In this document: positions 1 to 64,000 of the stretch, piece by piece
Position numbering within the stretch: position 1 is the first letter of the stretch
Layout: each line of letters starts with the position of its first letter
Assembly (NCBI RefSeq): GCF_058153355.1
Contig: NZ_CM177019.1
Strand: one strand, 5' to 3'
Length of the DNA stretch: 64,000 nucleotides
Notes under the pieces: generated by a model
What the model saw: only the letters and a program-made list of their open reading frames with translations
Told to the model about the DNA's origin: nothing
Database searches by the model: none
Position numbers and translations under genes: made by a program

Positions 1-1377
1 GGGTACAAGCCCCTACCGCTAAAAAGAGTTTTTATACCCAAATCTAATGGCAAGAAAAGACCATTAGGAATCCCCGTCATGCTTGACAGGGCAATGCAGG
101 CCCTGCATCTGCTGGGATTGGAGCCTGTATCGGAAACTAATGCAGATCACAACAGTTATGGTTTCAGACCAGCGCGATGTACGGCTGACGCCATTCAACA
201 GGTATGTAATATGTATAGTTCCCGGAACGCCTCGAAATGGGTTCTGGAAGGCGATATTAAAGGATGCTTTGAACACATTAGCCACGAGTGGCTGCTTGAA
301 AATATTCCTATGGACAAGCAAATACTCCGTAATTGGTTGAAAGCCGGGATCATCGAAAAAAGCATATTCAGCAAAACTCTCTCGGGTACACCCCAGGGAG
401 GAATCATATCTCCAGTTCTGGCAAACATGGCCCTGGATGGACTGGAAAGACTGCTGCAAAATCGCTTTGGTCCGAAACGCTCAAAAACATTCAGGAAACA
501 TCAGGTTCACTTCGTCCGGTATGCTGATGATTTCATCATTTCCGGAAAGTCGAAAGAACTTCTGGAGGAGAATGTTCTTCCGTTGGTGAAATCATTTCTT
601 GCAGAAAGAGGGCTGACGTTATCCGAAGAGAAAACGGTCATCACTCACATTACTGACGGATTTGATTTCCTTGGGCAGCACGTCCGACGCTTCGGTAGAA
701 AACTCATAATCAGACCAGCCAAGAAAAACGTTAAACAATTTCTTAGCAAGATCAGAGAGACTATTGAAGGTAACCGAACGGTTCCTGCATGGGTGCTAAT
801 AAATCTGCTTAATCCAATCATCACCGGGTGGGCAAACTATCACCAACATGTAGCATCGGCAGAGACATTTAACTATGTCGACAACCAAATCTGGCGCAAA
901 ATCTGGCAGTGGTGCAGAAGGAGACATCCCGGCAAAGGCCGGAGATGGATCTTCCGAAAGTACCACACGACAATAAAAATGTGTCATGGTCGATTTTATG
1001 GAGTCGATCCGGAGGGTAGGAAATATGTTCTGTCCCGGGCCAGCGACATCCATATTAATCGCTATATAAAAATAAAGGGAACGGCAAATCCATATGATCC
1101 CGAGTGGGAAACATACTTCGAAAGAAGGCTGGACTACTCATGGAAGAAATCCCAACAGGGGCAGAAAAGGATTCTCGCTATATGGAAAAGGCAAGGATCG
1201 CGCTGCCCTTTATGTGAGCAACCGATTAATCGCGATACAGGATGGAATGTTCATCATTTGCTCAAGAAATCTCTTGGCGGTAGCGATGATGTGAGCAATT
1301 TAGTCCTACTCCATCCCAACTGCCATCGACAACTACATAGTAATGACGCTGGTCTCCCACAAGGTGGAGGCTTATAA
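1..1377 (+). CDS. Group II intron-encoded protein (reverse transcriptase / maturase / HNH endonuclease), 5'-partial
   Basis: Frame 1 is open from nt 1 (GYKPLPLKRVFIPKSNGKKRPLGIPV...); FVRYADDFII RT motif; ITGWANYH maturase motif; C-terminal CPLC...HH...HPNCH HNH motif. Confidence 0.85.
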   Translation, partial: GYKPLPLKRVFIPKSNGKKRPLGIPVMLDRAMQALHLLGLEPVSETNADHNSYGFRPARCTADAIQQVCNMYSSRNASKWVLEGDIKGCFEHISHEWLLENIPMDKQILRNWLKAGIIEKSIFSKTLSGTPQGGIISPVLANMALDGLERLLQNRFGPKRSKTFRKHQVHFVRYADDFIISGKSKELLEENVLPLVKSFLAERGLTLSEEKTVITHITDGFDFLGQHVRRFGRKLIIRPAKKNVKQFLSKIRETIEGNRTVPAWVLINLLNPIITGWANYHQHVASAETFNYVDNQIWRKIWQWCRRRHPGKGRRWIFRKYHTTIKMCHGRFYGVDPEGRKYVLSRASDIHINRYIKIKGTANPYDPEWETYFERRLDYSWKKSQQGQKRILAIWKRQGSRCPLCEQPINRDTGWNVHHLLKKSLGGSDDVSNLVLLHPNCHRQLHSNDAGLPQGGGL

Positions 1378-1383
1378 AGGCTT

Positions 1384-1417
1384 GAGCGGTATGCGGGGAA
1401 ACTCGCACGTACCGTTC
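1384..1417 (+). ncRNA. Group II intron domain V (catalytic hairpin)
   Basis: GAGCGGTATGCGGG-GAAA-CTCGCACGTACCGTTC: about 34-nt hairpin with conserved AGC triad and GNRA-type loop, directly after the IEP stop. Confidence 0.7.
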
Positions 1418-1420
1418 TTA

Positions 1421-1455
1421 GGGGGCGGCGAGACAGTAATGAATCGCTGCTACCC
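1421..1455 (+). ncRNA. Group II intron domain VI with bulged branch-point adenosine (A1452)
   Basis: ggg/ggcggcga-loop-tcgctgct/A/ccc: 8-bp stem plus 3-bp basal stem with single unpaired A on 3' side. Confidence 0.5.
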
Positions 1456-1493
1456 GACCACCCGCAAATTCAATTCATTGCGCCCCATCGCAG

Positions 1494-1518
1494 GCCTGAT
1501 AAGCGTAGCGCATCAGGC
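1494..1518. repeat. REP (repetitive extragenic palindromic) element downstream of cobB
   Basis: Palindrome gcctgataagcgtagcgcatcaggc. Confidence 0.6.
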
Positions 1519-1531
1519 AATGCTTCCTGCT

Positions 1532-2353
1532 TTATAAGCCCTTCAGCAACTTTTCAACAAACTCTGGCACCACCTGGCTTGCCGGGCCGTAATATTTCTC
1601 GGCAAATTCATTACCGACCTGACTCGGTTCAAGATTGAGTTCCACAGTGTGCGCACCATGCAGTTTCGCTTCGTGAACAAATCCAGCCGCCGGATAAACA
1701 TGCCCGGAAGTACCAATGGCAATGAAAATATCGGCCATCGACAACGCCATATAAATTTCATCCATGCCGAGTGGCATTTCGCCAAACCAAACGACGTGCG
1801 GGCGCAAGGGTGCCGGGAACTGGCAACAATGGCATTTATCTTCTGGCGTAACGTCTCCGGTCCAGTCGAGAATCTGACCACTTTGCGAACAACGTACTTT
1901 CAGCAATTCCCCATGCATATGAATCACATTGGTATTACCTGCGCGTTCGTGCAGATTGTCGATATTCTGCGTCACCAGCAAAAAGCGATCGCCGAGAGCA
2001 TCTTGCAGTTTAGCTAGCGCAAGATGCGCGGCGTTAGGCTGAATTTCTGGCTGCTGTAGCTGTCGACGACGGGCGTTATAAAACGCTTGCACCAGTTCAG
2101 GATCGCGATCGAAACCTTCCGGCGTTGCCACATCTTCAACCCGATGTTCTTCCCACAGGCCATCTGCGGCGCGAAAGGTACGAATACCTGATTCCGCGGA
2201 AATCCCTGCCCCTGTCAGTACGAGTACTCTTGGTTTTTCCATTGCTTCCGGCACCACTTTATCTCTGAAAAAAATACGCTGACGCAAACGCTCGCGCAGG
2301 CGGCGTTTATTTTTACGAAAACGACTTAACCGATGACCCCGACGCGACAGCAT
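1532..2353 (-). CDS. cobB: NAD-dependent protein deacylase (sirtuin), long isoform
   Basis: 273-aa ORF with [11 protein letters not shown]ossmann motif and zinc-binding cysteines; recognised as CobB. Confidence 0.9.
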
Positions 2354-2368
2354 AGCAACCTCTGTTGT

Positions 2369-3280
2369 TTAATCGGTTAGATGTAGGAAAGCCGCACCAC
2401 GCATTCCTCCCGCATCACCGTGGCGCGCGCGTTCAATGCGCGGAACACGAGCTACAGGTAAGAGATGACGAGGCAGCCTGTCCGCCAGTTGCGTTGTGAT
2501 TGCCGGGAAATTCGATAAGCCACCACCAATGACGACCAGGTCAGGGTCAACAATGGTCAGGATATTTCCCAGACAAACCGCTAATAAATCCAGATAACGC
2601 TCAACGTGCGCCCTTGCCTGCTCATCGCCTTGATCATAAAGCGCAATAATTTCGGGAGCCTGCAACGGTTGATGATAATAGTGTTGATACAGCCACGCAA
2701 AACCGCGACCAGACAGATAATTTTCAATGCAGCCATGCTGACCACAGCCGCAGCGGCGTAATGGGAAATCCAGCCCCATCATGGTTAACGCATCAACCGG
2801 CAGACGCATATGGCCAAACTCGCCGGTAATATAGCTTTTACCGGTAATTGGTTTACCGTTGAAAATCAGCCCGCCGCCAACGCCGGTGCCGAGAATCAAC
2901 CCCATCACCAGTGGATATTGAGTAAATTCATCATCCCAGGCTTCTGAAAGGGCAAAACAGTTGGCATCGTTATCAAGGCGGACATCGCGATCAAGACGTG
3001 CGCTCAGATCTGCACGCAGCGATTTACCGCTGGCAGCGGGGACATTGGCGGCATACAGCGTACCATCTTCTGTTTCCGGCATTCCCGGAATACCGATGCC
3101 GACAGAACCTTTACAGCCAAAACGCTTATCGGCTTCAGCCACCAGCTCGCACACTGCATCTAAAAATGCGTCATAGCTGTCACGCGGTGTCGGCACGCGC
3201 TTTTCCCACTGCAACTGCCGACCGCTATTAAACACGCCAAGCGCAATTTTTGTTCCACCAATATCAAACCCGTAATACAT
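2369..3280 (-). CDS. nagK: N-acetyl-D-glucosamine kinase
   Basis: ROK-family protein; start placed at internal ATG ([11 protein letters not shown]) giving 303 aa. Confidence 0.85.
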
Positions 3281-3308
3281 TGCCGCTCCTTGTTTTAATG
3301 TACTGCCT

Positions 3309-6557
<3,249 letters not shown>

Positions 6558-6707
6558 TCAATCGGCTAAATTGCCATGTTTTATCATCAATCTTGCCGCC
6601 TGATCTTAATCTGAAAAATCATCCAATACAGACAGATACCCATTACACCTCGGGTCATAACCCGCAGGATCAACCGCATGTAAATTAAAAAAGAGCGTGT
6701 TGTCCTG

Positions 6708-7781
6708 ATGAAACAAAAAGAGCTATGGATTAACCAGATCAAAGGGTTATGTATTTGTCTTGTAGTGATTTATCACTCGGTCATTACCTTTTATCCGCAT
6801 CTGACCACTTTTCAGCATCCGTTATCGGAAGTCCTGAGCAAATGCTGGATCTATTTCAATCTTTACCTTGCCCCCTTTCGTATGCCGGTTTTTTTCTTTA
6901 TTTCTGGCTATTTGATTCGCCGCTATATCGACAGCGTACCGTGGGGAAATTGTCTCAATAAACGCATCTGGAACATCTTCTGGGTGCTGGCGCTGTGGGG
7001 CGTGGTGCAGTGGCTGGCGTTAAGTGCGCTGAATCAGTGGCTGGCACCTGAGCGCGATTTAAGCAATGCCTCCAATGCCGCTTATGCCGATTCCACCGGT
7101 GAGTTCCTGCACGGGATGATCACCGCCAGCACCAGCTTGTGGTATCTGTATGCTTTAATTGTCTATTTCGTGATATGTAAACTTTTTAGCCGTCTGGCGC
7201 TGCCACTATTCGCCTTGTTTGTGCTGCTGAGTGTCTCTGTTAATTTCGTTCCCACGCCGTGGTGGGGAATGAACAGCGTGATCCGCAATTTGCCTTATTA
7301 CAGTCTTGGCGCATGGTTTGGCGCAACATTAATAACCTGTGTTAAAGCGGTGCCGTTGCGCCGCCATCTGCTGATGGCTTCTTTGTTGGCCGTTCTGGCG
7401 GTCGGTGCCTGGTTGTTTAATATCTCGCTGCTGTTGTCGCTGGTATCGATTGTGGTGATCATGAAACTGTTTTATCAGTACGAGCAACGCTTCGGTATGC
7501 GCTCCTCCAGCCTGCTGAATGTGATTGGCTCCAACACCATTGCTATCTATACCACCCATCGCATACTGGTAGAAATATTCAGCTTAAGCCTGATTCCGCA
7601 AATGAACGCGGCACGCTGGTCGCCGCAAATCGAACTGACGCTCCTGCTGGTTTACCCCTTTGTCAGTTTGTTGATTTGTACTGTTGCGGGCTTGCTGGTA
7701 AGAAAACTTTCACAGCGCGCATTCAGCGATCTGTTGTTCTCCCCGCCTTCTCTGCCCGCTACCGTCAGTTACTCCCGCTAA
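6708..7781 (+). CDS. ycfT: Inner membrane acyltransferase-3 family protein
   Basis: 357-aa polytopic membrane protein; synteny. Confidence 0.8.
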   Translation: MKQKELWINQIKGLCICLVVIYHSVITFYPHLTTFQHPLSEVLSKCWIYFNLYLAPFRMPVFFFISGYLIRRYIDSVPWGNCLNKRIWNIFWVLALWGVVQWLALSALNQWLAPERDLSNASNAAYADSTGEFLHGMITASTSLWYLYALIVYFVICKLFSRLALPLFALFVLLSVSVNFVPTPWWGMNSVIRNLPYYSLGAWFGATLITCVKAVPLRRHLLMASLLAVLAVGAWLFNISLLLSLVSIVVIMKLFYQYEQRFGMRSSSLLNVIGSNTIAIYTTHRILVEIFSLSLIPQMNAARWSPQIELTLLLVYPFVSLLICTVAGLLVRKLSQRAFSDLLFSPPSLPATVSYSR

Positions 7782-7908
7782 ACCATCGCCCCTGGCGGGG
7801 CGATTCGATTTGCTAAACCATGTCGATTACGGATAATGAACAGCATTGCTTATCAGAGATATGCCCCCATATGTTGAGGCATATCCTAACGAGAATCTGA
7901 CAACCGTT

Positions 7909-10900
7909 ATGCCTGAACAATATCGTTATACGCTGCCCGTCAAAGCGGGTGAGCAGCGTCTGCTGGGCGAGTTAACTGGCGCTGCCTGCGCGACGCTGGT
8001 AGCGGAAATTGCCGAACGTCACGCCGGTCCGGTGGTACTTATTGCACCAGATATGCAAAATGCTCTGCGTTTGCATGATGAAATCAGCCAGTTTACCGAT
8101 CAGATGGTGATGAATCTGGCGGACTGGGAAACCCTTCCCTACGACAGTTTTTCGCCTCATCAGGACATTATCTCCTCACGCCTTTCCACTCTTTACCAGC
8201 TACCAACGATGCAGCGTGGCGTACTGATTGTTCCGGTGAATACGCTTATGCAGCGCGTTTGCCCGCACAGTTTCCTCCACGGCCACGCGCTGATGATGAA
8301 AAAAGGTCAGCGGTTATCTCGTGATGCCTTGCGTACGCAACTGGACAGTGCCGGTTATCGCCATGTTGACCAGGTTATGGAGCACGGCGAATACGCCACG
8401 CGCGGCGCGTTGCTGGATCTTTTCCCGATGGGCAGCGACTTGCCTTATCGTCTTGATTTTTTTGATGATGAAATTGACAGTCTGCGGGTGTTTGACGTCG
8501 ATAGCCAGCGCACGCTGGAGGAAGTAGAAGCGATCAATCTGTTGCCCGCGCACGAATTTCCGACCGATAAAGCGGCGATTGAACTGTTCCGCAGCCAGTG
8601 GCGCGATACCTTCGAAGTGAAGCGCGACCCGGAACATATTTATCAGCAAGTGAGTAAAGGCACATTACCTGCCGGGATCGAGTACTGGCAGCCGCTATTC
8701 TTCAGCGAACCGCTGCCGCCACTGTTCAGTTATTTCCCTGCCAATACGCTATTGGTGAATACTGGCGATCTGGAAAACAGTGCCGAACGTTTCCAGGCTG
8801 ACACGCTGGCGCGTTTTGAAAATCGCGGCGTCGATCCGATGCGTCCACTGTTGCCACCACAATCGCTCTGGCTGCGGGTAGACGAGCTCTTTTCAGAGCT
8901 AAAAAACTGGCCGCGTGTGCAGCTAAAAACTGAACATTTACCGACAAAAGCAGCGAATGCCAATTTAGGTTTCCAGAAGCTGCCAGACCTGGCCGTTCAG
9001 GCACAACAAAAAGCGCCGCTGGATGCGCTGCGTAAGTTCCTCGAGTCTTTCGACGGTCCGGTGGTGTTCTCGGTAGAAAGTGAAGGTCGCCGTGAAGCGC
9101 TGGGTGAACTGCTCGCGCGAATTAAAATTGCTCCTCAACGCATTATGCGTCTTGATGAAGCCAACGACCGTGGGCGTTATCTGATGATTGGCGCTGCCGA
9201 ACATGGTTTTGTCGATACGGTACGTAATCTGGCGCTGATTTGCGAAAGCGATCTGCTCGGTGAACGCGTTGCCCGTCGTCGTCAGGATTCTCGCCGCGCC
9301 ATCAACCCCGATACACTGATCCGTAACCTTGCGGAGCTGCATATTGGTCAGCCGGTGGTCCATCTGGAGCACGGCGTCGGGCGCTATGCAGGAATGACCA
9401 CGCTGGAAGCCGGCGGCATTACCGGCGAGTATTTGATGCTCACCTATGCCAACGACGCCAAACTGTATGTTCCGGTGTCGTCACTGCATCTGATTAGCCG
9501 GTACGCAGGTGGCGCGGAAGAAAATGCCCCGCTGCATAAACTTGGCGGCGATGCGTGGTCACGCGCGCGGCAGAAAGCGGCGGAAAAAGTGCGTGATGTG
9601 GCGGCAGAATTGCTGGATATCTACGCGCAACGCGCCGCCAAAGAGGGCTTCGCGTTTAAACACGATCGTGAACAATATCAATTGTTCTGCGACAGCTTCC
9701 CGTTTGAAACCACGCCGGATCAGGCGCAAGCCATTAATGCAGTGCTTAGCGATATGTGTCAGCCGCTGGCGATGGATCGTCTGGTGTGCGGCGATGTTGG
9801 CTTTGGTAAAACAGAAGTTGCGATGCGCGCCGCTTTCCTGGCGGTAGATAACCACAAGCAGGTGGCGGTGCTGGTGCCTACCACCCTTCTCGCGCAGCAG
9901 CATTACGACAACTTCCGCGACCGTTTCGCCAACTGGCCGGTACGCATCGAAATGATCTCCCGTTTCCGCAGCGCCAAAGAGCAGACGCAAATCCTTGCGG
10001 AAGTGGCGGAAGGGAAAATCGATATTCTGATCGGTACGCACAAACTGCTGCAAAATGACGTCAAGTTTAAAGATTTAGGTCTGCTGATTGTCGATGAAGA
10101 ACACCGCTTCGGGGTGCGTCATAAAGAGCGCATTAAAGCGATGCGGGCGAACGTGGATATTCTGACACTTACCGCAACGCCGATCCCACGTACGCTGAAT
10201 ATGGCAATGAGCGGAATGCGCGATCTGTCGATTATCGCTACGCCGCCTGCCCGTCGTCTGGCAGTTAAAACCTTTGTCCGTGAGTATGACAGTCTGGTGG
10301 TCCGGGAGGCGATCCTGCGTGAAATTTTGCGCGGGGGACAGGTTTATTATCTCTACAATGATGTGGAAAACATCCAGAAAGCCGCCGAACGACTGGCAGA
10401 ACTGGTGCCAGAGGCGCGGATCGCCATCGGCCACGGGCAGATGCGTGAGCGCGAACTGGAACGGGTGATGAATGATTTCCATCATCAACGTTTCAACGTG
10501 CTGGTTTGTACCACCATTATCGAAACCGGGATCGACATCCCTACCGCTAACACCATTATCATTGAACGCGCGGATCACTTCGGTCTGGCACAACTCCACC
10601 AGTTGCGCGGTCGCGTCGGACGTTCGCATCATCAGGCATATGCATGGTTGCTGACGCCGCATCCAAAAGCGATGACCACCGATGCGCAAAAACGTCTTGA
10701 AGCGATTGCCTCGCTGGAAGATCTCGGTGCAGGTTTTGCGCTGGCAACGCACGATCTGGAGATTCGCGGCGCAGGTGAACTGCTTGGCGAAGAACAAAGC
10801 GGCTCAATGGAAACCATCGGTTTCTCGCTGTATATGGAGTTGCTGGAAAACGCCGTCGATGCGCTGAAAGCCGGACGCGAGCCGTCGCTGGAAGATCTCA

Positions 10901-11355
10901 CTAGCCAGCAAACAGAAGTCGAGCTGCGGATGCCGTCGCTATTACCAGATGATTTCATTCCTGACGTGAATACGCGTTTGTCGTTCTATAAACGTATTGC
11001 CAGCGCCAAAACGGAAAACGAACTGGAAGAGATCAAAGTTGAGCTTATCGATCGCTTCGGCCTGCTGCCGGATCCGGCGCGTACCCTGCTGGATATTGCC
11101 CGTCTGCGCCAGCAAGCGCAGAAACTGGGGATCAGGAAGCTGGAAGGTAATGAGAAAGGTGGGGTGATCGAATTTGCCGAGAAGAATCACGTTAATCCGG
11201 CATGGCTGATTGGTTTGCTGCAAAAACAGCCACAGCATTACCGCCTTGATGGTCCGACGCGCCTGAAGTTTATTCAGGATTTGAGCGAGCGGAAAACGCG
11301 TATCGAATGGGTACGCCAGTTTATGCGTGAACTGGAAGAGAACGCGATCGCTTAA
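7909..11355 (+). CDS. mfd: Transcription-repair coupling factor
   Basis: 1148-aa protein from MPEQYRY; superfamily 2 helicase motifs (GDVGFGKTEVA, DEEH). Confidence 0.95.
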   Translation: MPEQYRYTLPVKAGEQRLLGELTGAACATLVAEIAERHAGPVVLIAPDMQNALRLHDEISQFTDQMVMNLADWETLPYDSFSPHQDIISSRLSTLYQLPTMQRGVLIVPVNTLMQRVCPHSFLHGHALMMKKGQRLSRDALRTQLDSAGYRHVDQVMEHGEYATRGALLDLFPMGSDLPYRLDFFDDEIDSLRVFDVDSQRTLEEVEAINLLPAHEFPTDKAAIELFRSQWRDTFEVKRDPEHIYQQVSKGTLPAGIEYWQPLFFSEPLPPLFSYFPANTLLVNTGDLENSAERFQADTLARFENRGVDPMRPLLPPQSLWLRVDELFSELKNWPRVQLKTEHLPTKAANANLGFQKLPDLAVQAQQKAPLDALRKFLESFDGPVVFSVESEGRREALGELLARIKIAPQRIMRLDEANDRGRYLMIGAAEHGFVDTVRNLALICESDLLGERVARRRQDSRRAINPDTLIRNLAELHIGQPVVHLEHGVGRYAGMTTLEAGGITGEYLMLTYANDAKLYVPVSSLHLISRYAGGAEENAPLHKLGGDAWSRARQKAAEKVRDVAAELLDIYAQRAAKEGFAFKHDREQYQLFCDSFPFETTPDQAQAINAVLSDMCQPLAMDRLVCGDVGFGKTEVAMRAAFLAVDNHKQVAVLVPTTLLAQQHYDNFRDRFANWPVRIEMISRFRSAKEQTQILAEVAEGKIDILIGTHKLLQNDVKFKDLGLLIVDEEHRFGVRHKERIKAMRANVDILTLTATPIPRTLNMAMSGMRDLSIIATPPARRLAVKTFVREYDSLVVREAILREILRGGQVYYLYNDVENIQKAAERLAELVPEARIAIGHGQMRERELERVMNDFHHQRFNVLVCTTIIETGIDIPTANTIIIERADHFGLAQLHQLRGRVGRSHHQAYAWLLTPHPKAMTTDAQKRLEAIASLEDLGAGFALATHDLEIRGAGELLGEEQSGSMETIGFSLYMELLENAVDALKAGREPSLEDLTSQQTEVELRMPSLLPDDFIPDVNTRLSFYKRIASAKTENELEEIKVELIDRFGLLPDPARTLLDIARLRQQAQKLGIRKLEGNEKGGVIEFAEKNHVNPAWLIGLLQKQPQHYRLDGPTRLKFIQDLSERKTRIEWVRQFMRELEENAIA

Positions 11356-11365
11356 TAGTTAATCG

Positions 11366-11387
11366 GGGGCGTTTCTGCGCCCCCATC
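11366..11387 (+). terminator. Putative intrinsic terminator after mfd
   Basis: GC-rich hairpin gggggcg-tttct-gcgccccc after stop. Confidence 0.5.
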
Positions 11388-11498
11388 TGCAACATTTACA
11401 AATTCTTTGCACTTCCCTGCACTATCCGACACTGTCACCATCCATAATTCAGGCTTATCTGTTTATTACAATAACCTTATATTTATTATGGATTTTTG

Positions 11499-12461
11499 GT
11501 GATGATCAAAACGCGTTTTTCTCGCTGGCTAACGTTTTTTACGTTCGCCGCTGCCGTGGCGCTGGCGCTACCGGTAAAAGCCAACACCTGGCCGCTGCCG
11601 CCAGCAGGCAGTCGTCTGGTTGGCGAAAACAAATTTCATGTGGTGGAAAATGACGGTGGTTCTCTGGAAGCCATCGCCAAAAAATATAATGTCGGCTTTC
11701 TCGCTCTGTTACAGGCTAACCCCGGCGTTGATCCTTACGTGCCGCGCGCGGGTAGCGTGTTAACGATCCCGTTGCAAACCCTACTTCCAGATGCGCCGCG
11801 CGAAGGCATTGTGATCAATATTGCGGAACTGCGTCTCTATTACTACCCGCCGGGTAAAAATTCGGTAACCGTGTATCCCATCGGCATTGGTCAGTTGGGT
11901 GGTGACACGCTGACACCGACAATGGTGACCACCGTTTCTGACAAGCGTGCAAACCCAACCTGGACGCCAACGGCAAACATTCGCGCGCGGTATAAGGCAC
12001 AGGGAATTGAGTTGCCTGCGGTAGTTCCGGCTGGACCGGATAACCCAATGGGCCATCATGCGATTCGTCTGGCGGCCTATGGCGGTGTTTATTTGCTTCA
12101 CGGTACGAACGCCGATTTCGGCATTGGCATGCGGGTAAGTTCTGGCTGTATTCGTCTGCGGGATGACGATATCAAAACACTCTTTAGCCAGGTCACCCCA
12201 GGTACCAAAGTGAATATCATCAACACCCCGATTAAAGTCTCTGCCGAACCAAACGGTGCGCGTCTGGTTGAAGTACATCAACCGCTGTCAGAGAAGATTG
12301 ATGACGATCCACAACTGTTGCCAATTACGCTGAACAGCGCAATGCAATCATTTAAAGATGCAGCGCAAACTGACGCTGAAGTGATGCAGCATGTGATGGA
12401 TGTCCGTTCCGGGATGCCGGTGGATGTCCGCCGTCATCAAGTGAGCCCACAAACTTTGTAA
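11499..12461 (+). CDS. ldtC: L,D-transpeptidase (YkuD domain, LysM)
   Basis: Signal peptide, LysM and YkuD domain with HGT...SSGCIRL catalytic motif; GTG start assumed (MMIKTRF). Confidence 0.85.
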   Translation: MMIKTRFSRWLTFFTFAAAVALALPVKANTWPLPPAGSRLVGENKFHVVENDGGSLEAIAKKYNVGFLALLQANPGVDPYVPRAGSVLTIPLQTLLPDAPREGIVINIAELRLYYYPPGKNSVTVYPIGIGQLGGDTLTPTMVTTVSDKRANPTWTPTANIRARYKAQGIELPAVVPAGPDNPMGHHAIRLAAYGGVYLLHGTNADFGIGMRVSSGCIRLRDDDIKTLFSQVTPGTKVNIINTPIKVSAEPNGARLVEVHQPLSEKIDDDPQLLPITLNSAMQSFKDAAQTDAEVMQHVMDVRSGMPVDVRRHQVSPQTL

Positions 12462-12478
12462 ATCCTGGATAAAAAAAT

Positions 12479-12503
12479 CCCCGCGACACGGCATGTCGCG
12501 GGG
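12479..12503. terminator. Bidirectional intrinsic terminator between ldtC and bhsA
   Basis: ccccgcgacacggcatgtcgcgggg hairpin flanked by A-run and T-run. Confidence 0.6.
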
Positions 12504-12543
12504 AAAAAAATCAGCAGTAGCAGGCATTAATGAGGGTTAATGC

Positions 12544-12801
12544 TTATTTATAAATTACTGCTGTTCCATGGACGGTATTCGGACCGGTTACAGAAGTAAT
12601 ACGGAAAGATTTTGCGCCCATCTCATCCGCTTTTTGCGCCAGCTGCTCTTCCAGCGATCCCAGATTTGTCCCCGCGTTAGCACTGATAGTACCGACTTTT
12701 TGTTGGCCTTCTGGCGTTGACTGAACTTCGACAGCCGCAAAGCTGGCAAATGACATTGAGCTTAAAATCGCCGCAGCGATGAGGGTTTTTACGTTTTTCA
12801 T
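12544..12801 (-). CDS. bhsA: Multiple stress resistance outer-membrane protein (DUF1471/YhcN family)
   Basis: 85-aa secreted protein; recognised sequence. Confidence 0.85.
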   Translation of the reverse strand: MKNVKTLIAAAILSSMSFASFAAVEVQSTPEGQQKVGTISANAGTNLGSLEEQLAQKADEMGAKSFRITSVTGPNTVHGTAVIYK

Positions 12802-13041
12802 AATAGTGGCCTTATGCAGATGAATGACGTCGCAAGCAATTACTTAACGATCGATAACTAAATGATAGATGTGATCTGGATCACATACAAGATATTTTTT
12901 ATAACAATCATTAATTAATTTAAAAATCTTTAAATTTCAGTTAAATAGAAAGCAATTATTTTTATGGTTTGTGGACTGGTGAACGGAGGTGATTATTTTT
13001 ATAATAACCTTTCATTCACAGTCACCAGGTACAACGGCATC

Positions 13042-13674
13042 ATGGCAACTGACTCAACACAATGTGTAAAAAAAAGCCGTGGCCGCCCAAAAGTGTTCGA
13101 CAGGGATGCCGCGCTTGATAAGGCCATGAAATTGTTCTGGCAGCACGGTTATGAAGCGACTTCTCTTGCGGACCTCGTCGAAGCGACCGGAGCCAAAGCG
13201 CCCACGCTATACGCGGAATTTACCAACAAAGAGGGGTTATTCCGCGCCGTACTCGACCGCTATATCGATCGTTTTGCCGCTAAGCATGAAGCACAGCTGT
13301 TTTGTGAAGAGAAAAGCGTGGAGTCTGCGCTGGCTGACTATTTTGCTGCCATCGCCAACTGCTTTACCAGCAAAGACACCCCGGCTGGCTGCTTTATGAT
13401 CAACAACTGCACCACCCTCTCCCCGGATTCCGGAGATATCGCCAATACGCTGAAATCACGCCATGCGATGCAAGAGCGCACTTTGCAGCAGTTTTTATGT
13501 CAACGACAAGCGCGCGGGGAAATCCCGACCCACTGTGATGTGACGCATCTGGCTGAATTCCTTAATTGTATTATTCAGGGGATGTCGATCAGCGCACGCG
13601 AAGGTGCATCGCTGGAAAAACTGATGCAGATTGCCCGAACGACTTTGCGTTTATGGCCCGAACTGGTGAAATAA
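13042..13674 (+). CDS. comR: TetR-family transcriptional repressor
   Basis: 210 aa from MATDSTQ; N-terminal TetR HTH. Confidence 0.85.
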   Translation: MATDSTQCVKKSRGRPKVFDRDAALDKAMKLFWQHGYEATSLADLVEATGAKAPTLYAEFTNKEGLFRAVLDRYIDRFAAKHEAQLFCEEKSVESALADYFAAIANCFTSKDTPAGCFMINNCTTLSPDSGDIANTLKSRHAMQERTLQQFLCQRQARGEIPTHCDVTHLAEFLNCIIQGMSISAREGASLEKLMQIARTTLRLWPELVK

Positions 13675-13736
13675 GGCGCAAAAAAAAGCCCCTCAGCCTG
13701 AGCGAATGGGGGGCTAAATTGCAGAATACAGCCTTG

Positions 13737-14276
13737 TTATACTTTGTTATTCAAAATCAGTTGCCCGTTGCCATCTAACGGGATCTGCGTACCCGGATCG
13801 CGGTCCATGCGGATTTTGCCCTGCTGATCGCCAATCTTATAGGTCACATCATAACCGAGCATTTTTTCTGACTTGTCATACACCGTTTTACAACGCTGTT
13901 GCGTAGTCGTGTAAGTATCGCTTTCCTGGAGAGAGCCCTGGATCTGGTTACCGGCATAGCCACCTCCCAGCGCCCCCACAACAGTGGCGACATCTTTACC
14001 GCGACCACCGCCAAACTGATGCCCTATCACGCCGCCAGCAACAGCGCCGAGCACCGACCCGGTAATGCGATTTTCATCCTGCACCGGTCGACGATGGGTC
14101 ACTGTGACGTTGCGACACTCCTGACGCGGTGTTTTAACCGTTTCCTTGATTGGGGTTGCAGAAACAACCTGAGCGTATTGCGGGCCACGTTCAAACACGT
14201 TCAGACTGGCCACTGCCGCTACGCCCAACGCAGCTGCGACACCAATCCCCATACCCGCCAACATTGATTTATTCAC
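13737..14276 (-). CDS. ycfJ: Glycine-zipper membrane protein (Rick 17 kDa antigen family)
   Basis: 179 aa with GTG start preceded by GGAGGTG RBS. Confidence 0.8.
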   Translation of the reverse strand: MNKSMLAGMGIGVAAALGVAAVASLNVFERGPQYAQVVSATPIKETVKTPRQECRNVTVTHRRPVQDENRITGSVLGAVAGGVIGHQFGGGRGKDVATVVGALGGGYAGNQIQGSLQESDTYTTTQQRCKTVYDKSEKMLGYDVTYKIGDQQGKIRMDRDPGTQIPLDGNGQLILNNKV

Positions 14277-14402
14277 GGGAACACCTCCTTCTTTGCTGTT
14301 ATGCCAATCATGCAAGTGAAGGAGAAAAGCAGCTATCAGACAGAAGATGAAAAGCGCGGGAATGGCTGGAAATACTTAGGGATTCGGAGGAGTCTGAAGG
14401 AA

Positions 14403-14492
<90 letters not shown>

Positions 14493-14502
14493 TACAAGCC
14501 GA

Positions 14503-15807
14503 TTAATGCAACTTCAAACGTGGACGGATAACGCGGTTAATACTCCCCACCAGCATCATTAATCCGGTTTTAAAGTAACCATGCAGCGCAATCTGATGCA
14601 TTCTGTATAGCGAGATGTATACAAAGCGCGCAATTCGTCCTTCAATCATCATTGAGCCGCGCGTCAGGTTACCCATCAGGCTACCAACGGTGGAGAAATT
14701 CGACAACGATACCAGCGAACCGTGATCTTTATACTGATAATTTTTCAGCGGCTTACCGTTCATCTGCGCCAGAATGTTGTTCATTGCGCAGGTTGCCATC
14801 TGGTGTGCGGCCTGCGCACGCGGCGGAACAAAGCCCCCTTCCGGACGCGGGCATGACGCGCAGTCGCCAATAGCGTATATGTCTGGATCGCGAGTGGTTT
14901 GCAGCGTCGGTTCCACCACCAGCTGGTTGATACGGTTGGTTTCAAGACCACCGATATCTTTCAGGAAGTCTGGCGCTTTGATCCCGGCTGCCCACACCAT
15001 CAGATCAGCCTCAATATATTCACCATCTTTAGTGTGCAGGCCGCCTTCATCAGCACTGGTGACCATGGTTTGCGTCAGCACGCGAACGCCAAGTTTCGTT
15101 AACTCATTATGGGCCGCAGCAGAAATACGTGGCGGCAACGCAGGCAAAATACGTTCGCCCGCTTCTACCAGCGTTACGTTCAGGGCTTCGTTGGTCAGAC
15201 CTTTATAACCGTAGCTGTGCAGTTGCTTGACCGCGTTGTGCAATTCTGCGGAGAGTTCTACACCCGTCGCGCCGCCGCCGACAATCGCAATGTTCACTTT
15301 ACCATTCGCGCCCAGGTTGGCGGAGTATTTCAGGAACAGATTCAGCATCTCCTGGTGGAAACGACGCGCCTGATGCGGGTTATCGAGGAAAATGCAGTTC
15401 TCTTTGACTCCTGGCGTATTGAAATCGTTAGAGGTGCTGCCCAACGCCATTACCAGGGTGTCATAGGCGATTTTACGTTCCGGAACCAGCAGTTCACCTT
15501 TCTCGTCGCGCAGTTCTGCAATAGTGATTGTTTTCGCTTCACGATCAATATCAATGACGGAACCCAGCTGGAACTGGAAACCATGATTGCGCGCATGGGC
15601 CAGATAGCTCAACGCATCGACGCCTTCATCAAGCGAGCCAGTCGCCACTTCGTGCAGCAGCGGTTTCCACAAGTGGCTGTGGTTACGATCGACCAGCGTA
15701 ATTTTGGCTTTTTTCTTGCGTCCCAGCTTATGTCCCAGCTGTGTCGCCATTTCCAGCCCACCAGCACCGCCGCCGACAATCACAATTTTTTTCAATGGCG
15801 TAGTCAA
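14503..15807 (-). CDS. ndh: NADH:quinone oxidoreductase II (NDH-2)
   Basis: Two GxGxxG FAD/NAD folds; start assigned to TTG (MTTPLKK, 434 aa) after AAGGGGG RBS; an in-frame ATG lies 9 codons upstream. Confidence 0.9.
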
Positions 15808-16128
15808 CGTGACCCCCTTAAATTTATTAACCAATTGTTAACTAATAGTTATTAATATAGCTCTTAATTAACAACAGGTTACAGCAATGAAAATGTTCTT
15901 CGTTATTGAGAATAACATGAATGGTGCATTGGTCATACCAAAATTGATGTTAATCAAGTTTTGTTGCTGAAAAGATAGGCTGATTTACCGGATGAGATCA
16001 AAAAATACAGCTTATTGTTTATTATTCAAACGAATTCAGGAGGGTGAGACGTATATGGAGGGCGTTTGGTAGATACTGTTATGGCCTGCAAGTTTTTTTC
16101 TACCCCGGTTTCCCAGATTGCAGGCATG

Positions 16129-17430
<1,302 letters not shown>

Positions 17431-17492
17431 AGAATTTACAGAATCTGGAACGCATCAGGTATCAGCAAGGTTACCTGATGCGACGAGGGCAT

Positions 17493-18035
17493 TTAACCGA
17501 GGGTTTTGAACGCTTTAATGCGCTGCAAATGCGGGGAGATATTCTTGAATTTGTGCGTCTGCTCTTCGTCCCAGACAATCTCGTAATAATGATGCAACTC
17601 TTCAGATGTCCGCTGGCTGTTAAGCGCTTCATCGTTACGCGACAAAATCACCAGACAGCGATCGCGATTCTTCTCGCGGAAGTTGGTCACACACTTAGTG
17701 GCAATATCGGCATACTCTTCCGGGCGATCAATCTTGCCTTCCATGTTCTCATAAGGGAACAAATTAGGATTGAAGATCACCTGGCGGATATCGCAAAGAA
17801 AACCAATTCGCTCCGCCCAGTATCCGCCCAGACCAACGCCGCATATCAGCGGACGCTCATCGACGTTTAGTTGCAGCATTTTGTCCACTTCTTTGAGCAG
17901 ATGCTGCATATCATGTTTCGGATGCCGCGTACTGTAGCTTATCAAGCGTACATCCGGGTCAATAAACTGCAATTGTAAGACTTTCTCGTGGTTACCCGGA
18001 CTGTTAGAGTCAAAACCGTGTAAATAGATAATCAT
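17493..18035 (-). CDS. ycfP: UPF0227 alpha/beta-hydrolase-fold protein
   Basis: 180 aa from [12 protein letters not shown]. Confidence 0.8.
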
Positions 18036-18057
18036 CGCTTCCTCACATAAGCCAGGG

Positions 18058-19898
<1,841 letters not shown>

Positions 19899-19918
<20 letters not shown>

Positions 19919-20540
19919 CTTTACCTGACCAGATAATTTCACCCGTCTGCACCAGCATCAGCTGCATTTGTAGGGTCGGAGCGTTAACGTTGCCAGAGGC
20001 GCTGGAGTACAGCACGTAATGAGCGCCGACATTGCGGGCAATGCCTATGGCTTTACTACGGGTACCTAAACTGTCCTGCGGCGACAAACCTAACTGTTGC
20101 TTCGCCATCGACAGCTGCTGGGCGGAAACCAGGGTAAATTTACCGTTATTAGCCAGCGCATTTCGCAGCGTTTCGGTCGCTTCTGCGGCATTCAGCGAAC
20201 CGTTAGTACGGTTGTTAACGCTATCAACCAGAAGGACGCTACCCGCAGTCACCCCGTCAGCCCCAAGCATCTTACTGACCATCGGCTGCATTGCGCCATT
20301 CCAGTCATAATGGCGAATATGCGGTGCAGGCGGTGCAGTTTGATCTTCGTGCTCAATTGGGCCTGGCTGCTGCGGGATCGTCGGCACCGATGGCACCGTG
20401 GGCACAGGCTGTTGTGGCTCGGCTGGTTGTTCCGGCGCTGGTTTCACTTCTTCTACCGGTGCAGGTTCACGTTGCCCCACACACCCGGCGAGAAACATCG
20501 CCAGCGCGGCAATCAAAGCGTAGCGACTCATTTTTATCAT
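19899..20540 (-). CDS. lpoB: Outer-membrane lipoprotein activator of PBP1B
   Basis: Lipoprotein signal (LAGC), Pro-rich linker; 213 aa. Confidence 0.85.
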
Positions 20541-20553
20541 CAAGATTCACCCC

Positions 20554-20931
20554 TTACAAATATAGATAAAGTCTGACTTTGTGCGCCCCCAGAAAATTGG
20601 CGCTGCCGTATAGCGTTACCGCCGAATGTGCGGGAATGGTAACGCTGCGTGGCGTTTCCAGAGGATGCATCTCAAGTCCTCTGGCGTCATACCAGTAAAA
20701 ACGATAATGAACGGTAACGGGTTCTTGCCTTTCGTTATAAAGCGTTGAGGATGCTGAAGGTTGAATATCAGACGTCGAAAGGACGGGCTTTTCTGCACTG
20801 ATGCCCGCAGCCAATAAAGATGACTCCATCACCAGCGATTGCTCATCATTCACCGGAATTTCCGGATGTGAACGACAGCCCACCAGCACTAACAACGCCA
20901 GAGACACCAGCCCAAAGCATCCTTTTCTCAT
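20554..20931 (-). CDS. ycfL: Lipoprotein YcfL
   Basis: 125 aa with lipobox LVGC. Confidence 0.8.
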   Translation of the reverse strand: MRKGCFGLVSLALLVLVGCRSHPEIPVNDEQSLVMESSLLAAGISAEKPVLSTSDIQPSASSTLYNERQEPVTVHYRFYWYDARGLEMHPLETPRSVTIPAHSAVTLYGSANFLGAHKVRLYLYL

Positions 20932-20933
20932 CG

Positions 20934-21293
20934 TTACAGACCTTTATGCGCCAGCATTGGTCCCAGCGGACGGCCACCCAACAAGTGCATATGGATGTGA
21001 TACACCTCTTGTCCGCCATGGCGATTGGTGTTCATGATCAGACGATAGCCATCTTCGGCAATACCTTCTTGCTCAGCAATTTTTGCCGCTACGGTGATCA
21101 TGCGTCCCAGCGCCTGCTCATGCTCAGCAGACACGTCGTTCACAGTCGGAATGAGGATATTTGGAATGATCAGAATATGCGTTGGCGCTTGCGGCGAAAT
21201 ATCGCGAAACGCCGTTACCAGATCATCCTGGTAGACGATATCGGAGGGGATCTCACGACGAATAATTTTGCTAAATATAGTTTCTTCTGCCAC
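20934..21293 (-). CDS. hinT: Purine nucleoside phosphoramidase (HIT family)
   Basis: HIT motif [12 protein letters not shown] start (MAEETIF, 119 aa). Confidence 0.85.
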
Positions 21294-21626
21294 GACATTT
21301 TCCTTTTTCAAATAGCCATGCGTTGCGCCATGCTACGCCGCGCCATACTGCGAGTATAGAGTATGGTCGAGTTAAACCTGCTCTTTCAACCTTAACTCAC
21401 GATTTCTTAAGCAAAAAATCGTTTTGCTGCCGTATATATCGCCATTATTCCCATTTCTGCCTGCGAATTCGCTGAAAAGACATTCTTTGTTTGGTTTACA
21501 CGTCAAATATGAATGCGTATATTTCTCATTTGCATTTGCATGCAAAATTATTCGCACACTAAATATAACCGCTCATCATCCTCCTCCTGCATGAGCCTGA
21601 CGACAACATAAACCAAGAGATTTCAA

Positions 21627-23816
21627 ATGCTTTCAACACAATTTAACAGGGATAATCAACATCAAACCACCTCCAAACCGTCACTACTTGCCGGTTGCAT
21701 AGCACTGGCACTCTTACCTTCCGCCGCTTTTGCTGCACCAGCCACTGAAGAAACGGTGATTGTTGAGGGTTCCGCCACTACTCCAGTTGATGACGAAAAT
21801 GATTACAGCGTAACGTCTACCTCTGCGGGTACCAAAATGCAGATGACTCAACGTGATATTCCTCAGTCGGTCACTATTGTTAGTCAGCAGCGGATGGAAG
21901 ATCAGCAGTTACAAACGCTGGGCGAAGTGATGGAAAACACGCTGGGGATCAGCAAAAGTCAGGCGGATTCCGATCGTGCTCTTTATTATTCCCGCGGATT
22001 CCAGATCGATAACTATATGGTTGATGGTATCCCCACCTATTTTGCATCGCGCTGGAATCTGGGCGACGCACTTTCTGATATGGCACTGTTTGAACGCGTA
22101 GAAGTAGTGCGTGGCGCGACAGGACTCATGACCGGTACGGGTAATCCATCTGCGGCAATTAATATGGTTCGAAAACACGCGACCAGTCGTGAATTTAAAG
22201 GCGATGTTTCAGCAGAATACGGTAGCTGGAACAAAGAACGGTATGTGGCGGATTTACAAAGTCCACTCACCGAAGATGGTAAAATCCGCGCGCGAATTGT
22301 CGGCGGCTACCAGAATAACGACTCATGGCTGGACCGCTACAACAGTGAAAAGACCTTCTTCTCCGGCATTGTTGATGCTGATTTAGGCGATCTTACGACG
22401 CTTTCAGCCGGTTACGAATATCAGCGCATTGATGTTAATAGCCCAACGTGGGGCGGTTTACCGCGCTGGAATACTGATGGCAGCAGCAACAGTTACGATC
22501 GCGCACGCAGTACCGCACCTGACTGGGCGTACAACGATAAAGAGATCAACAAGGTCTTTATGACCCTCAAGCAGCGGTTTGCTGATACCTGGCAAGCGAC
22601 ACTGAATGCCACCCACTCCGAAGTCGAATTTGACAGCAAAATGATGTATGTCGATGCCTATGTAAACAAAGCGGATGGTATGCTGGTTGGGCCATACAGT
22701 AATTATGGACCTGGCTTTGATTATGTCGGCGGCACCGGTTGGAACAGCGGCAAACGTAAAGTTGATGCGCTGGATTTGTTCGCTGACGGTAGTTATGAAT
22801 TGTTTGGTCGTCAGCACAATCTCATGTTTGGTGGCAGTTACAGCAAACAAAACAATCGTTACTTCAGTTCATGGGCCAACATCTTCCCGGATGAAATTGG
22901 CAGTTTCTACAACTTTAATGGCAATTTCCCACAAACCGACTGGTCACCACAGAGTCTGGCGCAGGACGATACCACACATATGAAATCGTTATATGCTGCC
23001 ACTCGTGTCACCCTTGCCGATCCGCTGCATCTGATCCTCGGCGCACGTTATACCAACTGGCGGGTTGATACGCTGACTTACAGCATGGAGAAAAACCACA
23101 CCACGCCTTATGCTGGTCTGGTGTTTGACATTAATGACAACTGGTCGACCTACGCCAGCTATACCTCTATTTTCCAGCCGCAAAATGATCGTGACAGTTC
23201 AGGCAAATATCTGGCTCCAATCACCGGTAACAACTACGAGCTGGGTCTGAAATCGGACTGGATGAATAGCCGTCTGACCACCACGTTAGCCATCTTCCGT
23301 ATTGAGCAGGATAATGTAGCTCAGTCCACCGGTACACCTATCCCCGGCAGCAACGGCGAAACCGCCTATAAAGCGGTGGATGGGACAGTCAGTAAAGGTG
23401 TGGAATTTGAACTCAACGGCGCAATTACCGACAACTGGCAGCTGACGTTTGGCGCAACGCGCTATATTGCAGAAGATAACGAAGGAAACGCCGTTAATCC
23501 TAATCTGCCACGCACCACGGTTAAAATGTTCACCAGCTATCGGTTGCCTGTCATGCCAGAGTTGACGGTCGGCGGTGGTGTTAACTGGCAAAATCGCGTG
23601 TATACCGACACCGTGACACCGTATGGCACCTTCCGCGCCGAGCAAGGTAGCTACGCGCTGGTGGATCTCTTCACCCGCTACCAGGTGACGAAAAACTTCT
23701 CGTTACAGGGGAACGTCAATAACCTGTTCGACAAAACCTACGATACCAACGTGGAAGGTTCTATCGTCTACGGCGCACCGCGTAATTTCAGCATTACCGG
23801 CACGTATCAATTCTGA
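21627..23816 (+). CDS. fhuE: TonB-dependent outer-membrane receptor for ferric coprogen/rhodotorulic acid
   Basis: 729 aa, signal peptide, plug and beta-barrel, terminal F. Confidence 0.9.
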   Translation: MLSTQFNRDNQHQTTSKPSLLAGCIALALLPSAAFAAPATEETVIVEGSATTPVDDENDYSVTSTSAGTKMQMTQRDIPQSVTIVSQQRMEDQQLQTLGEVMENTLGISKSQADSDRALYYSRGFQIDNYMVDGIPTYFASRWNLGDALSDMALFERVEVVRGATGLMTGTGNPSAAINMVRKHATSREFKGDVSAEYGSWNKERYVADLQSPLTEDGKIRARIVGGYQNNDSWLDRYNSEKTFFSGIVDADLGDLTTLSAGYEYQRIDVNSPTWGGLPRWNTDGSSNSYDRARSTAPDWAYNDKEINKVFMTLKQRFADTWQATLNATHSEVEFDSKMMYVDAYVNKADGMLVGPYSNYGPGFDYVGGTGWNSGKRKVDALDLFADGSYELFGRQHNLMFGGSYSKQNNRYFSSWANIFPDEIGSFYNFNGNFPQTDWSPQSLAQDDTTHMKSLYAATRVTLADPLHLILGARYTNWRVDTLTYSMEKNHTTPYAGLVFDINDNWSTYASYTSIFQPQNDRDSSGKYLAPITGNNYELGLKSDWMNSRLTTTLAIFRIEQDNVAQSTGTPIPGSNGETAYKAVDGTVSKGVEFELNGAITDNWQLTFGATRYIAEDNEGNAVNPNLPRTTVKMFTSYRLPVMPELTVGGGVNWQNRVYTDTVTPYGTFRAEQGSYALVDLFTRYQVTKNFSLQGNVNNLFDKTYDTNVEGSIVYGAPRNFSITGTYQF

Positions 23817-23833
23817 ATAACACCTGTAAAAAA

Positions 23834-23851
23834 GGCAGCCATCTGGCTGCC
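23834..23851. terminator. Bidirectional terminator between fhuE and ptsG
   Basis: ggcagccatctggctgcc hairpin flanked by A-run and T-run. Confidence 0.6.
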
Positions 23852-23875
23852 TTAGTCTCCCCAACGTCTTACGGA

Positions 23876-25309
23876 TTAGTGGTTACGGATGTACTCATCC
23901 ATCTCGGTTTTCAGGTTATCGGATTTAGTACCGAAAATCGCCTGAACACCAGAACCAGCAACCACTACGCCCGCTGCGCCCAGTTTCTTCAGGCCAGCCT
24001 GATCCACTTTAGACACATCAGCAACGCTGACGCGCAGACGGGTAATACATGCGTCGAGGTTAGTGATGTTTTCTTTACCACCAAACGCAGCAACCAGAGC
24101 CGGTGCCATTTCGCTGGTACCTGTCGCTTTTGCATCATCAGTCGCGTCTTCACGACCCGGCGTTTTCAGATCCAGTGCTTTAATCAGCACGCGGAAGATG
24201 GTGTAGTAAACAATTGCATAACCGATACCGACGATCGGGAACAGCCACAGTTTGCTGCTGTTACCAGACAGAACGATGAAGTCGATCAGACCGTGCGAGA
24301 ACGACGTACCGTCACGCATCCCCAGAAGAATACAGATTGGGAATGCCAGGCCTGCCAGAATCGCGTGGATGATGTACAGGATCGGCGCAACGAACATGAA
24401 GGAGAACTCGATCGGCTCGGTGATACCGGTCAGGAACGAGGTCAGCGCCGCGGAGATCATAATACCGCCCACTTTCGCGCGGTTTTCTGGTTTAGCAGAG
24501 TGCCAGATAGCAATTGCGGCAGCTGGCAGACCGTACATTTTGAACAGGAAGCCACCAGACAGTTTACCCGCAGTCGGGTCACCCGCCATATAACGCGGAA
24601 TGTCGCCGTGGAAAACCTGACCTGCAGCGTTGGTGTATTCACCAATCTGCATCTGGAAAGGTACGTTCCAGATGTGGTGCAGACCAAACGGTACCAGGCA
24701 ACGTTCGATGAAACCGTAAATGCCAAACGCAACTACCGGGTTCTGGTAAGCAGCCCACTGAGAGAAGGTCTGGATTGCAGAACCAATAGGCGGCCAAATG
24801 AAGGACAGCACAACGCCAGTAAAGATGGCAGCCAGGCCTGAAATGATCGGCACAAAGCGTTTACCGGCAAAGAAGCCAAGATACTCAGGCAGCTTAATAC
24901 GGTAGAAACGGTTAAACATGTACGCTGCGATCGCACCGGAGATAATCCCCCCGAGTACGCCAGTATCCGCCAGGTGTTTAGAGGCGATTTCTTCAGCAGG
25001 TAAATGCAGTACCAGTGGCGCAACCACGGCCATGGTTTTAACCATGATGCCATAGGCAACAACTGCGGCCAGCGCGGATACGCCATCGTTATTGGTAAAG
25101 CCGAGGGCGACACCGATCGCAAAAATCAGTGGCATGTTTGCAAAGACGGAACCGCCTGCTTCTGCCATAACATGCGATACAACGGCGGGCAGCCAGCTGA
25201 AATTCGCGGAACCGACGCCCAGCAGAATACCTGCGATAGGCAGTACGGATACCGGCAGCATCAGCGATTTACCGACCTTTTGCAGGTTAGCAAATGCATT
25301 CTTAAACAT
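23876..25309 (-). CDS. ptsG: Glucose-specific PTS enzyme IICB
   Basis: 477 aa; EIIC membrane domain plus EIIB with CITRLR. Confidence 0.95.
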
Positions 25310-25602
25310 AATTGAGAGTGCTCCTGAGTATGGGTGCTTTTTTACGTTCTCACGCGTGGCAAGGGGGGAGAGCCTCGCCGTGTACAGGGCATCTAAGCGC
25401 CCTTTATTTATTACACAGAGTAAAATAATTCAGTGCCGATTTGTTTGACGGCTATCACGTTTCAACTTCAGATCATTGGAGAAGTTGCACATTTTGACAA
25501 AACATATGTCACAATATTTCAAACGTGGTTATTCACCGCCCAATTTTCGGCGGTGAACTTTACTCGTTTTAGCCATTAATTACGAGCTTTAAAAAAACTC
25601 AT

Positions 25603-26400
25603 TCAACGGATGGATTGAAGGCGGGAAGCGTCGATGTGAAACAGACGGGCGAAGTTATCGGTGGTTACCTGCGCCAGTTCTTCAACGGCAACACCTTTCA
25701 ACACAGCCATGTATTCTGCAACGTCACGAACCATCGCAGGTTGATTCTCTTTTCCTCGATGCGGAACCGGTGCAAGGTAAGGTGAGTCAGTTTCTACCAG
25801 TAACCGATCGAGGGGGACATAACGCGCGGCATCGCGCAGTTGCTCCGCATTACGGAAGGTCACAATGCCGGAAAAGGAGATGTAAAATCCGAGATCCAGT
25901 AATTTACCCACCGTTTCTCTGTCCTCTGTAAAACAGTGTAGTACGCCACCGCAATCCGTCACTTTTTCTTCGCGCAGAATTGCCAGCGTATCGGCGCGGG
26001 CGTCACGGGTGTGGACGATAACCGGCTTGTTCAGTTCACGACCAATCTGGATATGATGGATGAAGGACTCTTGCTGCCGTACTTTAGTTTCCGGCGTGTA
26101 ATAATAATCCAACCCGGTTTCACCCAGCGCAACAACGCCCTCTTCTGCCGCCAGACGGCGTAAATCTTCTACATCGTAGGGATCATTCTGGTTGAGTGGA
26201 TGCACGCCACAAGAAAATACGACGTTGTCACGTTCACCTACCAGATCCCGCATGTGTAAATAACCCGGTAATGTTGTGGCGACTGCCAGACAAAATTTCA
26301 CATCGCGTGCGGCGGCTTTCGCCAGAACGTCATCCACGTCCTTATGCAAAGATTCATAATCCAGACCATCGAGATGGCAGTGTGAGTCGACTAAAAACAT
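25603..26400 (-). CDS. ycfH: TatD-family metal-dependent hydrolase
   Basis: 265 aa from [11 protein letters not shown]. Confidence 0.85.
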
Positions 26401-26410
26401 GATGTTTCTC

Positions 26411-27415
26411 TTAAAGATGAGGAACCGGTAGCACAACGCCCGGTTGCAGGTAATGCTCAATACGCAGTAAAAGATCGGTGATGAGAAGCTCGCGGTTAAT
26501 ACCTGTGACAGACATTAACTGTTCACGAATGTGGCAAACATCCCCCAGTATAGCCTGCAGACGCGAGGGAGAAAGATGGTTTGCCAGTTCGACGACCAGG
26601 CCCGGCACATCAACATTGGTCACCTGCGCAGCGCCATGATGGCGTTTTAGCGCATCCATCAGCAACGTTGCCAGCCAGTGTAAACGCGCCGGAGCTTGTT
26701 CATGATTAAGGGCCGCTAGCAGCGAATACCAGTCGTCCGATTGCACGCTATATGCCAGCGCCTGACACAATGTTTCACGAGCCTGCCAGATATCTCCCTG
26801 AAACAACGCCAGTGCCGCACCAGGCGAACCAGCGCTTAAGCGCAATGCGGCAAGTAATGCATCCTGTGACATTGTCACTTCGCGTGAAAGCCAGGTCACG
26901 GCGTACTGTTCCGGCGGCGGCGCAAGGTAATGTAACCGACAACGACTACGTAATGTTGCCAGTAAACGTTCAGGCTCGCGGGTAGCAAGGAAAAACCAGG
27001 TTTCTGCTGGCGGCTCTTCAAGCGTTTTCAGCAATGCGTTAGCCGCGGCGTCAGTCAGTAAGGCAGCATCGGTTACCCAGACAACTTTTGCACCGCCTAA
27101 GCGTGCGTGCTCATTCAGCTTTTCGGTAACTTCACGTACCGCATCAATGCCCAGCGCATTTTTCCCTTTTTCAGGAGCCAGGATATAATAATCGGGATGC
27201 GTGCCAGCCTGCATCAACTGACATCCACGACAGTGACCGCAACTTTTGTGGCCCTGAGGTTGTTGGCAGAGTAAATAACGGCTCAGAGCGTAGATTAAAG
27301 CATCATCGCCCATACCCGGTAACGCCTGAATGAGTAGCGCATGGTGACCTCTTCCGGCCTGATAGCTGGCTACCAGTTTTTCGAAATCAGGTCGTAACCA
27401 TGGATACCATCTCAT
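26411..27415 (-). CDS. holB: DNA polymerase III delta-prime subunit
   Basis: 334 aa; zinc-module CGHCRGC. Confidence 0.9.
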
Positions 27416-28053
27416 GCGTTCTGCTCCTTAACCCAATTGGTCACGGTAGTGCGGATTGCATCCATGACGGCCTCCAGCGGATGGGTGGCATCAATGGTAT
27501 GAATGCTTTTATCTTGTGCTGCCAGTTCCAGATAGCGGGCGCGGGTGCGATTAAAGAAATCGAAAGACTCTTGCTCAATACGATCCAGCTCGCCGCGCGC
27601 ACGCGCGCGTTTTAAGCCAACTTCCGGGGTAACATCGAGATAGAGCGTTAAGTCGGGGCGAAAATCCCCGAGAACAGCATCACGCAATGTTGCCAGCATA
27701 TGTTGGTCAATACCACGTCCGCCGCCCTGATACGCCTGAGTAGAGAGATCGTGGCGATCGCCAATCACCCAGGTGCCGTTAGTCAGCGCAGGTTTGATGA
27801 CCGTTTCTACCAGTTGAACGCGCGCGGCATAAAACATCAGAACTTCGGCTTTATCGGTAATGACTTCATCGCCTACCGATTTGATATCCAGCACCAGGCT
27901 TCTTAACTTTTCGGCAAGTTGCGTACCGCCAGGTTCCCGAGTGAAAACCATGTCGCGAATACCCAGTTGCTCGAGCGTCTCAACCACCACGTTACGCGCG
28001 GTAGTTTTGCCTGCGCCTTCCAGCCCCTCAATGACGATATACTTACTGCGCAT
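27412..28053 (-). CDS. tmk: Thymidylate kinase
   Basis: 213 aa; P-loop GLEGAGKTT. Confidence 0.9.
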
Positions 28054-29065
28054 TTTTTTCCTTAAGCACTTTCAGATAATCCTGCACAGACTTGTTATGA
28101 CTGGCAAGATTGGTATTAAACGTGTGACCACCTTTACCATCGGCCACAAAATAGAGATACGGCGTTTTTGCCGGATGCGCAGCAGCCTTCAGCGAATCCG
28201 CCCCCGGCGTCGCTATCGCACCTGGCGGCAAACCGGTAATGGTATAGGTGTTATACGCTGTCGGCGTTTCCAGGTCTGCACGAGAAAGTTTGCCATTATA
28301 ACGCTCTCCCATCCCGTAAATCACGGTCGGGTCGGTCTGCAGGCGCATACCAATGCGTAAACGGTTGATAAATACCGAGGCAACCTGATCGCGTTCGCTG
28401 GAAACGGCGGTTTCTTTTTCGATAATTGATGCCATCGTCACCAACTGGTTTTTATCTTTATAAGGCAGACCGTCCGCACGCCCTTCCCAGGCGCTATCGA
28501 CCGCTTTCACCATTTTCTTGTGCGCTCGCTTGAGTAACGCGACATCGGTGGTATTAGCGGTATACATCCAGGTGTCTGGCCAGAACCAACCTTCAATCCA
28601 CTCCGGGTTTTCCAGTTCAAGTGCCTGCGCTACGGTGGCGTACTTATCGTCGCTCAGCGTGTGCTTGATATACGGGGCCTCACGCAATTGCTTGAGGTAA
28701 TCGCTCAAACGCATCCCTTCTACCAGTCGCAGAGGGAACTGTGCTTCTTTACCGCTTTCCAGCAATTTCAGCATCTCACGTACGGTCATCTGCGGTGTAA
28801 AGCGGTAAGTCCCGGCTTTAAAGTGAGAAAGATCCGGTTCGATACGCAGCAGCCATTGAAAAACCCGTGGGCGATTGATGATCTTATCGGCGTAAAGCTG
28901 TTCACCGAGCGCCAGACGTCCGGTCCCTGACTTCAGGGTAAATATCGTCTCTTCTTTGATAAGCAATTTGCTGTCGGCAAGATGGCGAACCTTCCAGACG
29001 CCCACACCAGCGGCGATACCCAGTACCACCAGCAATAACAAGATAATCAATAACACTTTTTTCAT
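28043..29065 (-). CDS. mltG: Endolytic murein transglycosylase (YceG family)
   Basis: 340 aa, N-terminal TM helix. Confidence 0.9.
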
Positions 29066-29067
29066 GA

Positions 29068-57830: not shown

Positions 57831-59039
57831 ATGTCCCGCGTGTCGCAGGCGAGGAACCTGGGTAAATATTTCCTGCTCATCGATAATATGCTGGTCGTGC
57901 TGGGGTTCTTTGTTGTCTTCCCGCTGATCTCTATCCGCTTCGTTGATCAAATGGGCTGGGCCGCCGTCATGGTCGGTATTGCCCTCGGCCTACGCCAGTT
58001 TATTCAGCAAGGTCTGGGGATTTTCGGCGGCGCAATTGCCGACCGCTTTGGTGCCAAACCGATGATTGTCACCGGTATGCTGATGCGTGCCGCCGGATTC
58101 GCCACAATGGGTATCGCCCACGAACCGTGGCTACTGTGGTTTTCATGCCTGCTTTCGGGACTCGGCGGCACGTTGTTTGATCCTCCGCGTTCGGCGCTGG
58201 TGGTGAAACTAATCCGTCCACAACAGCGTGGTCGTTTTTTCTCGCTGTTAATGATGCAGGACAGTGCCGGTGCGGTCATTGGCGCATTGTTGGGGAGCTG
58301 GCTGTTGCAATACGACTTTCGCCTGGTCTGCGCCACAGGGGCAGTTTTGTTTGTGCTGTGTGCAGCGTTCAATGCGTGGTTGTTACCGGCATGGAAACTC
58401 TCCACCGTACGCACGCCCGTTCGCGAAGGCATGACCCGCGTGATGCGCGACAAGCGTTTTGTCACCTATGTCCTGACGCTGGCGGGTTACTACATGCTGG
58501 CTGTACAAGTGATGCTGATGCTGCCAATTATGGTCAACGACGTCGCGGGCGCGCCGTCTGCCGTTAAATGGATGTATGCCATTGAGGCGTGTCTGTCGTT
58601 AACGTTGCTCTACCCTATCGCCCGCTGGAGTGAAAAACATTTTCGTCTGGAACACCGATTGATGGCTGGGCTATTAATAATGTCATTAAGCATGATGCCA
58701 GTGGGTATGGTCAGCGGCCTGCAACAACTTTTCACTCTGATTTGTCTGTTTTATATCGGGTCGATCATTGCTGAGCCTGCGCGTGAAACCTTAAGTGCTT
58801 CGCTGGCAGATGCAAGAGCACGCGGCAGCTATATGGGGTTTAGCCGTCTGGGTCTGGCGATTGGCGGCGCGATTGGTTATATCGGTGGTGGCTGGCTATT
58901 TGACTTGGGTAAATCAGCGCACCAACCAGAGCTTCCGTGGATGATGCTGGGCATTATTGGCATCTTCACTTTCCTTGCGCTGGGTTGGCAGTTTAGCCAG
59001 AAACGCACCGCGCGTCGTTTGCTGGAACGCGACGCCTGA
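57831..59039 (+). CDS. mdtH: MFS multidrug efflux transporter
   Basis: 402 aa from [14 protein letters not shown]. Confidence 0.85.
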
Positions 59040-59102
59040 TTTGATACTCCCCCCTGACTCCTCCATACTGAAAGTGAACTGACAGCCAAATGGAGGAGTC
59101 AC

Positions 59103-59750
59103 GTGAAGCTATACATTTACGATCACTGCCCTTACTGCCTCAAAGCCCGCATGATTTTCGGCCTGAAAAATATCCCCGTCGAATTACATGTTCTGCTCAA
59201 TGACGACGCAGAAACACCCACCCGGATGGTCGGTCAAAAACAGGTTCCCATTCTGCAAAAAGATGACAGCCGCTATATGCCAGAAAGCATGGACATCGTT
59301 CACTATGTCGATAAACTCGACGGCAAACCGTTACTGACCGGCAAACGTTCACCTGCCATTGAAGAATGGCTGCGCAAGGTCAACGGCTACGCCAACAAAC
59401 TGCTGTTACCGCGTTTTGCCAAATCGGCATTTGATGAGTTTTCTACTCCCGCCGCGCGCAAATATTTTGTCGACAAGAAAGAAGCCAGCGCGGGTAATTT
59501 TGCCGACCTGCTGGCCCACTCTGACGGTCTGATTAAGAATATCAGCGATGATTTACGTGCGCTGGACAAACTTATCGTCAAACCGAACGCCGTGAATGGC
59601 GAACTTTCGGAAGATGATATTCAGCTATTTCCGCTCCTGCGGAATCTGACGCTAGTAGCCGGAATCAACTGGCCAAGCCGCGTTGCTGATTACCGCGATA
59701 ATATGGCGAAACAGACACAAATCAATTTGTTATCATCAATGGCGATTTAA
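59103..59750 (+). CDS. grxB: Glutaredoxin 2
   Basis: 215 aa, CPYC active site. Confidence 0.9.
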   Translation: MKLYIYDHCPYCLKARMIFGLKNIPVELHVLLNDDAETPTRMVGQKQVPILQKDDSRYMPESMDIVHYVDKLDGKPLLTGKRSPAIEEWLRKVNGYANKLLLPRFAKSAFDEFSTPAARKYFVDKKEASAGNFADLLAHSDGLIKNISDDLRALDKLIVKPNAVNGELSEDDIQLFPLLRNLTLVAGINWPSRVADYRDNMAKQTQINLLSSMAI

Positions 59751-59883
59751 TCCTGACCCGCCGCGGCAGCCTGTATTCGCGGGTTGCCGCCGTTTTCAGT
59801 TTTTTCTGCTGGCTAGTTTATCGCTGGTGACACATGCTGCGTTGTGTCAGGATATTGACGCAGATTTCATGTCGAGGACTACC

Positions 59884-60444
59884 ATGAACAAGTTTTTATT
59901 TGCCGCTGTATTGTTCGTCAGTGGCCTGCTCGTTGGCTGTAATCAACTCACCCAATACACCATCACCGAACAAGAAATTAACCAGTCGCTTGCGAAACAT
60001 AATAATTTCTCAAAAGATATCGGTTTACCCGGCGTGGCTGACGCTCATATTGTTCTGACAAACCTGACCAGCCAAATTGGTCGCGAAGAGCCGAATAAGG
60101 TTACCCTAACCGGAGACGCCAATCTGGACATGAACTCCCTGTTCGGTAGCCAGAAAGCGACCATGAAACTGAAGCTGAAAGCGCTGCCTGTGTTTGATAA
60201 AGAAAAAGGCGCGATCTTCCTGAAAGAGATGGAAGTAGTCGATGCGACGGTACAACCGGAAAAAATGCAAACGGTGATGCAAACGTTGCTTCCCTATTTG
60301 AACCAGGCATTACGCAATTACTTTAACCAGCAACCTGCTTATGTCCTGCGCGAAGATGGCAGTAAGGGCGAAGCAATGGCGAAGAAACTGGCGAAAGGTA
60401 TTGAAGTGAAGCCTGGTGAAATTGTCATTCCGTTTACTGATTAA
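59884..60444 (+). CDS. yceB: Lipoprotein (DUF1439)
   Basis: 186 aa from MNKFLFAAVLFVSGLLVGC. Confidence 0.8.
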   Translation: MNKFLFAAVLFVSGLLVGCNQLTQYTITEQEINQSLAKHNNFSKDIGLPGVADAHIVLTNLTSQIGREEPNKVTLTGDANLDMNSLFGSQKATMKLKLKALPVFDKEKGAIFLKEMEVVDATVQPEKMQTVMQTLLPYLNQALRNYFNQQPAYVLREDGSKGEAMAKKLAKGIEVKPGEIVIPFTD

Positions 60445-60549
60445 TCACGAGGGCGCATTTGCGCCCTTTATTTTTCGTGCAAAGGAAAACGTTTCCGCTT
60501 ATCCTTTGTGTCCGGCAAAAACATCCCTTCAGCCGGAGCATAGAGATTA

Positions 60550-61596
60550 ATGACTGCACCATCCCAGGTATTAAAGATCCGCCGCCCAGACGACTGGCAC
60601 CTTCACCTCCGCGATGGCGACATGTTAAAAACTGTCGTGCCTTATACCAGCGAAATATATGGGCGGGCTATCGTAATGCCCAATCTGGCTCCGCCCGTGA
60701 CCACCGTTGAGGCTGCCGTGGCATATCGCCAGCGTATTCTCGACGCCGTACCTGCCGGGCACGATTTCACCCCGCTGATGACCTGTTATTTAACAGATTC
60801 GCTGGACCCTAATGAGCTGGAACGTGGATTTAACGAAGGCGTGTTCACCGCTGCAAAACTTTACCCCGCAAACGCAACCACTAACTCCAGCCACGGCGTG
60901 ACGTCAGTTGACGCAATCATGCCGGTACTTGAGCGCATGGAAAAAATCGGTATGCCGTTACTGGTGCATGGTGAAGTGACACATGCAGATATCGACATTT
61001 TTGATCGTGAAGCGCGCTTTATTGAAAGCGTAATGGAACCGCTTCGCCAGCGCCTGACCGCGCTGAAAGTCGTTTTTGAGCACATCACCACCAAAGAAGC
61101 TGCCGACTATGTCCGTGACGGAAATGAACGTCTGGCGGCCACCATCACTCCTCAGCATCTGATGTTTAACCGTAACCATATGCTGGTTGGTGGCGTGCAT
61201 CCACACCTGTACTGTCTGCCAATACTCAAACGCAATATTCACCAACAGGCATTACGTGAACTGGTCGCTAGCGGTTTTAATCGTGTATTCCTCGGCACGG
61301 ATTCTGCGCCACATGCACGTCATCGCAAAGAAAGCAGTTGCGGCTGTGCGGGCTGCTTCAACGCGCCTACTGCGCTGGGCAGTTACGCTACCGTCTTTGA
61401 AGAGATGAATGCTCTACAGCACTTTGAAGCATTCTGTTCTGTAAACGGACCGCAGTTCTATGGTTTGCCGGTCAACGACACATTCATCGAACTGGTACGC
61501 AAAGAACAGCAGGTTGCTGAAAGCATCGCACTGACTGATGACACGCTGGTGCCATTCCTCGCCGGGGAAACGGTACGCTGGTCCGTTAAACAATAA
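60550..61596 (+). CDS. pyrC: Dihydroorotase
   Basis: 348 aa, HLHLRDG metal-binding motif. Confidence 0.95.
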
Positions 61597-61632
61597 AAAT
61601 CGTAGCTACCTGTTGTCATTAGGTTATTTTAC

Positions 61633-61648
61633 CTGTATAAATAACCAG
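61633..61648. promoter_or_regulatory. LexA (SOS) box of dinI
   Basis: CTGTATAAATAACCAG matches CTGT-N8-ACAG, 22 nt upstream of dinI ATG. Confidence 0.7.
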
Positions 61649-61669
61649 TATATTCAACAGGGGGCTATT

Positions 61670-61915
61670 ATGCGAATTGAAGTCACCATAGCGAAAACTT
61701 CTCCATTGCCAGCGGGGGCTATTGACGCCCTGGCTGGCGAACTTTCTCGCCGTATTCAGTATGCGTTTCCTGATAATGAAGGCCACGTATCGGTACGTTA
61801 TGCTGCAGCGAATAATTTATCGGTTATTGGCGCGACAAAAGAAGATAAACAGCGCATTAGCGAAATTCTCCAGGAAACGTGGGAAAGCGCCGATGACTGG
61901 TTTGTCAGCGAATAA
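61670..61915 (+). CDS. dinI: DNA damage-inducible protein I
   Basis: 81 aa from MRIEVTIAKT. Confidence 0.9.
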   Translation: MRIEVTIAKTSPLPAGAIDALAGELSRRIQYAFPDNEGHVSVRYAAANNLSVIGATKEDKQRISEILQETWESADDWFVSE

Positions 61916-62204
61916 TATGCAGTGATTTTTGTTTTTGCCGGGTCGCCCCGGCTTTTTTATTTTACTTACGAATTTCGAGTACAAAATTTCTACACTTCCT
62001 CAAAATAATTGCACAATTTGCTAAAAAAATATGAATGACATGCTGTTTTATTGTTCATATAAATCTTAAAAGCAAAAATTTATCTGTTCCCCCCTTTAAA
62101 AATTCGGTGAATACCCTTACTTATTGGTATACTGAAGTTGCTTCAGATAAAAACGCATTGAACCTCGAATAACGTTGTCTAGTAACACGAATTAGGGGGC
62201 CATG

Positions 62205-62459
62205 ATGGAAAAAAATAATGAAGTCATTCAGACTCATCCGCTCGTAGGGTGGGACATCAGCACCGTTGATAGCTATGATGCGCTGATGTTGCGTTTGCAT
62301 TACCAGACCCCAAATAAGTCCGAGCAGGAAGGGACTGAAGTTGGTCAGACGCTCTGGTTAACCACTGATGTTGCCAGACAATTTATTTCGATATTAGAAG
62401 CAGGAATCGCCAAAATTGAATCCGGTGATTTCCCGGTAAACGAGTATCGGCGTCATTAA
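62205..62459 (+). CDS. bssS: Biofilm regulator BssS
   Basis: 84 aa. Confidence 0.85.
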   Translation: MEKNNEVIQTHPLVGWDISTVDSYDALMLRLHYQTPNKSEQEGTEVGQTLWLTTDVARQFISILEAGIAKIESGDFPVNEYRRH

Positions 62460-62573
62460 CATGACATGACCATCCACCCAAAAGGCACCTCACCGGTGCC
62501 TTTACCATTTCTGGGTTGTATATCTGCATTCAGTTAATTACTCTGCTTAAACCATGAGAGCAGAGAGAAAAAA

Positions 62574-63692
62574 ATGAAATACGATCTCATCATTATTGGC
62601 AGCGGTTCCGTAGGCGCTGCCGCCGGGTATTATGCAACCCGTGCCGGTTTAAACGTGCTAATGACCGACGCCCATATGCCACCGCATCAACACGGCAGCC
62701 ACCACGGCGATACGCGATTAATTCGCCATGCTTATGGTGAAGGCGAAAAGTATGTCCCGCTGGTCCTCCGCGCGCAAACGCTGTGGGATGAACTCTCCCG
62801 CCACAACGAAGAAGATCCCATTTTTGTACGCTCGGGTGTCATTAACCTTGGCCCGGCTGATTCCGCATTTCTCGCCAACGTCGCCCACAGCGCTGAACAG
62901 TGGCAACTCAACGTTGAAAAGCTCGATGCGCAAGGGATTATGGCACGCTGGCCAGAAATACGCGTCCCGGACAACTACATCGGCTTATTTGAGACTGATT
63001 CCGGCTTTTTACGCAGCGAACTGGCGATTAAAACCTGGATCCAACTGGCGAAGGAAGCGGGTTGTGCGCAGTTGTTCAACTGCCCGGTCACCGCAATTCG
63101 TCATGACGATGATGGCGTAACTATTGAAACCGCTGACGGTGAGTATCAGGCGAAAAAAGCGATCGTCTGCACGGGAACATGGGTAAAAGATCTGCTCCCG
63201 GAACTGCCTGTCCAGCCCGTACGCAAAGTATTTGCCTGGTATCAGGCCGATGGTCGCTATAGCGTGAAGAATAAATTCCCGGCGTTTACCGGTGAACTGC
63301 CCAATGGCGATCAATATTATGGTTTTCCGGCAGAAAACGACGCGTTGAAGATTGGCAAACATAACGGAGGCCAGCTTATCCATTCAGCGGATGAACGTGT
63401 TCCGTTTGCGGAAGTGGCCAGTGATGGGTCAGAAGCCTTCCCGTTCTTGCGCAATGTATTGCCGGGTATCGGTTGCTGCCTGTACGGCGCTGCCTGCACC
63501 TATGATAATTCGCCTGACGAAGATTTTATTATCGATACTCTACCCGGCCACGATAATACACTGCTCATTACCGGCCTGAGCGGGCACGGTTTTAAATTTG
63601 CGTCAGTTTTAGGGGAAATAGCTGCCGATTTTGCGCAAGACAAAAAAAGCGATTTTGATTTGACGCCATTCAGGCTTTCCCGCTTCCAATAA
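62574..63692 (+). CDS. solA: N-methyl-L-tryptophan oxidase
   Basis: 372 aa, N-terminal FAD-binding GSGSVG motif. Confidence 0.9.
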
Positions 63693-63739
63693 TCATCATT
63701 ACGGCCTCCAGAATGAGGCCGTTTTTACAGGAGTATTTA

Positions 63740-63853
63740 ATGCGTCGGCTGTTGCACTATCTCATCAATAATATTCGCGAGCATCTGATGCTTTATCTTT
63801 TTCTCTGGGGACTGTTGGCAATTATGGACCTGATCTACGTGTTTTATTTTTAG
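63740..63853 (+). CDS. yceO: Small hydrophobic protein (YceO-like), 37 aa
   Basis: ATG at 63740 with upstream [42 protein letters not shown]; below ORF-track cut-off. Confidence 0.45.
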
Positions 63854-64000
63854 TTTTTCCGCACTGACATAAACTGACAAATATTTAATCTCCCTTTCAT
63901 TTAGCGTGAAAAATTGAATGAGATTCTTCCTGCCTCTACAGCACTCACCAGACCTTCCAGATGCTGAACCCACTAAACTTATGAAGTTTCTTTCATTATT

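Follow-up and report, generated by a model that had tools for sequence, protein, structure and literature searches.

A group II intron of a plasmid hok lineage beside cobB and its probable RNA-guided route into a REP tail

The window analysed here, a 64-kb stretch of DNA, opens inside a group II intron lying in intergenic DNA beside cobB, a location that the first-pass annotation of the sequence had considered odd for an endonuclease-type intron. How such an element came to rest there, and by what rule it chose the site, are the questions that the locus raises. The same annotation had taken the target rules to lie beyond what the window can tell; they are readable from related copies, through covariation between the exon-binding sequences of the intron (EBS) and the intron-binding sequences of its targets (IBS). 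The location, in turn, is best accounted for by an RNA-guided hit on the tail of a REP that mimics the intron's site in the plasmid gene hok.

The intron, its protein and its 3' junction

Matching to full-length copies identified window positions 1-1458 (+) as the 3' 62% of a 2,359-nt intron of subgroup IIB1 (902-2359 in intron numbering), the 5' 901 nt of which lie upstream of the window. Rfam RF00029 (Intron_gpII) covered its full model on 1382-1458 (+) with 65.5 bits (E 1e-11; gathering score 40). Within this match, domain V is the catalytic hairpin of 34 nt, capped by a GAAA loop and interrupted by a 2-nt bulge (1384-1417, +), and domain VI is a hairpin at 1420-1456 (+) with a bulged branch-point A1452, 7 nt from the intron end. 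Both hairpins had been read from the sequence in the first pass, and both were recovered here by the covariance-model alignment and by minimum-free-energy folding, A1452 being unpaired in each; the free fold of 1378-1462 reproduced the two hairpins and the bulge with z = -4.6, and 0 of 200 shuffles folded as well.

The 3' splice site, earlier placed at about 1456-1462, could be fixed at 1458..1459 (+) from plasmid copies and two empty sites (L003, L039). Specifically, similarity to other intron copies stops exactly at 1458, and intron-free E. coli chromosomes, a comparison that the first-pass annotation had proposed, align from 1459. The intron thus ends ...CCCGAC, with the terminal AC of the AY rule at 1457-1458, and the 3' exon begins CACCCGC, so that position +1 is C. 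Because a C stands on either side of this junction, a parse shifted by one base was considered; it was rejected, as all intron copies begin with G and the shifted intron would begin with C.

The window starts at intron position 902, downstream of domains I-III, the start of the reading frame and the 5' junction; domains I-IV are present in the full-length sister copies. These copies, 99.7-99.9% identical to the window over the shared part, have the 5' end GUGCGAC and match Rfam group-II-D1D4-7 at 112-121 bits. Hence, of the two outcomes that had been named as fatal to the intron reading, a missing covariance hit to domain V/VI and upstream sequence lacking domains I-III, the former is contradicted by the RF00029 match and the latter by near-identical copies carrying domains I-IV.

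The open reading frame at 1-1377 (+), open at the left window edge, holds the C-terminal 458 codons of the intron-encoded protein (IEP) with its TAA stop at 1375-1377, separated from domain V by 6 nt. Pfam bore out the motifs first noticed in it: RVT_1 at aa 12-228 (1.2e-40; reverse transcriptase, about nt 34-684), GIIM at aa 244-321 (2.4e-23; maturase X, about nt 730-963) and HNH at aa 402-447 (6.2e-10; endonuclease, about nt 1204-1341), all on the + strand. It is part of a 559/562-aa protein that is intact on other contigs, although the 458-aa fragment as such gave no exact database match. When the full IEP was rebuilt with a sister N-terminus, exact matches were found on contigs with the intron at rsmC (L021), with intron sequence only (L022) and with the intron in plasmid hok (L023), so a plasmid with exactly the window's IEP in hok exists.

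The IEP aligned nearly full length with the Th.e.I3 reverse transcriptase (6ME0; E 1.6e-187, 628 bits) and was 54% identical to the EcI5 IEP over 553 aa (604 bits), while LtrA (class ML) matched at 3.5e-39 and LtrA and the IIC reverse transcriptases both scored at most 138 bits. EcI5 also matches the same Rfam D1D4-7 model, and its domain V/VI scores 66.2 bits. Both Th.e.I3 and EcI5 have been assigned to IIB1/CL1 (PMC8643678). On these pairwise scores against reference proteins, the intron is placed in the IIB1/CL1 lineage. Class IIC membership, considered in view of the hairpin-adjacent site, was rejected on the presence of HNH and on the covariation of EBS2 with IBS2; the class C combination of no EBS2, no endonuclease and stem-loop-directed insertion is not what this lineage displays. 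The window itself contains the domain V model match, the domain VI branch-point A, the AY end and the RT-X-En reading frame, and the exact 3' junction, together with a pairing 5' exon at the empty site, points to precise insertion without target-site duplication. Judged from its sequence, the element is a genuine mobile group II intron, canonical in kind and mechanism.

The plasmid home, the target rule and the cobB site

On IncF plasmids, the lineage is at home in toxin genes of the hok family, at a fixed position close to their 3' end: it inserts within the codons for a conserved C-terminal Ala-Tyr-Glu and interrupts the last of them, that for Glu (GCY TAC GA/A, the slash marking the insertion point). 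This home was seen in 20 full-length plasmid copies from five genera, 77-100% identical, and in junction tables. For control proteins of another subtype (L001-type; P0122/P0123), 17 of the 18 contigs read have the intron in hok, the exception being one representative place, L028. Compared with CP057208 (L005), a full-length copy on a plasmid, the window copy shows 99.66% identity, with 5 nt different over 1,458 nt; over the same length, it differs by 1 nt from L021 and by 1-2 nt from L022, and all three carry the guides that define the CAGAG/UCGUAG subtype. A metagenome scan yielded only five stretches with UUACGA-type 5' exons, four in hok and one ectopic, and the two that read through domain I are L001-type. 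A 5' junction scan of one genome per species gave no match, and neither scan produced further REP-tail cases. Our literature searches turned up no account of group II introns residing in hok or in REPs, nor any publication in which REP tails serve as targets of such introns.

In sister copies near-identical to the window copy, EBS2a/EBS2/EBS1 read A/CAGAG/UCGUAG. These assignments follow from covariation with the hok alleles: EBS1 UCGUAA occurs with IBS1 UUACGA and UCGUAG with CUACGA (one compensatory pair), and EBS2 CAUGA occurs with UCAUG and CAGAG with CUCUG (three compensatory pairs). Further, the sister copies have the IIB1 layout, with EBS2 in the domain ID internal loop, EBS2a two nt upstream and followed by A, and EBS1 in a separate hairpin loop, and their EBS2/EBS2a loop, GUCG-UAA-CAGAG-AAC, aligns with GUCG-UUA-ACCAG-AAC of EcI5, for which ACCAG/U is the published EBS2/EBS2a assignment (PMC8643678). 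A suspected absence of EBS1 from the homologous EcI5 loop was rejected, as GUUUG there, if two G-U wobbles are counted, pairs with CGAAU, the natural IBS1.

Applied to the cobB site, this rule finds a complete match. Empty-site genomes place the insertion in the intergenic DNA between potD and cobB; its orientation is antisense to cobB, as first described. The gene cobB itself (1532..2353, -), which encodes a Sir2-family deacetylase according to the ORF list and the RefSeq annotation of matching genomes, is intact and convergent with the intron. A REP palindrome, GCCTGAT...ATCAGGC, does lie 35 bp past the intron end and 13 nt from the cobB stop codon (1494..1518, -; read from the sequence and a REP-family scan), and to this extent the earlier emphasis on a neighbouring REP holds. 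The REP that matters to the intron is a different one, however: a second, inverted REP, just upstream of the window, which forms the 5' exon GCCAGATGCGGCGTCAACGCCTTCTCTGGTCTACGA. The 3' exon (1459..1493, no strand) is the linker between these two inverted REPs of a BIME, as read in empty site L003, where 2968-3004 adjoins 3004-3040. E. coli REPs are imperfect palindromes of about 35 nt with the consensus GCC(N)GATGCG(R)CG...CG(Y)CTTATC(N)GGCCTAC; they recur between genes, often as inverted pairs. The empty-site 5' exon GCCAGATGCGGCGTCAACGCCTTCTCTGGTCTAC aligns with window REPs at 14404, 17385, 37216 and 48481 and with the inverted partner at 1494-1518, and the target is accordingly an imperfect palindrome, intergenic and one of an inverted pair.

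The tail of that 5' exon, taken from the empty sites, is TCTCTG-GT-CTACGA, and all 12 of its 12 guide-facing positions pair. Counted as EBS1/EBS2/EBS2a, pairing is 6/5/1 at cobB, 6/5/0 at the subtype's own hok site, 6/4/1 at REPs by gsk and rsmC and 6/3/0 at ptrB; no other site in the 64-kb window pairs 6 in EBS1 plus at least 4 in EBS2. The likeness to hok lies in the tails T(C/A)TCTG-G(C/T)-CTACGA of some REPs, which are almost identical to the srnB-like hok allele ACTCTG-GC-CTACGA. Window REPs that end differently (TATCAGGCCTACCG, TATCCGGCCTACAAG) carry no intron. The common cobB allele has a REP tail, TATCCGGCCCACAAA (also CCGGCCCACAAA), that is predicted to be unable to pair, and the allele offering the perfect target is rare.

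Two positions depart from a simple rule. At +1 (IBS3), the cobB site has C where the hok, gsk, rsmC and L028 sites have A, and this C probably breaks the EBS3-IBS3 pair. At -14, the subtype's own hok site has A, mismatched to the A of EBS2a. Since EcI5 mobility requires the EBS2a pair (PMC8643678), the EBS2a rule may be looser in this intron than in EcI5, or the register of the helix may differ.

The same subtype recurs at other REP tails, between ybaL and gsk (L012, L013) and between leuQ and rsmC (L010, L021), as well as at ptrB, all in draft genomes. At gsk, both junctions are exact and the joined exons agree with empty genomes over all 300 of 300 bases; therefore, this insertion was precise. 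The distinct chromosomal sites known so far number only four, some of which may go back to a common ancestor. Among 5,426 complete genomes, none had the intron in a chromosome, at cobB or elsewhere, and its spread is therefore rare.

Routes into the cobB REP tail

We consider it very probable that the plasmid hok intron moved into the chromosome by RNA-guided insertion into the hok-mimicking REP tail beside cobB, because the cobB-side REP end spells 12 bases with which the intron RNA pairs. An F-type plasmid carrying the intron in hok would have entered the strain, where the excised intron RNA and the IEP would have selected DNA by pairing EBS1 to positions -6 to -1, EBS2 to -13 to -9 and EBS2a to -14. 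Reverse splicing of the intron RNP into the top (potD-sense) strand of the REP tail would have followed, then a bottom-strand nick by the HNH domain and copying of the intron into DNA by the reverse transcriptase, leaving a precise insertion, without duplication, in the linker of the REP pair between potD and cobB. This route predicts that, in the source strain, the REP tail ...TCTCTGGTCTACGA runs directly into GUGCGAC, that is, ...CCTTCTCTGGTCTACGA into GUGCGACAAG; that the guide segments of this copy are GUAACAGAGAAC (EBS2a/EBS2) and UUCGUAGU (EBS1); and that the junction k-mers of intron copies would be CTACGAGTGCGACAAGAAGTCG (5') and GCTGCTACCCGAC plus 12 nt (3'). The domain I and 5' junction sequences so predicted are modelled on sister copies, which differ by 1-5 nt over the shared 1,458 nt. 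The 5' half here would likewise be full length, the pathway would be endonuclease-dependent retrohoming, and the intron may still splice and move.

Of the alternatives that concern the route, the one we take most seriously, while regarding it as unlikely, is endonuclease-independent retrotransposition, in which the intron would reverse-splice into transiently single-stranded DNA, at a replication fork or in an extruded REP hairpin, and prime from a nascent strand, arriving by another pathway at an identical end product. REPs can indeed extrude as hairpins, and the cobB 3' exon has no obvious likeness to hok 3' exons. Positions in the 3' exon direct bottom-strand cleavage in Ll.LtrB and EcI5 (PMC8643678). 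Even the two hok alleles, though, have unlike 3' exons, so that recognition of the 3' exon looks loose anyway, and the HNH domain of the IEP is intact. GC skew, moreover, makes the intron sense strand the leading-strand template, whereas introns lacking the endonuclease, such as RmInt1, favour the lagging-strand template; by K-12 gene order and orientation, the four chromosomal sites are presumably spread over both replication strands. A structural variant, in which the REP hairpin itself is recognised in the manner of class IIC and the sequence mimicry of hok is incidental, strikes us as highly improbable. It draws on the three of four chromosomal sites that directly follow a REP stem-loop, a geometry like that of IIC introns after terminators (PMC3522654), and yet would have to apply to a IIB1 intron that has an HNH domain and whose EBS2 covaries, two features absent from IIC. 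It also sits poorly with the hok-site and ptrB-site 5' exons, where the 60 nt read as sequence contain no REP consensus, with the unoccupied window REPs that have other tails, and with the ectopic sites of the other subtype, which agree with that subtype's EBS2 and not with a hairpin. Passive arrival by plasmid integration, recombination or a larger mobile element, without retromobility of the intron, we give almost no credence. One contig (L014) does join a plasmid 5' exon through the intron to a chromosomal 3' exon, which intron-mediated recombination or assembly collapse could yield, but at cobB the chromosomal sequence resumes at the very next base after the 3' junction with no plasmid flank, the gsk junctions are exact to the base, and all sites follow the EBS/IBS rules.

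Whether the copy is alive is a separate matter. It could be a dead remnant, a fossil that is either truncated at its 5' end by incomplete reverse transcription or later deletion, or unable to splice. The 901 nt beyond the window edge leave room for truncation, the C at +1, in place of the A found elsewhere, could impair exon ligation, and a terminator-like hairpin after potD, upstream of the intron, may keep sense-strand transcription weak. We nevertheless hold this to be quite improbable: the copy differs by only 1, 2 and 5 nt from L021, L022 and L005, a near-identity that implies recent insertion and little time for decay; its reading frame runs open to the normal stop and equals a protein intact elsewhere; and its domain V/VI score is on a par with that of EcI5.

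Related systems and consequences

The nearest comparison within E. coli is EcI5 (E.c.I5, from pO157 of O157:H7; IIB1/CL1), which is also plasmid-borne and has the same RT-X-HNH architecture and a homologous EBS2 loop. It is a separate lineage without megablast similarity and has a different target, CTGGT-GC-TCGAAT/C (slash as above). We know of no REP or hok association for it. EcI5 has been described as a single natural copy whose homing site is undescribed (PMC3522654). The closest relative of the IEP with a solved structure, Th.e.I3 / T.el4h of Thermosynechococcus (IIB1/CL1; cryo-EM 6ME0, 6MEC), shows an EBS2a-IBS2a pair at -14 (PMC8643678). It proliferates to many genomic sites, in a cyanobacterial thermophile and with the involvement of ORF-less derivatives, and has no link to REPs or plasmid toxin genes. 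Another E. coli IIB1 intron, EcKTE56.groEL, an efficient site-specific retrotransposon at the groEL stop codon (bioRxiv 10.1101/2024.12.23.630110), likewise occupies the very last part of a host gene; going by its description, host gene and site differ.

Ll.LtrB and RmInt1 reach ectopic sites, away from the gene in which they normally reside, through IBS1/IBS2 pairing that is sometimes imperfect (PMC3522654), a picture that fits the ptrB, L028 and L037 sites seen here. Unlike those, the look-alike sequence at the REP tails comes from a repeated element, so that a single subtype finds several chromosomal sites already made for it, near-perfect and probably harmless. Class IIC introns likewise settle in intergenic DNA 3' of palindromes and spare genes, but they lack EBS2 and the endonuclease and read the hairpin itself, whereas this IIB1, endonuclease-bearing intron reads sequence. 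The REP-specific insertion sequences IS1397 and ISKpn1 and the REP-associated RAYT transposases also use REPs or BIMEs as insertion targets; they are DNA transposases of unrelated chemistry, with no protein or RNA homology to the intron.

Biologically, then, this is a standard IIB1 intron and an instructive example, and no new kind of element. What it offers is a case, legible base by base, of a plasmid retroelement gaining a chromosomal foothold through a host repeat that mimics 12-14 nt of its target, at REP-tail sites that interrupt no gene and under a target rule that predicts which REP alleles and strains are vulnerable. More tentatively, the CAGAG/UCGUAG subtype might be a REP-homing group II intron in the making, beyond stray ectopic hops, a possibility that we regard as doubtful yet worth stating. 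The A of EBS2a pairs with T-14 of the REP tails and not with A-14 of the subtype's own hok, which suggests that the guides fit T[C/A]TCTGG[C/T]CTACGA REPs better than hok. If this were true, REPs would provide a chromosomal niche, neutral to selection and present in many copies, into which conjugative plasmids would launch the element. Positions -14 and +1 vary among the cobB, gsk, rsmC and hok sites, which form a natural test bed for the EBS2a and IBS3 rules of EcI5. At the plasmid home, unspliced mRNA is predicted to yield a Hok protein that ends ...AYE-CDKKSSNILF, and the presence of an intron inside hok, a post-segregational killer gene, could change toxin expression.

Structure and class of the intron

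The window, in which gene order (cobB, nagK, lolE, lolD) is that of RefSeq-annotated genomes, derives from an E. coli chromosome and begins at intron position 902. Its plus strand opens inside the intron-encoded protein (IEP), whose frame (1-1377) runs off the left edge and supplies 458 residues matching the Pfam families RVT_1 (1.2e-40), GIIM, the group II maturase (2.4e-23), and HNH (6.2e-10). Beginning 6 bases past the IEP stop codon, the Rfam model Intron_gpII (domains V and VI) matches over its full length at 1382-1458, plus strand (65.5 bits; gathering score 40), with domain V at 1384-1417, domain VI at 1420-1456, an unpaired A at 1452, and AC as the last two intron bases, ending at 1458. 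An unconstrained fold recovers both hairpins and the bulged A (z = -4.6). Thus, the motifs and hairpins that the first-pass annotation had read from the sequence are all present, at the coordinates it gave, by Pfam, fold, and covariance model.

Full-length sister copies span 2,357-2,363 nt, start with GUGCGAC, and contain domains I-IV (Rfam group-II-D1D4-7, 112-121 bits). Over its 1,458 bases, the intron portion in the window differs at 1 base from a Logan assembly copy (L021) and shares 99.66% identity with that of E. coli plasmid CP057208 (L005). The full IEP, reconstructed from a sister protein's N-terminus and the window's 458 residues (559/562 aa), has exact matches in public assemblies, one on an F plasmid beside traX-finO. 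Given this near-identity and these exact matches, the visible part of the window copy (position 902 on) is, judging by sequence, undamaged and recent.

The IEP aligns nearly full length with the Thermosynechococcus Th.e.I3 reverse transcriptase (PDB 6ME0; E 1.6e-187), against 3.5e-39 for LtrA and weaker values still for IIC enzymes. Th.e.I3 and EcI5 belong to subgroup IIB1 and have CL1-lineage reverse transcriptases (PMC8643678). EcI5, from pO157, encodes a protein 54% identical to the window-lineage IEP and matches both Rfam models that this lineage matches. In domain I, GUCG-UAA-CAGAG-AAC of this lineage falls opposite GUCG-UUA-ACCAG-AAC of EcI5, in agreement with the published EcI5 assignment (EBS2 = ACCAG, EBS2a = U). 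The intron is accordingly filed as IIB1/CL1, an assignment drawn from comparison with individual reference introns. For EcI5 in pO157 Sakai (L038 35666-38071), the natural 5' exon UCGAAU pairs with GUUUGC, the loop homologous to this lineage's EBS1, only with two G-U wobbles and one mismatch, so EcI5 resides at a site that its own guide fits imperfectly.

The plasmid home and the pairing rule

The natural home of this lineage is hok. The plasmid collection holds 20 full-length copies, 77-100% identical, from E. coli, E. albertii, Citrobacter, Salmonella, and Enterobacter, and all seven with junctions read (L001, L002, L004-L008) occupy the identical point of a hok-family toxin gene, where they break the C-terminal Ala-Tyr-Glu inside its Glu codon (...GCU UAC GA/A UCC GGU AAG UAG in hok; ...GCC UAC GA/A GCA CGU AAG UAA in an srnB-like allele). 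In the literature searched, we found neither hok nor REPs described as sites of a group II intron; a survey of Enterobacteriales introns names, as targets in E. coli, IS elements and Rhs-associated IS (Rsh IS) (PMC3522654). Annotated Hok CDSs extend into the intron (L001 3090-3140; L004 263-433). Unspliced mRNA would encode a Hok ending in ...AYE-CDKKSSNILF rather than the normal ...AYESGK; toxin output may thus hinge on splicing. Plasmid pCRST030_1 also carries the RT gene of another, distinct group II intron (WP_058914895.1; L001 1-296), 3 kb upstream of its hok intron.

The first-pass annotation described the intron's context as we find it and considered its target rules unknown; the latter are largely explained by covariation and pairing scores. 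The guides EBS1, EBS2, and EBS2a, which pair with exon positions -6 to -1, -13 to -9, and -14, vary together with the exons across copies: EBS1 UCGUAA occurs with exon UUACGA and UCGUAG with CUACGA, while EBS2 CAUGA occurs with UCAUG and CAGAG with CUCUG, giving three compensatory pairs. At EBS2a, the CAUGA/UCGUAA subtype has G and the CAGAG/UCGUAG subtype has A; the latter set is the one carried by all of the window copy's closest relatives. The hok allele GCAACAATGGCTTACGA (5' exons of L002, L027, L029, and L031) holds the CAUGA subtype with only 3/5 IBS2 positions paired, which points either to IBS2 mismatches being tolerated or to recombination having spread the occupied allele.

REP tails as chromosomal targets

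Similarity to the two F-type plasmid copies ends exactly at 1458, and that to intron-free chromosomes restarts at 1459, which sharpens the 3' splice site previously placed at about 1456-1462. The nearest empty site (L003, strain Z0117EC0005) reads GCCAGATGCGGCGTCAACGCCTTCTCTGGTCTACGA up to the insertion point and CACCCGCAAATTC beyond it. Its left part is a REP, a small palindromic intergenic repeat, that aligns with the window's other REPs and forms a tail-to-tail pair with an inverted REP at 1494-1518. This 5'-exon REP lies outside the window, and the REP noted earlier is the inverted partner. The intron therefore sits within the linker that separates the two REPs, in the interval between convergent potD and cobB (1532-2353, minus strand; an ORF annotated in matching RefSeq genomes), antisense to cobB and interrupting no gene, so that the empty site upholds the intergenic, REP-proximal placement first proposed.

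Against the CAGAG/UCGUAG guides, the empty cobB site scores 6/6 for EBS1 and 5/5 for EBS2, and EBS2a pairs with T at -14. The subtype's own hok site is poorer (6/5/0), mismatching EBS2a. The REP tail (TCTCTG-GT-CTACGA) and the hok allele (ACTCTG-GC-CTACGA) differ only at -14 and at -7, an unpaired position. Position +1 is C at cobB and A at every other site seen, which probably disrupts EBS3-IBS3 pairing there. A scan of the 64-kb window found no further position with EBS1 6 and EBS2 at least 4, and window REPs with other tails (TATCAGGCCTACCG, TATCCGGCCTACAAG) contain no intron.

The perfect-target cobB allele is rare (13 of 5,426 complete E. coli genomes at ≥99% identity), and in this lineage, without ycfZ/ymfA, potD adjoins cobB. 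In most strains, ycfZ adjoins cobB and the REP tail is TATCCGGCCCACAAA, with which window-subtype guides are not expected to pair. The region downstream of cobB (left of 1459) is polymorphic between empty loci (L003 2930-3080; L039 270-430), and L003 has a phage integrase gene immediately upstream of potC. Among the 5,426 complete genomes, two carry the intron, both on F-type plasmids, and none has a chromosomal copy, a rarity that fits the view of such introns as transient in Enterobacteriales (PMC3522654).

Exact-protein look-ups of the window subtype in draft genomes revealed further sites: the ybaL-gsk intergenic region in two assemblies (5' exon ...GCCAGATGCGGCGTGAACGCCTTATCTGGCCTACGA), the leuQ-rsmC region in two samples (...GCCAGATGCGACGCGGGCGCGTCTTATCTGGCCTACGA), and the inside of ptrB (L009, GCA_015118455, junction 3402/3403; AAACTGATCTACGA; IBS1 6/6, IBS2 3/5). 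Of the four distinct sites in the chromosome, three (cobB, gsk, and rsmC) are thus REP tails. The gsk insertion was exact, since an in silico join of its two exons agrees with empty genomes at 300/300 bases. The L009 insertion is a true gene-disrupting ectopic hop, with the intron in sense orientation within a ptrB-like coding gene (...QDKLIYE). As a control, 18 contigs were read for two proteins of the CAUGA/UCGUAA subtype; of the nine places shown, all but one were in hok, and the exception (L028) carries UCAUG, the IBS2 of that subtype. Five metagenome matches behaved likewise.

Some contigs showed other contexts. The L001-type intron of an ENA metagenome contig (L028) has the non-hok 5' exon CAATCATGGTTAACGA, continues into AACTCG, and is followed by another RVT_1 ORF and IS66; L037 has the non-hok 5' exon GTTGATGGCTTACGA (EBS not readable). 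Both exons are of UUACGA/UAACGA type. In L014 (GCA_042204225; intron 3412-5770), a plasmid hok 5' exon and a chromosomal gsk 3' exon are joined through the intron, reflecting either two copies collapsed in assembly or plasmid-chromosome intron recombination.

Route of insertion and other window features

Ordinary group II retromobility is the best-supported account of the cobB insertion: pairing and precise junctions are observed, and the pathway is inferred. An intron in hok would arrive on an F-type plasmid, and the spliced lariat with its protein would pair EBS1, EBS2, and EBS2a with a REP tail. The intron RNA would then reverse-splice into the paired strand, after which the HNH domain would nick the opposite strand and the reverse transcriptase would copy the RNA. 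A fork-dependent, endonuclease-independent route seems less likely to have produced the insertion, and GC skew, which makes the intron sense strand the leading-strand template, does not favor it. Two features sit awkwardly with retromobility of the usual kind: the C at +1 of the cobB site, and the EBS2a mismatch at the subtype's own hok site, since EcI5 mobility needs the EBS2a pair (PMC8643678). The EBS2a mismatch leaves room for a reading in which CAGAG guides have come to fit REP tails more closely than hok.

Overall, the first-pass observation and interpretation hold. The intron is an endonuclease-containing IIB1/CL1 element of a well-known kind, working canonically. What is noteworthy is that REP tails, by mimicking the homing site in a plasmid toxin gene, have been used as targets recurrently; we did not find this in the literature searched.

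Elsewhere, the window has ordinary E. coli features, all at Rfam gathering level: naRNA4/CssrE (17352-17427, minus strand), which overlaps paired REPs at about 17353-17385; the SraB sRNA (36420-36588, minus strand); the rne 5' UTR element (38449-38785, plus strand); and the PyrC leader (60500-60549, plus strand).

Follow-up and report, generated by a model that had tools for sequence, protein, structure and literature searches.

In most Escherichia coli genomes cobB stops upstream of a REP element, and the longer K-12 form probably arose through loss of one T

Among the closest described counterparts of the gene considered here is cobB of E. coli K-12 (b1120, NP_415638.3), whose annotated coding sequence of 840 nt specifies a protein of 279 aa with the C-terminus ...KGLKAGSIA, and whose product is represented by the crystal chains 1s5p and 6rxj. 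In K-12, nagK lies upstream of cobB and a REP element lies downstream, so close that the gene overlaps it by its final two codons plus the stop, with the TGA placed inside the REP stem. In Salmonella, the longer isoform CobB-L (273 aa) and the shorter isoform CobB-S (236 aa) have both been reported to be active deacetylases (Tucker and Escalante-Semerena 2010, as cited in PMC10965786). A 273-aa CobB is also recorded from E. coli itself, where it is found in O157:H7 and many other strains (WP_000952736.1) and is annotated in RefSeq as an intact Sir2-family NAD+-dependent deacetylase. REP elements are known to protect mRNA 3′ ends. A REP situated fewer than 16 nt from a stop codon (within 15 nt) has additionally been reported to lower translation via ribosome stalling (Liang, Rudd and Deutscher 2015, as described in PMC12306157).

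The window, by which we mean the whole 64,000-nt stretch analyzed here (contig NZ_CM177019.1), carries cobB on its minus strand at 1532..2353, stop codon included, where the ORF list gives a 273-aa Sir2-family NAD+-dependent protein deacylase (CobB-L) that also contains the internal Met38 start for CobB-S. The initial annotation was accurate in its reading of this 3′ end. Direct reading and the ORF list agree that the protein terminates ...EKLLKGL and is followed by a TAA stop codon at 1534-1532 (1532..1534, minus strand), in which the T at position 1534 is the base missing in K-12. Translation begun one base later (1513..1533, minus strand) yields KAGSIA followed by a TGA at 1515-1513, and this latent +1 stop sits within the 5′ arm of a REP-type palindrome at 1518-1493, as had been claimed. 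The C-terminus that it gives for K-12 CobB was likewise correct, and alignment to K-12 MG1655 confirms that a single T accounts for the difference between the two C-termini. At the indel, K-12 MG1655 reads TTAAAAGC while the window reads TTATAAAGC; over a slightly longer span, window GGCTTATAAAGCAGG aligns with K-12 GGATTA-AAAGCGGG, so that the two differ by one T and by two flanking SNPs. These two SNPs were omitted from the initial annotation.

Between the cobB stop and the REP lies a non-coding spacer of 13 nt, AGCAGGAAGCATT (1519..1531, minus strand, by direct reading), whereas in K-12 the stop is inside the REP. The REP itself occupies 1493..1518 on the minus strand, downstream of cobB, and is a perfect palindrome, GCCTGATGCGCTACGCTTATCAGGCC, identified by folding and by repeat-family identity. 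It conforms to the hairpin-forming imperfect-palindrome pattern GCC[G/T]GATGCG...CATC[A/C]GGC. This palindrome occurs once in the window versus 0 times in shuffled sequence, and it forms a hairpin in the MFE and centroid folds alike. The 91-nt 3′ region as a whole folds no more stably than shuffled sequence (z = 0.23 for the window, -0.52 for K-12), and the identification as a REP rests on repeat-family identity and not on folding energy. Across 5,390 genomes, 31 nt of the element match at 100% at 14,658 other sites in E. coli chromosomes (median 3 per genome), one example being an unannotated stretch of BW25113 at 841159-841189. The element is dispersed and, lying 13 nt past the stop, extragenic, as expected of a REP.

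The protein encoded in the window appears complete in every respect that bears on catalysis. The Pfam SIR2 family (PF02146) matches residues 48-221 with an E-value of 3.5e-54 and a score of 183.9 bits against a cut-off of 24, covering profile positions 1-180 of 180, and the NAD-binding motif, QNIDNLH, the catalytic His in HMHGEL and the Zn-binding cysteines are all present in the translation of 1532-2353. Residues 1-273 of K-12 CobB are identical to the window protein except for V161I, with the same Sir2 domain and the same internal CobB-S start, and the gene, locus and neighbors (nagK upstream, REP downstream) are shared; K-12 cobB lacks the T of TTATAA and has six extra residues (KAGSIA), a tail that is absent from the window protein. 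Residues 39-273 of the window protein align to the K-12 crystal chains 6rxj and 1s5p at E ~1e-161, and over this span the 6rxj alignment contains a single V/I difference, again V161I. Comparison with WP_000952736.1 gives the same picture, as the window protein shares its length, its ...LLKGL end, its TAA stop and its downstream REP, and the sole substitution is a conservative one (V161 in WP_000952736.1, I161 in the window). An exact copy of the window protein is on record for 208 contigs, spread over several archives.

Several observations suggest that the six-residue KAGSIA tail is functionally dispensable. The SIR2 domain ends at residue 221 in both the 273-aa and the 279-aa forms. Positions 1-234 of the 235-aa chain 1s5p align to residues 40-273, so the chain holds at most one tail residue, and the folded CobB core therefore does not need the tail. 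In addition, the 273-aa CobB-L of Salmonella is the same length as the window protein and, as noted above, is reported to be active. The earlier expectation that the C-terminal difference is probably of little consequence is consistent with these points. Salmonella enterica cobB resembles the window gene beyond its length (locus L023 in our scan): it too encodes ...KGL followed directly by a stop, and it too has a REP-type palindrome a few nt 3′ of that stop, although DNA identity over the cobB region is ~82%, the REP belongs to a different subtype, and the spacer is 8 nt rather than the 13 nt of the window.

We determined how the two states are distributed within E. coli by querying 5,426 complete genomes with 35-36-mers in which every possible 28-nt megablast seed includes the indel together with the two SNPs that flank it. 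These haplotype queries replaced an initial 91-nt search, in which 3,669 E. coli genomes covered at least 80% of window positions 1490-1580, and C122 and BW25113 fell into the group without window-like sequence, but which did not separate the alleles by identity band. Three haplotypes contain the T, namely that of the window, GGC-T-GCA (473 genomes), together with GGA-T-GCA (1,855 genomes) and GGA-T-GCGGGAAAAA (1,101 genomes), bringing the T-containing total to at least 3,429 of the 5,426 genomes (63%), from diverse backgrounds that include O157:H7 and ExPEC/AIEC strains. The T is absent from 1,706 genomes (31%), and all but four of these carry the exact K-12 haplotype, GGA-del-GCG (1,702 genomes), a group to which K-12 derivatives, MC4100 and the BL21-derived strain BAP1 belong; the T deletion is thus present in roughly one-third of sequenced E. 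coli, with K-12, BAP1 and C122 among them. No genome among the 5,426 carries the haplotype of the window minus its T (GGC-del-GCA). About 290 genomes fit none of the tested haplotypes, and the two minor haplotypes seen there (loci L008 and L009) contain the T. Eight non-K-12 E. coli genomes were sampled across the identity range of the 91-nt search, among them O157:H7 DEC4E, 'clone D i2', one isolate from CSF and others from dog, chicken and human. Each of the eight has TTATAA and, in RefSeq, an intact 822-nt cobB CDS, mostly assigned to WP_000952736.1.

The T-less state is therefore nearly confined to one haplotype (1,702 of 1,706), which is the pattern expected of a single recent deletion in one lineage. 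The four other T-less genomes (NZ_CP073624.1, NZ_CP072539.1, NZ_CP173996.1 and NZ_CM172718.1; haplotype GGA-del-GCA) have GCA in place of GCG, and result either from a point mutation that followed in the K-12-type allele or from a separate loss of this T.

Outgroups point in the same direction. We searched a set of prokaryotic genomes, each species represented by one, for a codon-degenerate DNA pattern that encodes PEFV[DE]KLLKGL and leaves the downstream bases unconstrained, and in 49 of the 49 species-representative genomes that matched, a stop codon lies immediately 3′ of KGL. The matched genera include other Escherichia species, Salmonella, Citrobacter, Enterobacter and Leclercia; in the latter four and in others, TAA, TAG or TGA occupies the equivalent position. 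All six representatives of other Escherichia species have TTATAA. In E. whittamii, Escherichia sp. E1V33 and Escherichia sp. MOD1-EC7003, and in two divergent genomes that bear the E. coli label but share only ~93% identity with the window, the sequence GG[AG]TTATAAA is followed by a 13-nt spacer and then by the same REP. The protein family tells a similar story. Among the best 120 CobB cluster representatives (90% identity), 102 are 273-274 aa long and nearly all end in ...LLKGL or its equivalent, the commonest C-termini being VPE[YF]V[ED]KLLKGL, while the KAGSIA end occurs in 1 of the 120, a 279-aa K-12-type cluster. This cluster has 904 members versus 3,707 for the 273-aa E. coli cluster, and an E. 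albertii cluster member is 273 aa. The C-terminus in the window is thus at the position typical of enterobacterial CobB and is not truncated.

Because allele frequencies, outgroup states and the family C-terminus agree, TTATAA is very probably the ancestral state, and the K-12 lineage would then carry a derived 1-bp deletion of T that extended cobB into the REP. We place the probability of this reading, that the window has the ancestral and majority cobB 3′ end and that a T deletion in the K-12 lineage lengthened the gene, at about 95%. It reverses the polarity that had been assumed. The initial annotation held that an extra T trims the CobB tail in this genome, a view that aligning the 3′ end with K-12 and its relatives upholds as to the one-T difference and overturns as to its direction, since the relatives stop after KGL. 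Reference CobB proteins ending ...LKGL are abundant, in the family, in RefSeq and in all 49 matched species genomes, and the T is the majority allele (at least 3,429 genomes versus 1,706), probably deleted in K-12. In essence, the cobB of the window is not a frameshifted or truncated gene: its frame is that of the majority and, on the outgroup comparison, the ancestral one, and it is the K-12 form that is shifted.

The rival reading is a T insertion in this genome or its lineage, ending CobB early and costing it a normal six-residue tail. In its favor, compared with the K-12 reference alone the window does have an additional T, and its CobB is shorter by six residues. However, such an insertion would have to account for a T carried on several haplotypes by well over half of all complete E. 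coli genomes, for its presence in the other Escherichia species found, for the stop after KGL that is kept in other genera, and for a family C-terminus of ...LLKGL; the T-less state, moreover, is nearly confined to a single haplotype, as for a single recent derived event. We consider it very improbable, and the outgroup and population data together reject a derived insertion in the window lineage.

An error of sequencing or assembly in the window is less probable still. A single-base indel beside a run of A is an error-prone context on some platforms, and a second indel does exist in the window, in flgF, such that the two together would suggest low accuracy, as the initial annotation proposed in describing the cobB site as a second small indel alongside flgF that bears on the quality of the sequence. 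The authenticity of the T rests on the identical allele being found in hundreds of independent assemblies: the exact 36-mer is present in 473 independent complete genomes, the exact 273-aa protein on 208 contigs from several sources, and the T-less version of the window haplotype in 0 of 5,426 genomes, which together lead us to reject the error. The same allele is annotated as intact in RefSeq, and the site would not be an indel of this genome at all, since it is K-12 that appears to have lost the T. The flgF change is also not a homopolymer error. In the window, flgF (48607-49358, minus strand) has a 4-bp deletion that causes a frameshift relative to K-12, with the junction near 49096/49097; what has been lost is one unit of the CTGGCTGG tandem repeat (CTGG), turning GGCTGGCTGGCC into GGCTGGCC relative to K-12. 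E. coli 90-3040 has the same deletion and a flgF annotated in RefSeq as a pseudogene, and ~12 genomes give ungapped matches across the deletion junction. The change looks like a natural slippage-type mutation, possibly a recurrent one, rather than a typical base-calling error, and neither the cobB site nor the flgF site argues for poor sequence quality. The flgF frameshift is predicted to abolish motility. A further alternative, judged about as improbable as sequencing error, is that T-containing strains make both C-termini, via programmed +1 frameshifting or stop-codon bypass at TTA-TAA-A, with the KAGSIA frame serving as a conserved alternative tail. In most Escherichia haplotypes the +1 frame does run uninterrupted to the same TGA in the REP. 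However, this open frame spans just 6 codons, with the invariant REP as its limit, its peptide varies freely (KAGSIA, KAGKIA, KEGKIA, KAGRIA, KAGVIA, KSGVIA and KAGKIS), a stop closes it after two codons in Escherichia sp. E1V33, and the downstream sequence is unrelated outside Escherichia. Moreover, a slippery, prfB-like context is not evident on direct reading of the site. We reject a recoded alternative tail because the +1 frame is unconserved and is stopped in one Escherichia species.

The variation of the spacer is of the same kind. Among T-containing genomes it takes forms such as AGCGGGAAAAATT, AGAGGGAAAAATT, AGCGGGAAGAATT and ATCAGGAGTAATT; read in the K-12 frame, most of these variants would give different amino acids, and one contains a stop. 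Since the changes mostly alter K-12-frame amino acids and the frame is stopped in one Escherichia species, the spacer in T-containing genomes evolves as non-coding DNA.

The ancestral arrangement retained in the window would operate as follows. Translation of the 273-aa CobB would halt at the TAA after ...LLKGL, leaving a 13-nt untranslated spacer and then the REP hairpin, which, by analogy with other REPs, could act as a 3′ mRNA-stabilizing and possibly translation-attenuating structure. In a lineage that includes K-12, the B-derived BAP1, C122 and MC4100, one T of TTATAAAG would have been deleted. Loss of this T would have destroyed the TAA, such that ribosomes read six more codons (KAGSIA), made up of the former spacer and the very start of the REP, before meeting a fortuitous TGA in its 5′ arm. 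Placed side by side, the two forms differ in the geometry of stop and hairpin, with a K-12 TGA inside the REP stem and a window stop 13 nt upstream of it. At 13 nt after the stop, the cobB REP of the window fits the distance of <16 nt given for the translation-attenuating class in the account cited above; were cobB to belong to that class, stalled ribosomes, mRNA cleavage and tmRNA tagging would be expected to reduce its protein yield.

Salmonella, Citrobacter, Enterobacter, Leclercia and Pluralibacter have REP-type palindromes of other sequence (GCCGGATGGCG... and GCCGGGTGGCG...), placed 6-11 nt beyond the stop of cobB (loci L013, L015, L020, L022, L023, L026, L038 and L043). Their recurrence in several genera suggests that a hairpin near the stop is a conserved feature of the cobB 3′ end, despite the differing REP subtype.

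What is at stake is less the window than the reference strain. The cobB of the window is the ordinary, already annotated 273-aa form, and the residual curiosity concerns K-12. Comparison with K-12 alone made a normal gene seem truncated and cast doubt on the sequence, when it is the reference strain that is the outlier. The 279-aa CobB of nearly all E. coli sirtuin work would carry a lineage-specific six-residue tail derived from former spacer and REP, and about two-thirds of E. coli, along with other Enterobacteriaceae, are without the KAGSIA tail. There is a slim chance that K-12 has a CobB level systematically unlike that of most natural E. coli, either because the stop-to-REP geometry governs ribosome stalling and tmRNA tagging, as has been reported in other genes, or because the tail alters stability; if this were so, a K-12-specific abundance would limit how far acetylome and sirtuin results from K-12 can be generalized.

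The window also appears to come from a part of the species that is rarely encountered. Over 20 kb (1460-21460), the nearest of the 5,426 complete E. coli genomes matches it at 98.7% identity (N96, from a Tibetan pig), the other E. coli matches listed are at or below 97.2%, most of them at ~97%, and cryptic-clade Escherichia representatives are at 93-95%. The window thus seems to belong to a rarely sampled, divergent E. coli lineage, and the presence of the T in such a lineage is consistent with the T-containing allele being old.

On the far side of the REP, positions 1-1458 (plus strand) hold the 3′ part of a group II intron, recognized by the domains of its encoded protein and by Rfam, with its 5′ end beyond the window. 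The intron-encoded protein ORF (79-1377) has RVT_1, GIIM and HNH domains (reverse transcriptase, maturase and HNH), the Rfam Intron_gpII model (domains V-VI) matches at 1382-1458, and the 3′ exon starts at ~1459. The insertion site of the intron falls within the REP cluster that separates cobB from its convergent neighbor. A group II intron at this cobB-adjacent site was found in 0 of the 5,426 complete E. coli genomes, and the closest copies (97.7%) are on the plasmids NZ_AP045798.1 and NZ_CP010124.1. The intergenic REP cluster downstream of cobB appears to be a hotspot of rearrangement. In E. coli Z0117EC0005 and O157:H7 DEC4E, ycfZ and ymfA are absent and potD adjoins cobB, and in Z0117EC0005 a phage integrase and an excisionase lie just past potC.

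What the first reader, a model, noticed from the sequence alone, without database searches (positions are those of the whole stretch)
15808..16070. IS insertion leaves only about 265 bp of native sequence upstream of ndh
The element's right end abuts the ndh upstream region, with the recombinase gene in the same orientation as ndh. ndh has a complex promoter regulated by several factors; distal upstream elements beyond about -265 are now replaced by IS sequence, and read-through from the IS could reach ndh.
Basis: inference. Interest (0 to 1): 0.3.

Follow-up and report, generated by a model that had tools for sequence, protein, structure and literature searches.

The report
IS621 insertion upstream of intact ndh promoter
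A known mobile element (IS621) has inserted at its usual repeat-sequence target 263 bp upstream of the E. coli ndh gene, but the whole mapped ndh promoter lies inside the retained 263 bp, so this looks like an ordinary and probably neutral insertion.

Summary
A 1280-bp IS621-type element (IS110 family) lies on the minus strand at 17350..16071. Native sequence resumes at 16070, and 263 bp (16070..15808) separate it from the ndh TTG start at 15807. The recombinase gene has the same orientation as ndh.

Nothing was replaced. Removing the element in silico restores, without gaps, the empty ycfP-ndh spacer of K-12 and of a near-identical strain. That spacer carries the canonical IS621 target ATCAGGC|CT|AC at the edge of a REP pair. 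The target is asymmetric, so it dictates both the position and the orientation of the insertion.

The ndh transcription start maps to window 15900, which puts the junction at -170. The -10 element, both FNR sites (-50.5 and -94.5), a PdhR-like palindrome and the A/T-rich tract near -123 are all retained. The 40 bp next to the junction are the least conserved part of the spacer.

The element's own promoter is split while it is integrated, and its outward -35 finds no usable -10 in the flank. Read-through cannot be excluded, because no canonical sense-strand terminator lies between the recombinase stop codon and ndh, but nothing here supports it. Only 9 of 5426 complete E. coli genomes carry this insertion.

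The finding is ordinary and of low interest.

The parts
15808..16070 (-). Retained native ndh upstream region (263 bp): the promoter plus a 93-nt leader
   Evidence: Collinear with the empty-site spacers of K-12 and MFDS1022581.
15900..15900 (-). Inferred ndh transcription start (+1)
   Evidence: K-12 Pndh is at 1,165,992 (PMC10301672) and the ndh CDS starts at 1,166,085, giving a 93-nt leader. This agrees with the FNR site at -50.5 (PMC3688515). The -10 element TATTCT lies at 15914..15909.
15944..15957 (-). FNR site I, TTGATTAACATCAA, centred at -50.5
   Evidence: Pattern match; the position is listed in the table of PMC3688515.
15988..16001 (-). FNR site II, with half-site TTGAT, centred at -94.5
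   Evidence: The -94.5 position is recalled from Meng, Green and Guest 1997, which is cited but could not be read.
15930..15940 (-). PdhR-like palindrome TGGTATGACCA (-40..-30), overlapping the -35 region
   Evidence: Pattern match. PdhR repression of ndh is stated in PMC3411108. The box consensus comes from my own knowledge.
16071..17350 (-). IS621-type insertion sequence, 1280 bp, with a CT core at both junctions
   Evidence: Junctions; length; RefSeq relatives annotate it as 'IS110-like element IS621 family transposase'.
16178..17158 (-). IS621 recombinase gene (326 aa, intact)
   Evidence: ORF. Pfam PF01548 DEDD_Tnp_IS110 (1.8e-24) and PF02371 Transposase_20 (3.9e-26), both near full length.
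17159..17350 (-). IS left end, encoding the bridge RNA
   Evidence: 172 of 175 aligned positions match the published IS621 bridge-RNA sequence. The 3 differences lie in the segment between the two target-guide stretches, and both guide stretches are unchanged (reference sequence from the supplement passage).
16071..16177 (-). IS right end, carrying the outward-facing -35 box TTGCAG (16091..16086) of the circle-junction promoter
   Evidence: Joining the right and left ends gives TTGCAG-17 bp-TATTAT (8 of 12). The right end joined to the native flank scores at most 5 of 12. The junction promoter is described in PMC11208160.
16135..16154 (+). Terminator-like hairpin followed by a T7 run, inside the IS right end. 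It is oriented to stop plus-strand (antisense) transcription entering from the ndh side.
   Evidence: One search reports it only for the plus strand. On the minus strand the same hairpin is followed by UGUCUGGC, with no U tract.
17352..17427 (-). REP pair directly abutting the IS left end, downstream of ycfP
   Evidence: Rfam RF02564 naRNA4, 70.9 bits against a gathering score of 59.5, E = 7.7e-12.

Best explanation
An IS621-type element inserted by its normal bridge-RNA-guided route into its preferred target, ATCAGGC|CT|AC. That target forms the outer edge of the last REP unit downstream of ycfP. The site happens to lie 170 bp upstream of the ndh transcription start, which is 263 bp upstream of the start codon. 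The insertion is simple: only the CT core appears at both ends and nothing is deleted. The complete mapped ndh promoter, operator region and 93-nt leader stay contiguous with the gene. The REP pair and ycfP are pushed 1.28 kb further away. Position and orientation follow from the REP target, not from any relationship with ndh. The most likely consequence for ndh expression is none, or a very small one. Shown: the junctions, the target, the absence of a deletion, retention of the promoter elements I could locate, and the absence of a hybrid outward promoter. Inferred: that ndh regulation is unchanged.
For: The junction sequences and the restored 11-bp target are. The gap-free match of the IS-deleted sequence to empty sites is (K-12; MFDS1022581, whose ndh region is 99.8% identical to the window). 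ATCAGGCCTAC is the natural IS621 target and lies within REP elements (PMC11208160). The recombinase domains are intact and the bridge RNA is 98.3% identical to the published one. The start site falls at 15900 by two independent routes (with 11, and 16 with 29), so the junction is at -170. The FNR I and II sites, the PdhR-like box, the -10 element, the Shine-Dalgarno sequence and the predicted ArcA sites (-57 to +68) all lie inside the retained segment. Among 7 Escherichia sequences, 54% of alignment columns vary at -170..-131, against 4% at -50..+50. The circle-junction promoter scores 8 of 12, while the right end joined to the flank scores at most 5 of 12.
Against: No expression data exist for this strain. 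No canonical minus-strand terminator lies between the recombinase stop codon (16178) and the ndh promoter, so transcripts from ycfP or the IS could reach ndh. The positions of the Fis sites (-123, -72, +51) and IHF sites (+26, -17, -58) are recalled from Jackson et al. 2004 and Green et al. 1997, which I could not read. The promoter scan is insensitive and missed the real ndh promoter at its threshold. Unmapped distal inputs cannot be excluded.
Confidence: 0.8

Rival explanations
1. Read-through or interference. Transcripts that start upstream, from ycfP or from weak promoters driving the bridge RNA and recombinase, run out of the IS right end. They then either add ndh mRNA with a long leader or occlude the ndh promoter.
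For: ycfP, the IS and ndh share one orientation. No canonical minus-strand terminator lies between ycfP and ndh. On the sense strand the right-end hairpin lacks a U tract.
Against: The IS promoter is split on integration: the -35 is in the right end and the -10 in the left end. The native flank joined to the left end scores only 5-6 of 12. In the empty site ycfP read-through would already reach ndh, so the IS adds distance rather than a new source. The 41 nt just after the junction are C-rich and G-poor (17 C, 4 G), a composition compatible with Rho loading. That last point is inference only.
Confidence: 0.12
2. Displacement of a distal cis element. Moving the REP pair 1.28 kb away could change local DNA topology or nucleoid-protein binding at the ndh promoter. 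That promoter is sensitive to IHF, HU and Fis.
For: The ndh promoter binds several nucleoid proteins. A REP pair abuts the insertion site.
Against: I know of no report of REP involvement in ndh control. The in vitro and fusion work that defined the regulation relied on sites within about -130. The sequence between the REP and -130 is highly variable and carries a 12-bp indel among strains, which argues against spacing-dependent function.
Confidence: 0.06
3. Hybrid outward promoter. The -35 box in the IS right end could pair with a -10-like hexamer in the flank and create a new promoter firing towards ndh.
For: TTGCAG sits 15 bp (window 16085..16071) from the IS end and faces outward.
Against: With spacers of 15-19 bp the candidate -10 hexamers are ACCAAA, CCAAAC, CAAACG, AAACGC and AACGCC. 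They score at most 5 of 12 and none has T at the last position.
Confidence: 0.02

Closest known systems
IS621 (IS110 family bridge-RNA recombinase element of E. coli)
   Same: It shares the 326-aa DEDD plus Transposase_20 recombinase. The left-end bridge RNA is 98.3% identical to the published one. The donor ends are ACAGTAT-CT and CT-TGTAT, with a CT core. The target is ATCAGGCCTAC inside a REP, and joining the ends reconstitutes the circle-junction promoter.
   Different: It is a sequence variant. [quoted passage not shown] The copy is 97.5-98.9% identical to the copies at the same site in other strains. The location, in the ycfP-ndh spacer, is rare (9 of 5426 genomes).
IS elements that alter neighbouring genes through outward or hybrid promoters (for example IS1, IS2, IS10 and IS3-family junction promoters)
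   Same: An IS end carrying a -35 box faces a downstream gene.
   Different: No usable -10 is present in the flank. The insertion also lies upstream of a complete native promoter rather than replacing it.
The E. coli K-12 ndh promoter (Pndh), repressed by FNR, ArcA, PdhR, IHF and NsrR and modulated by Fis
   Same: The core promoter, both FNR boxes and the leader are the same, with only a few substitutions relative to K-12.
   Different: The region distal to about -130 is 10 bp shorter than in K-12, through a 12-bp indel polymorphism shared with IS-free strains. There is one window-specific A-to-G change at -127.

Membership tests
IS110 family / IS621 | [quoted passage not shown] | tested here: met
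   PF01548 at 86.7 bits and PF02371 at 91.7 bits, both above their cut-offs.
IS110 family / IS621 | No terminal inverted repeats, with a short core dinucleotide at both junctions | tested here: met
   The ends TGTATTATCC and ACAGTATCT are not reverse complements of each other. CT is present at both junctions.
IS110 family / IS621 | Left end encodes the bridge RNA, with target and donor guide segments | tested here: met
   172 of 175 positions match the published IS621 bridge RNA. The guide stretches ATCGGGCC and TTGCGTAG and the donor-loop stretch ACAGTATC are unchanged. No Rfam family matched it, and its expression was not tested.
IS110 family / IS621 | Insertion into the REP target ATCAGGCCTAC | tested here: met
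   The restored empty site reads CTTATCAGGCCTACC. The target is given in PMC11208160.
IS110 family / IS621 | A sigma-70 promoter is reconstituted across the junction of the right and left ends in the circular form | tested here: met
   In silico the junction gives TTGCAG-17-TATTAT. Circle formation itself cannot be tested here.
REP / BIME element | Paired imperfect palindromes of the REP consensus in an intergenic region | tested here: met
   Rfam naRNA4 (a REP-derived family), 70.9 bits against a gathering score of 59.5, at 17352..17427.
FNR-repressed ndh promoter | Two FNR boxes, at -50.5 and -94.5, upstream of a start site 93 nt before the start codon | tested here: met
   TTGATTAACATCAA lies at -57..-44 and a TTGAT half-site at -101..-97.
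IS-driven activation of a neighbouring gene (outward or hybrid promoter) | A functional -35/-10 pair spanning the IS-flank junction, or a complete outward promoter in the IS end | tested here: not met
   The best score is 5 of 12 across spacers of 15-19 bp. No promoter-like site was found in 15600..17700.
IS-driven activation of a neighbouring gene (outward or hybrid promoter) | A measured change in expression of the neighbouring gene | not testable with these tools
   This needs RNA or reporter measurements.

The most novel reading that the evidence does not exclude
The IS621 copy at -170 measurably re-tunes ndh, for example through ycfP or IS read-through transcripts or through uncoupling from the REP pair. 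On that reading, its presence at this one REP on at least two different flank haplotypes would reflect selection rather than target preference.
Probability: 0.08. Interest if true: 0.35.

Novelty: already known. Interest (0 to 1): 0.1.

Why it matters
It matters little as it stands. It is a textbook example of IS621 target specificity, and it shows that an IS lying close to a gene does not imply a regulatory effect. If ndh expression did prove to be altered, it would be a modest natural example of an IS110-family element influencing a respiratory gene. The locus has one practical use. The strain, together with near-identical empty-site relatives such as MFDS1022581, forms a natural pair for testing whether integrated IS621 copies emit read-through transcripts.

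Tried and rejected
1. The Rfam search of 15000..18200 found no bridge-RNA family, only the REP-derived naRNA4 hit and two sub-threshold chance hits.
2. The consensus promoter scan found nothing in 15600..17700, not even the real ndh promoter, so it is insensitive here. I replaced it with explicit hexamer scoring.
It returned only E. coli E69 and E. whittamii because the pattern was too strict. Footprinting is therefore limited to 7 Escherichia sequences.
4. The primary ndh promoter papers (Meng 1997, Green 1997, Jackson 2004, Ogasawara 2007) and the original IS621 paper (Choi 2003) are not held. The Fis and IHF coordinates therefore rest on my memory.
5. No paper mentions IS621 together with ndh.
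6. The supplements of the bridge-RNA paper, as far as they are held, do not contain the K-12/BL21-type ycfP-ndh target string. I cannot say whether this site was hit in their genome-wide insertion assay.
7. The hybrid-promoter idea was rejected on the hexamer scores.

Full report
**What is in the sequence**

All genes in this part of the window lie on the minus strand, in the order nagZ (18058..19083), ycfP (17493..18092), a 326-aa IS110-type recombinase ORF (16178..17158), ndh, and ycfJ (13737..14315). This is the E. coli nagZ-ycfP-ndh-ycfJ arrangement, as annotated in RefSeq relatives.

The ORF lister extends ndh to a TTG at 15834. The annotated 434-aa protein of K-12 and N96 (1305 nt) corresponds to the TTG at 15807, which is preceded by AAGGGGG.

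Read on the minus strand, the left junction is CTTATCAGGC-CT|TGTATTATCC (17352/17350). The right junction is ACAGTAT-CT|ACCAAACGCC, with the last IS base at 16071 and the first native base at 16070. The element is 1280 bp. The stated shared orientation is also correct.

**What the element is**

- RefSeq relatives annotate the ORF as 'IS110-like element IS621 family transposase'.
- The ORF has near full-length PF01548 (DEDD) and PF02371 domains.
- The left end matches the published IS621 bridge RNA at 172 of 175 positions. The three differences, one of them a 1-nt insertion, lie between the two target-guide stretches, and both stretches are unchanged (reference sequence seen).
- Joining the right end to the left end reconstitutes TTGCAG-17 bp-TATTAT. 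This is the circle-junction promoter described for IS621 (PMC11208160).
- Rfam has no family that matches the bridge RNA.

**How it got there**

Deleting the element and one CT in silico gives CTTATCAGGCCTACCAAACGCC. This contains ATCAGGCCTAC, the naturally observed IS621 target, which lies in REP elements and accounted for 74.5% of the insertion sites (129 of 173) in the published genome-wide assay.

The IS-deleted sequence aligns without any gap to two empty ycfP-ndh spacers:
- strain MFDS1022581, with 6 substitutions in about 470 bp; this strain's ndh region is 99.8% identical to the window;
- K-12.

The sequence directly to the left of the IS is a REP pair (Rfam naRNA4, 70.9 bits against a gathering score of 59.5).

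The event is therefore a simple, scar-free insertion at the outer edge of the REP cluster that follows ycfP. The target is asymmetric and is read by two different guide segments, so the orientation of the IS is fixed by the orientation of the REP. The shared orientation with ndh carries no information about ndh. That last step is inference from the mechanism described.

**Where the ndh promoter is**

Two independent routes place the transcription start at window 15900.
- The ROSE study places Pndh of K-12 at 1,165,992 (U00096.3) with -10 TATTCT (PMC10301672). The K-12 CDS starts at 1,166,085, giving a 93-nt leader.
- The FNR ChIP study lists the ndh FNR site at -50.5 (PMC3688515). The perfect box TTGATTAACATCAA at 15957..15944 is centred 50.5 nt upstream of 15900.

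Elements located relative to that start:
- A second box with half-site TTGAT is centred at -94.5. This agrees with my recollection of Meng et al. 1997.
- A PdhR-like palindrome, TGGTATGACCA, lies at -40..-30.
- Predicted ArcA sites lie at -57 and +36..+68 (PMC3411108).
- From memory, because the papers could not be read: the IHF sites are at +26, -17 and -58, and the Fis sites at -123, -72 and +51. An A/T-rich tract is present around -128..-108.

The IS junction is at -170/-171. That is about 35-40 bp beyond the most distal site I know of.

**Conservation**

I aligned seven Escherichia sequences from the REP core to the start codon: the window, N96, MFDS1022581, K-12, 19KM1831, E69 and E. whittamii. 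The fraction of variable alignment columns falls steadily towards the gene:

| Region relative to the start site | Variable columns |
|---|---|
| -170..-131 | 54% (includes a 12-bp indel) |
| -130..-91 | 22% |
| -90..-51 | 12% |
| -50..+93 | 4-5% |

The junction therefore borders the least constrained stretch of the spacer.

**Can the IS drive or disturb ndh?**

- The outward-facing -35 (TTGCAG, 16091..16086) finds only ACCAAA, CCAAAC, CAAACG, AAACGC or AACGCC at spacers of 15-19 bp. The best score is 5 of 12 and none ends in T. No hybrid promoter is formed.
- The native flank joined to the left end scores 5-6 of 12. The integrated element therefore lacks its own strong promoter, consistent.
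- The only terminator-like structure in the right end (16135..16154) has its T run on the plus strand, so it would stop antisense transcription entering from the ndh side. On the sense strand the 8-bp hairpin forms but is followed by UGUCUGGC.

Read-through from ycfP or the IS towards ndh is therefore not excluded by the sequence. In the empty site, however, ycfP read-through would face even less DNA before reaching ndh. The 41 nt after the junction are C-rich and G-poor (17 C, 4 G), a composition compatible with Rho loading; this is inference only.

**Population context**

Only 9 of 5426 complete E. coli genomes carry IS621 in this spacer, all at the same position and in the same orientation.

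They fall on two flank haplotypes:
- The window and N96 share one. Their IS copies are 98.9% identical.
- 19KM1831 (H2, the one I fetched and aligned) has K-12-like flanks, a differently shaped REP and the left half-site ATCAGGT. Its IS copy is 97.5% identical to the window's. H3-H9 are assigned to this haplotype only from their similar overall identity of 94.3-94.4%, since I did not fetch them.

The nearest flank relative of the window (MFDS1022581) has an empty site. This implies either more than one insertion or precise excision. IS110 elements excise scarlessly, so the two cannot be told apart here.

**Verdict**

The regulatory interpretation is only partly supported. This is a known element at its known kind of target, next to an intact and well-characterised promoter. 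I rate it as already known and of low interest. The one open point, read-through, can only be settled by measuring RNA.

Noticed in passing
window 14430-14440 (+ strand): There is a second exact IS621 target, ATCAGGCCTAC, and it is unoccupied. It lies in the REP between the ndh stop codon (14503) and ycfJ, in inverted orientation relative to the occupied site. It is the only other copy of the motif in the 64-kb window.
   Followed up: partly
window 16135-16154 (+ strand), inside the IS right end: A strong terminator-like hairpin (8 pairs, 6 of them G-C) followed by a T7 run points into the IS from the ndh side. It is conserved in the N96 and 19KM1831 copies. It may insulate the recombinase gene or the junction promoter from antisense or upstream transcription.
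   Followed up: partly
window 16027 (-127 relative to the ndh start site): The window has a G within the A/T-rich tract (GTTTGAATAAT) where all six other Escherichia sequences have A. From memory, this lies within or next to the distal Fis site.
   Followed up: no
window 16041/16040 (between -141 and -140); K-12 locus L004: There is a 12-column indel polymorphism in the distal spacer: the extra segment is 10 bp in K-12 and 19KM1831 (tatatcactc / tataccactc) and 12 bp in E. whittamii. It is absent from the window, N96, MFDS1022581 and E69, and it is independent of the IS.
   Followed up: yes
hits H4 (NZ_CP066806.1) and H5 (NZ_CP196255.1): In two of the nine IS621-bearing genomes the match is split into two pieces spanning about 3.15 kb. 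An IS3-family transposase is annotated under the match, so a second IS has landed in or beside the IS621 copy at the ycfP-ndh site.
   Followed up: no
window 17290-17270 (- strand), bridge-RNA target-binding loop: This copy reads CCTTAGGTTTTCAACCTG where the published IS621 reads CCTTGGGTTCTAACCTG: two substitutions and a 1-nt insertion. N96 and 19KM1831 share the variant, and the guide stretches are unchanged.
   Followed up: partly
window 17440-17455 (- strand), REP cluster after ycfP: The window, N96 and MFDS1022581 carry a 9-bp duplication-like insertion (attctgtaa) and a longer second REP stem than K-12 and 19KM1831. The REP cluster itself is therefore polymorphic.
   Followed up: no

Follow-up and report, generated by a model that had tools for sequence, protein, structure and literature searches.

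The A+T-rich stretch upstream of Escherichia coli fhuE is very probably the core promoter overlaid by a Fur operator

The window, by which we mean the whole stretch of 64,000 nucleotides that was analysed, comes from an Escherichia coli chromosome, and the region of concern here separates hinT from the siderophore receptor gene fhuE. The genes and the ribosome-binding element at this locus, with strands given relative to the window, are the following.

20934-21293, minus strand: hinT, divergent from fhuE (RefSeq annotation of strain 2017-02-2CC and of K-12)
21294-21626: hinT-fhuE intergenic region, 333 bp
21615-21619, plus strand: Shine-Dalgarno-like AAGAG, 7 nt 5' of the ATG, read from the sequence
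21627-23816, plus strand: fhuE coding sequence, 729 aa (open reading frame list; in RefSeq, ferric-rhodotorulic acid/ferric-coprogen receptor FhuE)
23876-25309, minus strand: ptsG (RefSeq annotation of strain 2017-02-2CC and of K-12)

Of 5,426 complete E. coli genomes, 5,425 have a match to the interval 21250-21700, with 100% identity in strain 2017-02-2CC over the 451 bases compared and about 96.5% in K-12. Most matches lie between 95 and 99% identity and, since just two of the 5,425 genomes reach at least 99%, the window appears to derive from a relatively uncommon E. coli lineage. Elsewhere in the window, at 16073-17351, a 1,279-bp insertion of the IS621 family (IS110-like) sits in a REP element between the start of ndh and the stop of ycfP. 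It carries a transposase reading frame of 326 aa on the minus strand (16178-17158; NCBIfam 'IS110 family RNA-guided transposase', E = 3e-75). The otherwise near-identical strain NZ_AP027764.1 has no copy at this position; strain 2017-02-2CC lacks this copy, so the window does not come from that strain itself. Copies of the element are present in 2,244 of the 5,426 E. coli genomes, and the median number among these carriers is 5.

A preliminary description of this DNA had drawn attention to an A+T-rich stretch upstream of fhuE, and the 51-mer that it quoted is indeed found exactly, at 21505-21555. The A+T content of this segment is 70.6%, against a window mean of 48.5%, and just 0.9% of all 51-mers in the window attain this value; the whole span from 21480 to the start codon (21480-21626) has 63.3% A+T, which places it in the top 1.6% of the window. 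The hexamer repeats ascribed to the stretch held up in part. There is a tandem CATTTG-CATTTG at 21528-21539, but hexamers of the Fur type, NAT(A/T)AT, are undistinctive: the best run of three hexamers scores 10/15, and that score is reached by 1.6% of window positions. The description in terms of hexamer repeats does not identify the operator.

A scan for sigma-70 promoter elements gave a single match on the plus strand, TTTACA-17-TATATT, from which the following elements were placed.

21495-21500, plus strand: -35 hexamer TTTACA (consensus scan 10/12, 17-nt spacer)
21518-21523, plus strand: -10 hexamer TATATT (consensus scan), on which the main Fur site described below is exactly centred
21528-21534, plus strand: putative transcription start zone, placed by promoter geometry only, 5-11 nt past the -10 box

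By itself the scan is not above chance, 2 sites having been found against 1.5 expected. Both hexamers are conserved across genera: when 40 upstream regions, drawn from about 15 genera, are aligned, TTACA of the -35 box is at least 95% conserved, and the -10 box TATATT is present in at least 95% of the sequences, differing only in Mangrovibacter and Rahnella. The literature searched, outside which the original fhuE paper of 1990 lies, yielded neither a start-site mapping nor a DNase footprint for fhuE.

Several further elements of the intergenic region are recorded here as observations. A sequence scan of the region found no terminator-like site, and as candidates for a leader peptide or an antisense reading frame the open reading frame list offered only implausible TTG- or GTG-initiated frames that start upstream of the promoter. 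There is perfect 7-nt complementarity (GCAUUUG/CAAAUGC) between 21532-21538, at the predicted 5' end of the mRNA, and 21624-21630, in the start-codon region; this pairing is present in the minimum-free-energy fold and is unconserved outside Escherichia. In the part of the region nearer to hinT, two repeats can be seen by eye: GAGTAT-A-GAGTAT, which is direct (21351-21363), and GAGTTAA/TTAACTC, which is inverted (21369-21375 and 21392-21398). These repeats, at 21351-21398, lie around a minus-strand promoter predicted for hinT, TTGAAA-18-CATACT, at 21389-21360.

The upstream sequence was also compared across enterobacteria. One scan of a collection of species-representative genomes yielded 54 fhuE loci, encoding FhuE proteins of 98% to 55% identity and distributed over Escherichia, Citrobacter, Klebsiella, Raoultella, Kluyvera, Enterobacter, Leclercia, Lelliottia, Buttiauxella, Mangrovibacter, Rahnella, Pantoea and others. 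For 39 orthologues and the window, 40 sequences in all, 220 nt upstream of fhuE were aligned with MAFFT after correction of the start codons. Among these 39 orthologous loci of about 15 genera, upstream conservation is limited to GTTTACA at the -35 position and to one block.

21512-21537, unstranded: conserved block AATGCGTATATTTC(T/G)CATTTGCATT, 26 bp, most columns at least 95% identical

Outside Escherichia the flanks of the block, the segment GCATGCAAAATTATTCGC and the 5' untranslated region cannot be aligned, although AAGG or AAGAG recurs at the Shine-Dalgarno position in the fhuE orthologues. The segment GCATGCAAAATTATTCGC, which forms the 3' part of the A+T-rich 51-mer, and the rest of the sequence up to the ATG are unconserved and outside the site. 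The preliminary description had spread the operator over 147 bp, 21480-21626, and this extent does not stand, the operator occupying about 33 bp at 21506-21538. Its placement over the promoter is supported: the operator extends across spacer, -10 box and putative start of the fhuE sigma-70 promoter.

The preliminary description had further suggested control by Fur, with only a partial match to the consensus by eye, and the partial nature of the match is borne out. The classical 19-bp Fur consensus GATAATGATAATCATTATC has no match with three or fewer mismatches anywhere in the 64-kb window; its best matches in the intergenic region, at 21509 and 21515, agree at 11 of 19 positions, and 317 positions in the window do as well or better. 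We then scored the region, as had been proposed, with a Fur position weight matrix. It was built without fhuE from 13 intergenic regions of K-12 MG1655 that precede genes well known to be under Fur control (fepA-fes, fepD-entS, fepB-entC, fhuA, fiu, cirA, fecI, fecA, tonB, exbB, ryhB, sufA and fhuF). A palindromic Gibbs sampler run on these regions returned AATGATAATCATTATCATT, which is the Fur box with its register displaced by 3. The matrix is credible because training sites lie within the DNase I footprints published for fepA-fes, cirA and tonB (Chen et al. 2007, PMC2189734, Table 3) and within the fiu ChIP-exo peak; when each training site was left out in turn the sites scored 6-25 bits, mostly 16-25. 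Within the intergenic region the matrix finds two sites, both inside the conserved block.

21512-21530, unstranded: main Fur site AATGCGTATATTTCTCATT, 13/19 to AATGATAATCATTATCATT, 11.7 bits, rank 2 of 63,982 window positions
21518-21536, unstranded: second, weaker Fur site TATATTTCTCATTTGCATT, 7.0 bits, offset 6 bp downstream

The main site is the best match in the intergenic region, and when its score is added to that of its partner 6 bp downstream the pair ranks first in the window; overlapping Fur dimers at a 6-bp spacing are an arrangement set out by Chen et al. 2007 (PMC2189734). In dinucleotide shuffles of the intergenic region, 4.9% reach 11.7 bits (p = 0.049) and 2.2% reach the score of the pair. 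Sequence alone is modest evidence for Fur, and the matrix by itself would not be decisive. Its top score in the window, 12.1 bits, falls inside ndh (15778), where the K-12 list has no ChIP-exo peak, which shows that at such scores the matrix lacks specificity. That match belongs to a cluster over the first codons and the promoter region of ndh, 15778-15904, with scores of 12.1 (15778), 10.6 (15886), 10.1 (15838) and 9.5 bits (15841); the K-12 ChIP-exo list has no peak there, and the matches are probably false positives that arise from A+T-richness. A further Fur-like sequence lies in codons 7-13 of fhuE (21645-21666), where AACAGGGATAATCAACATC agrees with the classical consensus at 13 of 19 positions, above any match in the promoter, and scores 7.1 bits; it has no separate peak in the K-12 ChIP-exo list.

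The orthologues add weight to the position of the site, since the aligned 19-mer is the top Fur-matrix match of the 220-nt upstream region in 31 of 39. With one exception, all natural variants of the block raise the Fur score: the AATGAG... form of Buttiauxella and Pantoea ananatis scores 15.7 bits, the ...TATTAT... form of Rahnella 17.1 bits and that of Mangrovibacter 15.1 bits. The exception is T21526G, found in 14 of 39 orthologues (Citrobacter, Enterobacter mori, Leclercia, Lelliottia and related genera), which lowers the Fur score to 7.7 bits while producing a perfect AATGCG-N7-CGCATT palindrome, AATGCGTATATTTCGCATT, and which is equally conserved. In several loci with the G variant an extra Fur-like site of 14.6-14.7 bits adjoins or runs across the fhuE start codon, 86-110 nt past the block (L011, L014, L015 and L016 from Citrobacter, L032 from Leclercia and L037 from Lelliottia; for example AATATTAATAATTATCAAG and TTTGATAATGTCTTTCATT). 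This extra site may compensate for the weaker promoter site of the G variant.

Published work on K-12 adds to the case for Fur. The K-12 sequence is identical to the window over 21504-21537, an interval that contains the -10 box, the two Fur sites and, except for its final base, the whole ChIP-exo footprint given below; the nearest differences are single bases at 21501, 21503, 21538 and 21541-21542, with others further out. A genome scan by Chen et al. 2007 (PMC2189734) with a cut-off of 10 bits placed a 12.4-bit fhuE Fur site at NC_000913 coordinate 1160880. The fhuE ATG lies at 1160774 in the genome version used there, that is, at 1161551 in version 3 minus an offset of 777 that was checked on the fiu and fepA sites, and coordinate 1160880 then corresponds to 21521 in the window, the centre base of the 21512-21530 19-mer. 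Gao et al. 2023 (PMC10164565, Dataset 2) report a Fur ChIP-exo peak for fhuE in MG1655, P31, at 1160863-1160895, seen in iron-replete cells only and marked as also found by Seo et al., together with a W3110 peak, P41, at 1163221-1163233, again iron-replete only. Both peaks were transferred to the window from the positions of the fhuE ATG.

21506-21538, unstranded: equivalent of MG1655 peak P31, converted from the fhuE ATG positions
21522-21534, unstranded: equivalent of W3110 peak P41, via the W3110 fhuE ATG at 1163128

In iron-replete MG1655 the log2 ratio of fur deletion to wild type for fhuE is 5.02, or about 32-fold (p = 1.8e-113; Gao et al. 2023, PMC10164565, Dataset 3), with 9.8 and 6.9 units in the wild type against 288 and 275 in the deletion strain; the ratio is 6.15 in W3110 and ranges from 3.0 to 8.4 across eight strains, and expression of the neighbouring hinT is unchanged on fur deletion (PMC10164565). 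A fhuE promoter-lacZ fusion is likewise repressed by Fur (Beauchene et al. 2015, PMC4676285). The proposed Fur control of fhuE is therefore supported by the matrix match, the K-12 ChIP-exo peaks, derepression on fur deletion and the lacZ fusion; the iron-dependent occupancy and the derepression come from K-12, in which the operator is identical. A second K-12 peak, P32 (1161165-1161198), is labelled hinT and is present in both iron conditions (Gao et al. 2023, PMC10164565). It maps to approximately 21203-21236, inside the hinT coding sequence and outside the intergenic region, and the nearest matrix match is at 21165-21183, with 6.65 bits.

We conclude, with a probability of roughly 0.9, that the A+T-rich stretch is the fhuE core promoter overlaid by a Fur operator at about 21506-21538. 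The fhuE operator has already been described for K-12 and is a case of ordinary E. coli iron regulation. The likely course of events is as follows. Two overlapping 19-bp Fur sites, at 21512-21530 and 21518-21536, cover the spacer between the -35 and -10 boxes, the -10 hexamer and the putative start. When iron is sufficient, dimers of Fe2+-Fur bound over approximately 21506-21538 would shut out RNA polymerase, presumably by the steric exclusion of the standard Fur model (Chen et al. 2007, PMC2189734). Under iron shortage Fur would leave the DNA and the coprogen/rhodotorulic-acid receptor would be made.

Among known Fur sites the fhuE operator is, by score, one of the weaker. The closest comparison is with the K-12 fhuE operator itself, for which the locus, the gene order hinT-fhuE-ptsG and the operator sequence are the same as in the window, the only differences being single bases in the flanks. 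The footprinted sites of the tonB and fur promoters have a similar information content, 11.5 and 12.3 bits against 12.4 bits for fhuE in the model of Chen et al. 2007 (PMC2189734), and with the matrix built here tonB, left out of training, scores 13.3 bits against 11.7 for fhuE. In all three cases the site overlaps the core promoter. Unlike these two, fhuE combines a weak match with a strong response, about 32-fold on fur deletion. The strong Fur boxes of fepB-entC, ryhB, fhuF, fecI and cirA, each scored with that site omitted from training, reach 21-25 bits, compared with 11.7 bits for fhuE. They share with it the palindrome, the TG...CA ends of the 7-1-7 core (TGCGTATATTTCTCA), the 6-bp overlaps and the position at the -10 box, whereas the centre of the fhuE site is TATATT and that of the strong boxes is ATAATCATTAT.

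The invariance of the block nevertheless invites other readings. The most substantial is that another dimeric regulator reads the 6-7-6 palindrome AATGCG-N7-CGCATT, besides Fur or instead of it, which would explain why a poor match to Fur is held nearly invariant across genera. Conservation is far tighter than the degenerate Fur matrix demands, and in the 14 of 39 orthologues in which the block is a perfect palindrome both half-sites stray symmetrically from the Fur consensus, with CG for AT, at a Fur score of 7.7 bits. To our knowledge no known regulator motif fits this palindrome, and the ARG box, NagC/Mlc, NsrR and Zur motifs do not. Against such a regulator, ChIP-exo in K-12 puts Fur itself on the block, deletion of fur alone gives the derepression of about 32-fold, and every other natural variant shifts towards the Fur consensus. 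Moreover, the palindrome is centred on the -10 hexamer, so that the overlapping constraints of polymerase and Fur already account for much of the invariance. The block is most simply understood as the product of polymerase (at the -10 box and the start region) and Fur acting on the same bases, and we regard a further regulator as unlikely. Also improbable is the wider proposition that invariance and symmetric palindrome together reflect more than the shared constraints of polymerase and Fur, namely either such a regulator or a deliberately low-affinity Fur site, one that sets a distinct iron threshold for the uptake of foreign (fungal) siderophores.

It might also be argued that the stretch contains no operator but is a plain A+T-rich promoter, made up of spacer, -10 box and perhaps an UP-like element, and that the dependence of fhuE on Fur is indirect. 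The modest match to Fur (shuffle p about 0.05) would agree with this, as would the tendency of A+T-rich promoters to draw Fur-matrix matches, exemplified by the ndh promoter region at 15838-15886. Fur ChIP-exo peaks, however, lie directly on the block in two K-12 strains under iron-replete conditions only, the predicted site and the measured peak agree to the base, and conservation runs past the -10 box through 21537, which would not be expected for promoter function alone; we consider an indirect effect very unlikely. An RNA feature of the leader of about 97 nt, whether a regulatory hairpin at 21571-21596 or a target for a small RNA, is largely refuted and scarcely credible, for although the minimum-free-energy fold contains a hairpin of 6 bp (GCTCAT...ATGAGC, loop CCUCCUCC) and the 7-bp pairing of 21532-21538 with 21624-21630, the folding energy is no better than that of shuffles (z = -0.25), a search of 21000-22000 gave no Rfam match at E <= 1, and the leader is unconserved outside Escherichia.

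A Fur operator on the fhuE core promoter thus being the preferred reading, the strain would carry the standard, intact iron/Fur switch for its coprogen/rhodotorulic-acid receptor, which matters little beyond correct annotation. The more general lesson is that a Fur operator may be real and act strongly and yet appear unconvincing by consensus (11/19) and borderline by matrix, and that it is phylogenetic footprinting together with ChIP data, rather than the matrix score, that identifies the operator of fhuE. The tight conservation of a weak site across genera provides a defined 26-bp target for studying how the affinity of Fur is tuned to the individual promoter.
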